Below, piece by piece: positions 1 to 64,000 of a stretch of DNA of 64,000 bases. The DNA is from an uncultured Gemmatimonadaceae bacterium. Lineage in GTDB: Bacteria; Gemmatimonadota; Gemmatimonadetes; Gemmatimonadales; Gemmatimonadaceae. Positions within the stretch are counted from its first letter, which is position 1. The number at the start of each line of letters is the position of its first letter. Made by a program: the position numbers and the translations under genes. The stretch spans positions 1,056,001-1,120,000 of the forward strand of contig OY970320.1 in the NCBI GenBank assembly GCA_963716745.1, read 5' to 3'. The notes beneath the pieces were generated by a model, which saw nothing but the letters and a program-made list of their open reading frames with translations, had not been told where the DNA came from and made no database searches.

Positions 1-1896
1 GCGTCAGGTGGCGCTGATGCTTCACCACGCCAATGACGTTCACGTACTCCGCCGTATCGGCGCGGAAGCGCACGAGCAGCCGCTTGCCCAGCGGATCCGC
101 GCCCGGGAACGCCTTCGCGGCCAGCAGGTCGTCGATGATCACCGACTGCGATTTCGGGATGTTCTCCGCCTCGGTGAAATCGCGCCCCGCAATGATCGGC
201 GTGTGCATCGCGGCGAAGAATCCCGGCGCCACGATGAATGAGTTCGCTTGCTTGAACGCCGCCATGTCGGTCGCCGCAGCCTCGGTGCCCCACCGCACGT
301 TCGATTCCTGCCCGTCGAGCAGCGTCGGGAACGATGACGTCAATTCCGTCACGCCCGGCACCGCGGAGAGCCGATCGTTCAACGCCCGTTGGAACGCCTG
401 CCGCTGCATCCTGGTTCATGCGCCGCGCGATCTGCAGGTTGAACGTGAGCACGCCGTGCGGATCGAACCCGGGATCGGTGTTCACGAGCGCGAGGAAGCT
501 GCGGAACATCAAGCCGCCGCCGATGAGCAGCACGAAGGCGAGCGCGACCTCCGCCATCACCGACAGCTGTTGCGGAGCCGGCGGCCGCTGCCGAGCCCCT
601 CATTGCGTCCGCTCTGGCGCAGCGTAGAAATGAGATCGGGGCGCGACGCGCGCAGCGCCGGCATCACGCCGAACAATGCCGCGGCCACCAGCGCGGCGAA
701 CATCGTGTACAGCAGCACGCCGCCATCGATCCCGACATACGCGAGATTCGGGAATGTCCTGCGGGCCGATCGCCACGAGCATGCCGATCCCCGCTTTCGC
801 GACCGCCAGTCCCAGCACCGCGCCGCCCATGGCGAGCACGAGCGCCTCGGCGAGCATCTGCCGCACGAGCCGCGAGCGGCTGCCGCCGAACGCCGCGCGC
901 ACCGCGAGCTCGCGCTCGCGCCGCGACGTGCGCACCAGGATGAGGTTCGCGACGTTCGCGCAGGCGATGAGCAGCACGAAGGCCACGGCGCCGAGCAGGG
1001 CGACGAGCGCCGGCTTCACCTCCGAGACCAGTTCGGCGTCCATCGGCACCGCGCGGAAGTAGACGCCCGCCGTCGTCTTGATCGGGAATTTCTTGCGCAG
1101 ATCGATCCCGAGCGCGTCGAGCTGCGCCTGCGCTTGTCCAAAGCGTCGCGCCGGGCTTGAGGCGCCCGATGAGACGGAAGATCACATTGATCCGCGATCC
1201 CTTCTCGAGGTCGATTCGCGCGGCCTGGAAGACGTCGTGATCGGGCGTGATCCCGTAGCGCGGCGGGAAGAGGATCTGCAGCCCGGGCGCCGCGACGCCC
1301 ACGATGTGGCCCATGTTGAAGCCCATGTCGAGCGTCTTGCCAATGACATTCGGATCGCCACCGAAGTGACTTTTCCAGAATTCGTTCGAGAGGATCACCG
1401 CGACATCCTGCGGCGGTGGCGGCGGCGCATTCGCGGCCGGCGGGGTGTTGGGCTGCGGCGGAGGCGGGATCGCGTCGTCGTCGTTGAAGTCGCGGCCGAG
1501 GGCCACCTTGGCGCCCAGCACGCGAAGGAGGTTCGGCGTCACGAATCCGAGCTTGATCTGCTCGGGCTCGCCCTGGTCGTTCTTGAGGGAGACGCGGAAA
1601 TTGTTGATGCCCGCGATGTCGCTGAATGCCGTCGCCTGCTGGCGCATGTCCCACAGGTCCGACGGCGCGATGAAGAAGTCGTACACGTTCCGGTTCCGCA
1701 TGTCGCTCGTGACGATCGCGAGGCGCGACGGATCCGCGTATGGCAGCGGGCGCAGCATCACGGCGTTCACCACGCTGAAGATCGCGGTGCTCGCGCCAAT
1801 GCCGAGCGCGAGCGTGATGAGGGCCGTGATCGCGAACCCCGGACTCTTCCTCAGGGTGCGAACACCGTAAGCGATGTCGGACAGGAACGTTTCCAT
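1..1896 (-). CDS. ABC transporter permease, ADOP/MacB-FtsX duplicated type (3' truncated by window; several frameshifts, e.g. ~1140, ~750, ~600)
   Basis: [84 protein letters not shown] continues in another frame. Confidence 0.9.
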
Positions 1897-2056
1897 GGAG
1901 CACCCCAGGGATGCGGATGGGTCCGGCGGGCGGTCCTCGGTTGGACACGCCGCGTGCGGAAAAGGTGTCCTCGACCTCGGCATCGGTGCAAGCGCGCGCT
2001 TGCGCGCCGGCCGGGACCGCTGAATGGTTACGGGGACGAACTCCCTACGGAGACCC

Positions 2057-2729
2057 ATGTCGAATCGTGTCAGCTTGGGAGCCATGCTTGGCGCGATGAT
2101 CTCGATCGCGCCGGCTCGCGTTCGGTCAGGCCGTGGTGCCTGCGCCGGTGCACGTGCAGCCGGCGAACAGCCAGACCCTTCAGCAGACCGTATCGACCGC
2201 GCAGGCGATGAGCGTGAAGCCGGCGCCCGCCAATGCGGCCGCAATGCATGCCCGCGTCATGCCGCACCTGAGCGCGCCGGCGCAGAGTTGGGTCCAGTCG
2301 GAGGCGAGGGTGATCGCCGGGCGGAATCTCAGTTCCTCGCAGATGATCGGGATGGCCCAGTCCGATGTGAAGAGCCGGTTCGCCGGCCAGGGGCTGTCCA
2401 ACATGGACATCGACCAGCTCGTGCAGCTGGTGATGTTCCAGACGGCACAGGACGCGCAGAACGATCTCAAGGACCAGCTCGCCGCGGTGCAGAAGAGCAA
2501 CCAGGAGAAGGCGGCCCAGCGAAACGCGGCGAACCTCCAGAAGCAGCAGGCCGCGGCCATCAAGGATTCGCTCAAGAACCATCAGGACCAAGCGGGTGAC
2601 GTCTCGCAGGAACAACAGATGAAGATGCAGACATACATGAACCGCATGAGCCAGGCGGAGAAAGCTATGAGCAACATGCTGCAGAGGATGTCGCAGACGA
2701 ACTCCGGCATCCTGTCGAACCTCAAGTAA
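2057..2729 (+). CDS. Secreted alpha-helical Gln/Met-rich protein with T3SS needle/filament-like C-terminus (apparent frameshift ~2115 in signal peptide)
   Basis: GGAG RBS then ATG 2057 (MSNRVSLGAMLGAMISIAP), joining the frame of ORF 2133-2729; C-terminus SQEQQMKMQTYMNRMSQAEKAMSNMLQRMSQTNSGILSNLK. Confidence 0.7.
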
Positions 2730-2755
2730 CGTTCGTCATCCCCTCGGAGAATCCC

Positions 2756-3658
2756 ATGATCCCCTTCCGCGCGATCTTCGTCGCAGCGCTGTATCTCCTT
2801 AAGACGGGTTCGTTCCTGCAGTTGCCAGGCATTACGGGTGAGAGTACGGATATGAAGCACAAAGACTGGATCGCGCTCGAATCGGTGAGCTTCGGCGTCA
2901 CCAATGCCGCGGCGTCGGGCAGCGGGGCGAGCACGAGGTCGAGCAGTAGCAGGACGTCGTCGAGAGACATCCAGATCACCAAGCTCAACGATAGGTCATC
3001 GGCGGAGCTCATGCAGGCCGCCGCGAACGGCAAGCATTTCGCCACTGCGGAGATCGATGTTGGCACGACCCGCTATCTGCTGAAGGAGGTGATCGTCGCG
3101 TCGGTGCAGCAGACGGGGCATGGCTCGGGCGGGGGTGAGCCGACGGAGCACCTGACGCTGGTCTACGAGAGCATTCAGATCATCTATCCGCCGAAGCCAG
3201 GCACGACGGCCGCGGCCGGGGCCGCTGCCGCACCGCGCCCGACGACCATGGCGGCACCACCGATGGCCGCGCCGCCCGCTGCGCCGCCCACTGCGCCGAC
3301 CCGGGCGATGGCTGCCGCTCCGGCCACTATGTCGGCACCGGCCGCGACGAGCCCCGTCGCGCTCGAACAGCAACTCACGCAGTCACTCAGTGGAGCGGGC
3401 CGGACGTGGGTCGCGACGGAAGGCCGCGCATTGTCGCAGAATAACGGGAGCGCGGATCAACTGGTGGCCGCCGCGCGCCAGAGCGCGCAATCGCGGTTCG
3501 GCGCTCAGCCCGCCAACGTCACGAACGCGCTCGCGTTTCTCGCGCTCATGGACGCCACCAAGGCGGATCACAATCTCGCGCAATTGCAGCCCGCGATCCG
3601 CGAAGTGATGGGCGCGACGAACGCGAGCGCGGCGGGAGGGCTCGCGAACTTACACTAG
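2756..3658 (+). CDS. hcp: Hcp (T6SS tube)-domain protein with hydrophobic N-terminus, Pro/Ala linker and extra C-terminal helical domain
   Basis: FLQLPGITGESTDMKHKDWIALESVSFG...DIQITKLNDRSSAELMQAAANGKH...YLLKEVIVASV...PTEHLTLVYESI matches the Hcp1 pattern; GGAG RBS at 2746. Confidence 0.85.
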   Translation: MIPFRAIFVAALYLLKTGSFLQLPGITGESTDMKHKDWIALESVSFGVTNAAASGSGASTRSSSSRTSSRDIQITKLNDRSSAELMQAAANGKHFATAEIDVGTTRYLLKEVIVASVQQTGHGSGGGEPTEHLTLVYESIQIIYPPKPGTTAAAGAAAAPRPTTMAAPPMAAPPAAPPTAPTRAMAAAPATMSAPAATSPVALEQQLTQSLSGAGRTWVATEGRALSQNNGSADQLVAAARQSAQSRFGAQPANVTNALAFLALMDATKADHNLAQLQPAIREVMGATNASAAGGLANLH

Positions 3659-3659
3659 C

Positions 3660-4049
3660 TCACTTCTTCTCCGTCACCGGCTCGGGGAAGACTTTAGCCC
3701 AGTCGGCCGCGCTCAGCACGTTCCGGAGATCGAAGATCCGGTCGGTGAGGTGACTCGCGTTCGCCGAATCGGCGGCGATGAACGGCTTCACGTCGGCCAC
3801 GAGCTGCCCGTCCGTCGTGGCGCGGTCGGCGAGGGCGGTCTTGAGCGACGCGATCAGCTTCGAGCGCTCCTTCTGGAACGCTTCATTCTCAACCTTCGCC
3901 GAATCCACGATGGCCAGCGCCTGTTTTTTCGTGGGCTCCGCCGTGATGCTCTTGTCGATGCCCTTGCTCGCGGCTTCGATGTGCTGCTGGATGAGCGCCG
4001 AGGCGCCACCATGCAGCAAGAAGTAGGCGATGATCAGCGAGGTCAGCAT
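3660..4049 (-). CDS. Hypothetical helical exported/membrane-anchored protein
   Basis: N-terminal hydrophobic segment; ends LRNVLSAADWAKVF; similar to the upstream gene. Confidence 0.7.
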   Translation of the reverse strand: MLTSLIIAYFLLHGGASALIQQHIEAASKGIDKSITAEPTKKQALAIVDSAKVENEAFQKERSKLIASLKTALADRATTDGQLVADVKPFIAADSANASHLTDRIFDLRNVLSAADWAKVFPEPVTEKK

Positions 4050-4064
4050 GGGATACGCTCCGTT

Positions 4065-4517
4065 TCAGTATTCGAGCGCCTGGACTTCGGCTTCGGAGAG
4101 CTTCAAACGCGCATTCTTGAGCTGCTGCCACTCCGCATTGGTGGCCATCGCCGCCATGCGCGATCGCAGCGCCGCGAGTTCGGGGACCACCGTTGCGCGC
4201 TCGGCAGCCGACGCGCTGAACACCGAATCGAATTGCGCGCGCGTGGAGCCGTAGTCGCGCGTCAACACGCCGATGCGCGCACTGGCCGCGGAGTCCCGCG
4301 ACGCGACGCCCGCGATGATACGCTGGAATTCGTTCGTCATCGCGACGAGTGAGTCGGCGCGAGCGGAGTCTGTCACGATCTTCCGGATCTCGCTTTGGAA
4401 CTGCGTCATATCGTGCTGCGCGGTCTGGCTCGGGCTCAGCTCCGGCTTCTTCGAGCACGCGGATAGCGAGAGCATGCAGGCGAGCGCCGCTGGAGCACAT
4501 TGGATGAGCGTTCTCAT
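4065..4517 (-). CDS. Helical lipoprotein
   Basis: MRTLIQCAPAALACMLSLSAC lipobox; ends MAAMATNAEWQQL. Confidence 0.75.
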   Translation of the reverse strand: MRTLIQCAPAALACMLSLSACSKKPELSPSQTAQHDMTQFQSEIRKIVTDSARADSLVAMTNEFQRIIAGVASRDSAASARIGVLTRDYGSTRAQFDSVFSASAAERATVVPELAALRSRMAAMATNAEWQQLKNARLKLSEAEVQALEY

Positions 4518-4628
4518 TGTCCCGTCCCTTGACAGGTCCCTTCCGCCGAGCACGCGAACGTGGAGAGGATCGCATCAGCAGTGTACGGCCGCAATACGAC
4601 CTTGTACGTATGGTTAGATTTCGGCTAC

Positions 4629-6572
4629 ATGACATTGGTCTCCATCTCCGGCGTCCGCGTCGATTTCGGCGCCACGACGATCGTTCAGGACATCACGTTC
4701 ACCGTCGCGCGCGGCGAGCGTTGGGGCATCGTGGGCCGCAACGGCGCCGGGAAGACCACGCTCTTCCGCGTGATCACCGGCGATGTGGTGCCCGTGGACG
4801 GATCGGTCGCGCGCCTGCCCGGACTCCGCGTGGCGCTGCTCGATCAGCAGCGGGACTTCGGCGGTGCGGTGACGGTGTGGGAAGCCGCGGCCTACGGGTA
4901 CCGCGAAGTGATCGCGCTCGAGAAGTCGCTCGCCGAGCACGGCGAGGAATTGGCGCGACTCGGCGACAGAGTCTCGCAGGCGGACATCGAGCGGTACGGT
5001 CACGAGCAGGAACGCTTCGCGCACGCCGGCGGCTACGATTACCACGCGAAAGTCGACGCAGTGCTGCAAGGACTCGGCTTCGATCCGGGCGAGGCGCACG
5101 GCCGCGCGCTCGCGAGCCTGAGCGGCGGCGAGCGCGGCCGGCTCGGCCTCGCCGCGCAGCTCGCGTCGCCCGCCGACCTCGTGCTGTTGGACGAGCCCAC
5201 GAACCACCTCGATCTCGACACCACGCGCTGGCTCGCCGAGTTCCTCGAGTCGTACGACGGCACCGTGATGATGATCTCGCACGATCGCGCGTTCCTGGAC
5301 GACACGGTGGATCACGTGCTGCACGTGAACGCGAAGACGGCCATCGCGTACCGCGGCGGCTACTCGTCGTTCGTGACGCAGCGCGCGGAGCGCCAGCTCG
5401 CGCAGGAGCGCCAGGTGGCGCAGCAGCGGAAGTTCATCGAGAAGGAGGAGGACTACATCCGCCGCAACATCGCGGGGCAGAACACCGCGCAGGCGAAGGG
5501 GCGGCGCACGCGCCTCGCGCGATTGCCGCGATTGTCGCCGCCGCCGGGCGAAGGGAGCGTGCTGAGCTGGCGGCTGGAGATCGCGGAGCGCGGCGGCGAC
5601 CAGGTGCTCGTGGCCGACAAACTCACCGTGGGCGTGGCGGGGCGCGTGCTGGTGCGCGATTTCTCCGCGTCGGCGCGCCGCGGCGATGTGATCGCGTTGG
5701 TCGGCCCCAACGGTGCCGGAAAGAGCACGCTGATCGCGACACTCTTGGGCGAGCGGCAGCCGATCGCGGGCGAGGCGCGCGTCGGCGGATCCGTCGGGGT
5801 CGAGTGGTTCCGGCAGGACCTCGAGCAACTTCCCAAGGACCGCACGCTCTACGATTGCATCGAGGACCTGCGCCCGCAGTGGACGCGCGGCCGCATCCAG
5901 AATCACCTCGGCAACTTCGGATTCTCGGGCGATGAAGTGCGCTGGAGCACCGCCACGCTGAGCGGCGGCGAGCGCGCGCGGCTTGCGCTCGCGATGCTCA
6001 CGCTCGGCCACGCGAACCTGCTGGTGCTCGACGAACCGACGAACCACCTGGACGTCGAGACGATCGAGGGTCTCGAGGACGCGGTGGAGGAGTACGAGGG
6101 AAGCGTGATCCTCGTGAGCCACGACCGCGCGTTCCTGCGCGAACTCGCCACGCGCGTGTGGGCGTTCCACGGCGACACGATCGAGGATTTCGCGGGCCCA
6201 TTCGTGGAATGGGAAGCGCACGCCGCGAATCGCACGGCGCGCCAGGAGAAGGCCGACGCCGAGCGCGCAGCGGCGCAGCGCGAGCAGACGCGCACGGCCG
6301 CGAAGAAGGCCGCCGCGAAGAAGGAGAGCGCGCCGAGCGACAAGAGCACGCGGAAGGCGGCCGAGGCCGGCGAACGCGAAGCGCAGCGGCTCGAAGCGCG
6401 CGTGGCAGAGTTGCAGCGCGCGCTCGAGGATCCGGCGCTCTACGGCTCCGGCGCCGACGGCGCGCGCCGCGCGGGCAAGCTCAAGGCCGAGCTCGCGGCC
6501 GCGACGCGCGAGCGCGATGCGGCGCTCGAGCGTTGGACGCTCGCGGTCGAGGCGCTCGAGAGCGGAGCGTAA
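4629..6572 (+). CDS. ABC-F family ATPase (Uup-like)
   Basis: Two NBDs: GRNGAGKTT/LSGGE/LLDEPTNHLD and GPNGAGKST/LSGGE/LVLDEPTNHLD; no TM segments; C-terminal coiled coil. Confidence 0.95.
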   Translation: MTLVSISGVRVDFGATTIVQDITFTVARGERWGIVGRNGAGKTTLFRVITGDVVPVDGSVARLPGLRVALLDQQRDFGGAVTVWEAAAYGYREVIALEKSLAEHGEELARLGDRVSQADIERYGHEQERFAHAGGYDYHAKVDAVLQGLGFDPGEAHGRALASLSGGERGRLGLAAQLASPADLVLLDEPTNHLDLDTTRWLAEFLESYDGTVMMISHDRAFLDDTVDHVLHVNAKTAIAYRGGYSSFVTQRAERQLAQERQVAQQRKFIEKEEDYIRRNIAGQNTAQAKGRRTRLARLPRLSPPPGEGSVLSWRLEIAERGGDQVLVADKLTVGVAGRVLVRDFSASARRGDVIALVGPNGAGKSTLIATLLGERQPIAGEARVGGSVGVEWFRQDLEQLPKDRTLYDCIEDLRPQWTRGRIQNHLGNFGFSGDEVRWSTATLSGGERARLALAMLTLGHANLLVLDEPTNHLDVETIEGLEDAVEEYEGSVILVSHDRAFLRELATRVWAFHGDTIEDFAGPFVEWEAHAANRTARQEKADAERAAAQREQTRTAAKKAAAKKESAPSDKSTRKAAEAGEREAQRLEARVAELQRALEDPALYGSGADGARRAGKLKAELAAATRERDAALERWTLAVEALESGA

Positions 6573-6576
6573 GTTT

Positions 6577-6943
6577 TCATCGCGCCTTCGGTCGCGGCGC
6601 CATCCCGGCGCCGGCGCCCTCGCGCTTACACGCTTCGAGCCTCGCGCAAAGGGCGCGCGAGTCTCTCGCTACGCGCGGGGGCGCCTCTGCCGGGACGGCA
6701 CCGCTCCCTGACATCGATCTCGTGGCGAGCGCCCTTGAGCGCGCGGGAAGTCCCTCGTGCCAACGCGGAGCACCGCGCGAGCGCGCGCTGCCGTTCTCGA
6801 TCCGAAGGCGCGCGGCGCGCCCCGGAGGGCGGCGCGTGCGCGTAGCGAGAGACTCGCGGCGCAGTTCAGCCGCGAGTCTCGAAGCGTGTAAGCGCGAGCG
6901 CCGACCCGGAGCGGGTGCGTCGCGCGCCGCCTTCGCGCGATGA
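6577..6943. repeat. Repeat family A: ~145-bp unit (6577-6719) plus partial inverted copy (~6838-6943)
   Basis: Core cgcgcttacacgcttcgagcctcgcg..cgcgagtctctcgctacgcgc is near-identical to 10276-10428 and to the reverse complement of 10573-10726. Confidence 0.9.
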
Positions 6944-6956
6944 ACGTCCGCGCGCG

Positions 6957-9900
6957 CTACGGCGCGAGGTCCGCGGTGGCCGACACGATCGCGGGTTGTT
7001 TCAGTCGCGCGAGCTCATCGTTCACGGACTTGAGATCCGCGCCGAGTGCCTGATTCAGGGCCGCGAGCTGTTTCTGCAGCTGCGCGTTCAGGTCCTTGAA
7101 CACTTCGTACGACTGCGCCGTCGGCTTGCCGTCGGCGCTCGACACGGTGTTGTACAGCGAACCGAGTTCGTCGTTCAGCTTGATCGGGTAGTTCAGCATG
7201 TCCTGCCCAGCCCGGTTCTGCACCGAGTACAGTTCCGATTCCACCGCATTCAGTTTCGCGGTGAGCGTCGCGGCGCGCTGTTTGAGCGCATTGTCGTTCG
7301 TTCTCGCGATCGCGGCCGCCATTTGCGCTTTCACGTTGCGGCTCGTGCGCACGCCGTTGTTCGCGGCGCTCACGGCGTCGCGGATCTGGATCTGCAGCTT
7401 GAACTGTTCCTCGAGGTCCGCCTGGCTCGCCTTCGAGCGCGGATCGTTCTTCACGACGAACGTCTGCGATTCCGCCGTACCGCCATCCACGGTGAGTTTC
7501 ACCGTGTACGTGCCCGGCACTGCGACCGGTCCCTGCAGGAATCCCGTCCAGAGTACCATGCGGCTGAACCACGCGGCATCGGGATACTGGAGATCCCACA
7601 CGAAGCGGTTCATCCCCTTCTTGTTCGGCGCGCGCTCGGGCGGGAATGGATGCGCCGGTGCTTCTTCCGCCTCCGGCTGCACGTGGCGAATGACATTCGT
7701 ATCCACGGCCGCCGCGAGCACGCCGAGGTTCCGGAGACTGTCGAGCTTGCCGCGGTACCGCGTGCTGTCGGTGAACGCGAAAGTGTCGGCCGCGCTCGTG
7801 AACGTCTTGATGAGCGTGCCCTTCGCGTCAAAGAATTCGAGCGTCACCTTTTGGTCGGCGCTCTTCACCCAGTAATCGATGATCGCGCCGAACGGCGGAT
7901 TCTGGCCGCCCGGAATGCCGAGCTCCGGACCCGAACCGCCGAAATCCGCGCGAATGACCACGGCCGGCGCGAAGAGATGCGACGCGCCCGCGATCGCGTC
8001 GGGCGCGAGTGCGCGCAGCGTCGCGACGTCGTCCATGATCCAGAACGACCGGCCGTGCGTGGCGGCGACGAGGTCGTTGTCCTTCACCACGAGGTCGTGC
8101 ACCGGCACCGGCGGCAAGTTCCGCTGGAGGCGCTGCCAGTGGCCGCCGTCATCGAACGAGATCCACACGCCGCGCTCGGTGCCGGCGTACAGCATCCCCT
8201 TCCGCACGGGATCCTCGCGCACGACGCGCACGAACTCGTCCGTCGTGATCCCCGCGTCGATGCGCTTCCAACTCTTGCCGTAGTCGGTGGTCATGAAGAT
8301 GTACGGCCGCATATCGTCCAGCTGATACCGGTTCGCGGCCACATACGCGGTGCCTGCATCGTGCGGCGACGGCTCGATCATCGACACCCGCGTGAAATCG
8401 CCGAGATCCTTCGGCGTCACGTTGGTCCATTTGCCGCCGTTGTCGCGTGTGATCTGGATGAATCCATCATCGGACCCGGTCCAGATGGTCCCCTTCTCCT
8501 TCGGCGACTCGGCGATGGTGAAGATCGTCCCGTATGTCTCGACGCCGGTCTGGTCTTTCGTGATCGGGCCGCCGGATGGACCGAGCGTCGCCGGATCGTG
8601 CCGCGTGAGATCGGGGCTGATCGCCTTCCACGACATCCCCTGATCGGTAGAGCGGAAGAGCACGTTCGCGCCGACATACAGCACGTTCGGATCGTGCGGC
8701 GAGATCGCGATGGGCGTCGTCCACTGCATGCGATACTGGATGTCCGACGACGGATGGCCGAGCGGGTTCACCGGCCAGGGCGAAACATCCTTCTCGAAGC
8801 CGGTAAGCAGGTCGACGCGGCTGATGAATCCGCCGTAGCAGCCGGCGAAGACGATGTTCGGCTGGTCGGGGCGCGACACCACGTAGCCGCTCTCGCAGCC
8901 ACCGCCGTTCTTCCAATCGCCGTAGTGGATCCCGCCCGCGTTCGCGCTCGGCCCGCACAGGCTGGTGTTGTCCTGCTGCGCGCCGCACACCCAGTACGGG
9001 AAATCCGTGGTGGTGGACACATGATAGAACTGCGCGGTGGCGAAGCTCTGCGCCGTCCAGCTCTGGCCCGCGTTGATGCTGACGTTGGCGCCGCCATCGT
9101 TTGAATTGATCATGCGCTGCGGATTGTCACTCGCGATCCACAGGTCGTGATTGTCGCCGTGCGGATCGCGCACGCGGCTGAACGTCCGGCCGCCGTCGCG
9201 CGAGCGCCAGATCGAGGTGTTGAGCACGTACACCGTGAGCGAGTCCTTCGGATCGGCAAAGATGCGCGAGTAATACCACGCGCGCTGGCGCAGCTTGCGC
9301 TCCCAGTTCATGCGCGTCCACGTCGCGCCCGCGTCATCGGAGCGGTACACGCCGCCCGAGTCGTTTTCAATGATGGCCCACACGCGCGCGGGCATCGCCG
9401 GGGAGATCGTGATACCGATGTTGCCGATCACGCCTTTGGGCATGCCGGGATTGCGCGTGATCTCCTTCCAGTTGTCGCCGCCATCGGTGGTCTTGAAGAT
9501 GCCGCTGCCCGCGCCGCCACTCGAGAGCAGCCACGGCTTGCGCCCCGCCTGCCAGAAGGCCGCGTAGAGCACTTTGGGATCGGCGGGATCCATCGCGAGG
9601 TCGGTGACGCCGGTGGAATCGTTGCGGAAGAGGATCTTCTTCCACGTCTTTCCGCCATCGCTCGTGCGATACACGCCGCGCTCGGGGTTCGGCCCATAGG
9701 TGTGGCCCTGCGCGCCGACGTACACCACATCGGGATCCTTCGGGTGGATGCGCACGCGCGAGATCTGGCGCGTCTCGGCGAGACCGAGATAGGTCCACGT
9801 GCGGCCACCGTCGCTCGAGCGGTACATGCCGTCGCCGTGCGACACGTTCCCGCGGATCGGGTACTCGCCCGTGCCGACGTAGACGACGTCCGGATTCGTT

Positions 9901-10202
9901 TCGCTCACCGCCACCGCACCGATCGTGCCGCCGAAGTAGGCGTCGCTCGTGGGACGCCAGGTGAGTCCGCCATCGCTGGTCTTGAACAGGCCGCCGCCGG
10001 TGGTGCCCATGTAGTACTCGTTGGGCCGGGCGACGGAGCCCGTGACCGCGACGGACCGTCCGCCGCGATACGGCCCGATCTCGCGCCAGGAGAGCGCATT
10101 GAAGGCAGACGTGTCGATGGCCGCCGGCGACTGTGCGGCGAGCGGCGCGACCATGAGCGACAGCGCGACGGTGAACGACGCGCGGCGAAGGATGCTGGAC
10201 AT
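6957..10202 (-). CDS. Secreted VPS10/sortilin-like BNR-repeat glycosyl hydrolase-like protein
   Basis: Signal peptide; WREIGPYRGGRS; repeated SxDGGxTW Asp-boxes; GGLQDN-like CGAQQDN; C-terminal coiled coil. Confidence 0.9.
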   Translation of the reverse strand: MSSILRRASFTVALSLMVAPLAAQSPAAIDTSAFNALSWREIGPYRGGRSVAVTGSVARPNEYYMGTTGGGLFKTSDGGLTWRPTSDAYFGGTIGAVAVSETNPDVVYVGTGEYPIRGNVSHGDGMYRSSDGGRTWTYLGLAETRQISRVRIHPKDPDVVYVGAQGHTYGPNPERGVYRTSDGGKTWKKILFRNDSTGVTDLAMDPADPKVLYAAFWQAGRKPWLLSSGGAGSGIFKTTDGGDNWKEITRNPGMPKGVIGNIGITISPAMPARVWAIIENDSGGVYRSDDAGATWTRMNWERKLRQRAWYYSRIFADPKDSLTVYVLNTSIWRSRDGGRTFSRVRDPHGDNHDLWIASDNPQRMINSNDGGANVSINAGQSWTAQSFATAQFYHVSTTTDFPYWVCGAQQDNTSLCGPSANAGGIHYGDWKNGGGCESGYVVSRPDQPNIVFAGCYGGFISRVDLLTGFEKDVSPWPVNPLGHPSSDIQYRMQWTTPIAISPHDPNVLYVGANVLFRSTDQGMSWKAISPDLTRHDPATLGPSGGPITKDQTGVETYGTIFTIAESPKEKGTIWTGSDDGFIQITRDNGGKWTNVTPKDLGDFTRVSMIEPSPHDAGTAYVAANRYQLDDMRPYIFMTTDYGKSWKRIDAGITTDEFVRVVREDPVRKGMLYAGTERGVWISFDDGGHWQRLQRNLPPVPVHDLVVKDNDLVAATHGRSFWIMDDVATLRALAPDAIAGASHLFAPAVVIRADFGGSGPELGIPGGQNPPFGAIIDYWVKSADQKVTLEFFDAKGTLIKTFTSAADTFAFTDSTRYRGKLDSLRNLGVLAAAVDTNVIRHVQPEAEEAPAHPFPPERAPNKKGMNRFVWDLQYPDAAWFSRMVLWTGFLQGPVAVPGTYTVKLTVDGGTAESQTFVVKNDPRSKASQADLEEQFKLQIQIRDAVSAANNGVRTSRNVKAQMAAAIARTNDNALKQRAATLTAKLNAVESELYSVQNRAGQDMLNYPIKLNDELGSLYNTVSSADGKPTAQSYEVFKDLNAQLQKQLAALNQALGADLKSVNDELARLKQPAIVSATADLAP

Positions 10203-10275
10203 AGGATGCTCGAGGAAATGGGGAATGTGCGCTGCGTAGAACTTCAGCGAATGCGCCGCCGGTCGCGAGCGTCGC

Positions 10276-10726
10276 GCGAGTGGGTGGTCGCGCCGCCGGT
10301 CGCGGCGCCGCCCCGGCACCCGGCGCCCTCGCGCTTACACGCTTCGAGCCTCGCGCAAACGGCGCGCGAGTCTCTCGCTACGCGCGGGGGCGCCTCTGCC
10401 GGGACGGCACCGCTCCCTGACGTCGATCGGCGCGCGCGCGGGCCGTCTCGGTTCGCGATCGATGCGCACGATCCTTCACCGAGCAAGCCCTAAGCGAGGC
10501 GCCAGAGGGCCGCGCGACACGGAGTCGCGCAGCGGGAACGCGGCGCGGTGGAAGTATGTTCGAGCGCGCCACGATCGATGTCAGGGAGCGGTGCCGTCCC
10601 GGCAGAGGCGCCCCGCGCGTAGCGAGAGACTCGCGGCGTCGTTCAGCCGCGAGGCTCGAAGCGTGTAAGCGCGAAGGCGCCGGCGCCGGGATGGCGCCGC
10701 GACCGAAGGCGCGATGACCCACTCGC
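10276..10726. repeat. Repeat family A: inverted pair of ~150-bp arms (10276-10428 / 10573-10726), MITE/REPIN-like
   Basis: Arms are near reverse complements around a ~145-bp spacer; intergenic between divergent genes. Confidence 0.9.
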
Positions 10727-10779
10727 TACTCCCGCGCCGAGCGGCCATACTATGCCAACCTCGAGCGCGGAGCGGCACG

Positions 10780-11295
10780 ATGGCCGAAGAGAAAAAGTCG
10801 TTGAAGCAGAAAGCCGAGAACGAGCTTCGCGAACTCGGCATCGTGTGCGGCTATCTCTTCCTCGTGTTCCTCTCCGCCGCGCTGCAGCGGTCCGTCATTC
10901 TCGATCAGCAGGGCATTGCGATCAACGAGTACGGATTCGCGCTCATCAACGCGCTCGCGATCGGCAAGGTGATGCTCATCGCGAAGCAGCTCCACTTCGC
11001 GCAGCGGCCCGGCCAGCCGCTCTACGTCTCGGTGATCTTGCAGTCGGCGGCGTTCGCGGTGCTGCTCTTGATCTGCAAAGTGATCGAGGACGTGGGCTTC
11101 GACATGTACAAGGGAAAAACGCTCGCCGAATCGCTGCCGCACCCGGGCGGGCGGCCGCTCATCGAGTTGGGCGCTCTGACCATCGCGTTCTTCCTCTCGC
11201 TCCTGCCCTTCTTCGCCTTCAGCGAACTCAGCGGCTCGCTCGGCGAGGGCGCACTCACGGCGCTCTTCCTCAAGCCGAAGACGAAGAAGGCCTGA
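10780..11295 (+). CDS. Hypothetical membrane protein (about 4 TM)
   Basis: Hydrophobic helices; INALAIGKVMLI and LLPFFAFSEL motifs; GGAG upstream. Confidence 0.8.
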   Translation: MAEEKKSLKQKAENELRELGIVCGYLFLVFLSAALQRSVILDQQGIAINEYGFALINALAIGKVMLIAKQLHFAQRPGQPLYVSVILQSAAFAVLLLICKVIEDVGFDMYKGKTLAESLPHPGGRPLIELGALTIAFFLSLLPFFAFSELSGSLGEGALTALFLKPKTKKA

Positions 11296-11301
11296 TCGCG
11301 C

Positions 11302-12471
11302 TCAGAGGTAGCTGAGCCACACGCTCCGGTGCGCGGCCTTGTAGCGGGCGTACCACGCGCACGCGGGATACAGCAGCGCGATCGCGATCGCCCACACGAG
11401 ATAGAGCAGCGGCAAGCTCCACGTGTACCCTTCGGGCGGCGGCGGATTCGACATCGGATGGTTCGCGAACAACCACGGGTTCACCGCGCCCTCGCGGATC
11501 GCCGAGACCACGAGCGCCAGTGCGTGGATGAGTGGGATGTGCAGGAGATAGAAGAACAGCGGCACGCGGCCGAACACGTCCAGTGCGTTCCCGACGGCGC
11601 CACGCGCGCGCTCGAGCAACGGCAGCGCCGCGATGATCGGGCCCAGCGTCATCAGCAAGAAAAGTAGCGACGCCGGATATTTGTTCGTGTTCAGGAATCG
11701 CAGCGCCGCGGGCGGCGCCGTGGGCGACTGCGGGTGCATCCAGTGCCGCGGGTCGCCGTACAGATCGGGCGCGCGCAGCACGAGAAAGAGCACGATCGCG
11801 CCGAGTCCGATCTGGTAGCACAACCGGTCACGCCGCGCCGGCTCCATGCGCATCACCGCACCGAACGCGTATCCCGCCGCCATCACGCCGATCCATGGCA
11901 CGAGCGAGTAGAGCACGACCACGGGCGTGCCCTCGATGCCGCCGCCGAGATACATGAACTGCCAGAGCGGGGCGAGCGGATTCTTGTCGAGCGTCTGCCA
12001 GAGCTGCGGGACGACCGGGTCGAGCAGATTGTGCGCCGCGATCATGATCACGCCGATGGCGGCGACGGCGCGCAGCGGCAGCCACACCAGCGCCGCGAGC
12101 ACGATCATGCAGCAGCCGAGCATCCAGATGACGCCCGCGAGCATGTAGTGCGACCAGTCGAAATTGAACGTCCATGCGAGGCGCAACACCGTCGCCTCGA
12201 GCACGATGAGCCACAATCCGCGCGCCGCGAGGAACTTCGACAACGCACGCGCCCCGCCGTGCGACATGCCGTAGAGGAACGCGCCCGTGCCCGCGAGGAA
12301 CACGAATCCGGGCGCCGAGAAGTTGGTGACCCATCGCGTGAAGAACACGCCCGGCGTCGGCCCGCCCGCCGGCACACCGGAGTACACGCGCACATGGTCG
12401 ATCGCCATGAGGACCATGATGATGCCGCGTGCGATATCGATCGACCTTATGCGCCCGGACGGTTCTGGCAT
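11302..12471 (-). CDS. DUF1624 / heparan-alpha-glucosaminide N-acetyltransferase-like membrane protein
   Basis: RIRSIDIARGIIMVLMAIDHVR; FFTRWVTNFSAPGFVFLAG; FLNTNKYPASL; FGRVPLFFYLLH. Confidence 0.9.
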   Translation of the reverse strand: MPEPSGRIRSIDIARGIIMVLMAIDHVRVYSGVPAGGPTPGVFFTRWVTNFSAPGFVFLAGTGAFLYGMSHGGARALSKFLAARGLWLIVLEATVLRLAWTFNFDWSHYMLAGVIWMLGCCMIVLAALVWLPLRAVAAIGVIMIAAHNLLDPVVPQLWQTLDKNPLAPLWQFMYLGGGIEGTPVVVLYSLVPWIGVMAAGYAFGAVMRMEPARRDRLCYQIGLGAIVLFLVLRAPDLYGDPRHWMHPQSPTAPPAALRFLNTNKYPASLLFLLMTLGPIIAALPLLERARGAVGNALDVFGRVPLFFYLLHIPLIHALALVVSAIREGAVNPWLFANHPMSNPPPPEGYTWSLPLLYLVWAIAIALLYPACAWYARYKAAHRSVWLSYL

Positions 12472-12504
12472 GGGGCGATCTTACTTCGCACTTGTCGGAA
12501 TTTC

Positions 12505-12591
12505 AACTGCAGACCTAGACGCTAGACCTAGACGCTAGAATGCGTCCGTAGCTGCTTTCTAGCGTCTAGGTCAGCGTCTAGGTCTGCAGTT
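12505..12591. terminator. Long hairpin built of CTAGAC(G/C) repeats, likely terminator/REP-like
   Basis: aactgcagacctagacgctagacctagacgctagaa ... ttctagcgtctaggtcagcgtctaggtctgcagtt; overlaps the stop codon of the Ig-domain gene. Confidence 0.65.
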
Positions 12592-14485
12592 ATTTCTTTG
12601 TGCTCTTCGTCGCCCGCACAGTGCCGGTCGCAGACACACCGCTCCCCTTCACCACCGCCGTGATCGTCTGGTCGCCGGCATTCGCGCCGAGGGTCCAGTG
12701 CGTGACGGCCTGGCCCTTCGCGTCGGTCATCACGCGACTCGGATTCGGCGCTCCGGCAACGGCCGTGAATACCACCTGCACGTCGGGCACCACGTTCCCG
12801 TACGCATCCGTCACAGTGGCGACGACCGGCTTCGCCAGTGCATGCGCGGCCGCTGCGCTCGATGGCAGCGCGCTGAGTTCGATGTTCGCTGCAGCGAGCG
12901 GCACCGCCTTCGCATGGATCGCGACCGGCGAGCCGGCACCCGCGGCAAGCTCGAGCGTCTGGTCGCCCGACTTCGTGCCCAGCGTCCACTTGATCTGCGC
13001 GCGACCGTGTTCGTCGGCCACCGGCATCGTGTCCGCCACACTTCCCGCACGCACGGTCACGTGGATCGCGGCACCCGGCACCGGATTCCCGTTGCGATCC
13101 TTGAGCATCGCGATGATCGGCTTCGCGAGCGCCGCGCCGACTCTTCCCTCCTGACCGCCCCCGCTCACGACGCTCGCGCCGGCGGGAAGCTCCGCCAGCG
13201 CCGTCACCGTGAGCGTGAACGCGGGCATCGCGCGCGCGTTCCCCACCTGCACGCGCACATGTTGCGTGCCCGCGTGCGGTCCGAGCGTCCAACGCGCCCA
13301 TGCCTCGCCCACGGAATCGGTGCGCGTACTGAGCGCCTCGATGCTGCCGCCGTCCAGCGCGGTGAACGACACGGGCACATCGGCCTGTGCGGCGCCGGCG
13401 GAATCGGTCACGCGCACGCCCACGGATTCGCCGAGCACCGCGCCCGTGCGGCCGGCCGGAATGTCCCGCGCCGCTTTGATGCGCGTGTTCGCGCGCACCG
13501 GATCCGACTCCGCGATCACGGTCACCGCGCTGTCCACGCCTGCCGCGGCGATCACGAGCCGCTGACGTCCCGCGTGCGCGCCCAACGTCCACGTCGTGTG
13601 CGCTCGGCCGTTTCGATCGGTCACGCTCTTCGACGGATCGGCGCTCCCTTCGTCGCCCTCGGTGGTGAACGTCACCGCGACGTCGGCCATCGGACGGCCG
13701 CCGCGCGAGTTCACCTGGAGCTGCACCGGCTGCGCGAGGTGGCGGCCGGCGGGCGCGCGCTGCCCCGCCCCGGATACCAACGCAGCCGATGTGGGGGTGA
13801 GCGTCACGTCGGCGATAATGGTGGAGGTGTAGCCATCCACCTGCGCGGTGAGCGTCGCGTGGCCGGGCCCCACGGCCTGGGCGACGCCCGCGGCGTTGAT
13901 CGATACGACGGCCGTGTCGCCCGTGGTCCACTTGAGCGTCCGCGCCGGTACGAATCGCCCGCGCGCATCGAGCGGCCGCGCGACGAGCGTGACCGACGTG
14001 CCCTCGGGGATCCGCAGCAGCGTATCGTGCGCGATCGCGACGGCGCGCACCAGTTGATAGACGGTGATGCGCGACGTCGCGAAATGTTCGCGCACCGCCG
14101 CGCCGATGTTCACCGCGCCGACGCCGCGCGCGACCACGGCGCCGGACGAGTCCACGCGCGCGATGAGCGTGTCGTCGCTGGTCCACAGGATGCCGGCGCC
14201 CGAGATCGTCGCGCCATGCTGGTCGGTGACGGTCGCGACAAGATGGACGGTATCGCCCAGGGCGTGCAGCGTGTCCGCCGCCGGCGAGAGCGTAATGCGC
14301 CGCGCCGCGAGGTCGGCGAAGTTCATGCCGCCCGTATTGAGCCACGGCGTGAGCCCCAGGTTCCGCGCGTTCACGATCAGCCCGATGATCGCCGCGAGCG
14401 CTGCGATCGAGGAGATGGTCCACCGGCCGGCCGTGGTGAGCCGCCTGACATGCGTTGGAGTGGGCTTGGGCTCGCGCGCGGGCAT
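12590..14485 (-). CDS. Membrane-anchored multi-Ig-domain protein (Big_2 + Big_1/invasin-like repeats)
   Basis: N-terminal TM; WTSDD..IARVDSSGAV (Big_2); repeated TD..G.A...WTLG..AG.Q (Big_1). Confidence 0.85.
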   Translation of the reverse strand: MPAREPKPTPTHVRRLTTAGRWTISSIAALAAIIGLIVNARNLGLTPWLNTGGMNFADLAARRITLSPAADTLHALGDTVHLVATVTDQHGATISGAGILWTSDDTLIARVDSSGAVVARGVGAVNIGAAVREHFATSRITVYQLVRAVAIAHDTLLRIPEGTSVTLVARPLDARGRFVPARTLKWTTGDTAVVSINAAGVAQAVGPGHATLTAQVDGYTSTIIADVTLTPTSAALVSGAGQRAPAGRHLAQPVQLQVNSRGGRPMADVAVTFTTEGDEGSADPSKSVTDRNGRAHTTWTLGAHAGRQRLVIAAAGVDSAVTVIAESDPVRANTRIKAARDIPAGRTGAVLGESVGVRVTDSAGAAQADVPVSFTALDGGSIEALSTRTDSVGEAWARWTLGPHAGTQHVRVQVGNARAMPAFTLTVTALAELPAGASVVSGGGQEGRVGAALAKPIIAMLKDRNGNPVPGAAIHVTVRAGSVADTMPVADEHGRAQIKWTLGTKSGDQTLELAAGAGSPVAIHAKAVPLAAANIELSALPSSAAAAHALAKPVVATVTDAYGNVVPDVQVVFTAVAGAPNPSRVMTDAKGQAVTHWTLGANAGDQTITAVVKGSGVSATGTVRATKSTKK

Positions 14486-14525
14486 CGCTGTTAGACTCTT
14501 GGCGAAGGGGACGGGCAACGCGCGA

Positions 14526-17500
14526 ATGATGGCCGCAAACTCCCGGCGGAGCCATACTTACGTCGTGACCAAGTCGCGATGGCTCAAGTGGGGCGTCGGG
14601 ATCGCCCTCACACCCTTCGTGTTGCTGCTCCTCGTGCAGCTCACAGCGCCGCTGTGGCTCGACGCGGCGGCAGTGAAAGCCGAGGTCGCGAAACTCGTAG
14701 CCAAGGCCACGGGTGGACGCGCGCAATATGGCGGGCTCTCGCTGCGCTTCTTCCCCGTCCGCGCGTCGTGCTCACCGAGGTGAGCTTCGACCTCCCCGGC
14801 ACGGTGAACGTCCAGGCGCACACGGTCCTCGTCGACGTCAGGCTCCTGCCGCTCTTCCGCGGGAGCGTCGAGCCGAGGCGCCTTCGTCTTGTCGCGCCGC
14901 GCATCGCCCTCACGATACCGAAGTCCGCACCGGACACGACCCCCGCGAGCGCAAAGCCCTTCTCGCTCGCCAGCGCCGACTCTCAGCTGCACGGCGTGCT
15001 CGCGATGATCGAATCGCGCGCGCCGGGTCTCGAGGCCGACGTGGACGGCGGGCATCTCGAGCTGGACTTGCCTTCTCAGCCGCCGCTGATCCTCCAGAAC
15101 GTGGACCTCACGGTGGATGTGGAGACGGACGCGATCCAGCTCTTCGACCGGCGTGACCACACCGTGGGTGAGGCGCGTGGCCGTTCGCGCGCGCATGCAT
15201 CCATCCGATCTCGCGGGCACGGCCAATCTCGCGATCGATCAGCTCAATGCCGCCGCGCTCGGCGGCGCGCTGGGGAACTCGAGCGATTGGCCGGTCGGCA
15301 TAGGGGTCGTCTCCGTAGAGATCGATGCGCAACTGAGAGGCCTGAGCGACGCGCAGGCGACGGTGCGGACGAGCGCGCCGAGCGTGGCGCTGCGGTTCGG
15401 CAAGGTGCGTCTCGATCTGGCGGGCGTTGGGATTGATGTCGCCGGCGAGACGCACGCCGGCGCCGCGACGATCATGCTGAAGCGGTTCGCCCTCGATTCG
15501 CCGCGCATTGGCGCGAGCGGTACGCTCACGCGCAGCAGTGCCGGCGCGCTCGCGCTCTCTGCGCAACTCGCCGATCTCGATCTCACCGTCGCGCAGTCGC
15601 TGCTCGCGAGTCTTGCGCCGGCCGTGCCAGCGCTGGCGTCGCTGCCCGTGCACGTGACGCGCGGATCGCTGGTGCACGCGACGCTCACGAGCCGCGCGGC
15701 GACGATGGGCGACCTGTTCGCACTGCCGGCGATGATCATCTCGGGCTCCCTCGAGAACACCGACGCCACGCTCACGGTGTTCCAGGATCTGCCCATCACG
15801 GCTGCGAGCGCGAACGTTGCGCTCACCGGCGGACGACTGCACGCGGATGCGCTGCAAGCGCGCGTGGGCGCGACCGCCGCGAGCGATGGCACATTCGATC
15901 TCGATCTGAATCCCGCCGTGCCGCCGCTGCGCGCGAGCGTCACCGTCGCGGCCGACTTGGCGCAGGGGTTCGCGATCGCCGGCCGCGTGTTGGGCAAGGA
16001 CAGCGCCACCACACTCGGCGCGATCACCGGGCTGCGCGGAAGTGTGCTCGCGCGCGTCACGATCGGCGGCGACGTGAACACCGTCGTGCCGCGCGTCGAT
16101 TTCTCGGCGCTCACTGCATCGGCGCGCTACGCGGCGGTCCCGTTCGCGATCCACATTGCCGACGGCGGCGGGAGTTACACGACGTCCGCGCTGGCGATCC
16201 GCGGCCTGCGCGGCACGATCGGACACTCGACGTTCGACAGCATCGATGCGGGTCTGTCGCTCACCGGCCCGATGGTGGTGAACGCCAGCCGCGGCGCGGT
16301 GCATCTCGCGCTCGCGGAATTGTTCACGTGGGCCGCAGCGCAGCCCAAGCTCGCGAAGCCGCTCGACGGTGTGAAGTCGGTGTCCGGCGGACTCTCGATC
16401 TCGGTCGCCGCATTGTCACTGCCGGTGAAGACGCTGGACGCGCTCACCTTCCGCGCGTCGGCCGTGCCCGAGCACATCGCCGTGGACGCGCCGAAGTATG
16501 GTCCGCCAGCCACCGTTAACGGCGGAGTGATTCACGTGACGCAGGCTCGCGTGAATGCCACCAGCGTGGCGGTGAATGCGCTGGATGCCCGGCTCCTGGT
16601 ATCCGGCGGCACCGAGAACTTCCGCGACACCACGAGCGAGTTGCTCGTGTTCGCGAAGGGGAACGTGGGGCTCGATGCGTTGGCGTGGGTGTTCGAGAAA
16701 GCGAAGCTGCCGCCGGCGCTCAAGCTGCGCGGCGGGCTGCGCATCGTCGATGCGAGCGTGAGTCTTCGGACGAGTGAGGGGATCGGCGCGAGCGGGACCG
16801 TCACCGTGGAAGGCGGGCCCGAGATCGGCTTCGACCTCCACAGCGCCACCGACAAGTTGCGGATCGACCGCTTCACGCTGCGCGACGACGCGTCGAACGT
16901 GACCATAGGCGTGACGGTCGAGGGCCCGCGCATCAATGCCGTGTGGAAGGGACGCCTCGCCGGTTCGAGCCTCGAGCACATCTTTACAGAGCCGCCGCTC
17001 ACGCTGGACTTCGTGGACGGCGATCTGCGCATCGAAGGCGATCTCAAGGCGCCGAAGAAGTCGCGCGCCACCGGCACGTTCACCGGCGCGGCGATCCACC
17101 TGCCACCGGCGATCAAGATCCCGCTGGTGATCGACCGTCTCTCGATCGAGGCGAAAGACACTTCGCTGTTGCTGCGAACGGCCGAGTTCTCGAGCGGCGG
17201 GAGCCGGGGCTCGATCACCGGATCCGTCGCGTTCCGCGCCGACAAATTCATCGTGAACGCCGCGGTGCATGGCGACACGGTGATCATTCCGGTCACCGTC
17301 CATCACGCGGACAGCACAGCCCCGGTGCCCGCGCAGAAGGCGCCGCCCGCTCAGACCAACGCGGAGAAGGAGACCAAGTTCATCAAGGCGCTGCATGAGA
17401 TCCCGGCGGAGGGCAGCGTGCGCGTGGACATCGGTGTCTTGCGCGTGGGCGCGATGGAATTCGCGCCGCTGCAGGCGAGCGCTACGATCGAGGGCGCCCG

Positions 17501-18248
17501 CATCGATCTCGCGCTCACGCACGCGGCGCTGTGCGGGATCGCGATGTCGGGCGGGCTGGTGCTCGAGCACGATACCTTGGACATCCACGCGTCCCTCGCG
17601 GCGCACGCGGCGCCGCTCGCGGGCGCGGTGAAGTGCCTCAGCAACCAGCACGTCGATATCAGCGGCAAGGTGACCGTCGCGGGCAGCATCGCGTCGCGCG
17701 CCGTTCCAGGCCGCGTCGTGGATAATCTGCGCGGGACATTCAAGCTGACCGCCACCGACGGTCGCATCAGCAAGTTCGACGAACTCGCGCGGGTGTTGAA
17801 AGTCGTGAACGTGACGCAGGTGCTCGTGGGCCAGGGCGCCGATTTCAAGGAAGGAGGCATGGCGTACAAGACCGTGGCCTTCGATCTGGCGATCACCGGT
17901 CCGCTCATCGACGTCAAGTCGTTCTCGCTCGACGCGTCCGGATTGGATGCGGGGGCGCATGGCACGGTCGACTTCGACACGCGCGCCCTCGACATCGACG
18001 TGCTGGTCGCGCCGGTGAAGACGCTGAACTGGGTGATCAGCCATACGCCGATCGTGCGGAGCATCTTCGGCGGCACGATCCTCGCCCTGCCGGTGCACGT
18101 GGGCGGGACGATCGATCACCCGACGGTGGTCCCACTCGGCCCTTCAGCGGTGAGCAGCCGCCTGTTCGACATCCTGGGGAACACGGTGAAGCTGCCCGCG
18201 ACCATGATCAAGACCACGTCGAGCGACAGCACCAAGAAGGAGCCGTGA
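14526..18248 (+). CDS. AsmA-like envelope protein (frameshifts ~14760, ~15140)
   Basis: N-terminal TM followed by long beta-rich repeats; C-terminal GTVDF..LDIDVLVAP..V.GT..HP.V typical of AsmA C-terminus; start uncertain. Confidence 0.8.
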
Positions 18249-18278
18249 GGCGTGAGTAACGAGTCGTGCGTCATGTGC

Positions 18279-18321
18279 TTGACAATGCCGGTTGCTTGTT
18301 GTATTTAACCATCTAGTTAAA
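18279..18321 (+). promoter_or_regulatory. Sigma70 promoter with overlapping palindromic operator (likely ArsR autoregulation)
   Basis: TTGACA (18279)-17 nt-TATTTA (18302); palindrome TTTAAC-catcta-GTTAAA (18304-18321). Confidence 0.75.
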
Positions 18322-18334
18322 CACAGGCTCCGCG

Positions 18335-18700
18335 ATGCTCTCAGCCGGCGATCAACTCTCGACCACCCTCAGTGCCCTCGCCGATCCCACGCGGCGCGCG
18401 ATCCTCGCGCGCCTCGCGACTGGCGAGGCGACGGTGAACGAACTCGCCCGGCCGCTGCCCATCAGCCTGCCCGCCGTCTCTCGGCACCTCAAGGTGCTCG
18501 AGCGCGCCGGCCTCATCTCCCGCGGCCGCGATGCCCAGTGGCGGCCGTGTCAACTCGAGGCCGAACCGCTGCGCGAGGTCTCACACTATCTGGATCGCTA
18601 TCGCCGGTTCTGGGAGGAGCGCTTCGACCGACTCGAGATCTACCTCAAGGAACTCCAAGCGAAGGAGAAGCCCCATGTCCGGAAAAGAAAGCGCCGCTAA
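18335..18700 (+). CDS. ArsR/SmtB family transcriptional regulator
   Basis: ALADPTRRAILARLATGEATVNEL...SRHLKVLERAGLISRGRDAQWRPC. Confidence 0.95.
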   Translation: MLSAGDQLSTTLSALADPTRRAILARLATGEATVNELARPLPISLPAVSRHLKVLERAGLISRGRDAQWRPCQLEAEPLREVSHYLDRYRRFWEERFDRLEIYLKELQAKEKPHVRKRKRR

Positions 18701-19139
18701 CCGCGAGATCGTCACCACGCGGCTCCTCAAGGCGCCACGCGAGCTCGTGTTCGCCGCGCTCACCGATCCCGCGCACATCGGCGAATGGTGGGGGCCCAAC
18801 GGCTTCCGCACCACGGTGCGCGATATGGATGTTCGCCCCGGCGGAGCGTGGCACTTCATGATGCACGGCCCCGACGGCACGGACTACCCCAACGTCTGCA
18901 CCTATATCGAGGTCGTGACGAACGAACGCCTCGTGTTCGATCACTCCACCGGCGAGCCGAACGATCCGCAGCGCTTTCGCAGCGAGATCATACTGGAAGA
19001 CCGTGGCGGCGACACGCTGATCACACTGCGCGCCGTCTTCCTCACGGTCGCGGCCCGCGACTACGTCCTCCGGGAACACCACGCGGCCGAAGGCGGTAAA
19101 CAGACGCTGGCGCGTCTTGCCAAGTACCTCTCGGCTTAG
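18675..19139 (+). CDS. SRPBCC/AHSA1 domain protein
   Basis: REIVTTRLLKAPRELVF..WWGPNGF..MDVRPGGAW.F.MHGPDGTDYPN; AGGAG RBS. Confidence 0.9.
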   Translation: MSGKESAANREIVTTRLLKAPRELVFAALTDPAHIGEWWGPNGFRTTVRDMDVRPGGAWHFMMHGPDGTDYPNVCTYIEVVTNERLVFDHSTGEPNDPQRFRSEIILEDRGGDTLITLRAVFLTVAARDYVLREHHAAEGGKQTLARLAKYLSA

Positions 19140-19191
19140 CGATGTTCTCCCTTGGGCCTCACCACCGCTCACCTCTTGCCCGCGGCCTCCT

Positions 19192-21639
19192 ATGCTGAAC
19201 GATCTCAAGTTCGCCGTCCGCAGCCTGCTCCTCGCGCGTGGATTCACACTCGCCGTCGTACTCACGCTCGGCCTCGGCATCGGCGCCAACACCGCGATCT
19301 TCAGCGTCGTGCGCGGCGTGCTCCTGCGCCCCCTGCCTCACCGCGACGGCGACCGCCTCATGTATCTCCGCCAGAGCGCCGACGGGCCCGGCCGCGAGGA
19401 CGTCGCGTTCTCCGTTCCCGAGATCAACGATTTCCGCGAACAATCCAAGACGCTCGGCGGCATCGCCGAGTACTCGCCGTACTCGCTCACACTGCAAACG
19501 GATCACGACGCGGTGAAGCTCGACGTCGGACTCGTCACGGGGAACTACTTCACCGTGATGGGGCTCGCGCCCGTGCTCGGCCGCCCCTTCGACAGCCGCG
19601 ATGACGGCAAGGGTGCTGCGCCGGTCGTGATGTTCACGTACGCGTACTGGAAGCAGCATTTCGGCGGCGATAGTTCGATCATCGGCAAGACGCTCACGAT
19701 CGGCGCGAAGCCGGTGCTGGTCGTCGGGGTGCTGCAGCCGGCGCCGTACTTCCCGGCGCGCATCGACGCCCTCATGAACATGGTGAACAGCGAGCACCAC
19801 CTCAGCGCGACGATGGTCCAGGGCCGCACGCACCGCATGACGCAGATGATCGCGCGCCTCGCGCCCGGCGCCACGGTGGCACAGGCCCGCGCCGAGGTGC
19901 ATGACATCACCAAGCGCGTGCATGCGGACCATCCCGAGGCGTACGACGCCGCGTCCAATTATCACGTGACGCTCACGCCCTTCCACGAAGTGCTCGGCGA
20001 GAAGGCGCAGCTCACGCTCTGGCTGCTCATGGCCGCGGCCGCGTTCGTGCTCGTGATCGCGTGCGCGAACGTCGCGAACCTCACGCTCATGCGGGGCGTG
20101 CGCCGCGAGCACGAGCTCGTAGTGCGCGCGGCGCTGGGGGCCGGCACGCGCCGACTGCGCCGCCTGCTGCTCGCCGAGAATCTCGTGCTCGCGCTGCTCG
20201 GCGCGGCGTTCGGCCTGGTGATCGCGTTCGCCGGCGTGCAGATGCTCATCGCGTTCGCGCAGCGCTACAGTCCGCGCGCCGGCGAGATCAGTGTGGACGG
20301 CATGGTGCTCGGCTTCGCCTTCCTGCTCGCGGTGGCCGTGGCCGTGCTGCTCTCCTTCGCGCCGACGCTGGCGCGCGAGAACGGATTGGGCGCGGCGCTC
20401 GCGCAGGGCGGGAAGCGCGCGAGCGGCGGCGTGCGCCGCCAGCGGCTGCAGCAGGGTCTCGTGGTTGCGCAGATCGCGGTGAGCGTCATCCTGCTCACCG
20501 GCGCCGGTCTGCTCACGCGCACCATGCAACAGCTCCAGAACGTGGACGACGGACTCGATGCGGGCCACGTGCTCACGATGGAAGTGCCGCACGATTTCAA
20601 CTACAAGGACAAGAGCGCCGTGGTCGCGCGTTACCAGCAGATGCAGAGCGAGGTGGCGGCGCTTCCCGGCGTCACGGAGGTGGGCATCGGTTCCACGATG
20701 CCGCTGCGCAGCGCCGGATTCCTGCTCGACGTGAAGGGCGAGGGGCATGAGGTGGCGCCCGGCGAGCCCGCACCGCAGGCGGAGTATCGCACGGCCAATC
20801 CCGACTATTTCAAGGCGGCCGGGATCCCGCTCATCGCCGGGCGCGAGTTCACCGCGAACGACGGGCCCGTGCCCGCGTCGCCTATGGTGGTGATGGTGAA
20901 CAAGACACTCGCTAACCTGCTCTTCCCGGGGCAGGACGCCGTGGGCCGCCGCATCGCCTGGACGGGGGACGTGCTCAAGTTCGTCGGCATTTCAGGAGAC
21001 TGGCGTACTATAGTAGGGGTCGTGGGCAACACGAAGGACGGCGGCCTCGACGCCGCGGCGCTGCCCGTGGTGTTCCTGCCATTCGCACAGAGCGATTTCC
21101 CGTCGGGCGGGCTGGTGATCCGCTCGAAGGGCGACGTTGCGGCGGTGGGGCCGGCCGCGACGCGCATCGTGCGCGGTCTCGCGCCCGACCAGCCGATCGA
21201 GCACGTGATGACCGTGGACCAGATCCGCGACGAGAGCGTCGCGCCGCGCCGGCTGAACGCCGCGCTCGTCGCGTCGTTCGGCATCCTGGCGCTCGTACTC
21301 GCGACGATCGGCATCGGCGCGGTGCTCGTCTTCTCCGTGAGCGCCCGCACGAACGAGATCGGCATCCGCATGAGCCTGGGTGCCGATTCCGGCCGCGTGC
21401 AGCGCATGATCCTCTCGGAGGGCGGCCTGCTCGTGATCACGGGGCTCGTGATCGGAGTCGGCGGGTCGCTCTGGCTCTCCCGTCTCATGCAGGGACTGCT
21501 CTTCGGCGTCGCGCCGCACGATCCGGCCACGCTCGGCGCCGTGGCCTTCACGATGGCATTCGTGGGAGTGGCGGCGTGCTGGATACCGGCGATTCGAGCG
21601 GCGCGCATTGAGCCGGGTGTGGCATTGAGGGCTCAGTAA
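19192..21639 (+). CDS. ABC transporter permease, ADOP type
   Basis: [60 protein letters not shown]. Confidence 0.95.
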   Translation: MLNDLKFAVRSLLLARGFTLAVVLTLGLGIGANTAIFSVVRGVLLRPLPHRDGDRLMYLRQSADGPGREDVAFSVPEINDFREQSKTLGGIAEYSPYSLTLQTDHDAVKLDVGLVTGNYFTVMGLAPVLGRPFDSRDDGKGAAPVVMFTYAYWKQHFGGDSSIIGKTLTIGAKPVLVVGVLQPAPYFPARIDALMNMVNSEHHLSATMVQGRTHRMTQMIARLAPGATVAQARAEVHDITKRVHADHPEAYDAASNYHVTLTPFHEVLGEKAQLTLWLLMAAAAFVLVIACANVANLTLMRGVRREHELVVRAALGAGTRRLRRLLLAENLVLALLGAAFGLVIAFAGVQMLIAFAQRYSPRAGEISVDGMVLGFAFLLAVAVAVLLSFAPTLARENGLGAALAQGGKRASGGVRRQRLQQGLVVAQIAVSVILLTGAGLLTRTMQQLQNVDDGLDAGHVLTMEVPHDFNYKDKSAVVARYQQMQSEVAALPGVTEVGIGSTMPLRSAGFLLDVKGEGHEVAPGEPAPQAEYRTANPDYFKAAGIPLIAGREFTANDGPVPASPMVVMVNKTLANLLFPGQDAVGRRIAWTGDVLKFVGISGDWRTIVGVVGNTKDGGLDAAALPVVFLPFAQSDFPSGGLVIRSKGDVAAVGPAATRIVRGLAPDQPIEHVMTVDQIRDESVAPRRLNAALVASFGILALVLATIGIGAVLVFSVSARTNEIGIRMSLGADSGRVQRMILSEGGLLVITGLVIGVGGSLWLSRLMQGLLFGVAPHDPATLGAVAFTMAFVGVAACWIPAIRAARIEPGVALRAQ

Positions 21640-21650
21640 ACGGCAAACGG

Positions 21651-21748
21651 CCGGGAACCGATTACCGGGAACCGGTGAGGCATGACAACACATGGAGTTA
21701 ATGCCATGCGTTTGCATGCATCACCGGTTCCCGGTAACCGGTTCCCGG
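21651..21748. repeat. Hairpin with 7-mer-periodic arms (CCGGGAA/CCGGTTA)
   Basis: 28-bp arms 21651-21678 and 21721-21748 with one mismatch. Confidence 0.8.
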
Positions 21749-21767
21749 TTCTTTGCAGTTGACCGTC

Positions 21768-21788
21768 ACCTCTTGACAAACAAGAGGT
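21768..21788 (+). promoter_or_regulatory. Palindromic operator overlapping TTGACA, likely PadR site
   Basis: ACCTCTTG-acaaa-CAAGAGGT, about 40 bp upstream of padR. Confidence 0.65.
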
Positions 21789-21829
21789 AAGACGGCTACC
21801 CTGGGAGCACCCAACTACCCGGGGACCGA

Positions 21830-22166
21830 GTGGAAAACCCGAACACCGACGTCATCCAGGGCACCCTGGATCTCCTGATCCTCAAGACCCTGAGTCTCGA
21901 GCCGATGCACGGGTTCGGCATCGCGCGCCGCATCGAGCAGATCTCGCGCGGTGTGTTCAAGGTGAATCCGGGTTCCCTGCTCACCGCGCTCCAGCGTCTC
22001 GAGCGCGCCGGCGCGCTCGACGCCGCGTGGCGCACGACCGAGAATTCGCGCCGTGCGCGCGTGTACTCGCTCACCCGGTCCGGACGCCGCCAACTCGAGC
22101 ACGAGACCGCCGAGTGGACGCGCCGCACGTCGGCGGTGTCGCTCCTGCTGAGAACGGAGGGACTAG
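21830..22166 (+). CDS. PadR family regulator (ADOP-associated); stop obscured by a probable 1-bp error
   Basis: IQGTLDLLILKTL..PMHGFGIARRIEQ..VNPGSL..ALQRLE..W..TEN.RRARVY.LT..GR. Confidence 0.9.
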
Positions 22167-22170
22167 GCCG

Positions 22171-24867
22171 ATGTCGCTCTGGCGTCAGCTCACCGCCGGC
22201 CTGCGCGTCCTCACGCGCCGCAACGCCGCCGATCACGATGTGCGCGACGAGGTCGCGGATTTCTTCGATCGCGCGGAAGCCGAGCAGCGCGCGCGCGGTC
22301 TCTCGCCGGAGGACGCGCGCCGCGCCGCCCGCCTCGAGATCGGCAACGAGACCATGGCGCGAGAGCAAGTGCGCGGCTTCGGCTGGGAGAACCTCGTATC
22401 GACGTTCTTCGCCGACCTGCGCCACGGCGCGCGCCAATTGCGCCGCGCGCCCGGCTTCACGGCCGTCACGGTGTTCACGCTCGCACTCGGCATCGGCGCC
22501 ACCACCACGATCTTCAGCGCCGTGAATCCCATCCTGTTCCGCGCGCTCCCCTACCCGCATGCCGAACGCATCCTCTCGATCTACGACGCGGGCGACGGCG
22601 GCGCGCATCAGATGGGCACGTTCGCCACCTACACCGAGCTCGCCGCGCGGAATCACACGCTCGACGCGATCGCGGTGATGAAACCCTGGCAGCCGACGCT
22701 CACCGGATCCGGCGAGCCCGAACGGCTGGAGGGTCAGCGCGTGAGTGCGAGCTACTTCCGCGTGCTCGGGATCGCGCCGGCGATCGGCCGCGACCTCAGC
22801 GCCTCCGATGACCGGCAAAACGGCCCCGCCGTCGTGCTGCTCAGTGACGAGCTCTGGCGCCGGCGCTTCAATGCCGACCCCGCGATCGTGGGGCGCATCG
22901 TCAGCCTCAATGACAACAGCTTCACGGTGATCGGCGTCATGCCGCGTGGATTCGCGAACATTCCGTCGCCGGGCGCCGCGCTCTGGGCGCCGCTCCAGTA
23001 CGACATGACGCAGCCCGGTGCATGGGGGCACCATCTGCACACGATCGCCCGCCTGCGTGAGAACGAGACCGTCGAGCGAGCGCGCGATGATCTCAACGGC
23101 ATCGCGCGGTCGCTCGTGGTGAAGCAGCCGCAGGCCTTCGGCCATCCGGCGCAGGGCGTGACACTGCTGCAGGCCGAGACAACGCGCGATGTGCGCCCCG
23201 CACTGTTCGCCGTGCTCGGCGCGGCGCTCCTCGTGTTGATCATTGCCTGCGTGAACGTGATGAACCTCCTGCTGGCTCGCGGCGTGATGCGGGAAGGCGA
23301 GTTCGCGATGCGCGCCGCGCTCGGCGCAGGCCGCGGGCGCATGGTGCGCCAGCTGCTCACCGAGTGCCTGCTGCTCGCGGCACTCGGCGGCGCGGCCGGA
23401 CTCGCGCTCGCGCAGTTCGGAATGCGCGCGGTGGCGGCGCTCACTCCGCCCGACCTGCCGATGGCGAACGCGATCGCGCTCGACAGCTCCGTCTTCGCGT
23501 TCGGGTTCGCGCTGACAGCGGTGGTCGCCCTCAGCTTCGGCTTGCTCCCGGCGATGCGAGTCGCGCGCGGCGGGTTGAACAACCCATTGCAGCAACTCTC
23601 GCATCGCACCGCGGGTGGCCATCACACGGCGCGGCGCGCGCTCGTCGTGGCGGAGGTCGCCCTCGCGCTCGTGCTGCTCGTCGCTTCCGGCCTCATGCTG
23701 CGCACGCTTGAGCGGTTCTTCTCCGTGCCCCCGGGCTTCGATGCGTCGCACGTGATCACGATGCAGGTGCAAACCGTGGGTCACCGCTACGATGCGGACA
23801 GCGCCACGTTCCAACTGTTCGCGCGCATGCTCGGCGCCGTCCGCGAGGTGCCGGGCGTGACCGCCGCCGGCTTCACGAGCCAACTGCCGCTGAGCGGCGA
23901 TGACGATGTGTACGGCGTGCACCTCGAAGCCGACGACGCACCCACCGAGGATGCGCAGGCATTCCGCTACGGCGTGAGCGCCGGATATCTCGAGACAATG
24001 GGCATCCCGCTGCGCCGTGGCAGGCTGCTCGATGCGCGCGATGCCATCGGCGCGCCCGGCGCGGTGCTGATCAATGAATCGTACGCGCGGCGCAAATTCC
24101 CCGGTGAGGATCCCGTGGGCCGGCGCGTGCATGTGGGGCCCACCGATCGACCGTGGTACACCATCGTGGGCGTCGTGGGCGATGTGAAGCAGCAGTCGCT
24201 GGCGGCGTCGCGGTCCGACGCGGTGTATCTGCCCACCGAGCAGTCGTGGTTCGCGGACCACACGCTGTGGCTCGTCGCGCGCACGCGCGGCGACCCGGCT
24301 GCGCTCGCGCCCGCGATCCGGGCCGCGATCTGGAGCGTGGACCACGACCAGCCGATCGACCGCGTGGCGACGATGACCGATCTGCTCGCGCGGTCGGGCG
24401 CGCAACGCCGTTTCGCTATGGTGCTCTTCACCGCGTTCGCGATCGTCGCGCTCGTGCTGGCGGCCGCCGGCATCTACGGCGTGCTCTCAGGAAGCGTCAC
24501 CGAGCGTACACGCGAGATCGGCGTGCGCGCGGCACTCGGCGCTTCGCGCGGCGAGATCCGGAATCTCATCATGCGCCAGGGCATGACGCTCGCGGGCGCC
24601 GGCGCGATCCTCGGGATCATCGGCGCGATGGCCGCGAGCCGCGCACTCGTCACGATGCTCTTCGGCGTGTCGCCGCTCGACCCCGCGACGTATATCGGCG
24701 TCAGCGCACTGCTGCTCGCGGTCGCCGCGCTCGCGTGCTGGCTTCCGGCGTGGCGCGCGGCACGAGTGGATCCGGGGATAACATTAAGAGCGAGAGTGAA
24801 CGACCGGAAACCGATTGCTGGTTTGCAACCGATGCGGCATGCGAGCATCGGAACAATGCAGACATAG
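22171..24867 (+). CDS. ABC transporter permease, ADOP type with N-terminal prefix domain (natural end probably ~24798)
   Basis: GLSPEDARRAARLEIG prefix; ADLRHGARQLRRAPGF; RTREIGVRAALGA; ARVDPGITLRA followed by readthrough. Confidence 0.9.
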   Translation: MSLWRQLTAGLRVLTRRNAADHDVRDEVADFFDRAEAEQRARGLSPEDARRAARLEIGNETMAREQVRGFGWENLVSTFFADLRHGARQLRRAPGFTAVTVFTLALGIGATTTIFSAVNPILFRALPYPHAERILSIYDAGDGGAHQMGTFATYTELAARNHTLDAIAVMKPWQPTLTGSGEPERLEGQRVSASYFRVLGIAPAIGRDLSASDDRQNGPAVVLLSDELWRRRFNADPAIVGRIVSLNDNSFTVIGVMPRGFANIPSPGAALWAPLQYDMTQPGAWGHHLHTIARLRENETVERARDDLNGIARSLVVKQPQAFGHPAQGVTLLQAETTRDVRPALFAVLGAALLVLIIACVNVMNLLLARGVMREGEFAMRAALGAGRGRMVRQLLTECLLLAALGGAAGLALAQFGMRAVAALTPPDLPMANAIALDSSVFAFGFALTAVVALSFGLLPAMRVARGGLNNPLQQLSHRTAGGHHTARRALVVAEVALALVLLVASGLMLRTLERFFSVPPGFDASHVITMQVQTVGHRYDADSATFQLFARMLGAVREVPGVTAAGFTSQLPLSGDDDVYGVHLEADDAPTEDAQAFRYGVSAGYLETMGIPLRRGRLLDARDAIGAPGAVLINESYARRKFPGEDPVGRRVHVGPTDRPWYTIVGVVGDVKQQSLAASRSDAVYLPTEQSWFADHTLWLVARTRGDPAALAPAIRAAIWSVDHDQPIDRVATMTDLLARSGAQRRFAMVLFTAFAIVALVLAAAGIYGVLSGSVTERTREIGVRAALGASRGEIRNLIMRQGMTLAGAGAILGIIGAMAASRALVTMLFGVSPLDPATYIGVSALLLAVAALACWLPAWRAARVDPGITLRARVNDRKPIAGLQPMRHASIGTMQT

Positions 24868-24947
24868 ATGGTCAGACGGAGACGTTAGTAATACTCCCGC
24901 AGTTGCCTGCGAAGTCGAAGCTAAAGACTCAGGCGTCGAATCGAAAG

Positions 24948-26644
24948 TTAGAGCGCCGCCGTCAGATACAGGAACGGCCCATTCAGTTGGTATTCGAGCC
25001 GACAGCACGTCTCCGTTCCGCAGCGTCTTGTTGATGTCGGCGTTCAGGAAATGATATCCGGCGCCGATACCGTAGTTCTTGAACGCGAACCACTCCAACG
25101 CGAGGCGATCGTCGGTCACATTCCCGGCATAGCCCGAGACATCGAAGGGCAGCAGCTCGGCCGGAATGCTCACGAACAGCGATGGACGCCGGAGCCAAGT
25201 CGCCGTAGAGGCCGAGGAGCGGCACCGCCGCGCCGATCCCCGTACCGTTCACGGACGTCTGGCCTCCCTCCGGATGCGCTTGATGCCGAAGTTCACGGCG
25301 CTCGCCACATAGTCGATGCCGATTCCCGCACCCACCTGCCAGCTCTGCTTTCTGCCAGATGTAGTAGCGATAGGTGAAGCCCGAATAGTGGAAATTCGTC
25401 TTGGATGTCATGTGCCAGGCCCGGCGACATAGGTCGAGTCACCGAAGTGGATCGTGTCCGTGAGCGTCCGTTCTCCGCGCCGGATGACATTGAAGTACTC
25501 GAACGTGACCATATTCTTGTTCCCCCACTGGAACTCCGCGTGGAGGTCAATGTCGCTGCGAGCTCGACGGCAGGCCGAGCTTCTCTCCAGGTCGAGCCCG
25601 GGGCCGGACTGAGAGTTGTTGGTGAATTGCATCTTCGAATTGACCGCCGGCCCGATATCCGCCAATCGCGAATTGCCAGGGATGCGGCACCAGACCGTAG
25701 CGCGGGAGGCTGTCGGGGTACGGCGGCTCGTGCGAGTCGATCGGCGCGGCACCGGCGACGGCGCGCCGAACGCCGCCTTGAGGTAGAGTGACGGCCCCTC
25801 GATCGCGTACTTGTACGTCAGTTCCGCGCCGTCGTCGAAGAACTTGTTGGCGGTGAGGCCCACATAGTGATACGACAGTCCGAAGCCGTAGTTGTGGAAC
25901 GGGTAGTACTCCGCCGCGATACGGTTGTCCGTCACCGAACCGCCGTAGCCCGCCACATTGTTGATGTACAGCATTTGGAGATCGCCGCGGAGGAAGAACT
26001 TGGGAATGACCTCCACATCGCCGTAGAAGCCGACCATCGGGGCCGGGCGCATGAAGTTCCCGCTCTTCTGCCGCGCTGTCGGCCTGCCCTTGCACCGTTG
26101 GCCTTGATCCCGAGACTCCCCGAGAGGCTGAACGCATCAATCCCGAGCCCGGCGCCGAACTCCCACTTCTCGCGCCGCCAGAATGTAGTAGCGGTACTGG
26201 CATGCCGTAGTACTGCATGGCCGTCGCTGCGTCAGACGTGGCTCCCGCGTGGTAGACTTCACCTCCGAAAACGATGCTGTCCTCGAGGGTCTTCGAGGCG
26301 CCACGATTCAAATGGAAATAGTCGAACGTCAGCATCTGCTTCTTGCTGAGACGGAAGGTCGCAAGCGCTTCGAAGTTCTGGGTGGTGGACTGCAACCCCA
26401 GCCGCTTCTCGAGATCGACCCCGTGCCCTCCAGCAGCGCGGTGGAGAATTGCGTCTTGGAGGAGATCGCCGGCAGGAACGCGCCGGCCGCGACCGTGAAC
26501 TTCGCGGGGAGTTCGCCGTAGCGGTGCGTGGTGTCCGGTTCGGGTTTCGTCTTGGCTTTGGCTCGAATCGCCTCTCTTGCGCGAGCGCGGACGCGGCGCC
26601 GAGAGCCAGCATGCGAGCGCGGCCAACTGCGAACGAACGACCAT
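24948..26644 (-). CDS. Outer-membrane beta-barrel protein with two tandem homologous barrel domains; many frameshifts (possible pseudogene)
   Basis: Signal peptide MVVRSQLAALACWL; both halves show DLE..LGL, F.YF...R....TL.D.I.FG, YRYYI, P..G.YGD, GY.G.VTD.R.A.E...F.NYG.G..YH, GP.LYL.AA. Confidence 0.7.
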
Positions 26645-26832
26645 GCGACTCCCGGGATCCAGAAAGATCGGGTGCGAATTCAATCAATACTATCAGTCTT
26701 CGAGCGGCGTCTGCGCCACTGCTGGCATAGGACTTAGGGCCTATTTCCCGGGCGAGGCCAGGTGCGATATTGCCGCCGGGCCGCCAGGTAAAGGCTGGCG
26801 GCGCCCAATGACTACGCCACAGGAGATACGAC

Positions 26833-27850
26833 ATGAAGCTCACGCACTTGGGACCCATGGTCGGCGCGCTCGCCGCGGCGGCCCTTCTGGCCGCCGGGGC
26901 CGGCGCGCAGACCGACCCGTTGCCGTCGTGGAACGAAGGCAGCGCGAAGGTGGCGATCGTCTAGTTCGTCGCAGGGCACCACGACGCCCGGCAGCTCGAC
27001 CTTCGTTCCGGCGGAAGAGCGGATCGCTACGTTCGACCAGGACGGCACGCTCTGGGTGGAGCATCCGATGTACTCGCAGCTCTTCTACATCTTCGATCGC
27101 GTGCCGGCGGTCGTGAAGGCGGACCCGAAGCTCGCGAACGTCGAGCCGTTCAAGACAGTGATGTCGAAGAACACGGAAGCGATGTCGAAGCTCACCGTGC
27201 CGGATCTCGAGAAGCTCGCCGGCGCGACACTCTCCGGCATGAGCATGGACGATTTCCACGCGCAGGTAAATGCGTGGCTCGCGGCGGCGACGGATCCGCG
27301 CTGGCACAAGCACGTCACCGATCTCACGTACCAGCCGATGAAGGAAGTGATGGCGTACCTGCGCGCGAACGGGTACAAGACATACATCGTCACCGGCGGT
27401 GGGCAGGATTTCGTGCGCGTGTATGCGGATGCCGTATACGGCGTGCCGCCCGAGCAGGTGGTGGGCAGCGCCGGCGAAGTGAAATACGTGTTCCCGAACG
27501 GCGGCACGCCGCATTTGGTGAAATTGCCGAAGATCATCGTGAATGACAACGACGCCGGCAAGCCGGAAGCGATCCACTTGATGATCGGCCGCCGCCCCTA
27601 CGCCGCCTTCGGGAATTCGACGGGCGATCAGCAGATGTTGGAATACACGAAGGGCGGAACGGGAATGCGGCTGTCGATGATCGTGCTGCACGACGACGCC
27701 GAGCGCGAATATGCCTACGGACCTGCGACCGGATTGCCGGACACGAAGGTGGGGACATTCACGCAGGGGTTGTATGACGAGGCGTTGAGGGGAGGATGGA
27801 TCGTGATATCGATGAAGCGAGATTGGAAGAAGATATTCACTTGGGAGTAG
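26833..27850 (+). CDS. Secreted HAD-family hydrolase / acid phosphatase (in-frame TAG ~26962 and frameshift ~26975)
   Basis: AGGAG RBS; signal peptide; DPLPSWNEG; FDQDGTLWVEHP; TYIVTGGG; AFGNSTGD; LHDDAEREYAY. Confidence 0.9.
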
Positions 27851-27864
27851 GTGTTGTGGCATTT

Positions 27865-28023
27865 CTGTTGACTGTAGACTGTCGACTGTAGACTGGCAGT
27901 CACTCGAGGACTGTTTACTGTCTACTGCAATTCAAACGGCCTGGTGCTCGGAAGCCACCAGGCCGTTGGAATTGCAGTCACCAGTCAACAGTGATCCAGT
28001 GCACGACAGTCAACCGTCAACAG
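27865..28023. terminator. Large hairpin with GACTGTN heptamer flanks between convergent genes
   Basis: Inner stem actgcaattcaaacggcctggtg / caccaggccgttggaattgcagt (27924-27978); flanking gactgta/gactgtc and cagtcaa repeats. Confidence 0.7.
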
Positions 28024-28031
28024 CACTGCGA

Positions 28032-28781
28032 CTACCGACTAAACTCCACGCGGACACCCAATACGTATGTCTTCGTCGCCGGCTGGAAGAGTTCGGTGAC
28101 GCCATATTTCGGCCCGCTCACGTGCACCACGGGCGATTCGGGGAATCTGAACAGATCGGCATATGCGATGAGCGCCCATTTACGCTCGAAGCGATAGCCC
28201 AAGGTCGCCGATCCGCCGATCGCATTGCCCGGCGTGATGACCGGATCCTGTTCGAATCCGAGCGCATTGAGATTCGCATCCAACTGCGCCCACACCGGCC
28301 GATTGAGGCGCAGCCCCGCAGTGACGCCGGGGCCCATCGCATTGTATTCGGCGCCGAGGGCGAGATAGACCACGCTATAGTTCTCCTCCTGCTTCGTATT
28401 CAATTCGCGCCGCCAGAATTCGCCGCCGAGGGCGCACACGATATCCACGCGATCCGTGAACCGATAGCGCCCCTGGATCTCCTGCATCGTTCCGAAGTAG
28501 CCGGTCACGCTGGTGGCGGGGTTGCCATTGAAGAGTCCGGCGCCGGAGTACTGGGCCGCGCCGCCGTAGAGCTTGCCTCGATAGGCGAACAACAGCCCGC
28601 TCGCGACCGGCTGCGTGTAGCCGGCGTCAAAGCCCAGCAGCAGCCCCGCCTCCACCACCGCGATCGGCTGGATGGCTTCGGACCAGTGATAGTACGCAGT
28701 GCTGCCGCCCAGATACCACTGCGCCGGGGCGCGAAATGCCACGGCCGCGAGCAGCACGGCGGTCACGAGGCATTTAGGCAT
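28032..28781 (-). CDS. Outer-membrane beta-barrel protein
   Basis: Signal peptide; alternating aromatic beta strands; C-terminus YVLGVRVEFSR. Confidence 0.75.
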   Translation of the reverse strand: MPKCLVTAVLLAAVAFRAPAQWYLGGSTAYYHWSEAIQPIAVVEAGLLLGFDAGYTQPVASGLLFAYRGKLYGGAAQYSGAGLFNGNPATSVTGYFGTMQEIQGRYRFTDRVDIVCALGGEFWRRELNTKQEENYSVVYLALGAEYNAMGPGVTAGLRLNRPVWAQLDANLNALGFEQDPVITPGNAIGGSATLGYRFERKWALIAYADLFRFPESPVVHVSGPKYGVTELFQPATKTYVLGVRVEFSR

Positions 28782-28832
28782 GGGGAATGATACGCGTTCC
28801 GGGACAGTTGGGTCCCGCTCGAGCGCTGCTCC

Positions 28833-29216
28833 CTACCGCCCGCCGAATCTCGTGGACGCCTCGGCCACCGCCGCAAGCAGCCGCGTCTCGTCGAACGGCT
28901 TGAGCAGGAAACCGGCGCCAAGATCCGCGGCGCGGCGCGCGATGCCCGCGTCGCCGGATGCGGTGATGAACACGCAGGGCACTCCGGGATGATGCACCGC
29001 CAGCTGTTCCTGCACTTCGAAGCCGGACATGCCGGGCATTTGGATGTCTACCAGCACGATGTCGGGCACACTCCCGCGCGACCAGGCCAGGAATTCGGGC
29101 CCGGAGGTGAATGCCGCGCTGGTGTAGCCGAAGGAACGGAGTAAGCGGCCCAATGCTTTCCCGACTTCCGCTTCGTCGTCTACGATCGCGATGAGCTGCG
29201 CCGGATCAGCCATCAT
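28833..29216 (-). CDS. Stand-alone response regulator receiver
   Basis: IAIVDDE; VDIQMPGMSG; FITAS; FLLKPF. Confidence 0.95.
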   Translation of the reverse strand: MMADPAQLIAIVDDEAEVGKALGRLLRSFGYTSAAFTSGPEFLAWSRGSVPDIVLVDIQMPGMSGFEVQEQLAVHHPGVPCVFITASGDAGIARRAADLGAGFLLKPFDETRLLAAVAEASTRFGGR

Positions 29217-29263
29217 TCCGTACATAGCGCTAGAAAGCTCGTCGCGGATATTGGACGAAAGGG

Positions 29264-29890
29264 CTACCCGGCGGGGTCAATGTGGGCGGTCTGGGCGACG
29301 CGCACGAGATCCGCGACCGACTGGACGCCCATCTTGGACATGACGCGTCCGCGGTGGACCTTCACGGTCTTTTCGGTGGTGCCGAGGTCGGCGGCAATGC
29401 GTTTGTTCGGTTTGCCGGCAATGACGTGGCGCATCACCTCTTGCTCGCGCGGCGTGAGCGCGGCGAAATTCGATTCGATCGCGGCGCGCGCACCGGAAGC
29501 GCGCCGCGCAGCGCGATCGGTCTCGATCGCCGCGCGCACGGCGGGCACGAGCACATCGGCGGTGGCCGGTTTCGTGAGGAAGTCCACGGCACCGGCTTTC
29601 ATTGCACGCACGCTCGTGGGGATGTCGCCGCGGCCGGTGAGGAAGATCACAGGCGTCGAGCGGCCGCGCGCCAGGAGTTCGCGCTGGAGGCCCGGCCCAT
29701 CGAGGCCGGGCAGCGACACGTCGAGCACCAGGCATGCGGGTGCGGGCGGTTCATCGGCGGCAAGGAACGCCTCGCACGACTCGAACGCCCGCACCGCGAG
29801 ACCTTCCGCGCGCAGCAGCCGCGCGAGTCCGGTGCGCACCGCCGCGTCGTCATCCACCAGGAACACCATCGATTCTTCGGCCATCGTCAC
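29264..29890 (-). CDS. FixJ/NodW-type LuxR response regulator
   Basis: VFLVDDD; LDVSLPGLDG; GAVDFLTKP; LTPREQEV..NKRIAADLG.TEKTVKVHRGRVM.KM. Confidence 0.95.
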   Translation of the reverse strand: MTMAEESMVFLVDDDAAVRTGLARLLRAEGLAVRAFESCEAFLAADEPPAPACLVLDVSLPGLDGPGLQRELLARGRSTPVIFLTGRGDIPTSVRAMKAGAVDFLTKPATADVLVPAVRAAIETDRAARRASGARAAIESNFAALTPREQEVMRHVIAGKPNKRIAADLGTTEKTVKVHRGRVMSKMGVQSVADLVRVAQTAHIDPAG

Positions 29891-32145
29891 TTGAGGCTCT
29901 CCACGGCTGGCAGTTCGAACGCGAACGTCGCGCCGCCTGATTCGTTGTTCTCGCCGTACAATCTGCCACCCTGCGCCTCGATGAGCGAGAGGCTGATGGC
30001 CAGCCCCATCCCCATGCCGCCCCGCTTGCTCGTGGAGAACGGGGTGAACAGCCGCTCGCGCATGTCCGCACGGATGCCGGTGCCACGGTCGATCACCTCG
30101 ACGCGCACCACGCCGTCGGGCGCGGACGCGCGCACGGTGACCGCAGCATCCGTCCGCGCCGACTCTTCCGTACTCTCGAACGCGTTCAGCAGGAGGTTGA
30201 GCAGCACCTGCTCGATGTGCACACGATCGGCCGAGACCATCGGCAGCCCGTCAGGTGTCTCGACCGCGATCGCGACGTGGCGCACCAGCGACTCCCCGCG
30301 CACGATCGCCACGGTGCGCTGCACGACATTCCCGAGATTGAGCAGCTCGACGCGTCCCGATCCGCTCGCGAAGTGGGCGCGCAGACGGCTGATCACGTCC
30401 GCCGCGCGCTGATCCTGCGCCGCGATGTCGGCGAGGATGTCGCGGATCTCTGCGATGTCCGGATTCTCGCGGGAGACGAGACGCATTCCGGCTTGCGCGT
30501 TCGCCAAGATGGACGCGAGCGGTTGGTTCAATTCGTGGGTGATCGACGCCGAGAGATGCCCTGCGGTCGCGGCGCGCGCGAGGCGGGCGATCTCGCGGCG
30601 CTCCTTCTGCAACTCGAGCTCGGCATTACGGCTGGTTGTGATATCGCCGGCGGCGCCGACGATGCGAACGCCCTGCCCCGGCTCATCTTCCACTTGTCCG
30701 CGCGCGGCGATCCAGCGAACGCCGCCGTCGGGGTGCCGCACGCGGTATTCGATGTCGAGCGGTTGGCGCGTGGCAAGCGTATGGTCGATCGCCGCGCGCA
30801 GCGCACTGCGATCCGCGGGCTCGACGGACGCGAGGTACGCCGAGAAGGTGAGTTTCTCGTCGCGCGGCATGCTGGCGGCCTCGCGTGCCTCGGGCGTGGC
30901 CCAGATCTCATCCCGCGCCACATCCAGGATCCAGACGCCCCCGCGCGCCGCGCGTGACGCCATGCGCACGAGATGCTCGCTCTCGCGCAGTTCGGCGAGC
31001 GCGCGCCGCCGCGCGCGCCGCTCCACCAACAGCAGGAGGATGAGCGTCGCCTGGATGATGATCGCCCCGCCCGCGGCGATCACCGTGAGGCGATGCTCCT
31101 CCCACAACGATGGCGCGCGGTAGCGCACGATCGTATTCGGCGGCAGCCGTGACTCGGGAATATTCCACCGTTTGAGCTCGCGCCAATCGACCATCGGACG
31201 CGGCGCCAGCGGCTCCGCGCGCGCCACCGACTTGGGCGCCGCACCGTGGAGGATCTCGAGTCCCATGTCGGCCGCTGCGTGGCCCATGTCGCTGAACACG
31301 GCCATGGCGCCGCCCACGATGCCGCGTCCCATGTACGGATCGGCATAGGCGTACATCGGCGCGCGGCTCGACGGCTGGAGCAGTTGCAGCGCGCGCGCCG
31401 GCGTGTACGTCGTGCCGGCCGAGTCCGCGAACATGGCGATGAACACGATCGCCGTATGGTCGGGCAGTTGGGCGACGCGCGTGCGCAACTCGGCCATCGT
31501 CAGGCCCGTCAGGTACGTGAACGGATATTCACGTTCGAACGGTGCGGCCTGCTTCCTGAAGTCGGCAAGGAAATGCAGGTCGCGAGGCGACGCGCCGTTC
31601 ACAACGAGGAACCGCTGCGTCTCGGGCTGCAAGCGGAGCACCAACTCGATGGTGCTCGCGGCCGGCCAAATGCTGCGCACCCCGACGATACGCGCATCCG
31701 GCATACTCGCCGGGAGTTCGTCATCCGTGACAGCGATGTACACGATCGGTACGTTCGGGAACAACACACGGCGATTCTTGATGAGGTACAGCAGTGCCGG
31801 TCCGCCGGCAGAGATGATCAGATCGGGCGCCCTGCCGCGGTACCGCGCCTGTAGGTATTCCCGCTCCATGTCGGAGCGCACGGTGCCCGGCAGACGCGAA
31901 ACGTCCAGATATTCGGGCTGGATCTCCAGATGGAACGATGAATCGGTCGCGAACCGCTGGCGGAGCGCCGAGTCCATCGCGACGTTCGCGGGGATCAGGC
32001 GCTCGTCGGAGTACAAGACGAGCACGCGCTTCGTGGGCGGCGCGACCGCCGCGGGCTCGAGGGATGGCTCCTGCGCGCTGAGAACGTATGACGCGAAGCT
32101 CAGTGCGGCGAACGCGCGGCGCAGGGATACGGCGGGCAACATCAC
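29887..32145 (-). CDS. Sensor histidine kinase (periplasmic ABC-substrate-binding-like domain, PAS, HisKA/HATPase)
   Basis: TM after PSLWEEHR; EYRVRHPDGGVRWIAARG (PAS); ITHELNQPL; QVLLNLLLNA; D.GTG; FSTSKRGGMGMGLAI. Confidence 0.95.
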   Translation of the reverse strand: MMLPAVSLRRAFAALSFASYVLSAQEPSLEPAAVAPPTKRVLVLYSDERLIPANVAMDSALRQRFATDSSFHLEIQPEYLDVSRLPGTVRSDMEREYLQARYRGRAPDLIISAGGPALLYLIKNRRVLFPNVPIVYIAVTDDELPASMPDARIVGVRSIWPAASTIELVLRLQPETQRFLVVNGASPRDLHFLADFRKQAAPFEREYPFTYLTGLTMAELRTRVAQLPDHTAIVFIAMFADSAGTTYTPARALQLLQPSSRAPMYAYADPYMGRGIVGGAMAVFSDMGHAAADMGLEILHGAAPKSVARAEPLAPRPMVDWRELKRWNIPESRLPPNTIVRYRAPSLWEEHRLTVIAAGGAIIIQATLILLLLVERRARRRALAELRESEHLVRMASRAARGGVWILDVARDEIWATPEAREAASMPRDEKLTFSAYLASVEPADRSALRAAIDHTLATRQPLDIEYRVRHPDGGVRWIAARGQVEDEPGQGVRIVGAAGDITTSRNAELELQKERREIARLARAATAGHLSASITHELNQPLASILANAQAGMRLVSRENPDIAEIRDILADIAAQDQRAADVISRLRAHFASGSGRVELLNLGNVVQRTVAIVRGESLVRHVAIAVETPDGLPMVSADRVHIEQVLLNLLLNAFESTEESARTDAAVTVRASAPDGVVRVEVIDRGTGIRADMRERLFTPFSTSKRGGMGMGLAISLSLIEAQGGRLYGENNESGGATFAFELPAVESLK

Positions 32146-32236
32146 ATTAGAAGATGAGGCGTGTCCCGCCAGAGCGCAAAGCGGGCGGCCCCGGAAGGGA
32201 CCGCCCGCTCGAGCATTCTCTGCTGCGTGCCGCGAG

Positions 32237-33943
32237 TCAGTTGCTCTGGTGCGTCTGCTGCATCTGCCTCAGGATCCCATCGAGGTTGTACGTCTCAGGC
32301 GCCTGGAGCGGCGGGAACATCTTGTACGTTTCGAGCTCCTTCAGCCACAACAGCTGGCCGACCGGAAGCAGGTTCCAGTCGTATAGGTAAGCCGTAGTGG
32401 GCGAAGCGAGCGCGCCGCCGTATGAGAGAACGGACTTCTGCCCATCGCCCACGGCCTGCTCGAACGGATCGCGCCGGATGTTGTCGATCTGCGTCCAATG
32501 ATACGTCACCGGTGGCGCGAGCGCCGCGGCGCCGCTCGAACCGGCCATGGTATAATAGAACTTCCAATTCTTATATCGCACCGCCGACGGCGTCGCGTCC
32601 GCGTAGTAGAAGAACGTATTGCGCATCGAGCTGTCCGACTTCCCAAGCAGATAGTCGGTCTGGTCCACGCCGTCGAGCATCGTCTTCACGATGCCGGGAT
32701 ACTGGCCCGCCATGATCTGCTTATTCAGCGCGTCACCCTTGGGACCTCCGGCGATGTCCACGAGTGTGGGCAGCCAGTCCAGCGAAGCGAACATTTCAGT
32801 CAGGAGCGTGCCCGGCTTGATGTGCCCGGGCCACCGCACGACCATCGGCACGCGCATGCCGCCTTCCCACGTCGTGAGCTTCTGCCCCTTGAACGGCGTC
32901 GTGCCTCCGTCGGGGAACGTCTGCGTCTCGGCGCCATTGTCCGTGGTGAACGCAACAATCGTGTTGTCGAGCTGTCCCATCTCCTCGAGCTTCTTGATGA
33001 CGAGACCGATGTTGTCGTCCATCTGCTTCATGCCGGCCTCGTTGATCCCCCAATCCTTGCCGCCCGGCTCGCCGATCATGGCCTGGTACTTCGGCGACAA
33101 CATGGTGGTGATGTGCATGCGCGCGGGATTGTACCACACGAAGAAGGGCTTGCCCGTCTTCTTCGGATCGTTGCGGTCGAGGAAGTCGATCACGTGGGAC
33201 GAGATCTCCTCGTCCACGCCCCGCGAGCGCTCCAAGGTGAGCGGACCTTCATCCTTGCAGGTCTGATTGGCCTCGGTGCCATCCGATGATGTGCAGAGGA
33301 GCATCGGACGCGGCGGCGTGAGACACGTCGTCGTCATCGGGTCCACCGAGCCAGGGACTTCCGCGATCCCCTTGATCGGCGTGTTCTTGCACGGCGGTGC
33401 GAAGCCCTGCAACAGGGGCGTCTTGTTGATGTCGGGGAAGCTGACCTGCTCCATCGCGTCCAAGTGGTACAGATAGCCGAAGAATTCCTGGAAGCCGTGG
33501 GCCGTGGGCAGCGCGGCCGTGTGGTCGCCCAGGTGGTTCTTGCCGAACTCGCCGGTGGTGTAGCCCAGGTCATGCAGGAACTTCGCGATCGCCGGCGTGC
33601 CGGGCCGCAGATACGACGGGCTGCCGGGCAGCTGCGGCGGGATCATCCCCGTGCGGAGCGGGTGCATGCCGGTGAAGAACGCATTGCGTCCCGAGGTGCA
33701 GCTCTGCTCCGCGTAGTAGGTCGTGAACTTTGCACCTTCGCGGCCAATGCGGTCGATGTTCGGCGTCTCGCCGAGGGCCAAGCCTTCGTGGTAGAGACCC
33801 ACCTGCATCCAGCCAATGTCATCGCCCATGATGAACAGAATGTTGGGCTTCGCCGTCTTCGCCTGCGCGCCGGCGGGCGCCACGGCGAGCATCGTCGCCA
33901 TCAGCATCGAGCCGGCCAGCAGCAATTTGGTTCGAGTTCGCAT
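32237..33943 (-). CDS. Arylsulfatase (Cys-type formylglycine)
   Basis: KPNILFIMGDDIG; SCTSGR; GKNHLG; TTDNG; WEGGMRVP. Confidence 0.95.
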   Translation of the reverse strand: MRTRTKLLLAGSMLMATMLAVAPAGAQAKTAKPNILFIMGDDIGWMQVGLYHEGLALGETPNIDRIGREGAKFTTYYAEQSCTSGRNAFFTGMHPLRTGMIPPQLPGSPSYLRPGTPAIAKFLHDLGYTTGEFGKNHLGDHTAALPTAHGFQEFFGYLYHLDAMEQVSFPDINKTPLLQGFAPPCKNTPIKGIAEVPGSVDPMTTTCLTPPRPMLLCTSSDGTEANQTCKDEGPLTLERSRGVDEEISSHVIDFLDRNDPKKTGKPFFVWYNPARMHITTMLSPKYQAMIGEPGGKDWGINEAGMKQMDDNIGLVIKKLEEMGQLDNTIVAFTTDNGAETQTFPDGGTTPFKGQKLTTWEGGMRVPMVVRWPGHIKPGTLLTEMFASLDWLPTLVDIAGGPKGDALNKQIMAGQYPGIVKTMLDGVDQTDYLLGKSDSSMRNTFFYYADATPSAVRYKNWKFYYTMAGSSGAAALAPPVTYHWTQIDNIRRDPFEQAVGDGQKSVLSYGGALASPTTAYLYDWNLLPVGQLLWLKELETYKMFPPLQAPETYNLDGILRQMQQTHQSN

Positions 33944-33967
33944 GATCTCCTCAGTTCCGGTAGACGT

Positions 33968-35656
33968 TTAGTCGTCGATCGCCGGCATCACCTTCACCGG
34001 CTTCTTCGGATCGAGCAACGGCACCGGGTTCCCTGGATTCTTCAGGTTCGGCACGAGATCGTTCAATGCGCCGCCCGGGATGCGCTGGATGTTCGGATAC
34101 TTCATGATCGACATGTCGAACCCGATCAGGACAGGATAGACGAGCGACAGCGCCCAGCCATTGTCTTCGCCGGCGTACTTGCCGGGCGACTCGCCGGGCA
34201 TGCGCAATGCGACGGCGCCATTGAACGTCATGGAGTACTTCTCGTACGGATCCATGGTGAGGTTGTAGATCGCGCCGATCGATCCGAGGTTCTGGTCCGG
34301 GCCCAGCCAGGTGTCCTTAGCGGTGTACAGGTACTTCCAAGCGATATGCACCCACGGCTGCGCCGGGTCGCCGCCAATGTCGGCGCGCATGCCGAGGAAA
34401 TTCTCGCCGTCGATATAGATCCAACTCTCACGCGCCGAGTGCATGGTCTTGCCCGTCACGTAGGCGCTGTTGTCGATGCCATCGAAGTAGATGGGCTTGC
34501 CGGCGTTGTCGGTCCACTCGCCCGTTGGCGGAGGCTTGAGGCCCACCATCGCGGCGACCGTCGGCCACACGTCCATGTGCGACATCATCTCATCGAGATG
34601 CATGCCCGCCGGGATCTTGCCCGGCGCCCACATGATCCCGGGCACGCGCCAACCGCCTTCGAACGCCGTTCCCTTCTCACCGCGGAACGGAACGGTACCG
34701 GCATCCGGATACGCATCCTGCCACGCTCCGTTGTCGGCGCTCACGACCACGATCGTGTTCGGCGCATCGGCGCGGATCGCATCCATGATCTTGCCCATGT
34801 TCGAATCGAGCTCGAGCATCGCATCGGAGTAATTGCCGAGGTGCGACTTGCCGGCGAATTCCTTGGACGGGTGATTCGGGTTGTGCATCTTCATGAAGTT
34901 GACGTCCATGAAGAACGGCTTCGCGTCCTTGGCGTGCTCCTTGATGTACGCGATGGCCGACGCCGTCTGGCGCACATCGAATTCCGCGAGCGACTCCCAC
35001 GTGATCAGCTCGCCCTTCACTGCGGGTTTACCGGCCGTCCCCGACCACTCGTGCAGGTTCACGGCGTCCTGGTACATCTTCCAGAATTCCCCATTGTACA
35101 GCGGGAACCACGGGTGCATATGTGCCGACGTGTCGCTGTACGTGTATACGCCGGGATAATACGCCGCGAAGTTCCGCATCTCGTCGAAGCCGTGCTCGAT
35201 CGGATAGAACTCCGGCTTGTCGCCGAGATGCCACTTGCCGGAGAAGTACGTCTGGTAGCCGTTCTTCTTGAAGAACTCGGCGATCGTGGGCGTCTCCTTG
35301 TGCAGGCCGTTCTCGTCGCCCGGCGCCACCACGATCGAGAGCGCCGAGCGAATCGGAATACGCCCCGTGATGAAGGATGCGCGGCCGGCGGTGCAGCTGG
35401 CCTGGCCATACCAGTTCGTGAAGTAGGTGCCTTCCTTCGCAATGCGGTCGATGTTCGGCGTGGGGTGGCCGAGCGCGGCGCCGCCGCCCGACATGTAGCC
35501 CCAGTCGCCCCATCCGGTGTCGTCCGTCATCAGCATGACAATGTTCGGCTTCTTGGCCGACCCTTGCGCATGCGCCGCGACAGGCGCGGCAATGATCACG
35601 GCCGCGGCCAGCGCGGCAATGCGCATCACGCTGCTTCGAACTTCCGGCATTCGCAT
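33968..35656 (-). CDS. Arylsulfatase (Cys-type formylglycine)
   Basis: KPNIVMLMTDDTG; SCTAGR; GKWHLG; SADNG; FEGGWRVP. Confidence 0.95.
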   Translation of the reverse strand: MRMPEVRSSVMRIAALAAAVIIAAPVAAHAQGSAKKPNIVMLMTDDTGWGDWGYMSGGGAALGHPTPNIDRIAKEGTYFTNWYGQASCTAGRASFITGRIPIRSALSIVVAPGDENGLHKETPTIAEFFKKNGYQTYFSGKWHLGDKPEFYPIEHGFDEMRNFAAYYPGVYTYSDTSAHMHPWFPLYNGEFWKMYQDAVNLHEWSGTAGKPAVKGELITWESLAEFDVRQTASAIAYIKEHAKDAKPFFMDVNFMKMHNPNHPSKEFAGKSHLGNYSDAMLELDSNMGKIMDAIRADAPNTIVVVSADNGAWQDAYPDAGTVPFRGEKGTAFEGGWRVPGIMWAPGKIPAGMHLDEMMSHMDVWPTVAAMVGLKPPPTGEWTDNAGKPIYFDGIDNSAYVTGKTMHSARESWIYIDGENFLGMRADIGGDPAQPWVHIAWKYLYTAKDTWLGPDQNLGSIGAIYNLTMDPYEKYSMTFNGAVALRMPGESPGKYAGEDNGWALSLVYPVLIGFDMSIMKYPNIQRIPGGALNDLVPNLKNPGNPVPLLDPKKPVKVMPAIDD

Positions 35657-35921
35657 GTTCGTATCCTCGTCAATTTTCGTTGGGAGCGATCCGGCGGGGG
35701 ACGCCAGCCTGTCTTACCGCGTACAATAGAACAGGTCTCGAAACAGCCCGGCAATACGACCAAAGGACTACGAGATGCTGGTATCGAAATCGCGGCCCTT
35801 AGCATGGTAACGAACGAGCCACGTCGCAAGCCGCGCGCCCGGCCGGAGCGCACGCGCCGCCGATAGCGCCTCACCCCGGGGGCGACTAGCGTAGTGCGTC
35901 ACCTTTTCACTGGGAGGAGCC

Positions 35922-36353
35922 ATGAACCGGAAAGCGCTTCAGATCCTGGTCCTGACCGCCGCGCTGGGCATGCTGAGTTCGGCGTTGGCCGCACAGAACC
36001 CGCCGCCGAAGAAGCCGCCGGCCCCTCCGGAGCGCCACGCGCCGCCCCCGCCACCGCCGCCGACCGGCGCAGCCGGATCGGGACCTCCGTGTCACGGCTC
36101 CGATGTCGCCCAGTATCTGCAGTCGCCGAAGACGCTCATGACGACCTGCCTGCACCGAATGGTCCAGCTCGGGACGGACACGAACGACTACACCGTGATG
36201 TCCGTGACCGATGCCGGGTTCGTGCTCGCTAGATCGGAGGCTGGCAACGAAAGAAACGGAAGCCCGGTCATGACGAAATTCGTACCGTGGAGCGCGGTGC
36301 TCTACTACAACATGATGCCGGAGTTCGTGCAGGTCGCGCTGGTGCGGCAATGA
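35922..36353 (+). CDS. Secreted hypothetical protein, paralog of 36900-37346
   Basis: GGAGG RBS; signal peptide; Pro-rich linker; VTDAGFVLAR and FVPWSAVLY motifs. Confidence 0.8.
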   Translation: MNRKALQILVLTAALGMLSSALAAQNPPPKKPPAPPERHAPPPPPPPTGAAGSGPPCHGSDVAQYLQSPKTLMTTCLHRMVQLGTDTNDYTVMSVTDAGFVLARSEAGNERNGSPVMTKFVPWSAVLYYNMMPEFVQVALVRQ

Positions 36354-36844
36354 TGCGCGCCGCGGTAGTCGCGCTTGCGGCGGTCGCGATCGTGGCGGCG
36401 CGGTCGGTGGGGCAGCAGCCAGTGCCACCCAACCGGTTCCCCACGAACGCGGACGTTTCCGCGAACGTGACCACGCTGCATCCGGACTCGGCGAGAGCCG
36501 GCCAGCGGTTCGACATCACCGTCGAAGTGACGAACAACGGGCCGCAAGCCGTGGGTGCGATCGAACTCACGCTCGAGCCCACCCTGCTCGTGATCCGGAA
36601 CGTCACCGCGAGCGGACACACGCTCTCGTGCAAGAAAGGCGCCTCGCAGGCCAAGGTGCCGCCGATCACGTGCGAGTTTACGGGAACGCTGAACGTGCAC
36701 GCCCACGTGGACATCGTCGTGACGACGACCGTGACCGGCAAGAACGGTGAATTCGCGAAGCTGTCGGCCACGGTGAAGGGCGCGGCCAACGATCCGGCGC
36801 TGGCGAACAACAGAGTCACGAGGAACTTCAGCATCAGCAATTAG
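36350..36844 (+). CDS. Secreted DUF11-type Ig-like domain protein
   Basis: ADVSANVT..AG...ITVEVTNNGP...DPALANN; ATGA overlap with upstream stop. Confidence 0.75.
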   Translation: MMRAAVVALAAVAIVAARSVGQQPVPPNRFPTNADVSANVTTLHPDSARAGQRFDITVEVTNNGPQAVGAIELTLEPTLLVIRNVTASGHTLSCKKGASQAKVPPITCEFTGTLNVHAHVDIVVTTTVTGKNGEFAKLSATVKGAANDPALANNRVTRNFSISN

Positions 36845-36899
36845 CGCGCGGCGCCCGGAGCGGCTACCGTAGGAGTTCACCCTCCTACGGAGCCGAGCC

Positions 36900-37346
36900 A
36901 TGCATCGGAACGCGCTTGAAACGCTCGTCGTGATCGCCGCCGCAGCTACGTTCGCCCTCGGTGTGCGCGCGCAGACCGCGGCGAAGACCGCAAAGCCGGC
37001 GACCGCCGTGAGAACGACGGTCCCGCCGCCGGCCCCCGCTCCCGCGCCGCAGGGCGGATCCGCGAACGCCAGCTGTCGCTCGACGGATCTGACCGGCCAA
37101 TGGACCTCGACGCGCGCGCTCATGACGCGCTGCCTCAACAAGGTGATCATATTCGGCTCGGACCCGAGCAGCTACAGCGTGACGGCCGTGACCGACGCCG
37201 GCTTCGTTGTCGCGCGCGTGAACATCGAGGCCAGCGGCCAGGCGCACAACCAGAAAGTCACGCGGTTCATCCCGTGGTCGTCAGTATTGTACTTCGCCAC
37301 CCTCGGAGATTTTGTGGATATCGTCCTCGTACGCGAGCCGACATGA
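36900..37346 (+). CDS. Secreted hypothetical protein, paralog of 35922-36353
   Basis: Signal peptide; Pro-rich linker; VTDAGFVVAR and FIPWSSVLY motifs. Confidence 0.8.
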   Translation: MHRNALETLVVIAAAATFALGVRAQTAAKTAKPATAVRTTVPPPAPAPAPQGGSANASCRSTDLTGQWTSTRALMTRCLNKVIIFGSDPSSYSVTAVTDAGFVVARVNIEASGQAHNQKVTRFIPWSSVLYFATLGDFVDIVLVREPT

Positions 37347-38690
37347 TCACTCATTGCCGGTCGACCATGCCAATCATGTCGATCCTGTCAAAGCAGTTCT
37401 TTGACAGGATCAACATGATCTACGTGGTCGGCGCGCCAATGCTGGCTCTAGTCGTCGCATGCAGCAAGAGCGATTCCACGAGCCCCGGCGGGACCACCGG
37501 GACTCTCGCCATCACGATCACCGCGCCGGGCGGCGTGACGCCCAAGGTGACGGTGCTCGGCCCGGCCGGCTACCGCATGGTCATCACGTCGACCCAAACA
37601 CTCAACTCGCTCGCGCCGGGCAGCTACACGATCTACGCCGGCGCGGGCGCGACCACCGATCCGATCGTCGGCACGGGATACGCCGGCACGGTGACAGGCA
37701 GTCCCGCCACCGTCGCCGCCAATGCCCAGTCCGACGCAAGCGTGACGTACGCATCGGCATGGCGCAGCGCGGGTGTGCTCTGGGTGGCGAACGAAGTGGG
37801 TCTCACGATCTCCGGATTCTCTTCGGCGAATCTTGCGCACACCGGCGCGCCGACGCCCGCCGTGGTGATCGGGAACGGCACCAGCACGAGCGCGGCGCGC
37901 GCTAGTATTGCGCTCGCGCTGGATGATGCCGGCGGTCTCTGGGAGAGCAGCATCACCGACACGCTGCGCTATTGGACCGCCGCGCAGATCGCGAACAGCA
38001 CGAATGCGGCGCCGAGGATCATCGTGGTGCCCTCATTGCAGTCGCCCACCGCGCTCGCCATCGATGCGCAGGGCGATCTGTGGGTGGCCGACCAGTACGG
38101 GAACACGCTGAACGAATTCACCGCGAGCCAGATCGCAACGAGCCGGCACGAAGACGCCCGCCGTCGTCATCAGTGCGGCCTTCGGCACCATCATGCGGCC
38201 ATGGGCCCTCGCGTTCAATGCGCTCGGCAACCTGTGGGTGGCGAACCTCAATGGGAATTCGGTGGCCGGCTTCGCGGCGGCCGATCTCACGACGACCGGC
38301 TCACCGCTGCCGTTCGCCGGGATCACCGGAGCACAGGGCGTCCACAAACCCGTCGGGCTCGCGTTCGACGCGCAGGGCAATCTTTGGGTGGGCACCGTGC
38401 TCGATTCGCTGTCGCGTTTCAACGCGAGCGACCTCACGGCGATCGGGTCGCCCACGCCCACGGTGATCCTCTCGGGCGTGTTGCTCCAGAGCGAGTACGG
38501 ACTGGCGATCGACAACAGCGGCGCGTTGTGGGTGGCGAGTTGGCAGACGAACACGCTGTTGCGGTACGACGCGAACCACCTCACGACGGGAGCCTTGCCC
38601 GACGCGACGATCAGCAAGACGGGGGCATCGATCGCTTTCCCCACGGGGATCGCATTCTCGCCGGCGTGGGGGCAACTGCCGGTGCATTGA
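37343..38690 (+). CDS. Lipoprotein with NHL/beta-propeller repeats (frameshift ~38140; start 37343 or 37439)
   Basis: LALVVAC lipobox; repeated (L/I)A(F/I)D..G.LWV units. Confidence 0.8.
37362..37430. repeat. Repeat family B doublet 1
   Basis: atcatgtcgatcctgtcaaag-cagtt-ctttgacaggatcaacatgat. Confidence 0.9.
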
Positions 38691-38703
38691 GGCGGTTCAA
38701 CTA

Positions 38704-38770
38704 CATCGCGTACATCATTTGCATTGTGTCAACGAACTGCTTGACAGGATTGACATGATGGACACGAATG
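38704..38770. repeat. Repeat family B doublet 2 (left arm degenerate)
   Basis: tgtcaacgaactgcttgacaggattgacatgatggacac; centre resembles the reverse complement of doublet 1. Confidence 0.85.
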
Positions 38771-39191
38771 CGGGCGCGCCGTTCATAACTCCGCGCGCGC
38801 GGATCCGGGGCAGACGGTGCTTGCGTTTGAACTGCAGTCGCTCGGCGCCGAAGTTGAGTAGCAGGCCGACCTCCAAGCCAGTAGCAGTCAAATAATGCAC
38901 GAGTTGCATCTCGTGCGCCTTGTTCAACACATCTACTGCCTTCAGTTCCAGGATCACGGTACCCTGCACCGTGATGTCGGCGATATACTCGCCGACGGAT
39001 TGACCCTCATACACGACGGCGATCCGTCGCTCTCCGTCGGATTGGATCCCGGCGCGCCGCAGTTCCAGTAGGAGAGCCCTTCGATACACGATCTCGAGGA
39101 ATCCGGGTCCGAGCGTGCGGTGGACCTTCATCGCGAGCCCGATAACGCGCCCCGTCAGCGGATCATCGTGCGCAGTCCCCATCATGTCCAT
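38715..39191 (-). CDS. GxxExxY protein (PD-(D/E)xK nuclease fold)
   Basis: VHRTLGPGFLEIVY; YIADITV..VILELKAV; QLVHYL.ATG..VGLLLNFG. Confidence 0.95.
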   Translation of the reverse strand: MDMMGTAHDDPLTGRVIGLAMKVHRTLGPGFLEIVYRRALLLELRRAGIQSDGERRIAVVYEGQSVGEYIADITVQGTVILELKAVDVLNKAHEMQLVHYLTATGLEVGLLLNFGAERLQFKRKHRLPRIRARGVMNGAPAFVSIMSILSSSSLTQCK

Positions 39192-39269
39192 CGTGTTAAT
39201 CCTGTCGAGCTGTTTCTTAGTACCGGCGAGATAAGGGCTTTGACAGGATTAACATGATTGACATGATGG
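39179..39269. repeat. Repeat family B doublet 3
   Basis: catcatgtccatcgtgttaatcctgtc-35 nt-gacaggattaacatgattgacatgatg. Confidence 0.9.
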
Positions 39270-39362
39270 ACGACCTCAGCATCGATCCGATGCGCCAGTC
39301 ATCGCTCGGCGCTGCACCCCGAGAGTGAACCTTGGATGGCACGTCGGACGTACGGGATTCTC

Positions 39363-39836
39363 ATGAGACTCGCCACGGTCACCATCCTCGCGCTGCTTGC
39401 CGCGCTGGCGCCGTTGCGCGCGCCGAGCATCGCCTGCCCCGCGAGCGACGCCGCCGCGTTCGCGTGGTGGCCGGGGACGTGGAGCTATTCCGTGCCGCAC
39501 TTCGATCCGGGGGTCACGACGGTGACGGCGACGAGCGGCGGCTGCGTGCTGCACGAGGAGTTCGTGGACATTCGCGACAACAAGGCGCACACCACGATCG
39601 AGTACGACGCCGCCGCGAGGATCTGGAAGCGTACCGTGACGGATCCCTTTCGCACCTATCATTCCACGGGAACATTCTCGCCCGACGGCACGATCGCGTT
39701 CTACGAGACGCTCACGGATCGCGAGAGCTACCGCCCCATCGACCACGATCACGTGCGATTCTTCGGCGAGAAATCGACCGATGACGGTAAGACATGGACG
39801 CTTCTCTTCGACGCGACCTATTCGCGGCGCCCCTGA
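39363..39836 (+). CDS. Secreted hypothetical beta-rich protein
   Basis: Signal peptide; C...FAWWPGTW; GGCVLHEEF; STDDGKTW..LFD..Y.R. Confidence 0.75.
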   Translation: MRLATVTILALLAALAPLRAPSIACPASDAAAFAWWPGTWSYSVPHFDPGVTTVTATSGGCVLHEEFVDIRDNKAHTTIEYDAAARIWKRTVTDPFRTYHSTGTFSPDGTIAFYETLTDRESYRPIDHDHVRFFGEKSTDDGKTWTLLFDATYSRRP

Positions 39837-39859
39837 GAACGGACTCGAGCAGAGTCGCA

Positions 39860-39959
39860 GTTCCAATCATGTCAATCACGTTAATCCTGTCTAGTTGTTT
39901 ACTTGGACCGGTCGAATGAAGGCATGCGACAGGATTAACATGATTGACATGATGGGAAC
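39860..39959. repeat. Repeat family B doublet 4
   Basis: aatcatgtcaatcacgttaatcctgtc-36 nt-gacaggattaacatgattgacatgatg; spacer similar to doublet 3. Confidence 0.9.
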
Positions 39960-39980
39960 GGCGCCGCTAACCTCTGTACG

Positions 39981-40967
39981 ATGACAGTCATCGCGCCAAC
40001 CTCCACTCTCCCGTCTCTCGCCGAGCTCGAACACGCGAGCGCGATCGTGCATGCGGTGATGCCGCCGACGCCGCAGCAGCGCTGGCCGTTGCTCGACCAG
40101 CGCGCGGGATCCGAGGTGTGGGTCAAGCACGAGAACCAGACACCCGTGGGCGCGTTCAAAGTGCGTGGCGGTCTCGTGTTCTTCCATGACCTCGTCGCGA
40201 GCGGCATCACGGTGCCCGGCGTCGTCACCGCGACGCGCGGCAATCATGGTCAATCGATCGGACTTGCCGCCGCGCGACATGGCATCAAATCCGCGGTGAT
40301 CGTGCCCCACGGAAACAGCACCGAGAAGAATGCCGCCATGCGCGCGATCGGCGTGGAACTCATCGAGCACGGCGGCGATTTCCAGGCGTCGCTCGAGTAC
40401 GCCGCTCGCCTCGCGACGGAGCGCGGATGGTATCGCGTCCCATCGTTCCATCCGTGGCTCGTGCAGGGCGTGGGCACCTACGCGCTGGAATTCCTGCGCG
40501 GCGCGCCGGCGCTCGACACTGTTTACGTGCCGATCGGGCTCGGCTCCGGCATCTGCGGCATGATCGCGGCGCGCGATGCGCTCGAACTCCCCACGGAAAT
40601 CGTTGGCGTCGTCTCATCGCACGCGCCGGCGTATGCGCTCTCGATGGCCGCGGGCGCTCCAGTGGAAGCGCCGGCCACCACGGTGCTCGCGGACGGAATG
40701 GCGTGCCGCATCCCCGTGCCGGCCGCGCTCGACGCGATGCGCGGCAAAGTCGCGCGCGTCATCAGGGTCTCGGATGCCCAGGTGGCCGACGCGATGCGCG
40801 CGCTCTTCAGCGACACGCACAACGTGGCAGAGGGCGCCGGCGCGGCAGCGCTCGCCGCGCTGCTCACCGAGGCGCCCTCTTCGCGCGGCCGCGCCGGCAT
40901 CGTGATCTCCGGCGGCAATGTGGACCGCGAACTATTCGCGCGAGTCCTCTCTGGCGGGAACTGCTGA
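39981..40967 (+). CDS. Threonine dehydratase-like PLP-dependent enzyme
   Basis: VKHENQTPVGAFKVRGG; TRGNHG; VPIGLGSG; EGAGAAALAA; SGGNVD. Confidence 0.92.
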   Translation: MTVIAPTSTLPSLAELEHASAIVHAVMPPTPQQRWPLLDQRAGSEVWVKHENQTPVGAFKVRGGLVFFHDLVASGITVPGVVTATRGNHGQSIGLAAARHGIKSAVIVPHGNSTEKNAAMRAIGVELIEHGGDFQASLEYAARLATERGWYRVPSFHPWLVQGVGTYALEFLRGAPALDTVYVPIGLGSGICGMIAARDALELPTEIVGVVSSHAPAYALSMAAGAPVEAPATTVLADGMACRIPVPAALDAMRGKVARVIRVSDAQVADAMRALFSDTHNVAEGAGAAALAALLTEAPSSRGRAGIVISGGNVDRELFARVLSGGNC

Positions 40968-40969
40968 AG

Positions 40970-41034
40970 GCGCGTGTGGTCGTTGACCTGTGGCAAAGAC
41001 ACCGCCGTTGCCACACGTCAACGACCACACGCGC
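40970..41034. terminator. Hairpin between convergent genes
   Basis: gcgcgtgtggtcgttgacctgtggcaa ... ttgccacacgtcaacgaccacacgcgc. Confidence 0.7.
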
Positions 41035-41043
41035 ATCTGCAGT

Positions 41044-41577
41044 TTATTTGTACGGCTTATATGAGAACTTCTGTCCGCCCACGCTGGCCTCGTACATCAG
41101 GCCGCCCTTCGCGACCGTGAACACCGCGACGCCGCTCGAATACTTCGCGTCGGCACTCGCACCCGCCTTGAGCGCCACAGCGCTCACCTGCGCCGCGAAC
41201 TCGAAGTCCCCCTTCTTGAAGGCCTCGAGCGACTTCTGCGTCTCGAAGAAGATGACCTCCATGTACGACTGTCCACCCAGCTGCAATCCGATCGTGATCT
41301 GGGTCATCGAGCACTCGCCGATCGCGTTGCCGCCCACGAGCAGTTCACCGTCGCCATGCGCACCACCGATGCCGATCGCGCCCTTGCCCACATTGGGCAG
41401 CACCGCGTAGCCCGCCGCCGAGCTGAAGAACTTGGCGATCCCCGGATCCGTCTTCTTGATGTCGGCGATCGCGGCCAGAACATCCGCGTGCTCATCGGCT
41501 CGCACGGTCTTGTGTCCGGCAGCCGCCATGAGTGGCAGCGACAGCACGGCGAGCGCGAGTGATTTCATTGTATGCAT
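41044..41577 (-). CDS. Lipid-binding SYLF/Ysc84 domain protein
   Basis: AGYAVLPNVGKGAIGIGGAHGDG; IGLQLGGQSY.EVIFF; KGGLMYEASVGGQKF. Confidence 0.9.
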   Translation of the reverse strand: MHTMKSLALAVLSLPLMAAAGHKTVRADEHADVLAAIADIKKTDPGIAKFFSSAAGYAVLPNVGKGAIGIGGAHGDGELLVGGNAIGECSMTQITIGLQLGGQSYMEVIFFETQKSLEAFKKGDFEFAAQVSAVALKAGASADAKYSSGVAVFTVAKGGLMYEASVGGQKFSYKPYK

Positions 41578-41665
41578 TTCAAGCCTCCTTGGGTACTCGT
41601 TGAACTACGACCACATCCGAAGGTAGACGCGCAGCGACGATCTTGCAATTCCAGACGTGGGCAAT

Positions 41666-41856
41666 GCGCGTCTAGGCGCGAGTACCGCTGAAACAGCGCG
41701 TGTGGGCCGTAGTACCGCTTGAAAGGCGCGTATAGCAACGGAGCGTGTAGTACGGCATGGCGTGAGTTGGCGAGCGTACTACCAACTCACGCCCTGGAGT
41801 ACCATACGCTCAGTTGCCAGACGCGCCGTTTCAGTGGTACTAGGGCCTACACACGC
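41666..41856. repeat. Repeat family C copy 1 (~160-bp palindrome plus extra partial arm 41666-41695)
   Basis: gcgcgtgtgggcc..gtaccgcttgaa..gcgtgagttgg-loop-ccaactcacgc..ggtactagggcctacac. Confidence 0.9.
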
Positions 41857-41860
41857 ACCT

Positions 41861-44561
41861 TCAGCGCAATCGTCCCAGTTTGTCGGGCGGCAATTCGGTC
41901 ACCACGATGGTCCGCGTGAGCTTCTTATCCCCCATCGTGAGGTGCACGGTGTACGTGCCCGGCGGCACGCGCACCAACTCCGCGCGGTCGGTGGGTTCGC
42001 CCAATCCGCGCGGACGCGGCCGCTGGCTCGACAGGTCCCACGTCACACGCTGCAGTCCCGGCACGCCCGATCCCGTGATCGTGCGCACGGTGTCGCCGTT
42101 CGCACTGGTGATGACCAACTTCACGCCCTCCGCCTGCGGCTCCTTGATATAGTAGGAGATCACGGCGCCGCGCGGCGGATTCTGCCCCATGAACTGCGCG
42201 CTGCCGCTCGACGGCAGCGTGTGATGCCACCGGAATTGGTACGCCGGCGCCACCTCGAACAGATGCACCGGCGCGCCGAGCAGCGAATCGCTGTACTCTT
42301 CCGCCGCGCCCACGTTCGCGATGTAGATCCCGCGGCCGTGCGTGCCCACCACCAGCTCGTTCTCGCGGTGCGCGATCGCGAGCGCTTCCACCATCACGTG
42401 CGGGAAGATCCTTGCCGAAGCGGCGCCACCGCTGGCCGCCATCGAGCGTGGCGTACACACCGTCCGATGTGCCGGCGAACAGCACGCGCGCGTTGCGCGG
42501 GCTCTCGATCACGATCATGCTCCCGCGATCGGCGGGCAATCCATTCACCAGCTCGGTCCACGTGGCGCCGAAATCAGTGGTGCGCCAGATGTGCGGCCGG
42601 TAGTCGTCGCGATGATGACAGTCGAGCGCCACCCACGCGGTGCCGTCGGCATGCGCCGAGGCCGCGATCGAGGAGACGAAGCAATCGGTCGGCGCGCCCT
42701 TCGGGAATTTTCCCGTGGTATTGATCCACGTGCGGCCGGTGTCTCGCGACACCCAGATATTACCGTCGTCGGTGCCGGTCCAGAGCACGGCCGCGCTGCG
42801 CGGGCTCTCGGCGATCGAGAAGATCGAATGATAACTCGTGCTCCCCACCTCCGGCGCCGGCTTATCGCGCGGCGTCTTGGTCATGTCGGGGCCGAGCGCT
42901 TCCCAATCTTTCCCGCCTTGCTTCAGCCGGAACAAGCGATTCGCGCCGAGGTACACCGTGCCCGAGTCGTGCGTGGAGATGAGGATCGGCGTGGTCCAAC
43001 CCCACGTGAACGCGTAGCCGCTCTCCGCGCCCGCATCGAGCGACGCAGGCACGATGTCATCGCGCTTGAACGTGCGCAGATCGAGTTTGGACACGTTGCC
43101 GTACTGCCAGCCCGAGTACACCGTGAACGGATCGCGCGGCGGCACCTGCACCCACATGCCGTCGCCGCCGTTCACCGGATACCAGTCGGCATCGTCGATC
43201 CCGCTCGAATCTCGCGACGCACTCGGCCCGCACCAGACGCCGTTGTCTTGCAGGCCGCCGCACACCTGATACGGCGCGAGCGAGCTATCCACGATCACGG
43301 TGTAGAACTGGCCGATGGGCAGCGGCATGTGCCACCACGCCTTGCCGGCGTCGTACGTAACGTAGGCGCCACCATCGTTGCCGAGGATGCGATGGCCCGC
43401 GTCGTGCGGATCCATCCAGAGCGCGTGGTTGTCCACGTGCACGTTGAACAACGATTCCGGCGCGAATGTGCGGCCGCCGTCCTTGCTCTCGAGCAGCGGA
43501 CTCGCGGCGACGAACACGTGCTGCGAATCGTTGGGGTCCACGAAGATCGCATCGTAGTAGTAGTGCGGCTCCGCCTGCAGATCGTTCACTTGCGTCCACG
43601 TGGCGCCGGCATCGGATGAGCGGAACACGCCGCCGAACGGACCCTGCCCCGGACCGGTGATGCCGCGATCCACTTCGATCATCGCGAACACGAGCTTGGG
43701 ATCCTGCGGCGAGATCGCGAGACCGATGCGGCCCATCTTATCGAAGGGCAATCCGTTCTTCTTCGCGGCGTCGGTGAGTCGCACCCACGTCTTGCCGCCA
43801 TCGGTGGTCTTGTAGATGCCGCTCCCCTTGCCAACTCCTTCCATATGCGCGCCGCCCCAGCGCAGGCGATGCCACGCCGCGGCGTAGAGCGTGTTGGGAT
43901 CCTTCGGATCCATCGCGAGATCCACGAAGCCGGTGGTGTCGTTCACGAAGAGCACGCGCGTCCACGTCTTGCCGCCGTCGGTGGTCTTGTAGACGCCGCG
44001 TTCATTGTTCGGACCCCAGAGGTGGCCGAGCGCGGCGACGTACACGATGTCGGGATTCGCGGGGTCGATGACGACACGGCCAATGGCCTTCGAATCGGCG
44101 AGGCCCATGTTCTTCCATTTCTTGCCGCCGTCCACCGACTTGTAGACGCCGTCGCCCCAGTACTGCGACCGAAGGCTGTTCTTCTCGCCGGTGCCTACCC
44201 AAATGATGTTGCTGTCGCTCGGCGCGACGGCGAGATCGCCGATCGTCTCGCTGCCGAGTCCGGAGGAGATCGAGCGCCACGTGACGCCGGCGTTCGTCGT
44301 TTTCCATACGCCGCCGCCGGCCGCGCCGATATAGAACGTCTTCGGCCGCGCCTCGGCGCTCGTGGGCACGGCGATCGCCGTGACGCGGCCGGAGTACGCG
44401 GCGGGTCCGATCGCGCGATAGCTGAAGTTCGAGAGGAACTTCGAGACAGAATCGGCAGTGGTGTCGGGAGCGGCCGCGGGAGCTTTCTTGGCGGCGGGCT
44501 TCTGCGCGGCGAGGGGGAGCGCGGCGAGCAGGACGAGCACGAGCGAGCGGGACGCGAACAT
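41861..44561 (-). CDS. Secreted VPS10/sortilin-like BNR-repeat protein (frameshift ~42410)
   Basis: YRAIGPAAYSGRV; KTTDGGKTW repeats; HVDNHALW; GGLQDNG; GTHGRGIY. Confidence 0.9.
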
Positions 44562-44633
44562 CGGGGAGACTCTCAGGAAGGTGGCGAACAAATCCTACGA
44601 CGCGGCGCGGAGCTTCGCCAGAATCGCCAACCT

Positions 44634-44791
44634 GCGCGTGTAGGCCTTAGTACCGCTTGAGAAGCGCGTTTAGCAACTGAGCGTATGGTACGGCAGGGGC
44701 GTGAGTTGGGGTCCTTCCCACTCACGCTCCGCCGTACCATACGCTCAGTTGCCATACGCGCCGTTTCAGCGGTACCAGGGCCTACACCCGC
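44634..44791. repeat. Repeat family C copy 2
   Basis: gcgcgtGTAGgcc...ggcCTACacccgc full-length palindrome. Confidence 0.92.
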
Positions 44792-44842
44792 CGTTCATAG
44801 ATCTGCGCTGGCGAAGCTACAGTCACGTTCACAGTTTGAAGC

Positions 44843-47456
44843 ATGGCCCCGGCACACACTTCCCTCGCGGCTGCGCTCGCGGATCGCTACCGCATCGAGC
44901 GTGCGATCGGCGCCGGTGGGATGGCGACAGTCTATCTGGCGCGGGACCTCAAACACGACCGCGAGGTGGCACTCAAGGTGCTGCGCCCCGATCTCGCCGC
45001 GGTCCTCGGCGCCGACCGCTTCCTGAATGAGATCCGGATCACGGCACGGCTCAGCCACCCGCACATCCTGGCGCTCATCGACTCCGGCGCGGCGGACGGC
45101 TTTCTCTACTATGTACTCCCATACGTTCGTGGCGAGTCGCTGCGCGACCGGCTGCGCTCGGAGCGGCAGCTCAGTCTCGACGAGACGGTCCGCATCACCA
45201 CGCAGGTGGCCGCCGCGCTCGACTACGCGCACCGGCAGGGGGTGATCCACCGCGACATCAAGCCCGAGAACATCCTGCTGCAGGAAGGCGAAGCGATGCT
45301 CGCCGACTTCGGCATCGCGCTCGCGGTGAAGGAGGCCGGTGGCAACCGCCTCACGGAAACGGGACTCTCGCTCGGAACGCCGCAGTACATGAGCCCGGAA
45401 CAGGCGACCGGCGACCGCACGCTCGACGCGCGGAGCAATGTGTACTCGCTCGGTGCGGTCGTGTACGAGATGCTTGCCGGCGAGCCGCCGGTCTCGGGTG
45501 CCTCGGCGCAGGCGATCATCGCGAAGCTGCTCACCGAACGGCCCACCCGACTGCGGGTGACACGCGACACCGTGCCCGAGACGGTGGACGACGCGGTGCT
45601 CCGCGCGCTCGCGAAGGTGCCCTCGGACCGTTACGCGAGCGCCGGAGAATTCGCGGCGGCGATCGCCGCGGGCGTGGGCAAGCCTCGCGCGCGCGCGGGA
45701 ACTAGGCGGTGGCCGATAGTCGCGGCCGCGGCGCTGACCCTTCTCGCCGGTCTCGCGTGGTGGCTTGCGCGGGGGCCTGCGCGTGGTGAGCACACCGCCG
45801 CGTTCGCGTTGCGCGACCGCACGCAACTCACGTCGTCAGGACGCGCCGAGCAGGCGGCGATCTCAGTCCGACGGAAAAGAGATCGCGTACCTCACCTCGT
45901 CGTGCGGCGCAGCGGGATGCGCGAACGCAGTGGTGGTCCAGAATGTCGGTGAACCGGAGAGCCGCGAGCTGCTCACGGGACTCCAGGCTGTGAACAACAT
46001 CGAGTGGAGCCCGGACCGCCGGAATCTCCTCGTGACCGCGAGCGTCGGCGGGCGGCAGGGCGCATACCTCCTCTCCGTGTTCGGCGGCGCACCGAAGTTC
46101 CTCTCGCCTATCTGGGCGAGTTTCTTCGCCGGCGGAGATTCGATCATCATGGTGCCGCCGCAGGCGCTGAAGGGCGACTCCATGGTGCACCTGCTCATCG
46201 CCGGCCTCGATGGCGTGCCGCGCGACAGCATCGTGACCAACGGCCCGGTCGATTGGATCTTCATTTTCAACGTTCCCGGCACGACGCGCTTCGTGGCGCT
46301 CGCCACGCTCGGCCGGAACGCGGAGGTCCGCGTCATCGACCGGCAAGGCAATGGTGACGCAGCGCGGAGCCCTTCCGGGTGATCGACTTCCAACACGCCG
46401 CCGTGTGGAGGGCGTCGCGCGATGCGATCTGGATACAAATGCAGCAGGCCAACCACCCCGGACTCGTGCGCCTGCCGTTCGATGCGAAGAGCGGACGCAT
46501 CCTGCCGGCGATCGACACCGTCTATTTCGGAAGCAATGACCGGATTCGACGTCACGGCGGATGGCGGCAGCGTCGTCATGGCCGAGGACGCCGCCGAATA
46601 CGAGATCTGGGTCACGAGCGTGACCGACGCGCTGCACGGCCGCTTCGCGCCGAAGGATCGCGTGTGGCGATCCTCGGCCGTGCTCACCGCCCAGATCTCC
46701 TACGATGGGTCGCGGATCTTCTTCGTGAACACCGTGACCGGCGCATCGGGAAGTGAGCGGCTGCCCTACGTCCTTCGCGTCGCCGATCGCAGTGCCGCTC
46801 CGGTCGCGAGCCGCGGCGCATTCGTGAGGGCGTACTGGGCAGACTCCGTATCACTCGCCCTGGAGGAGCGCGACGGTCAGCACGTGCGTCTCGTGCTCGT
46901 GGACAGCCGAACCGGCCGGCGCAGCGAAGAGCGCCTGCTCGACGACTCGCTGATCGTCGACTACGCGCATCTCGGAGGAGGCGGCGGCTGGACCTGGACT
47001 CCGGCCGACGGCCAAAGCGTCCGCGTCTGGATGCCCGGCGACGCGGCGCCGCGCGTCTTTCCCAAGCCCGCGTGGTTCCTCGGCGTCGCCGGCCTGGGTT
47101 CGACGCTCGACGGGAAACGGATCGCCATTGGCGGCGTGCGTGCCGGCTTTGCCGATTCCCTGCGCTTCGACGTCATCGACGTGACGAGCGGCGCGGCGGT
47201 TCCGTGGGGAACCGTGAACATCTCATCGCTCAGCTCGACGTGTTTTCTCACGGATGGCTCGCTGCTCTTCATCGCGTTCGAGGCCGGCGGCCTGTACAAG
47301 CTGTACCGGGTGCGCAGTCCCGGCCGCGTCGAAGTGATCGGCACCGTGCCGCGCGCCGCGAAGGCGGTGGACGTTTCACGCGACTTGAAACGCGCGGCGG
47401 TCACGGTGCAGGAGGATCACGGTGATGTGTGGCGATGGAGCGTCGTGCGGCACTAG
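44843..47456 (+). CDS. Ser/Thr protein kinase with TM and TolB-like beta-propeller (frameshifts ~45865, ~46350, ~46530)
   Basis: GAGGMATVY; VALKVL; HRDIKPEN; DFG; GTPQYMSPEQ; TM; SPDGK/WSPD-type repeats. Confidence 0.9.
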
Positions 47457-47457
47457 G

Positions 47458-47618
47458 GCGCGTGTGGGCCTTGGTACCGCTGAAAGGGCGCGTATGGCAA
47501 CGGAGCGTATGGTACGACTCGGCGTGAGTTGGCACTACGTTCGCCCACTCACGCCCTGCCGTACCATACGCTCCGTTGCTATACGCGCTTCTCAAGCGGT
47601 ACTAGGGCCTACACGCGC
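47458..47618. repeat. Repeat family C copy 3
   Basis: Same arms as copies 1, 2 and 4 with a different loop; lies between convergent genes. Confidence 0.92.
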
Positions 47619-47628
47619 GGTTCGGAGT

Positions 47629-50314
47629 TCAGCCATGCAACGCCGTTATCAGATCCACCCGAATGACTCGCCGCGCTGGTATGTAACAGGCCGCGAGCGC
47701 GACCACCGTGAGCAGCGCCGTCGTGAGCGTGAACGCGAGCGGGTCCATTGGACTTACGCCGTACAGCACGCCCGCGAGCAGGCGCGATGCCACGAGCGCG
47801 CCTGCGAGGCCGACCACGCCGCCCACGAGCGCGAGCTGCGCGCCCTGCCGGAGCACCATGCTCACCACGCGAGCGGGCGGCGCACCCAGCGCCAGCCGCA
47901 CGCCGATCTCCGTCGTGCGTTCGCCGACCATGTAAGAGACCACGCCGTAGATCCCGAGCGCCGACAGCACGAGCGCCGTCACGGCGAACGCCGCGATGAG
48001 CTCCATCGCGAACCGGCGCGCCGCCAGCGATGCCCACACGGTTTCGTCGAGTCGCTCCGCCGCGAACACGGGCAGCGCAGCGTTGATCGACTGCACCTGT
48101 TCGCGCATGGCGCGCTCCACCACGGCCAACTCGAATTGCCCGCGCAAGAAGATCGCGAGATGCTTGCCACGTTGCTGGTACAAGCTGGCGTACACCTGTG
48201 GAATGTCAGGGCGCGCCAGCGAGTCGGTGCGCGCGTCGCCGATGATGCCGACGACGGTGGTCCACGCCGGAGAAGACGGCGACAACTTCAGGCGTTGGCC
48301 CAGCGCATCCTGATCGGGCCAGTATGTTCGCGCCATGGCCTGGTTAATGATGGCCACCCACGGCGCCTGGTCGTCGTCGTGATCATTTAACAGGCGTCCG
48401 CGCACGAGCCGCATGCCGAGCAGGCCGAAATACTCGGGCGTCACTTCCGATGCGGTGAGGTACACGGGCTGGGCCATCGTCGCGGGCCGGTCCTCGAGCA
48501 CGACGCGGCGTACCGGCTGGTCCTGGTACGGATGATCGAGCGGCACGGCGCCGCCGCTGCCGACCGCGACGTCCTGAACGCCGCCGAGGCTCAGGGCGCG
48601 GCGGATCACCTCGCGCACGAACGGCGCCTGCGCCGCCGCCGTGGGATACAGATCCTCCTTCGGGTCGTTCGGGTACGGCAGCCGCGTGCGCACCACCATC
48701 ACACGCTGCGGATCGAAGCCCAGCGGCTCGCTCGTGAGCCGCCAGAAGCTGCGCACGAGGAGCGCCGCGCTGATCATCAAGCGTGAGCGACAGTGCGAAC
48801 TGCGCCACGACGAACGCCCGGCGGGCGCGCGCCTGCGTGCCTGAGCTCGTCGCGCCGCGGCCTTCCTGTTTCAGCGCGCCGGTGAGATTCATTCGTCTGA
48901 CCTGCAGCGCGGGCACGAGACCGAAGACGATCCCCGCCAGGAGCGACGCGCCGAGCGCGAAGCACAGCGCGACCCGATCGACTGAGATCTCGTTCAGCCT
49001 CGGCACTGCCTCGGGGATCAGGCCGGCGAGCGTGTGCTGCGCCGGAAACAGGAGCGCGAGCCCCAAGAGCGCACCAAGCATGGAGAGCACGACGCTCTCG
49101 GTGAGCAGTTGGCGGATGAGCCGCGATGGCCCGCCGCCGAGCGCCTGGCGCAGCGCCATCTCGCGCGCGCGCGCCGTGGCCCGCGTGAGCAGGAGATTGG
49201 CGACGTTCGCACACGCGATGAGCAAGACGAGCGCGACCGCGCCGAACAGGAACAATAACGGCTGGCGGACGTCGCCGTTCACCCACCGATCCAGCGGAAC
49301 GAGCCGCACGCGCCAGTCGCTCGCGGGGGGATAGTCGGCCGGATATTGGCGCCGTAGGTCTCGAACGAGTGCATCGACGCGCCGTTGCGCGTCCTCGACC
49401 GACGTGCCCGGCGCGAGGCGCGCGATGGCGCCGGGAAAGAGCGGAGTGCGCGTGGGGGGCGTCGTGAGCGGCGCGCCGGCGAATCCGAACGCGACCCACA
49501 CCTCCGTTCCGCGACCCTCTCGCGCGTGTTCCGGCGAATGGAATCCCGGCGGCATGACGCCGATGACACGATACGAGTCGGAGTCGAGTTGCACGACACG
49601 CCCGATGACGCTGGGATCGCCGCCGAACACGCGCTTCCAGAGACCGTCGCTGATCATCACTTGCTCATTGAATCCCGGCGTGCGATCCGCCGGATCGAAC
49701 GCCGACCCGAGCGCCGGCTTGACGCCGAGCAGGGAGAAATAATTCGGCGCGACGATGAGCATGCTGACTCTCTGCGCGCGATCCAATCCCGTGAGGTTGT
49801 TGTTGTCGTACCAGGTCGGCGACACGTATTGGAAAACGCCGGAGCGCTCGAGGTCCCACCACTCCGGCGTCGACATGCCGACGTCGCGCGCGCCGATGCC
49901 GGCGAGATCATCCTCGATGCGGACGAGCTGCCCGGACTGCGGGTAGGGCTGCGGCCGCAGCAGCGTGGCCTCGACGACGCTGAACATGGCCGTCGTGGTC
50001 CCAATGGCGAGCGCCATGGTGAGCACGGCGACGATCGTGAAGCCCGGCGAGCGGCGCAACATCCGCACGGCGAATCGCACGTCCTGCACGAGATGCTCGA
50101 TCCAGATACCCATACCGCCCCACTGGTCGCGGGCGATCTCTTGAACGAGTCCCGCGTTGCCGAACTCGCGCCGCGCGTTCGCCGCGGCGTCGGCCGGTGA
50201 TTCGCCGCGCGCGATGCGATCGGCCGCCGCCATCTCGAGATGCGCGCGCATCTCATCGCCGAGTTCATCGGTGCGGCGGTCACGCAGCCAGGGCACCCAG
50301 TCGGAAAGACTCAC
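47629..50314 (-). CDS. ABC transporter permease, ADOP type with prefix domain (frameshift ~48780)
   Basis: [15 protein letters not shown] prefix; [42 protein letters not shown] overlap with padR. Confidence 0.9.
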
Positions 50315-50670
50315 GGCTCCTCCGTGGCGGGCGGCAGCATGAGGCCGGCGATCACGTCGGCCATGGTGTTCCAGCGCGAGCGCTCGGCGTTGAGTCGCGC
50401 GCGCCCTTTGGTGGTGAGGCGATAGAGGCGAACGCGGCGTTTCGTGTCCGAGAGGCCCCACTCGGCCGCGATCGCGCGCTGCCGCACAAGGCGCTGCAGC
50501 GCCGGGTACAGCGAGCCGGTCTCGACCTGCAAGGCGTGGCCGGACTGCGCGCGGATCAGCTGGATGATGCCGTACCCGTGCGCCGGCCCCCAGCGCAGGG
50601 TCTGCAGGATGATGAGATCGAGGGTGCCTTGCAGCAGCTCGATGCGGGAGGTGGGCGTTCTGCGCGACAT
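50311..50670 (-). CDS. PadR family regulator (ADOP-associated)
   Basis: [22 protein letters not shown]...[11 protein letters not shown].....RR...YRLT..GR. Confidence 0.95.
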
Positions 50671-50682
50671 GGGTTCACTAGG

Positions 50683-50736
50683 TAGACGGTCTACGTATTG
50701 CGTCTACATAGTGCGGATTGGATGCGCGACTGTCAA
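50683..50736 (-). promoter_or_regulatory. Putative padR promoter and operator
   Basis: TTGACA on minus strand (50731-50736); palindrome GTAGAC-g-GTCTAC at ~50683-50695. Confidence 0.5.
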
Positions 50737-50737
50737 G

Positions 50738-50888
50738 GCGCGTGTAGGCCCTAGTACCGCTGAAACGGCGCGTCTAGCAACTGAGCGTATGGTACGACAA
50801 AGCGTGAGTTGGAACGGCGCCACTCACGCCCTGTCGTACCATACGCTCAGTTGCTAGACGCGCTTCTCAAGAGGTACTAAGGCCTACA
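50738..50888. repeat. Repeat family C copy 4
   Basis: gcgcgtGTAGgccctagtaccgc...ggtactaaggcCTAC. Confidence 0.92.
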
Positions 50889-50896
50889 GACTGCTC

Positions 50897-51647
50897 TTAA
50901 AGGAATTCGACTTGCCCTGTCTCAATGTGGTACATCGAGCCGACCATCATGATCTTCTTGTCTCTCTCGAGGCCCGCGAGCACCGGGCTGATCTTCCGGA
51001 TCTCGGCGAGCGTGAGCCTCACGTTCTCTGTGGCGACGGCATTCACGAAGTCGGGATTCTTCGCCCTGCGCTCGCCCTTGAAGTTCTTCACCGCGGCCAC
51101 GGCGGGGGTAAGTTTCTCCAGCATCTGCCGTGAGGTTGCCGAGCTTCGCGCCGTCGATCGCGCCCTTGATGGCGCCGCACGCCGTGTGGCCCATCACCAT
51201 CACCACCTTCGCGCCGGCCACCGCGCAGGCGAACTCCATGCTGCCCGCAAGATCGCGGTCCACGAAATTGCCGGCAATGCGCGCGTTGAACATGTCGCCA
51301 ATGCCCGCGTCGAGGATGATCTCGGCGGGCGCGCGTGAGTCGATGCAGCTCAGGATCACGGCGGCGGGATGCTGGCCGCCCGCGGTGATGTTCACATCGT
51401 GCAGATAGTCGCGATCCTGCCGCTCATCGCTCACGAAGCGTTTGTTCCCCGCCTTCGCGAGATCCACGATCTCCTGCGGCGTGAGCGCCGTCTGCCATTC
51501 CTTGGTGAGCGTCACCACCTTGCGCGGCTCGGCGGCGGGCGGCGCGGGGCACGGCTCCGACGGGCGGCATCCGAACAGGAGCGCGCCGGCGCCGGTGATC
51601 GCGCCGGCTCTCACGAATTGGCGGCGGTCCAACACATGCTGAGTCAT
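50897..51647 (-). CDS. Beta-carbonic anhydrase with Tat/lipoprotein-like signal (frameshift ~51125)
   Basis: DRRQF..LLFGC; GNKRF; LSCIDSRAPAE; RIAGN; GHTACGA. Confidence 0.92.
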
Positions 51648-51811
51648 GGGAGGAGCCCTCCATGGAGTGTGCAAGCTCGCGAGATCCTCCGTGGGATTCT
51701 TGCGGAGGTGATGTTCCGCTTTCAGCATACGCGACTCGCGAATAGCGCGCCAGCCGCACTCGCGCATCTTGGATCGTTGCAACATGTTCGATACGTATGG
51801 AGACTCAACCG

Positions 51812-52629
51812 ATGATCCGGTGGTCCGCCGCCGTGCTCGCCTGGCTCGGGTTCGCACTTCCGCGTGCGGCCATAGCGCCACCTGTAGTCGAGATCGTCGC
51901 GCGTGAATACGCCTTCGATGCGCCGGATTCGATCGCCTCGGGGCCCACAACGATCCATCTCGTCTCGCGCGGCCGCGAACAGCATTTCGTGTGGATCGCG
52001 AGGATCGCGAGCCCTCACACGTTGGCCGAATTCAAACAGACCCTCGGCAAGCCCGGCACACCGCCATGGATCACGCAGGTGGGTGGCGTGGGCACGATCG
52101 AACCGGGCGGCTCTGCGAGTACGACCATCGATCTCGCGCCGGGCTCGTACGTTCTCGAGTGCGACATGGAGGACTCGAAGGGAACGCCGCACATGATGGA
52201 GGGGATGATCCGTGAGCTCGTCGTCACCGCGGCGCGGAATGACGCGAAGATGCCGGCGGCCGACATTCGGATGGATCTCTCGGACTACGCGTTCACGCTG
52301 CCGACTCCGATCCATGCGGGCGCGCACGTGATCGAGGTACGCAACACGGGCTCGCAACCTCACATGGCGATGCTCTGGCGCTTGCACGCCGGCAAGACGC
52401 TCGCCAATGTGGTGAAATGGATGGACGCTGTCGCCGACCCGGGGCCGGCGCCTGTCACACTGCTCGGGGGAACGCCGGACATGGACCCTGGCGCTCTCCG
52501 TTGCAGCTCCCGGTGGAGCTCGCGGCGGGCAACTACGTGCTCATCTGCCTCGTGGACGATGTGCACGACCACAAGCCACACTATTCACACGGCATGGTGC
52601 GCGAGATCACGGTGGTTCACTCCTCGTAG
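51812..52629 (+). CDS. Secreted two-domain cupredoxin-like protein (frameshift ~52490)
   Basis: Two repeats of (E/D)YAF..P....G...H...Y.L.C-x9/10-H-x4-M. Confidence 0.7.
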
Positions 52630-53262
52630 CGCTCGAACCGGTACGCGAGCGCGGGGCTCTCCTTTCGTTCGTACGCGAGCTGCGCGATGAGCAGCGTGAA
52701 TGGCTCGAGGTAGCGGGCGATCCGCAGCGGGCCCGGCATCCACCGGGTCGAAGCCGGCATCGCGGATCAACTGCACCGCCGCTTTCTTCGCGATCTTGTC
52801 ATCGCCGCAATACACGAGACTTGGCCGGATTTTTCTGCGCCGCGCCGCGTACACCGCGAAGAACACCTCACTCGGAAGCGTGCCGAATGCGGAAACGATC
52901 CGCGCCTTCGGCACCATCTTCGCGAGGGCCTCGGCGCCGGATGATGTGTTCGCGATGACGAGTCCGGTCTCGTCATCGTGCATCGGCAGCGAGCACGTAA
53001 CGATGATCTTGCCGGCGACATCGCCGGCCTGCTGCAGTACGTCCTCGAAGCGCGACCAGTGCACCGCGAGCAGCAGCACATCCGAACCCTGCGCCGCTTC
53101 GCCTGGCGTGCCGGCACGCGCATTCGGTCCCGCCTCGCGCGCGAGCTTCGCCAGCTTCTTCGCGGTGCGCGCGTAGCTGAAGATCACCTCGTGTCCGGCG
53201 CGCGCGAATATCGTGCCGAGTTTGCCGCCCATGAGCCCCGAGCCGAGGATGCCGACGCGCAC
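52617..53262 (-). CDS. NADP oxidoreductase / F420-dependent reductase family (frameshift ~52730)
   Basis: GILGSGLMG Rossmann motif; SSGAE; YCGDD..AK..IRDAGFDPVDAG. Confidence 0.9.
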
Positions 53263-53265
53263 GGC

Positions 53266-53466
53266 TCAGCGCTCCAATCGGGGAACGACGACGTTCTTGG
53301 CGAGCGTCTTGATCCGGTCGCCATTCGCCTGAACGACCGTGATCGAGACGTGGCCGGTCTTGCCGCTCTTGATGTCGCGCACGGTGCCCGACTTCCCCTT
53401 GTGCGTTCCGCCAATGACTTCGCAGTGCGCGCCATCGCGCAGCCCGTGAGGCAGTCGGTCTTTCAT
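53266..53466 (-). CDS. Small KOW-motif protein (66 aa)
   Basis: DGAHCEVIGGTHKGKSGTV. Confidence 0.75.
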   Translation of the reverse strand: MKDRLPHGLRDGAHCEVIGGTHKGKSGTVRDIKSGKTGHVSITVVQANGDRIKTLAKNVVVPRLER

Positions 53467-53544
53467 CGTGCCGAGCCAGCTCGCTTGATGTCCATCGCGA
53501 ATTCCTCCACGATTCCGTTGGTGATCGAAGACTACGAGACTCCG

Positions 53545-54234
53545 ATGAGCAACGTAAAGGTGTACGTCGACCCGCAGGTGCAGAAGGTGCGCGACCTGTA
53601 CGCGGATCTTCTCACCGCGGAATTCTATGCGCTGCCGATCCGCATCCAACTCGAACTGCAGGCCGCGCGGCTGACGGAGGCGCATCGCCGGCGGAATGAC
53701 GCCGTCTGTTTCCAGATCGGATCGTGGCATCCGGAACTGACCGGACGACCGGATGAACGGATCCTCGAACACGCCTTCAGTCTCGACGACGGCAGCCTCA
53801 CCGTCGCGCGAGAATACGGATTCAAGAGCACGCGCGACGTGGATACAATTGCCGACAGGGGTTCGAACATCGCATTCGAGCGCGCGGTGAACACGATGCT
53901 CGCGGGCGACTTGGCGTCGCTCAAGACGATGATCGCAGCGCGGCCCGAATTGCTGTGCGAGCGCTCGCAGTACGGGCACGGCGCGACCCTCCTGCACTAC
54001 GCGGGCACGAACGGAGTGGAGTCGTACCGGCAAGTGGTGCCGTCGAACCTCGCCGAGATCGTCGAGTTCCTCATCGCGGCGGGCGCGGATCCCTCGAGCA
54101 CGGCCAACATCTACGGGCGCACCACTCCGCGCGAGCTGTTCGAGACCAGCAAGCATTCGCACGGATCGGGGGTGTACGGGTCGGTCATATCGGTGTTCAA
54201 GAAGCACGACGTACGGCATGACGCTATTATGTAG
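53545..54234 (+). CDS. Ankyrin-repeat-containing protein
   Basis: VAREYGF; AGDLASLK; GATLLHY; IVEFLIAAGADP. Confidence 0.75.
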   Translation: MSNVKVYVDPQVQKVRDLYADLLTAEFYALPIRIQLELQAARLTEAHRRRNDAVCFQIGSWHPELTGRPDERILEHAFSLDDGSLTVAREYGFKSTRDVDTIADRGSNIAFERAVNTMLAGDLASLKTMIAARPELLCERSQYGHGATLLHYAGTNGVESYRQVVPSNLAEIVEFLIAAGADPSSTANIYGRTTPRELFETSKHSHGSGVYGSVISVFKKHDVRHDAIM

Positions 54235-54315
54235 CTCGGACACATTCACGAGCGACGATGCCGACTCCGAGCGACTTCCCGGTTCCGTGCACTGCGAGCA
54301 CCGCTCGCGTGCGCG

Positions 54316-54984
54316 ATGCTGCTGCTGGCGCTCGCGCCGCGCGCCGGCGCGCAATCGAACGAGGACTTCGGCGTGTGGGCCGGCGGCTTCGTGAACGGCA
54401 AGCTTCCGCGCGCGCTCAACGACTCGAGCGGCTCGTGGCGCCTCTGGCTGGACGTGCAGGTCCGATACGGCGATGATGCGAGCACCTTCGCGCAGGGGAT
54501 ATTCCGTCCCGGCGTCGGTTACTCGCTGAGCAAGACTTGGACGGCGTGGCTCGGCTACGCGTACGTCCGCACCGAGCCGCCGTACGCGTCCACCAGCACG
54601 TACGAGTCGCGCATCTGGGAGCAGGCGAGCTGGAGCGGCCGGGTCGGAACGAGCCGCCTCTCGTCGCGCACGCGCCTCGAAGAACGATTCCTGAGCACGG
54701 GAAGCCAGACCGGCTGGCGGCTGCGCGAAATGGTGAAGCTGTCCGTGCCGCTGGGCTCGATCTGGTCGGGCGTGATCTACGACGAGTACTTCTACAATTT
54801 GAACAGCACCAACTACGGCGCGGTGGCCGGCTCCGACCGCAACCGTTTCTTCGTCGGCCCCGGAGTGGCGGTCAGTCCGACGGTGACCATTGAGTTCGGA
54901 TACCTGCACCAGCAAGTGTTCCGGAACAACGATCCGGACAAGATCGACAACGTGCTGGCGGTGAGCGCGTTCTGGAACTACTGA
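54316..54984 (+). CDS. DUF2490-type outer-membrane beta-barrel
   Basis: RPGVGY; ESRIWEQ; RTRLEERF; WRLREM; YDEYF; DRNRFFVG; EFGYLHQ; true start may be 54258. Confidence 0.8.
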   Translation: MLLLALAPRAGAQSNEDFGVWAGGFVNGKLPRALNDSSGSWRLWLDVQVRYGDDASTFAQGIFRPGVGYSLSKTWTAWLGYAYVRTEPPYASTSTYESRIWEQASWSGRVGTSRLSSRTRLEERFLSTGSQTGWRLREMVKLSVPLGSIWSGVIYDEYFYNLNSTNYGAVAGSDRNRFFVGPGVAVSPTVTIEFGYLHQQVFRNNDPDKIDNVLAVSAFWNY

Positions 54985-55072
54985 GCGCGCGCGCCGCAGA
55001 TTTCAAAATTGAAATGCGCGGCCGTCAATCGTGACCTAGATTCGGTGCACCCCTCAGTCGCGAGCTCCACAA

Positions 55073-55327
55073 ATGGAAGGCTTCGGGATCGACAAGATCC
55101 TGCTCATTCTCGTGGTGATCCTCCTGCTGTTCGGAGCGAAGCGCATCCCCGAGATCGCCGGCTCCTTCGGCAAGGGCATCCGCGAGTTCAAGCGTCGATG
55201 AGCGGCATCGCGGACAGCGGTTCAGCGCCGCGCACGCTGCCGCCGCCACCGGCCGAGTCGGAGGCGGACGCGAACGCGAGCGCGAGCGCGAATGCCGAGA
55301 GTCGCACGCCGAAGCGACTGCATCTAG
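55073..55327 (+). CDS. tatA: Twin-arginine translocase TatA/TatE subunit (frameshifted ~55193; not intact in ORF track)
   Basis: MEGFGIDKILLILVVILLLFGAKRIPEIAGSFGKGIREFK read directly from 55073. Confidence 0.85.
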
Positions 55328-55340
55328 CGGGTCCTCGAAC

Positions 55341-55726
55341 TCACTGCCCTTCCAGCGGCTGCCAGAGCTCGACCTTGTTGCCCTCCGGATCCATCACCCA
55401 TCCGAATTTCCCGTACTCGCCGTCGTCGGTCTTGTCGAGCACGTTGCAGCCTTCCTCGCGCAGCGCCTTGAGCAGCGCCGTGAGATCCTCGACGCGATAG
55501 TTCACCATGAACGTCGACTTGCTCGGCGCGAAGTGCTTGCCGTCATTCGGCTCGACCGACCAGGCCGTGGTTCCCTTCAGCGCGTTGCCTTCGCGTCGGC
55601 CCACTCGAACGCCGCGCCGCCCCAGGGCTGAACGTCGATGCCGAGATGCTTCTTGTACCAGGCGCCGAGCGCCTTGGGATCCTTCGCGCTGAAGAAGATG
55701 CCGCCGATGCCGGTGACTCTGCGCAT
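55341..55726 (-). CDS. VOC/glyoxalase family protein (frameshift ~55590)
   Basis: MRRVTGIGGIFF..DPKAL..WY..HLG; MVNYRVEDL; YGKFGWVMDPEGNKVELWQP. Confidence 0.9.
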
Positions 55727-55836
55727 TCGGACCTCCGGTGTGCGTTGAAGTCTTCGAGGGGGACGTGTATTGTGCCGCATGGCGGCTTAGCGCGCCATAG
55801 CGGGCATTCTTGCGTGACGGATCCGGAGGCATGCCA

Positions 55837-56502
55837 ATGCGAAGAACATTGATCCTGGTCTTGGCGTTATCGTTTCTTGGGACAGCGTGTGCCGCGCGAT
55901 CCAGCGCGCAGTCCGGCGAGAAGCAGCATCGCGCAGACAGCAGTGCGACCAAGACCGGCAAAGTGCCGGCCGGGTTCTTCATGTTCAAGAGCGACCCGGC
56001 GCGGCGCAGGCGTTCGGCGACGGAGACCGCTCCAATCACGCACATCGCCGAGGCGCCGGCCGCGCAGATCGCGGTGAAGTGGCAGTTCAATGGCGACCGC
56101 GGATACACGGAATTGATCCTGCTCGCGGACGGCGGCTGGAAACTCATGGGAACTTTCAACAACGCGGGATCCGCGCGCGATCTGGATGTCGTGATCGCGG
56201 TGAGGTCCAAGACCGGCACCGTCTTCATTTTCCATCGCGTGGGCAGCGCGCCGAACGGCGAACATCAGTGGGACGCCAGCGCCAGCAGCCCGACCATCGC
56301 GAAAGAATTCCACAGCCTGACGCAGGGCTTCGATGTGCGCGGCGCCTATCGCCTGCCGACGCCGGCGGTAGGAAGTTCGGAGCAGAAGGCCGAGCGGAAT
56401 GAAGGCGCCTGCGAGACCGCCGCGCCCGCCGCCGCATGGGCGCCGATCTGGACGTGGGCGGCCCCGCATCAAAAGTGCTATCAGTTCAACATCGCCAACT
56501 GA
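55837..56502 (+). CDS. Secreted hypothetical protein
   Basis: GGAGG RBS; signal peptide MRRTLILVLALSFLG. Confidence 0.6.
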   Translation: MRRTLILVLALSFLGTACAARSSAQSGEKQHRADSSATKTGKVPAGFFMFKSDPARRRRSATETAPITHIAEAPAAQIAVKWQFNGDRGYTELILLADGGWKLMGTFNNAGSARDLDVVIAVRSKTGTVFIFHRVGSAPNGEHQWDASASSPTIAKEFHSLTQGFDVRGAYRLPTPAVGSSEQKAERNEGACETAAPAAAWAPIWTWAAPHQKCYQFNIAN

Positions 56503-56600
56503 TCGCGGCCGAGCGCGCGGTGCGGGTTTTTCGGGAAATAGTGGCGGCGGCCTCGCGCCCGTGTACTTGTCTCTCACCACAACTTCACGAGAGCCACTCC

Positions 56601-58040
56601 GTGCGCCCGTCATTGGTCTTGCTCGCCTGCACTGCTCTTCTCACCGCGACCGCCGCCGCTCAGGAGACGCCAACCGAGCGCAGCGCCGCCGCCAATGTCA
56701 TCAAGCGCATGAACGAGCTCGAGAGCTCGCTGCAACTCGCCGACATGGTGAAGCGCCTGAGCGCGCCCGACAAGAAGCGCGACGCCGTGATGGCCCGCGC
56801 CAAGGAGCTGATGGATCGGGAACTCCTCGCGATGGCCGACGACATCACGAAGCACCCCGAAGTGGGCTGGCACGAGACACGCTCGGTGAAGATCCTCACC
56901 GATTACCTCACCGCGCACGGATTCGCCGTAGAACAAGGCGTGGCCGGAATGCCCACGGCGTTCGTCGCGCGCTACAACAAGGGGACAGCGGGCCCGAAAC
57001 TCGGCGTGATCCTCGAATACGACGCACTGCGCGGCACGTCGCGCGATTTCCACGGCGACCAGCACAGCGCGCAGGGCCCGGTGGGGATGGCGGTCGCGGT
57101 GGCAATGGCGGAGTTCCTCACGGCGTCGAAGACGCCGGGCACGGTGATCGTCTACGGCACGCCCGCCGAAGAAGTCGGCGCGCCGGAAGCGAAGACCACG
57201 ATGTACCTCGCGGGCGTGTTCAAGGATGCCGACGTCATCGTGCGCTCGCATTCCTCCACCGAGACGCGGCGCTCCGAAGGCGGATTCGGGAGCTGCTGCC
57301 TCAACATCGACGTGCTGCGATTCACCTTCTACGGCGCGCCCGCGCACCAGCTCACGGCGTGGAACGGCCGCGACGCGCTGAGCGCGGTGATCGAGCTGTT
57401 CAATCACATCAATGCGATCCGGAAGACGATCCGCCCCGAGGCGCGCATCCAGGGGATCATCACCGAAGGCGGCAAGGCGCCGAACGTCGTGCCCGACCGC
57501 GCGGCGGCGGAGATCTGGATCCGGTATCCGGACCAGGTCTACCTCAAGCAGATCCGCGACCAGGTGGAGGACGCCGCGCGCGGCGCCGCGCTCGCCACCG
57601 GCACGAAAGTGCACATCGAGGCCGACTCGGCCGCGCGCGATGGCATCTCCGTGGCGGCGCTCAACGATCTCGCGTTCGCATTCCAGCGTCAGCTCGGCGC
57701 GACGCACGTGAACGCCGAGCCCGGCGCGCCGATCCCGTACGAGGAGACAGGCACCGTGGCGACGCAGATCCCCGGCGTGGGCGTCACCGCGTACAGCTCG
57801 AGCGGCGGCTATCACACGTTCGAAATGGAGACCGACGCGCTGAACGACATCGGGCATCATGCGTTCGTGATCGACGCGCAGACAATGACGGGCATCCTCT
57901 ACGCGTACGCGACCGACGCCAAGTACCGCGCGACCGTGACGAAGGAGTTCACGGGACTGCAGGGGCTGTACGCGGATTATCTCAAGCAATTGAGCGGCGC
58001 GTATCCGCTGCCGAACGTGCCGGATCCGGAGAAGCACTAA
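56601..58040 (+). CDS. Secreted M20 family amidohydrolase/peptidase (AbgB-like)
   Basis: HPEVGWHE; EYDAL; GTPAEE; G.PAH..WNGRDAL; GGKAPNVVP. Confidence 0.88.
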   Translation: MRPSLVLLACTALLTATAAAQETPTERSAAANVIKRMNELESSLQLADMVKRLSAPDKKRDAVMARAKELMDRELLAMADDITKHPEVGWHETRSVKILTDYLTAHGFAVEQGVAGMPTAFVARYNKGTAGPKLGVILEYDALRGTSRDFHGDQHSAQGPVGMAVAVAMAEFLTASKTPGTVIVYGTPAEEVGAPEAKTTMYLAGVFKDADVIVRSHSSTETRRSEGGFGSCCLNIDVLRFTFYGAPAHQLTAWNGRDALSAVIELFNHINAIRKTIRPEARIQGIITEGGKAPNVVPDRAAAEIWIRYPDQVYLKQIRDQVEDAARGAALATGTKVHIEADSAARDGISVAALNDLAFAFQRQLGATHVNAEPGAPIPYEETGTVATQIPGVGVTAYSSSGGYHTFEMETDALNDIGHHAFVIDAQTMTGILYAYATDAKYRATVTKEFTGLQGLYADYLKQLSGAYPLPNVPDPEKH

Positions 58041-58054
58041 CGGCGGCGCGCTCC

Positions 58055-59322
58055 CTAGTGCACTTCGAACCTCCAGAACGAGAAGCCGAAGCGCCCGGCG
58101 CTTTCGTTCTGGAGCGGAGTCACCACGGCGAGGCCGCCATCGGCGAGGAATGTGATCGCCAGATATTCTCCGGCGGTCTGGCGGACTTTGGGGTTCTCGT
58201 GACGTGAGCTGAGTCCCCAGCTGTCCGGCATGAAGGGCGCGGCCTGCACAATGACCGGCAGCGAATCGCCGCCTCGCACATCGATTACCGCGACGTGCGC
58301 TTGCAAGACTGTCGCCGGATCCTGAACTCCACGTGGCCGCGAGATGGCCGCGATCTCGCGCGATCAGGTATGGGTAGTAGCGGAGCGCGCCGCCCGCGAC
58401 GAGCTGCCACGACTTCCACGTGCTCCCTTGGTCTCGCGACTCGGCGAGCCAGAGGCCTCCACGATTCGTCCACAGCGAATAGAGCGCACCCGTCGAGTCC
58501 CACGCCAGCGGTTCCACCCACCGCGGAACGGGCTCGGCGTCGGCGGTGTCATGAGCCCACTCGCGCTCGCCCGGCGCCGGGCGGTTCGTCCACGTCGCCC
58601 CTCCATTGGTGCTCACAGCGATCTGATCGACGCCCGCATCGAACTTGTTCCCTGACGCCGAGATCGGCGCGATGCGCACCGCGAGTTCGCCGTGCGGGCC
58701 GACGGCCAGGTGGCTCGAGCCGCCCACCGTGGTGACGCGACTCAACTCGATCCATGTGGCTCCCGCATCGCGGCTCACTGCATGGCAACACCGTGGCCAT
58801 CGTTCCAGATCACGTGCACCGTGCCGTCGGGCGCGACCGCGACCCATGGGCGATCGACGAATCGCACCTTGGAAAGCGATGACCAGTGCCAAGTCGCACC
58901 AACATCATGGCTGACGCCGATCGCGATCTCCGTGCCCTGGCCCACGCTGCGATCGAACGCCATCGAGACGAAATAGAGCGTGCCGTCGCGAGCGACCGCG
59001 AGATCCACGTCGGAATTGCCGATCGCTCCATCGGCTTCCGTGCCGACATCCACGCGGGTCCACGTGACGCCGTGATCGGCGCTCTTCCAGAGCTTGGGCC
59101 CGGGGTCGCCATATCCGCTGGCGAACAGCAAACCGCTTGGAGATCTCGAGGATCATCGGCTCGCGCGCGAGCGCGCCGGCGACATCGACGTGACTGACCA
59201 ACGCGAGGAGATGGAGCCGGCGGCTGGTCGGAATTGGAACCAGCGCCGTGCGTCGAGCATCCGGTGCTCAGCGCGAGGAAGAACACCGTGCCTGCGGCAC
59301 GGCGCGAGCGATACGAGATCAT
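58055..59322 (-). CDS. BNR/sialidase-like lipoprotein (multiple frameshifts)
   Basis: LALSTGC lipobox; Asp-boxes SADHGVTW, SHDVGATW, SRDAGATW, STNGGATW, SRDQGSTW across frames. Confidence 0.75.
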
Positions 59323-59428
59323 TGTGTGAAAGGTCCTCGCGTGGCAGCGGAAGTAGACGATTCGCTCATGCGACTTCCACCAAGAGACACGCTGCGCCGC
59401 TCCGTCGCAATGAAGCGGCGCGCGATCT

Positions 59429-60693
59429 TCACCCGCGCCCCGATCCCTCCGCTCGCGCTAACAAGAGTTCCCGCTCGCGGCGATTCGCCGTCAGCGCCGC
59501 CGCCCGCTCGAACTCCGCCCGCGCCTCGCCGAATCTGCCCAGCTTGAACAGAAGATCCCCGCGCACGCTCGGCAGCAGATGATAGCTCTTGAGTGCCGGA
59601 TCGTCGGCGATCGCATCCACGATCGCCAAGCCTTCCGCCGGCCCGAACGCCATCGAGTATGCGACGGCGCGGTTGAGCTCTACCACCGGTGAGGGAGTGA
59701 GTTGCGCCAGCGCGTCGTACAGAGCGGTGATCTGCGTCCACGCGGTGTCCTCGGGCACAGCTGCGCGAGCATGACAGGCCGCGATCGCCGCTTGCAGCAT
59801 GTAGGGCCCGAGCGCCCCGCCCCGCTCCATCGCGCGATCGAGCGCCGCCAACCCGCGTCCGATCAGCACGCGGTCCCACCGGCTGCGATCCTGATCCATG
59901 AGCAGGATCGGCTCGCCCGTCGCGCTCACCCGCGCCCGCAGCCGCGACGCCTGGATCTCCATGAGCGATACCAGTCCGTGCACCTCCGGGTTCTCGGGCT
60001 GCAGCTCGGCGAGCACGCGGCCCAGGCGGAGCGCGTCCTCACAAAGCGCCGGCCGAACCCAGTCGTCGCCCGCAGTGGCTGAATATCCTTCGTTGAAGAT
60101 CATGTAGATCACTTCGAGCACCGATGCGAGGCGCGGCGCGCAGCTCCGTGCCGCGCGGCACCTCGAACGGCACGTGCGCCGCTGCCAGCGTGCGCTTGGC
60201 CCGCACGATCCGCTGCTGCACCGTCGGCACCGTCGTCAGGAATCCGCGCGCGATCTCCTCGGCGGTGAGGCCGCCGAGCAGGCGCAGCGTGAGCGCGAGG
60301 CGGCTCTCGACGGAGAGCACCGGGTGGCACGCGATGAAGATCAGCCGCAGCAAGTCGTCGCCGATCTCGTCGTCGATCGCCTCATCCAACTCCGCATTCG
60401 GCGTCCTCGCGCTCCTTCATCTCGACTTTCCACTCGCCGTGCTTGCGGTCGAGCATCGGCCGGCGTCGGAGGTGGTCGATCGCCCGGCGCTTGGCCGTGG
60501 ACATGAGCCACGCGCCGGGATTGTCCGGTACGCCAGTCTCCGGCCACTGCTCGAGTGCGGCCACCAGTGCGTCCTGCGCAAAATCCTCGGCCAGCCCAAC
60601 GTCGCCGACCATCCGCGCGAGGCCGGCAATGACACGCGGAGACTCGATGCGCCAAACAGCATCGATGGCGCGATGCGCGGGCGAGTCGTTCAC
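59429..60693 (-). CDS. ECF sigma factor with long C-terminal extension (ECF42-type); frameshifts ~60390, ~60130
   Basis: LAEDFAQDALVAALEQWP..GVPDNPGAWL; DDLLRLIFIACHP; IFNEGY; SPVVELNRAVA. Confidence 0.92.
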
Positions 60694-61041
60694 CTACCGT
60701 CCCAACGGCTGATCGTTGATCGGGCGGACGATCGAGCGACCATCCCCCGCGATATTCACGAATCGCGTGCTCCAATCCGCGAGCTCCTTCTGCGAGTTGA
60801 ATCGCATCACCGCGAAGCCGCCGATCACTTCCTTGGCCTCGGTGTACGGGCCGTCCTTCACTACTACTTTCCCCTGTTTCCGCGTGATCACGGTGGCCGG
60901 CGCGCCGGGATCCCACCCGCCGGTGTCGAGGAGCACGCCGGCCTTCACCGCCTCCTCAATGAAGGCGCCCATCTTCTGCATCGCCTCCGGTGTGGGCGCG
61001 CTGATGTCGCCGTCGGGATACCACAGTGCCAGGACTCGCAT
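60694..61041 (-). CDS. YciI/DGPF family protein
   Basis: KAGVLLDTGG; DGPYTEAKEVIGGF. Confidence 0.9.
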   Translation of the reverse strand: MRVLALWYPDGDISAPTPEAMQKMGAFIEEAVKAGVLLDTGGWDPGAPATVITRKQGKVVVKDGPYTEAKEVIGGFAVMRFNSQKELADWSTRFVNIAGDGRSIVRPINDQPLGR

Positions 61042-61070
61042 GATGAATTCTCCGAATGTGAGAGTAAAGG

Positions 61071-61458
61071 TCAGCATCGCGCCGCGGCCTGCACGTCGGC
61101 GGGAAAATCTTCCATCTCCGGGATCTGGCGGACCTCGATCATGTCGCCGTCGAGCATCGGCGCGCGCTTGGCCCACTCGATCGCCTCGTCGCGCGACTTG
61201 ACCTGGATCAGCCAGTAGCCGCCGACCATCTCCTTCGACTCCGCGAACGGTCCGTCTCTCACGCTCGGCTTGCCGGCGGAGAACGACACCCGCGCGGCCT
61301 TGGCCGGCGGAGTCAGCCCATCGAGGCCGAGCAGGACGCCGGCCTTGGTGAGCGAAGCTGTTGTACTTCGCCATCTTGGCCACGAGATCGGCGGGCGGCA
61401 CGAAATCGGCCGTCGCGTCCTCGTACGCCTTGGGGATCACCAGCATCATGAATCGCAT
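61071..61458 (-). CDS. YciI/DGPF family protein (frameshift ~61355)
   Basis: MRFMMLVIP; DGPFAESKEMVGGYWLIQVKS.DEAIEWA; IEVRQI. Confidence 0.9.
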
Positions 61459-61511
61459 TGAAGCATCCTCGTTGATCGAGTGAAGAAGGTAGGAGCGGCT
61501 CTCAATGGTGC

Positions 61512-61538
61512 GTCGAACGAGCCGCGGTAGAATCGACA
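61512..61538 (-). promoter_or_regulatory. ECF42-type promoter
   Basis: TGTCGA-17 nt-CGAC upstream of the yciI-yciI-sigma operon, matching the ECF42 consensus as I recall it. Confidence 0.75.
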
Positions 61539-61676
61539 GGGGAAGTCACGATAATATGATGGTTCGAATTCCGGACGAGCGATGCAAGGCTGGTAGCCGC
61601 GTCATGCCAGGCGTGCGATATTGGACGCCGTCGCGCATGGACCTTCGTGCGCCCCTCTCGGCTGGAGCGCACCACG

Positions 61677-62867
61677 ATGAGGTTGAACAGCCAGTGGCTC
61701 GCAGTGCCCATCATCGCGTGTCTCGCGGTGATCGCCGTCAGAGCCGATCAGCACTACGAGAATAGCCGCGGCCGGGAGAGGTTCATCGACGACGCAGGCA
61801 TGATCACTCCAGGATTCGGCCAACGCATAAACCGGTACCTGGACGATGTGATGGATGAATCCGGCGTAGACTTCCGCGTCAGGACCGTCAACGGTACGCG
61901 CGGGCAGCCACTGCCCGCGTTCACCTTGGACATGATGCGGAAACAAGGCATCGGGAAGGAGGTCGGCGGGCGAGGTCTGCTGTTGGTGATCGATGCCTCG
62001 ACGCGTCAGGCGCGCATCGAGGTGGGGCCGCATCTCGAGGGAGTGTTGCCCGACGGCTTGATCGGCTTCCTGCTCCGCAACGACCTTGGCGCGATATGGG
62101 ACAGTGCGGGCGCGGCATGGGGGGTCTGGACGACGCTGCTCATCGTTCATGACCGGATCCGCTTCGCCCGACTCGGCGCCGAGTTCGACCCGCGTGTGCT
62201 CGACTACATCACGGATGTGCGGAGCCTGGCGCGCGGCGGCGGTGCGTCCGTGCCCATCCCCCATCGTGCCAAGCTTGAACGCCTCTTGGGTCAGCAAACC
62301 GACTCCGCGCTCGCGGCGTACTTCGGCCCACAGCCGACCGTCGAGGAAGTCTACCAACGGGAGCTGGAGTACCTCGCCTTGGGGCTTTGGCCGCGCTACG
62401 TGCCGCTATACCTGCCGAGTTCTCGCGATCTCATGCTGATACAACCGAGTTCTCTCGGGTGGAACGACTACATCCTCATGACGAGATACCCATTCACGTA
62501 CGAGATCGATGAGCGCGGCGACTTCGCCATGCTGACCTACACATAGACGCCTTTCCAGTCTCCGCTCTTTTTTCGCAAAGGCAAAGATGGATGGCAAATG
62601 GACATGGTCGCGGAGTTTCGGAACAGCCAAGAGGTGATCGGGACGTACTTTTCGTGGCGCATTCTCGTGGGAAGGGATCGGTCGAGCAATGTCTTCGGGG
62701 ATCGGTTCGAGCAGTTCAATGGCACTGGCTTCGGCCAGTTCCTCCGCGTGCACGGCGGCGACAATCGGCCGCTGTGCATACACGGGGCCCCGAAGGGGTC
62801 CAAGTTGTCGAAACTGATTCCATCGCAGTGTCTACCCGACTCGCTGCGGGCGCGCGACTCGCAGTAG
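61677..62867 (+). CDS. TPM-domain protein (in-frame TAG at 62544)
   Basis: IDDAGMI; GIGKEVGGRGLLLVID...ARIEVG..LEGVLPD; ORF 62598-62867 is in the same frame. Confidence 0.75.
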
Positions 62868-62895
62868 CCGGCATTTGCCGCGGAGGTGTGAGGCA

Positions 62896-63441
62896 ATGGC
62901 TAAGCTCGTGTTCGGCATGATGCAGTCCCTCGACGGCTACGTCGATGATGTCGCGGGCGGGTTGGTGATCCCTCCGCCCGGCGTCGCGCTTGGCCGTCAT
63001 TTCATGGATCACGTTCGCGGCCTCGCCGGCTGCTTGTACGGCCGGCGGATATACGAGATCATGCGCTACTGGGAGCACCCTCGACCCGAGTGGGATGCGG
63101 ATGACCACGCCTTCGCGGCGGCGTGGCTGTCGAAGCCGAAGTGGGTCGTCTCACGCACGTTGAAGTCGGTCGGAGCGAACGCCACACTTGTCGGCGAGAA
63201 CCTCGAGGCGTTCGTGCGCAAACTGAAGGGAGACGTCGAGGGTGAGATCGACGTCGCGGGGCCCGTGTTGGCCTCGAGCCTCACCGAGCTCGGTCTCATC
63301 GACGAGTATCGGCTGTACTATCGCCCCTTCGTGCTCGGCGCCGGCAAGCCGTACTTCGCCGGCGCCCGGCCGCCGCTCCGCATCATTGCCAGCGATCGCG
63401 TCGGCGAGGACGCGGTTCGGGTGACGTGTGTGCCAGCATGA
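62896..63441 (+). CDS. Dihydrofolate reductase / RibD C-terminal family protein
   Basis: MQSLDGY; LYGRRIYE; PKWVVSRTL; GLIDEYRL..P.VLG.GKPYF. Confidence 0.92.
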   Translation: MAKLVFGMMQSLDGYVDDVAGGLVIPPPGVALGRHFMDHVRGLAGCLYGRRIYEIMRYWEHPRPEWDADDHAFAAAWLSKPKWVVSRTLKSVGANATLVGENLEAFVRKLKGDVEGEIDVAGPVLASSLTELGLIDEYRLYYRPFVLGAGKPYFAGARPPLRIIASDRVGEDAVRVTCVPA

Positions 63442-63599
63442 GCATGTTATTCTGTCCCGGCCTCACTCCGAGCTCGTAGCCGACCGCGAGGCCGCGGATT
63501 TGCGAATGCTGCGCATGACGCTGCCTATTTGAGCCGCCCGTAGCTGACGGGGCCAGCGTCCCGATTCGCATCCTGCATCAACCCAAATCTTCGCATCCA

Positions 63600-64000
63600 A
63601 TGACCAGATCACTACTGCTCCTCCTGGCCGCGGCTCTTCTTCGTCCGCTGCCCGCACAGTCCCCGCCCGCCCAGGCGTCAGCGTCGGCACTCGACAGCGT
63701 GTTCAAGCCCGTCAAGTGGCGTTCCATCGGGCCGTTCCGCGGCGGACGCTCGGTGGCGGGCACCGGCGTCGTGGGCGATCCGAAGACGTACTACATGGGC
63801 AGCACCGGCGGCGGCGTCTGGAAGACCGACAACATGGGGATCACCTGGCGCAATATCTCCGACGGCTATTTCAAGACGGGCTCCGTCGGCGCCATCGCGG
63901 TCGCCGAGTCCGATCCGAACGTGGTCTATGTCGGCATGGGCGAGCACGCGGTGCGCGGGGTCATGACCGGCTCGGGGGACGGGGTCTATCGCTCCACCGA
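63600..64000 (+). CDS. Secreted VPS10/BNR glycosyl hydrolase-like protein (runs off window)
   Basis: Signal peptide; [25 protein letters not shown]; paralog of 6957-10202. Confidence 0.9.

Follow-up and report, generated by a model that had tools for sequence, protein, structure and literature searches.

Two adjacent genes in the genome of a Gemmatimonadaceae soil bacterium bring together components that are normally found apart: one encodes a predicted Sec-exported protein in which an Hcp domain is joined to a needle-like helical module, its neighbor encodes a stand-alone paralog of that module, and neither of the machines to which such parts belong was found in the genome. In textbooks, Hcp and the helical subunits of the needle type each belong to a dedicated injection machine, the type VI (T6SS) and the type III (T3SS) secretion system, respectively. 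An initial annotation of a 64-kb stretch of this genome (64,000 nucleotides; hereafter the window) had read the pair as a hybrid appendage independent of both systems. The anatomy of the locus is real and unusual, and the observations made in that annotation were partly confirmed overall.

Gene 1 (2057-2729) and gene 2 (2756-3658) have the same orientation and are separated by 26 bp, counted from the gene 1 stop codon (2727-2729) to the gene 2 start codon (ATG at 2756). Both this spacing and the GGAG ribosome-binding sites assigned to each gene agree with the initial annotation, and the features of the locus are collected in Table 1. Two small genes follow 3' of the pair on the minus strand (3660-4049 and 4065-4553); no family match was found for either at E<=1, and they show no relation to the helical module and no clear relation to each other. 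The composition of the locus displays no strong anomaly.

Table 1. Coordinates of features in the two-gene locus, numbered from the first base of the window.
Feature	Position	Strand	Basis or remark
GGAG ribosome-binding site, gene 1	2049..2052	+	direct sequence reading; 4 nt 5' of ATG 2057
Gene 1 signal-peptide segment MSNRVSLGAMLGAMISIAPA...	2057..2116	+	in the frame of ORF 2024-2599, not the frame of the gene 1 remainder
Gene 1 mature part, 198-aa ORF as assembled	2133..2729	+	three-helix bundle, then long helical hairpin; ends ...SNLK
Gene 1 N-terminal three-helix bundle (approximate)	2229..2378	+	AF2 helices 32-81 of P0001; region shared in BLASTP/hhalign
Gene 1 long helical hairpin (approximate)	2400..2720	+	AF2 model and family conservation
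GGAG ribosome-binding site, gene 2	2746..2749	+	direct sequence reading; 6 nt 5' of ATG 2756
Gene 2 signal peptide MIPFRAIFVAALYLLKTGS (approximate)	2756..2812	+	hydrophobic N-terminal extension in 8/8 Hcp-X
Gene 2 Hcp beta-barrel domain, residues 20-144	2813..3187	+	Pfam PF05638; Foldseek
Gene 2 Pro/Ala-rich linker, residues ~148-198	3197..3349	+	predicted disordered, AF2 pLDDT <50; composition from translation
Gene 2 C-domain, residues ~195-300, including stop codon	3338..3658	+	alignment, hhalign, AF2 helical region with pLDDT 65-81

Gene 1 belongs to a large unannotated family that we refer to as X, and the product of gene 2 is an Hcp-X fusion: a signal peptide is followed by the Hcp domain, a flexible Pro/Ala linker of ~50 residues, and an internally shortened X domain. 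Hcp (TssD) forms the inner tube in type VI secretion, as a stack of hexameric rings. The Hcp domain of gene 2 resembles that of the T6SS proteins (PF05638; e.g. PDB 1Y12 and 3EAA) in sequence as well as fold. It matches Pfam T6SS_HCP with an E-value of 6.7e-27 (94.8 bits, cut-off 23.5) over profile positions 1-129 of 129, and Foldseek aligns the predicted structure with crystal structures of Hcp (E 3.6e-9, 24-29 % identity, TM 0.6-0.76 when normalised by target). Gene 2 differs from Hcp/TssD in having a Sec-type signal peptide and a C-terminal helical domain, and in being encoded by a genome without TssB, TssC, TssK or VgrG. The N-terminal hydrophobic extension, ~19 residues long, is a feature of all eight Hcp-X proteins and is missing from the canonical Hcp P0167. 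Homologs of gene 2 with 51-90 % identity have kept the signal peptide, and a homolog search with the Hcp part alone returned only five fusions and one canonical Hcp. As the initial annotation had proposed, the N-terminal signals predict both gene products to be exported by the Sec pathway, and these signals are kept in homologs; they were scored here with a crude hydrophobicity test, not SignalP. The same genome encodes a second, small Hcp-like protein with a signal peptide.

The two genes are related to each other. A domain common to the N-terminus of gene 1 and the C-terminus of the Hcp protein had been noticed from the sequence, and it is well supported: BLASTP aligns the common stretch with 17/57 identities (E 1e-6), and in profile-profile comparison, set beforehand as the test that could refute the shared domain, the similarity is significant (family-to-family hhalign, probability 95.8 %, E 8.2e-9, 74 columns). 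The three-helix bundle of gene 1 forms the core of this domain, and the similarity runs on into the next helix and the C-terminal N-L-[KHR]. In the gene 2 C-domain the bundle is retained, the long helix is present in its first part, and the final ~20 residues close with ANLH; the ~56 central alignment columns that are gone correspond to most of the hairpin. Judged from these alignments, this domain is a paralog of gene 1 that has been shortened internally. The nearest relatives of the X domains in Hcp fusions are one another, and the X domain of one fusion (P0022) is still full-length, which is consistent with one fusion event and subsequent trimming.

One element of the initial annotation had to be corrected. 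The gene 1 stretch that it quoted and the ATG at 2057 were treated as a single frame, and they actually lie in different frames. The window contains one extra base near 2115-2116 relative to two related loci (L006 and L007), such that the gene 1 signal peptide (2057-2116) is, as assembled, separated from the ORF at 2133-2729. In homologs P0002-P0007 and at locus L007, by comparison, the signal peptide is in frame with the mature part. Taken at face value, the break would make gene 1 a true pseudogene with its signal peptide cut off, and gene 2 would be the relic of a lost T6SS; the near-complete deletion of gene 1 in another genome (G425) and the trimmed X domain of gene 2 would suit such a decaying locus as well. 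We nevertheless consider decay very improbable. The adjoining permease gene has five more uncompensated single-base insertions relative to an intact 828-aa ortholog (same assembly), and the second Hcp-like gene of this genome has a frame break too, a pattern that points to consensus errors. Moreover, both genes are intact in L006, gene 2 aligns to its L006 counterpart with zero indels across 903 bases, and the gene 2 homologs remain conserved together with their signal peptides. The one-base insertion in gene 1 is thus probably an assembly error, which is the likelier source of the frame break because of the insertions in the neighboring permease gene. Contigs of four soil-metagenome runs leave 2083-2570 uncovered and are therefore uninformative on the extra base near 2116.

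Family X extends well beyond this locus. Gene 1 itself has nine close homologs, and the X profile matches 1576 cluster representatives at E<=1e-3. All X members score below the curated cut-offs of Pfam and NCBIfam. A typical member is about 200 aa long, begins with a signal peptide (122 of the 142 M-start members by the crude hydrophobicity test), and ends in N-L-K, with an N-[LMIV]-K C-terminus being found in nearly all X sequences among the 150 top matches. The AF2 model of gene 1 (P0001; pLDDT 84.2) consists of helices at residues 32-44, 47-62, 67-81, 89-150, and 157-195; the residues Q, K, E, A, and M abound in its hairpin, and the model is without hydrophobic membrane-spanning helices. 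In the family as a whole, the two base helices of the hairpin are conserved and the tip is variable, with inserts of ~650 aa in P0108, P0151, and P0163. Flagellin and similar filament subunits are built in the same way, and X is like them in combining conserved base helices with a variable tip. X can now be defined by testable features, namely the conserved C-terminus, the conserved base helices, and the variable hairpin tip.

Other comparisons gave little to place the family. No enzyme family matches were found, and the gene 1 model had no Foldseek match in the PDB at E<=1e-3. The best VIA match to the model, the spidroin C-terminal domain, had a Z-score of 6.8, which is within the noise for helical proteins, and the best PDB sequence match to the X profile (Fis, E 0.068) was taken as chance. 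A PHROGs search added nothing for gene 1. X relatives were found neither in viral contigs scanned with the family pattern nor on plasmids searched by tblastn with P0025.

The initial annotation had also described gene 1 as needle-like, a description that has some basis in recurrent family matches at the C-terminus, all of which fall under curated cut-offs. The predicted needle-like part is the last ~40-60 residues of gene 1. At E<=0.1, 31 of 134 X members match Pfam T3SS_needle_F (PF09392), the best at 6.5e-6 and all below the curated cut-off (29.4 bits, against 26.7 bits for the best member), while the next most frequent Pfam family is matched by 5/134. TIGR02105 is matched by 17/134 at the same threshold (best 1.3e-4), again below the curated cut-off; SseB is matched by 6/134, and there are a few weak SseC matches as well. 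The needle matches always end at the C-terminus and are in register, the final I-I-x-N-L-K of X aligning with I-I-Q-N-F-R at the last residues of the needle proteins. On the other hand, gene 1 itself has no PF09392 match at E<=1, EspA shows no similarity to the X profile, and hhalign of X against EprI and EscF returned an E-value of 4.8e-4 with a probability of only 32 %. Compared with the SctF needle subunits (PF09392/TIGR02105; EprI and EscF of E. coli), X may have a similar C-terminal helix, to judge from the in-register sub-threshold matches, and it differs in its length (about 200 aa versus about 80), its Sec signal peptide and three-helix bundle, its sub-threshold scores, and a host genome without a T3SS export gate.

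The statement that the window holds no other T6SS or T3SS gene could be extended to the whole genome, a 3.29-Mb single contig that is 89.8 % complete by marker genes. Within this contig, no match was found to the T6SS core families VipA/TssB (PF05591), VipB/TssC (PF05943), TssK (PF05936), and VgrG/Phage_GPD (PF05954), to the FHIPEP family (SctV/FlhA) of the T3SS/flagellar export gate, or to the T3SS needle family. VipB was also absent from five further genomes. Hcp-X is encoded by three of them: G515 and G536 have the pair, and G425 lacks gene 1. With no T6SS, T3SS, or flagellar export gate at hand, both proteins must work in the periplasm or at the cell surface, independently of such machines.

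X is also found on other carriers. It forms the extreme C-terminus of a 2299-aa exoprotein with a TPS domain (P0166/P0121), where it is preceded by repeats and short ABC_toxin_N and TcdB-mid matches, and it forms the C-terminus of Hcp in eight proteins, including P0022, P0032, and P0051. The same module thus appears on different secretion carriers, and in sitting at their C-termini it resembles the C-terminal modules of polymorphic toxins. X could accordingly be viewed as an effector or toxin module of this kind that is secreted on Sec, Hcp, or two-partner-secretion carriers, with gene 2 as an 'evolved Hcp' that has lost its T6SS; the weak matches of a few members to the SseC/SseB translocon families add to this picture. 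'Evolved' or extended Hcp effectors (Hcp-ET) are Hcp proteins with a C-terminal toxin domain. The term for them is in use in two reviews (PMC6730261, PMC6099711). Gene 2 shares with Hcp-ET the order of an N-terminal Hcp and a C-terminal extension, but it is predicted to be Sec-exported and T6SS-independent, its extension matches no known toxin family, and the gene immediately 5' of it codes for a stand-alone paralog of the extension. We find the toxin reading quite unlikely. No conserved immunity-like gene adjoins X in eight loci, and the small genes downstream of gene 2 are on the opposite strand and missing from L006. The lack of an enzyme family match and of membrane-spanning helices in the model also speaks against a toxin, as do the signal peptides on every Hcp-X protein, which are unexpected for a T6SS tube subunit, and the lack of a T6SS both here and in the three relatives with Hcp-X.

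The reading that we favor, with considerable reserve, is that the two genes build one hetero-assembly in the cell envelope, as pieced together from sequence comparisons and structural models. X would self-associate through the conserved helices at the hairpin base. The Hcp domain of gene 2 would oligomerise, as Hcp domains do, and would thereby bring together several flexibly tethered copies of the shortened X domain, which may then dock on oligomers or polymers of gene 1 as a base, cap, or anchor. The hybrid-appendage mechanism offered in the initial annotation is plausible but unproven, and its interpretation overall is partly supported. A bolder version, in which X proteins are widespread, unrecognised, Sec-exported, self-polymerising filament subunits evolutionarily related to T3SS needle/filament proteins and, in this Gemmatimonadaceae lineage, an exported Hcp ring that tethers six mini-X domains serves as their base or cap, appears unlikely.

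The distribution of the pair bears on whether its two products belong together. Gene 1 and gene 2 adjoin in four of the five loci examined (the window, L006, L007, and L008), with gaps of 24-30 bp, so that the adjacency recurs elsewhere; since a single genus accounts for three of these four pairs, those three are not independent. The fourth, L008, is a diverged metagenome contig whose gene 1 shares 71 % and whose Hcp-X shares 51 % identity with the copies in the window. At the fifth, in G425, Hcp-X is present but gene 1 is reduced upstream to a remnant of ~12 codons, and a different X paralog lies on another contig. The pair is rare, the profile having matched 2/401 genomes in a phylum sample and 9/401 in a family sample (G000 included). 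In an all-against-all BLASTP comparison of the neighbors of stand-alone X genes, no conserved neighbor family was found at eight loci, which suggests that X generally needs no Hcp partner.

These data can also be explained if the two genes are independent paralogs, that is, exported envelope proteins with structural or protective roles that do not bind each other, one of them fused to an exported Hcp, and owe their adjacency to tandem duplication. In addition to the normally solitary state of X and the retention of Hcp-X without an adjacent gene 1 in G425, the fused X domains are closest to gene-1-like stand-alone proteins (39-42 % identity for the X domain of P0022), which fits a local duplication. 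We judge this explanation somewhat unlikely. It does not readily account for the close spacing having been maintained down to 51-71 % identity, nor for what the fused copy retained: it lost the variable middle but kept the bundle, the first part of the long helix, and the C-terminus, a pattern that suggests selection on contact surfaces.

None of the papers returned by full-text literature searches dealt, by title or opening of the abstract, with a Sec-exported Hcp or a Sec-exported needle-like family. If the two proteins do co-assemble, Hcp and needle-type parts would also serve as ordinary exported parts of the cell envelope, and the locus would bear on the origin and reuse of T6SS and T3SS components. 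Were the filament reading to prove correct, these bacteria would possess an envelope appendage made from T6SS-type and T3SS-type parts that needs neither machine.

The coordinates, the 26-bp spacing and both GGAG sites of the initial annotation agree with the ORF listing and the sequence. It missed that gene 1 is split across two frames. Alignment of the window with two related loci revealed one extra base near 2115-2116, within the part of gene 1 that codes for the signal peptide. At locus L007, the signal peptide is in frame with the beginning of the mature gene-1 protein, and at locus L006 the whole gene is intact (222 aa). When the window was compared with L006 by BLASTN, this insertion was the only uncompensated indel of gene 1, and gene 2 had no indel of any kind. 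The neighboring permease gene, of the type called 'ADOP', has an intact 828-aa ORF as its L006 ortholog and carries five more uncompensated one-base insertions in the window, a pattern that points to systematic errors of the assembly consensus. Because of these further insertions, and because the frame of a second Hcp-like gene, outside the window, is broken as well, the break in gene 1 is probably an assembly error; that such breaks mark a decaying locus has, in our estimate, only a very small chance of being correct.

Features of the gene pair and its immediate neighbors (window coordinates)
Feature	Position	Strand	Remarks
Permease gene, MacB/FtsX-like, upstream of gene 1	1-1900	-	breaks at ~406, 561, 566, 749, 1143
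GGAG ribosome-binding site, gene 1	2049-2052	+	upstream of ATG 2057, read from sequence
Gene 1 start ATG	2057	+	frame opened encodes MSNRVSLGAMLGAMISIAPA...
Gene 1 long ORF, 198 aa	GTG 2133 to 2729	+	frame other than that of ATG 2057
GGAG ribosome-binding site, gene 2	2746-2749	+	inside the 26-bp intergenic gap
Gene 2 ORF, 300 aa	2756-3658	+	
Small downstream gene, 129 aa	3660-4049	-	helical envelope protein, N-terminal hydrophobic anchor
Small downstream gene, 162 aa	4065-4553	-	helical envelope protein, lipoprotein-like

Residues 20-144 of gene 2 cover the full Pfam T6SS_HCP model (E 6.7e-27), and the AF2 model of this part matches Hcp crystal structures (Foldseek E about 1e-9). N-terminal to the Hcp domain lie ~19 residues that start basic and have a hydrophobic core. 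A similar segment is found in four homologs (P0011-P0014, 51-90 % identity) and in the more distant fusions P0022, P0032 and P0051, several of the N-terminal segments of these Hcp-X proteins (Hcp fused to the gene-1-type domain X) having Ala-x-Ala-type ends; the canonical Hcp P0167 has no such segment. C-terminal to the Hcp domain, a Pro/Ala-rich stretch (residues 148-198) is predicted to be disordered; the last part of the protein is a helical C-domain (AF2 pLDDT 65-81).

That the two genes share a domain, as initially proposed, was borne out by profile-profile comparison: hhalign aligned the gene-1 family with the Hcp-fusion family over 74 columns (probability 95.8 %, E 8.2e-9). The two window proteins have 17/57 identities by BLASTP (E 1e-6), and in a multiple alignment the likeness runs on as far as the beginning of the long helix and returns at the C-terminal ...NL[KHR], with about 56 central alignment columns missing from gene 2. 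By these comparisons, the C-domain of gene 2 is a shortened X domain. Because the X domains of Hcp fusions find one another as best matches, and because P0022 retains X in full, with 39-42 % identity to gene-1-like proteins, a single fusion event from a gene-1-like ancestor with trimming afterwards would fit.

Gene 1 has nine close homologs (63-99 % identity, 222-225 aa) with clear signal peptides. Searched against 1.84 billion cluster representatives, a profile built from both gene families matched 1576 proteins at E<=1e-3, of which 492 reached E<=1e-10. Among the 150 matches listed, most are 180-260 aa long, nearly all have the C-terminus x-N-[LMIV]-K, and a crude hydrophobicity test finds a signal-peptide-like N-terminus in 122 of the 142 M-start sequences. 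The few named members, from MAGs of Gemmatimonadaceae, Verrucomicrobiota and Deltaproteobacteria, are annotated as hypothetical proteins; all X members score below the curated cut-offs of Pfam and NCBIfam. Outside the window, the same genome has a third X-like paralog, a distant one (L038 1240-2100, minus strand; G000:C1:788582-789028; family-profile E 2.3e-7), which is followed directly by a gene resembling a multicopper oxidase; the paralog has a signal peptide and the N-terminal bundle, and its end as assembled is not NLK.

The AF2 model of gene 1 (134 sequences, pLDDT 84) predicts a three-helix bundle (residues 32-81) followed by a long hairpin of two helices (89-150 and 157-195). Conservation is concentrated at the beginning of the long helix (DIxAL..LV.M...A..DL...N..K...R) and over the final helix (QL.LQM.MDR.SK...LSN..KK.S.T...I..NLK). 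The tip of the hairpin varies, and in P0108, P0151 and P0163 (~1100 aa) it accommodates a ~650-aa insert between the two conserved helices; these three proteins are without a signal peptide. A complete X domain also forms the end of a 2299-aa two-partner-secretion (TPS) exoprotein, P0166/P0121. The position of X at the C-terminus of both this exoprotein and Hcp would suit a polymorphic-toxin-like effector module, but X is without hydrophobic or enzymatic features and has no conserved immunity-like neighbor at the eight loci compared, and we consider such a role quite improbable.

Pfam T3SS_needle_F was matched at E<=0.1 by 31 of 134 X members (best 6.5e-6), the next family having five matches, and NCBIfam searches of the 134 matched TIGR02105 (SctF) 17 times, SseB six times and FliD and FliE twice each. 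These needle matches span the greater part of the 71-position model, and every one of them runs up to the protein C-terminus. With hhalign, the last 38 residues of the X family aligned end to end with EprI and EscF (E 4.8e-4, at a probability of only 32 %), and EspA had no similarity to the family. The nearest named clusters in the protein atlas, which are leads only, were those of EspA, needle/DUF5407 and chlamydial T3SS effectors (0.81-0.84). All of these similarities fall short of membership thresholds; the C-terminal helix of X appears needle-like and is not taken for a needle subunit.

The window's genome is a single 3.29-Mb contig, 89.8 % complete by marker genes. The absence of T6SS and T3SS machinery other than Hcp, initially noticed in the window, held across this contig, in which family searches found no match to VipA, VipB, TssK, Phage_GPD, FHIPEP or the needle family. 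VipB is also absent from the Hcp-X carriers G515, G536 and G425 and from genomes G278 and G656, all five being 63-93 % complete. The second, small Hcp-like gene lies outside the window (L002 1450-1954, minus strand; G000:C1:3276078-3276362; PF05638 E 9.7e-7); as assembled, its reading frame is broken in two, and it encodes a signal peptide of its own (MRRSFGVAALVGIVLSLGGWA...) and no X domain. None of the titles and abstract openings returned by literature searches dealt with a Sec-exported Hcp or needle-like family.

Of the 401 genomes of a phylum sample, 2 were matched by the profile of the pair and 5 by the broad X profile; in a family sample, also of 401 genomes, the pair profile found 9, the window's genome included. 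Adjacency of gene 1 and Hcp-X recurs outside the window at L006 (30-bp gap, both genes intact), at L007 (frame-broken in the assembly) and on the metagenome contig L008 (24-bp gap; gene 1 71 % and Hcp-X 51 % identical to the window copies). In G425, Hcp-X is preceded only by a short remnant resembling the end of a gene-1 homolog, ~12 codons (...ISATASSILGNL...) in frame with Hcp-X (L012 about 1159-1500, plus strand; G425:C2), which may reflect either loss of gene 1 by deletion or a fault of the assembly; a different X paralog is on another contig of this genome. The two small downstream genes, neither with a family match, also accompany Hcp-X in L007 and G425, and L008 has a homolog of the 129-aa protein beside Hcp-X, the contig ending there; L006 has neither gene. 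Stand-alone X genes had no common neighbor family across eight loci. The two genes may also encode paralogs that act independently, with no binding between them, which we regard as rather unlikely.

The two genes encode exported paralogs, one carrying an Hcp fusion, and their genome has neither a T6SS nor a T3SS. Self-assembly of X is argued for by its strictly conserved C-terminus, by conservation of the base helices while the hairpin tip is free, by the needle-like last helix, and by the fused copy having kept precisely these parts. Tentatively, and with somewhat less than an even chance of being right, we propose that the two proteins make up one envelope assembly: the Hcp domain of gene 2 would oligomerize and thereby tether several mini-X domains, and these would dock onto oligomers or polymers of the gene-1 protein.

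Follow-up and report, generated by a model that had tools for sequence, protein, structure and literature searches.

A gene for a minimal PD-(D/E)XK nuclease of the GxxExxY family, enclosed by inverted arrays of a 9-nt unit, was found in the window (the whole 64-kb stretch of DNA analyzed here). In the reading that we favor, and hold with about even confidence, the region represents a single locus of a selfish element that is widespread and combines such a nuclease gene (~120 codons) with inverted short-unit arrays. The gene and its arms travel together: they occur in several phyla, and between conserved neighbors the whole block can be there or missing. More divergent proteins go with different unit sequences, and the same arms also exist as gene-less intergenic hairpins with several copies per genome. 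The recurrence of the gene-repeat pairing in many bacterial phyla makes the locus look like a selfish DNA element that has received little study, and not like a peculiarity of this one place.

Four hairpin doublets built of 9-nt units with the consensus RACAKGATK span positions 37362-39968 and are absent from the rest of the 64 kb. The 27-mer GACAGGATTAACATGATTGACATGATG, searched with at most 3 mismatches, was found at four sites in the window (39180-39206 and 39865-39891 on the minus strand, 39242-39268 and 39928-39954 on the plus strand) and at none in 100 shuffles. The 17-mer core GACAGGATYRACATGAT, with the same tolerance, gave 12 matches against 0.41 expected, all within 37364-39953, and TRF detected period 9 at 38741-38764, 39240-39271, 39864-39891 and 39928-39953. 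Motif counts, TRF and the inverted-pair search confirmed the four 9-mer-built doublets described in the initial annotation. Its further statement that such doublets occur only around the GxxExxY gene held for the RACAKGATK family, of which no further copy was found in the remaining ~61 kb of the window, indicating that this family is not dense in the genome; it did not hold for periodic hairpins in general. Three hairpins of 7/13/14-nt units (12505-12591, 21627-21772 and 27865-28023) and a family of ~160-nt palindromes are also present in the window, none of them adjoining a GxxExxY gene. Being built of heptamers, these other hairpins resemble the STRR of cyanobacteria, which are intergenic tandem arrays of a 7-nt unit; we know of no link between STRR and a nuclease gene.

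The arms of doublet 1 are 84% complementary, the left one (37362-37393, plus strand) containing core matches and reading ...CAATCATGTCGATCCTGTCAAAG, the right one (37399-37430, plus strand; GACAGGATCAACATGATC...) containing AGGA and an ATG at 37415. Doublet 2 (38700-38775) consists of a decayed left arm with its spacer (38709-38742, plus strand) and a right arm (38743-38768, plus strand; GACAGGATTGACATGATGGAC), which, read in gene sense, forms the 3' arm of the GxxExxY cassette and encodes its terminal VSIMSILS. The gene-sense 5' arm is the left arm of doublet 3 (39179-39206, plus strand), which carries AGGA and the start codon of the nuclease; a 35-nt spacer (39207-39241) separates it from the 93% complementary right arm (39242-39269, plus strand; GACAGGATT AACATGATT GACATGATG G), an exact match to the 27-mer. 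The arms of doublet 4 (39851-39891 and 39928-39968, plus strand) are 88% complementary over 41 nt around a 36-nt spacer, and both match the 27-mer, the right one exactly. When folded as single-stranded DNA, doublets 1, 3 and 4 reached -26.5 kcal/mol (z -8.2), -28.4 (z -7.1) and -34.4 (z -8.0), respectively, and doublet 2, with its decayed left arm, folded no better than shuffled sequences (z -1.06, 30 of 200 shuffles equal). Doublets 1 and 2 were confirmed as inverted relatives with their spacers included (37391-37424 versus 38709-38742, 79%), and doublets 3 and 4 as direct relatives, again including the spacers (57 nt at 77% and 56 nt at 80%).

The doublets delimit three genes in the order repeat, NHL gene, repeat, GxxExxY gene, repeat, secreted-protein gene, repeat, as had been described. 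The first encodes an NHL/beta-propeller repeat lipoprotein (37415-38690, plus strand), with NHL, SGL and Reg_prop matches in both halves; it is interrupted by a +1 frame change near 38140-38190 and appears as two ORFs, and its likely start is the ATG at 37415 in the right arm of doublet 1, giving the translation MIYVVGAPMLALVVAC. The 166-aa secreted protein between doublets 3 and 4 (39336-39836, plus strand) had a sub-threshold Polyketide_cyc2 match only and no NCBIfam or PADLOC match. The first gene downstream of the cluster encodes a threonine dehydratase, a PLP enzyme (39981-40967, plus strand; PF00291, 8e-62; NF004771, 1e-148); an unrelated 27-bp hairpin lies just behind it, at 40970-41034. 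Two short upstream ORFs start within right arms: a 24-codon uORF, MIDMMDDLSIDPMRQSSLGAAPRE followed by a stop, begins at 39254 in doublet 3, and a 14-codon uORF, MIDMMGTAPLTSVR followed by a stop, begins at 39940 in doublet 4. The TGA of the latter overlaps the ATG (39981) of the dehydratase gene in the context CGATGACAG.

Imperfect palindromes of ~60-120 nt that delimit single genes could also suggest an integron-like cassette array lacking its integrase, with the doublets acting as attC sites. We regard this as highly improbable. No integrase was found among the nine ORFs scanned at 35922-41577, comparison by eye showed no RYYYAAC...GTTRRRY cores where the doublets end on their outer sides, the GxxExxY gene is opposite in orientation to its neighbors, and the same arms occur elsewhere as single intergenic hairpins between housekeeping genes. 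The integron reading was therefore rejected on orientation, core motifs and context. Most likely, the NHL, secreted-protein and threonine dehydratase genes are ordinary neighbors with hairpins in their spacers and not mobilized cargo.

The protein of the GxxExxY gene (38715-39191, minus strand) matched PF13366 (E 6e-38, 130.2 bits, cut-off 22) and TIGR04256 (E 2.6e-39, 134.2 bits, cut-off 35), with the domain covering residues 12-124 of 158 and the motif at G30-x-x-E33-x-x-Y36. In an alignment of 65 sequences, E33, D72 and E82 were invariant and K84 was at least 90% conserved. The AF2 model (mean pLDDT 85.8) has the element order H H E E E H E E, and Foldseek aligned it with Cas4 SSO0001, lambda exonuclease and Hjc at probabilities of 0.97-1.0, but with TM scores of only 0.35-0.47; no solved relative was found by sequence in the PDB. 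The predicted model and its structural matches are consistent with a restriction-endonuclease-like alpha/beta fold and, together with the catalytic residues, support the PD-(D/E)xK assignment proposed earlier. Translation of 38715-39191 on the minus strand also confirmed that the ORF begins (MDMMG) and ends (VSIMSILS, here ...VSIMSILSSSSLTQCK) within repeat arms. The arm-encoded C-terminal tail lies outside the GxxExxY domain, has a pLDDT of 51-59 and is probably read-through. A defense-system reading was rejected because PADLOC gave no defense-family match for the GxxExxY locus. The only classification found, in the accessible part of PMC3424549, lists the function of GxxExxY/PF13366 as 'Unknown', in line with the initial annotation.

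Arms of this kind recur, as a rule across the family, around GxxExxY genes in other genomes, and the suggested check of their flanks for periodic inverted repeats had a positive outcome at both the protein and the DNA level. Tails translated from arrays were present in 72 of the 119 closest homologues, with an N-terminal unit of the DRI/NRI/NMM type in 51, at least two C-terminal units of the NPV/HPV type in 23 and both in 2; the same patterns had no match in the domain bodies. Planctomycetes, Verrucomicrobia and Balneolaceae are among the source names, and the tail of homologue P0168 corresponds to two complete doublets. When gene callers translate the arms, spurious DRI.../...NPVNPV tails and fusions by read-through result. 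Among 11 complete GxxExxY loci analyzed as DNA, the window included, significant inverted flanks were found in 8 and direct flanks in 2 more (L002 and L126), significance being a match that no more than one of 200 shuffles equaled; the flanks of L003 were marginal. The gene often occupies the loop position of a '+ then -' hairpin. Other arrangements were a topology of the arms opposite to that of the window (L076), three tandem hairpins beside the gene (L119) and, on a Gemmatirosa plasmid, a gene between two complete hairpins and not inside one, these being 2 of the 3 hairpins in 33.8 kb of plasmid DNA.

The unit sequence followed protein divergence among the DNA loci, as expected from the co-variation check that had been suggested. 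Units of GACAGGAT are common to the window, L007, L076 and L119, to whose proteins the window protein is 62, 56 and 57% identical, respectively; those three are 49-55% identical among themselves. Proteins at or below 48% identity carry other units, and L124 and L127, whose proteins are 56% identical, both have a CACAGAG unit. The presence or absence of the cassette in relatives was likewise evident, the arm-gene-arm block differing between two Sphingomonas species. In S. parapaucimobilis (L125), the order is fabD-[arm-gene-arm]-fabG, and in S. paeninsulae (L128), fabD and fabG are separated by ~30 nt with no arms, indicating that the arms arrived with the gene there. The L007 block lies between gyrB and gyrA. 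No target-site duplication was seen at L007 or at the L125 insertion.

The arrays were mostly found without a GxxExxY gene nearby. A search of genome contigs for (RACAKGATK)x3, with a chance expectation of about 0.07 matches, returned at least 119 stretches from ~100 assemblies; among the matches listed, 14 of these assemblies have 2-4 array loci each, and arrays occur in more than 10 bacterial phyla and in archaea, including Methanoperedens, Methanosarcinaceae and Thermoplasmatales. In the DNA examined (+/-3 kb for 80 loci and ~+/-300 nt for 39), 116 of the 119 listed loci had no GxxExxY gene and were gene-less intergenic hairpins. The matches listed include 60 close '+ then -' hairpin pairs, and ordinary housekeeping genes are the neighbors. 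No recurrent transposase or other gene was found beside the arrays in the 189 neighbor ORFs scanned of 302 selected, Y1_Tnp being present in one of them (in L027), and the genes inside long-loop pairs at L004, L038, L047 and L049 belonged to no informative family. At L004, the loop of a hairpin contains a second, nested hairpin. Another unit family, the Gemmatirosa 11-mer hairpin, was found at no fewer than 40 sites on one plasmid and 30 on a second, and one of these two plasmids also carries the gene. The arms of a hairpin were complementary at 21.7 of 27 positions, versus 21.0 of 27 to the arms of other loci, and thus gave no compensatory-pairing signal; this lack of pair-specific complementarity fits recognition of the unit and gives no support for a selected structure.

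Dispersal of this kind could instead reflect sites for host regulators, such as iterons or TTGACA promoter elements, next to which GxxExxY genes would lie incidentally. Tandem RACAKGATK units do contain TTGACA, and in PVC-group loci many arms lie between a T-run and a gene whose leader has the fixed form ...GGATTAAGAAAGGA.... Because most loci are inverted pairs, the arrays span archaea and more than 10 bacterial phyla among the matches listed, the arrays fit exactly around GxxExxY genes in unrelated genomes, and unit and protein vary together, we consider this explanation very improbable.

The selfish-element reading can be framed as a cycle at the DNA level. A nuclease dimer, hinted at by the tandem two-domain proteins that make up 24 of 150 GxxExxY representatives, would recognize units in its own arms and in gene-less hairpins and cut there; through host break repair and slippage, hairpins would then be copied, multiplied or nested, and at times the gene would be copied as well. 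Like MITEs or REPINs, the gene-less hairpins would represent non-autonomous copies or footprints, and the nuclease may in this way mobilize the repeats. Such a cycle would account for the local accumulation, in the window, of four doublets around the gene. Copying would have to depend on the host, because PD-(D/E)XK hydrolases cannot by themselves join strands; to our knowledge, no strand-transfer chemistry is known for this fold acting alone.

PD-(D/E)XK homing endonucleases exist, and GxxExxY could be a free-standing one that invades pre-existing periodic hairpins, which would be its targets and not its products and would spread independently. The catalytic domain of I-Bth0305I is among the fold matches (rank 39), gene-less hairpins are far more numerous than genes, and both the loop position of many genes and the hairpin-in-hairpin nesting in L004 fit an invader of hairpins. 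The resemblance extends to the very small gene, its presence or absence between conserved genes (fabD-fabG) and, judging from Foldseek, probably the fold class. We nevertheless judge this improbable: the empty Sphingomonas site has no arms, the Gemmatirosa gene sits between two complete hairpins and not within one, and, for the same unit to occur in distant phyla and archaea, the target would have had to be in place everywhere beforehand. Unlike homing endonuclease genes, these genes also have their own inverted arms, which occur alone elsewhere, and no intron, intein or defined target gene.

The arms may also act at the RNA level. In the MFE and the centroid structure predicted for 38730-39215 (minus strand), the whole ORF is enclosed by pairing between the 5' arm and the 3' arm (z -4.2, none of 100 shuffles as good). 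Within the selfish-element reading, the paired arms would form a stem of ~27-35 bp, looping out the whole insert and hiding its ribosome-binding site and start codon, with the predicted stem having the architecture of the 23S rRNA intervening sequence (IVS), which RNase III excises. Looping-out of this sort would let the element sit inside operons at little harm.

A competing account, to which we give a minor though appreciable probability, holds that the arms work mainly as RNA, as IVS-like RNase III stems or by masking ribosome-binding sites, and so let a small gene acquired horizontally reside in operons, that gene-less hairpins are independent REP-like RNA or DNA structures spread by some other means and that the nuclease has an unrelated job in repair or defense. 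In addition to the long-range predicted stem that encloses the ORF, it draws on the SD-like AGGA and ATG codons within arms, the coupling of uORFs to downstream genes, and the hairpins of other units in the window that have no GxxExxY gene. It also agrees with gene orientation, GxxExxY being co-oriented with its neighbors in all five annotated plasmid loci that hold it and both neighbors (L002, L123, L124, L125 and L127) and with its immediate neighbors in L126, and with the arm stems of ~23-32 bp at other GxxExxY loci, which resemble the 28-bp Coxiella IVS stem, an RNase III substrate. A purely structural role, however, leaves unexplained why conservation across phyla and archaea falls on the unit and not on the pairing, and why units track protein similarity, and the PADLOC result does not favor a job in defense.

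The 23S rRNA IVS is the closest described architecture. Four-helix-bundle (S23p-like) genes may carry similar tails. According to the accessible part of PMC4990558, the Coxiella IVS has a 28-bp terminal stem cut by RNase III within the stem, with tandem GACAGAT x3 and an SD-like sequence just upstream of its ORF; IVSs are sporadically distributed, suggesting horizontal transfer, and have GC below that of the host, and the IVS ORF (S23p; Coxiella, Leptospira) has long been suspected as a mobility factor. IVSs with a transposase have been described (PMC2672173). The window element shares the small ORF between terminal inverted repeats with a long (predicted) stem, the tandem short units and SD-like sequence on the 5' side of the ORF, a sporadic distribution suggestive of horizontal transfer and a lowered GC (0.585-0.60 across the GxxExxY gene and 0.56 at doublet 4, versus ~0.61-0.72 in the flanking 33-44 kb positions). 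Unlike an IVS, it lies between protein-coding genes and not in a 23S or 16S rRNA helix, Rfam having found no rRNA in 35000-42000, where a plant miRNA hairpin was the only, sub-threshold, match; an Rfam search of 20 loci yielded tRNAs only. It further differs in encoding a PD-(D/E)XK nuclease and not a four-helix-bundle S23p, in its unit of 9 nt versus 7 nt and in its many gene-less copies.

RAYTs are HUH/Y1 transposases of the IS200 kind and are flanked by REPs. The initial annotation had likened the locus to such a system, and the association, dispersal and co-variation described above partly support the analogy; the enzyme class, the absence of the gene from 116 of 119 loci, the lack of pair-specific complementarity and the absence of copies from ~61 kb of the window do not. 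In common with REPIN/RAYT systems (the subject of PMC3116915, PMC3337134, PMC3479197 and PMC8266576), a single small gene lies between inverted repeat copies, hairpin doublets are also dispersed intergenically, and different gene clades pair with different repeat families. Unlike a RAYT, the GxxExxY protein is a PD-(D/E)XK hydrolase, its gene had no Y1_Tnp match, and none was found among the nine ORFs scanned at 35922-41577. The arms, unlike REPINs, are arrays of a periodic unit, and one unit is common to several phyla and domains, which suggests horizontal spread, whereas REPIN-RAYT systems are described in an excerpt of 10.1101/2022.05.22.493013 as mostly vertically inherited. Relative to REPIN-scale dispersal, with tens to hundreds of copies in the genome that has the gene, the window copies lie within 2.6 kb only, and Gemmatirosa has at least 70 copies of another family on its two plasmids.

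MITEs and their parent transposons offer a further comparison: terminal inverted repeats that may or may not hold a gene, an excess of copies lacking a gene over those with one, and nested insertion (as in L004). Unlike MITEs and TIR transposons, the element has arms that are tandem arrays with varying unit number, its gene encodes no transposase domain of a known family, and L007 and L125 show no target-site duplication.

In the literature searched, no published account of an association between GxxExxY and periodic hairpins was found, and the papers listed that name GxxExxY mention it in passing only. Unit sequences matched primers only, and NPVNPV was in none of the matches examined. Searches on REPIN/RAYT returned, among the papers listed, nothing on PD-(D/E)XK partners, those on IVS proteins nothing joining the IVS protein, the four helix bundle protein and inverted repeats, and those on STRR and small dispersed repeats only the Coxiella IVS paper as relevant.

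A rule of clade-specific inverted arrays around GxxExxY genes provides a concrete, testable candidate substrate for a very large family (15,182 representative clusters at E <= 0.001). More tentatively, and with the balance of probability against it, GxxExxY proteins could be the nucleases of an unrecognized class of mobile elements in Bacteria and Archaea, each clade with its own unit, with multiplying hairpins, travel between phyla and an insert removable from RNA, of which rRNA IVSs would be a special case with a different ORF. The rule of clade-specific arrays would by itself account for a class of intergenic hairpins seen, among the matches listed, in more than 10 phyla and in archaea, and it suggests how rRNA intervening sequences may have originated. 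A blastn search of the window doublet against plasmids gave one short match, on a Spirosoma plasmid. Hairpins of this class also break metagenome assemblies, and many GxxExxY homologues were found on contigs shorter than 3 kb.

The four doublets described in the initial annotation, hairpins at 37362-39968 built from 9-nt units (consensus RACAKGATK), are real: the 27-nt arm (one hairpin half) GACAGGATT AACATGATT GACATGATG has four matches, none with more than two mismatches, compared with no match in 100 shuffles, and a period of 9 was called in four arms by TRF. The window search returned 12 occurrences of the 17-nt core versus 0.41 expected, all within 37364-39953, and the units are thus confined in the window to the GxxExxY neighborhood, as had been claimed. 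Pairwise repeat comparison agreed that doublets 1 and 2 are mutual inverted copies and doublets 3 and 4 mutual direct copies, each with the spacer included (35-36 nt in doublets 3 and 4). Strong hairpin folds were predicted for doublets 1, 3 and 4 (z -7 to -8); the left arm of doublet 2 is decayed and its fold was no better than those of shuffles. The genes between the doublets are, in order, an NHL-repeat lipoprotein gene, the minus-strand GxxExxY gene and a gene for a 166-aa secreted protein without a family assignment, and a threonine dehydratase gene lies 3' of the last doublet.

In gene orientation, the cassette runs 5'-GACAGGATT AACACGATG GACATGATG-[ORF]-CATCATGTCAATCCTGTC-3'. Each "doublet" therefore joins, across a spacer, the 3' arm of a gene-sized unit to the 5' arm of its successor. 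In the 5'-type arm AGGA precedes an ATG, and this arm holds the start codon of the GxxExxY ORF, which bears out the earlier placement of this start inside a repeat arm. The NHL lipoprotein start at 37415 also lies inside an arm, as do the starts of two short uORFs, and the stop codon of the second overlaps the threonine dehydratase start in ATGA. We give little weight to the alternative that the arms are regulator sites.

The ORF at 38715-39191(-) matched PF13366/TIGR04256 across residues 12-124. E33, D72 and E82 were invariant and K84 nearly so among 65 aligned homologues, and this conserved catalytic set, together with Foldseek matches of the same fold, upholds the PD-(D/E)XK assignment. These matches were all to broad representatives of the fold (Cas4, lambda exonuclease, Hjc and a homing endonuclease domain; TM 0.35-0.47), and the protein has no sequence relative in the PDB. 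The domain was modeled confidently, and the arm-encoded tails scored only 51-59. No defence family was assigned by PADLOC. Tandem two-domain proteins made up 24 of 150 representatives, which hints that the GxxExxY unit works as a dimer.

Periodic repeats are linked with GxxExxY genes in several phyla. The 119 closest homologues, from Planctomycetes, Verrucomicrobia, Balneolaceae and metagenome contigs, include proteins with N-termini such as MDMM, MNMMD, MDRIDGMT, MNKMNRIEE and SDRINRIDRIEE and C-termini such as NPVNPVNPV and HPDNPVHPVKS, tails that are translated GACAGGATT-type arrays and their reverse complement. An N-terminal unit was present in 51, at least two C-terminal units in 23 and both in 2, and the patterns were absent from the domain bodies of this set. 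Among 150 more diverse representatives, an NPV-type tail was found in 10 and some 3-residue periodic tail in 10, compared with 0 for the bodies.

Eight records from tblastn against plasmids and three gene-bearing loci from a pattern scan gave 11 other loci. Their flanks carry GACAGGATT units in Chthoniobacterales (L007) and Planctomycetota (L119, three tandem hairpins), GACAGGATG units in Gemmatimonadota (L076), 11-mer GGACTGAAGAA hairpins on both sides in Gemmatirosa (L001), inverted units of CACAGAGGA in Bacteroides (L124), of CACAGAGA in Bernardetia (L127) and of CGCGAAG in Sphingomonas (L125), one inverted unit in Treponema (L123), direct repeats in Fusobacteria (L002) and Prevotella (L126), and marginal AATCC-type 9-periodic direct arrays in Persicobacter (L003). 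When the flanks of 11 complete loci (10 of these and the window) were compared with shuffles, inverted matches were significant in 8, window included, direct matches in 2 more and the match was marginal in 1, so that the inverted repeats predicted beside GxxExxY genes elsewhere were found. In 6 loci one or both flanks had a significant 9-nt period, and in one locus the significant period was 11.

The repeat units co-vary with the protein, as had also been proposed. Proteins with the GACAGGAT unit share 49-62% identity among themselves and 56-62% with the window protein, and all loci with protein identity of 48% or less have other units; the L124 and L127 proteins, 56% identical, have a unit in common. 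The association was not found in print by a literature search, family-database curators' comments lying outside its reach.

Hairpins of the same units are also dispersed without the gene. Scanning 596 Gb for (RACAKGATK)x3 found at least 119 stretches, where about 0.07 would be expected by chance at equal base frequencies. The matches listed came from about 100 assemblies, 14 of them with 2-4 loci each, and included Proteobacteria, Chloroflexota, Verrucomicrobiota, Planctomycetota, Acidobacteriota, Bacteroidota, Gemmatimonadota, Kiritimatiellia, Chlamydiae and other bacteria, and the archaeal Methanoperedens, Methanosarcinaceae and Thermoplasmatales. With a profile built from homologues, GxxExxY was detected in 3 of the 119 listed loci (2 of the 80 with 3-kb flanks); in these three the arms directly adjoin the gene, and in L007 and L076 they do so on both sides. 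After one-strand tandem or collagen-like coding repeats (L009, L010, L023, L048 and L053) were left out, the remaining listed loci held 60 close "+ then -" pairs (loops of 6-115 nt) versus 9 "- then +". Arms were as complementary to those of other loci (21.0/27) as to their own partners (21.7/27), so that conservation lies in the unit and not in the pairing. The neighbors of the listed arrays are ordinary genes (gyrB, pgi, purD, argG, hisF, RNase G), with one IS200-like ORF near arrays in a scan of 189 of 302 selected ORFs. The Gemmatirosa 11-mer hairpin occurs at 40 or more sites on one plasmid and 30 on another, and the 33.8 kb around its gene hold three hairpins, two of them bracketing the gene. 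We consider it improbable that the gene homes into pre-existing hairpins.

The arm-gene-arm block is a unit of insertion or deletion. In Sphingomonas parapaucimobilis, a T-run-arm-gene-arm block lies between fabD and fabG, which are separated in S. paeninsulae by about 30 nt without arms, and the expected presence/absence of the cassette between relatives was thus observed. A block also separates gyrB from gyrA in L007. The GC content of the GxxExxY gene (0.585-0.60) is at the bottom of the range of the genes that flank it over 33-44 kb (about 0.61-0.72). The further proposal that the NHL and secreted-protein genes are themselves "gene cassettes" found no support outside the window beyond one similar case, L004, where two composite-hairpin copies flank an ORF of no family; integron-like cassettes are given little credence.

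The closest described thing to the arm-gene-arm design is the 23S rRNA intervening sequence (IVS). In the transcript 38730-39215(-), the 5' arm is predicted by both MFE and centroid folds to pair with the 3' arm around the whole ORF (z -4.2), and such an enclosing stem is the IVS design. PMC4990558 describes the Coxiella IVS as having a 28-bp terminal stem cut by RNase III, an SD-like sequence, GACAGAT units in three or four tandem copies 5' of the S23p ORF and a GC content below the host's; a mobility role for its ORF is described there as an old idea without test. No Rfam family matched the arms. We consider it about evenly balanced that the nuclease would act on the units and drive their multiplication, with the arm stem being processed in RNA. 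A purely RNA or structural role for the arms is a tentative alternative of lower probability.

Several further features were recorded. The GxxExxY ORFs of P0128, P0132, P0133, P0141 and P0151 extend across NPV-type arrays and continue as a prepilin-like N-terminus (..FTLLELLVAMAV..); these 377-408-aa "fusions" are probably gene-calling artefacts. Many close homologues are on 500-3000-base contigs, which fits repeats breaking metagenome assemblies. In three unrelated genomes (window 39981-40967; L018 3066-4097; L071 1939-2898), a PLP-dependent (PALP) enzyme gene adjoins a GACAGGAT-type arm, which may be chance. In L004 (2937-3123 and 4642-4819), a hairpin lies within the loop of another, larger one of identical unit, and two direct copies of the composite flank a 507-aa ORF without a family match. 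In one Lewinellaceae MAG (L064 29-291, L008 2887-3176, L043 2889-3260), arms about 49-125 nt apart on one strand form satellite-like tandem arrays, not hairpins. Arrays of other units (CACAAAGG, GAAAGACRC, CACAGAGAA and GGTCAGAGG) lie directly beside GACAGGAT arrays in L051 (~2960-3100), L068 (~2950-3000), L036 (~2960-3150) and L061/L062 (~3030-3080), and in L051 the GACAGGAT array is within the loop of a hairpin made from another unit. In the PVC-group loci L038, L047, L049 and L109, a solo arm, a fixed leader (...GGATTAAGAAAGGA...) and an ATG come in succession, as though the arm belonged to a 5' untranslated region.

In the window, the NHL-repeat gene changes frame near 38140-38190 (...NEFTASQIATS in one frame, GTKTPAVVISAAFGTIMRPWALAFNALGNLWVA in the next), which marks it as a pseudogene or else reflects an assembly error. 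Two paralogous genes at 35922-36353 and 36900-37346, with a DUF11 gene between them, encode small secreted proteins that belong to no family and have common ends ...VTDAGFV.AR...F.PWS.VLY. Intergenic hairpins at 12505-12591, 21627-21772 and 27865-28023, with no GxxExxY gene nearby, have arms of the same design, tandem arrays of short units, but of different units (AGACGCT/13-mer; CCGGTTC/14-mer; CTGTAGA with CAGTCAA). Four copies of a ~160-nt palindrome (41686-41866, 44634-44791, 47458-47618 and 50743-50888), intergenic and within 10 kb, have arms of 61-85 nt that are 79-87% complementary and begin GCGCGTGTRGGCC...; they are a second dispersed hairpin family, unrelated to the 9-nt-unit doublets. 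A 27-bp hairpin at 40970-41034, 3' of the threonine dehydratase gene, begins with GCGCGTGTGG, as do these palindromes.
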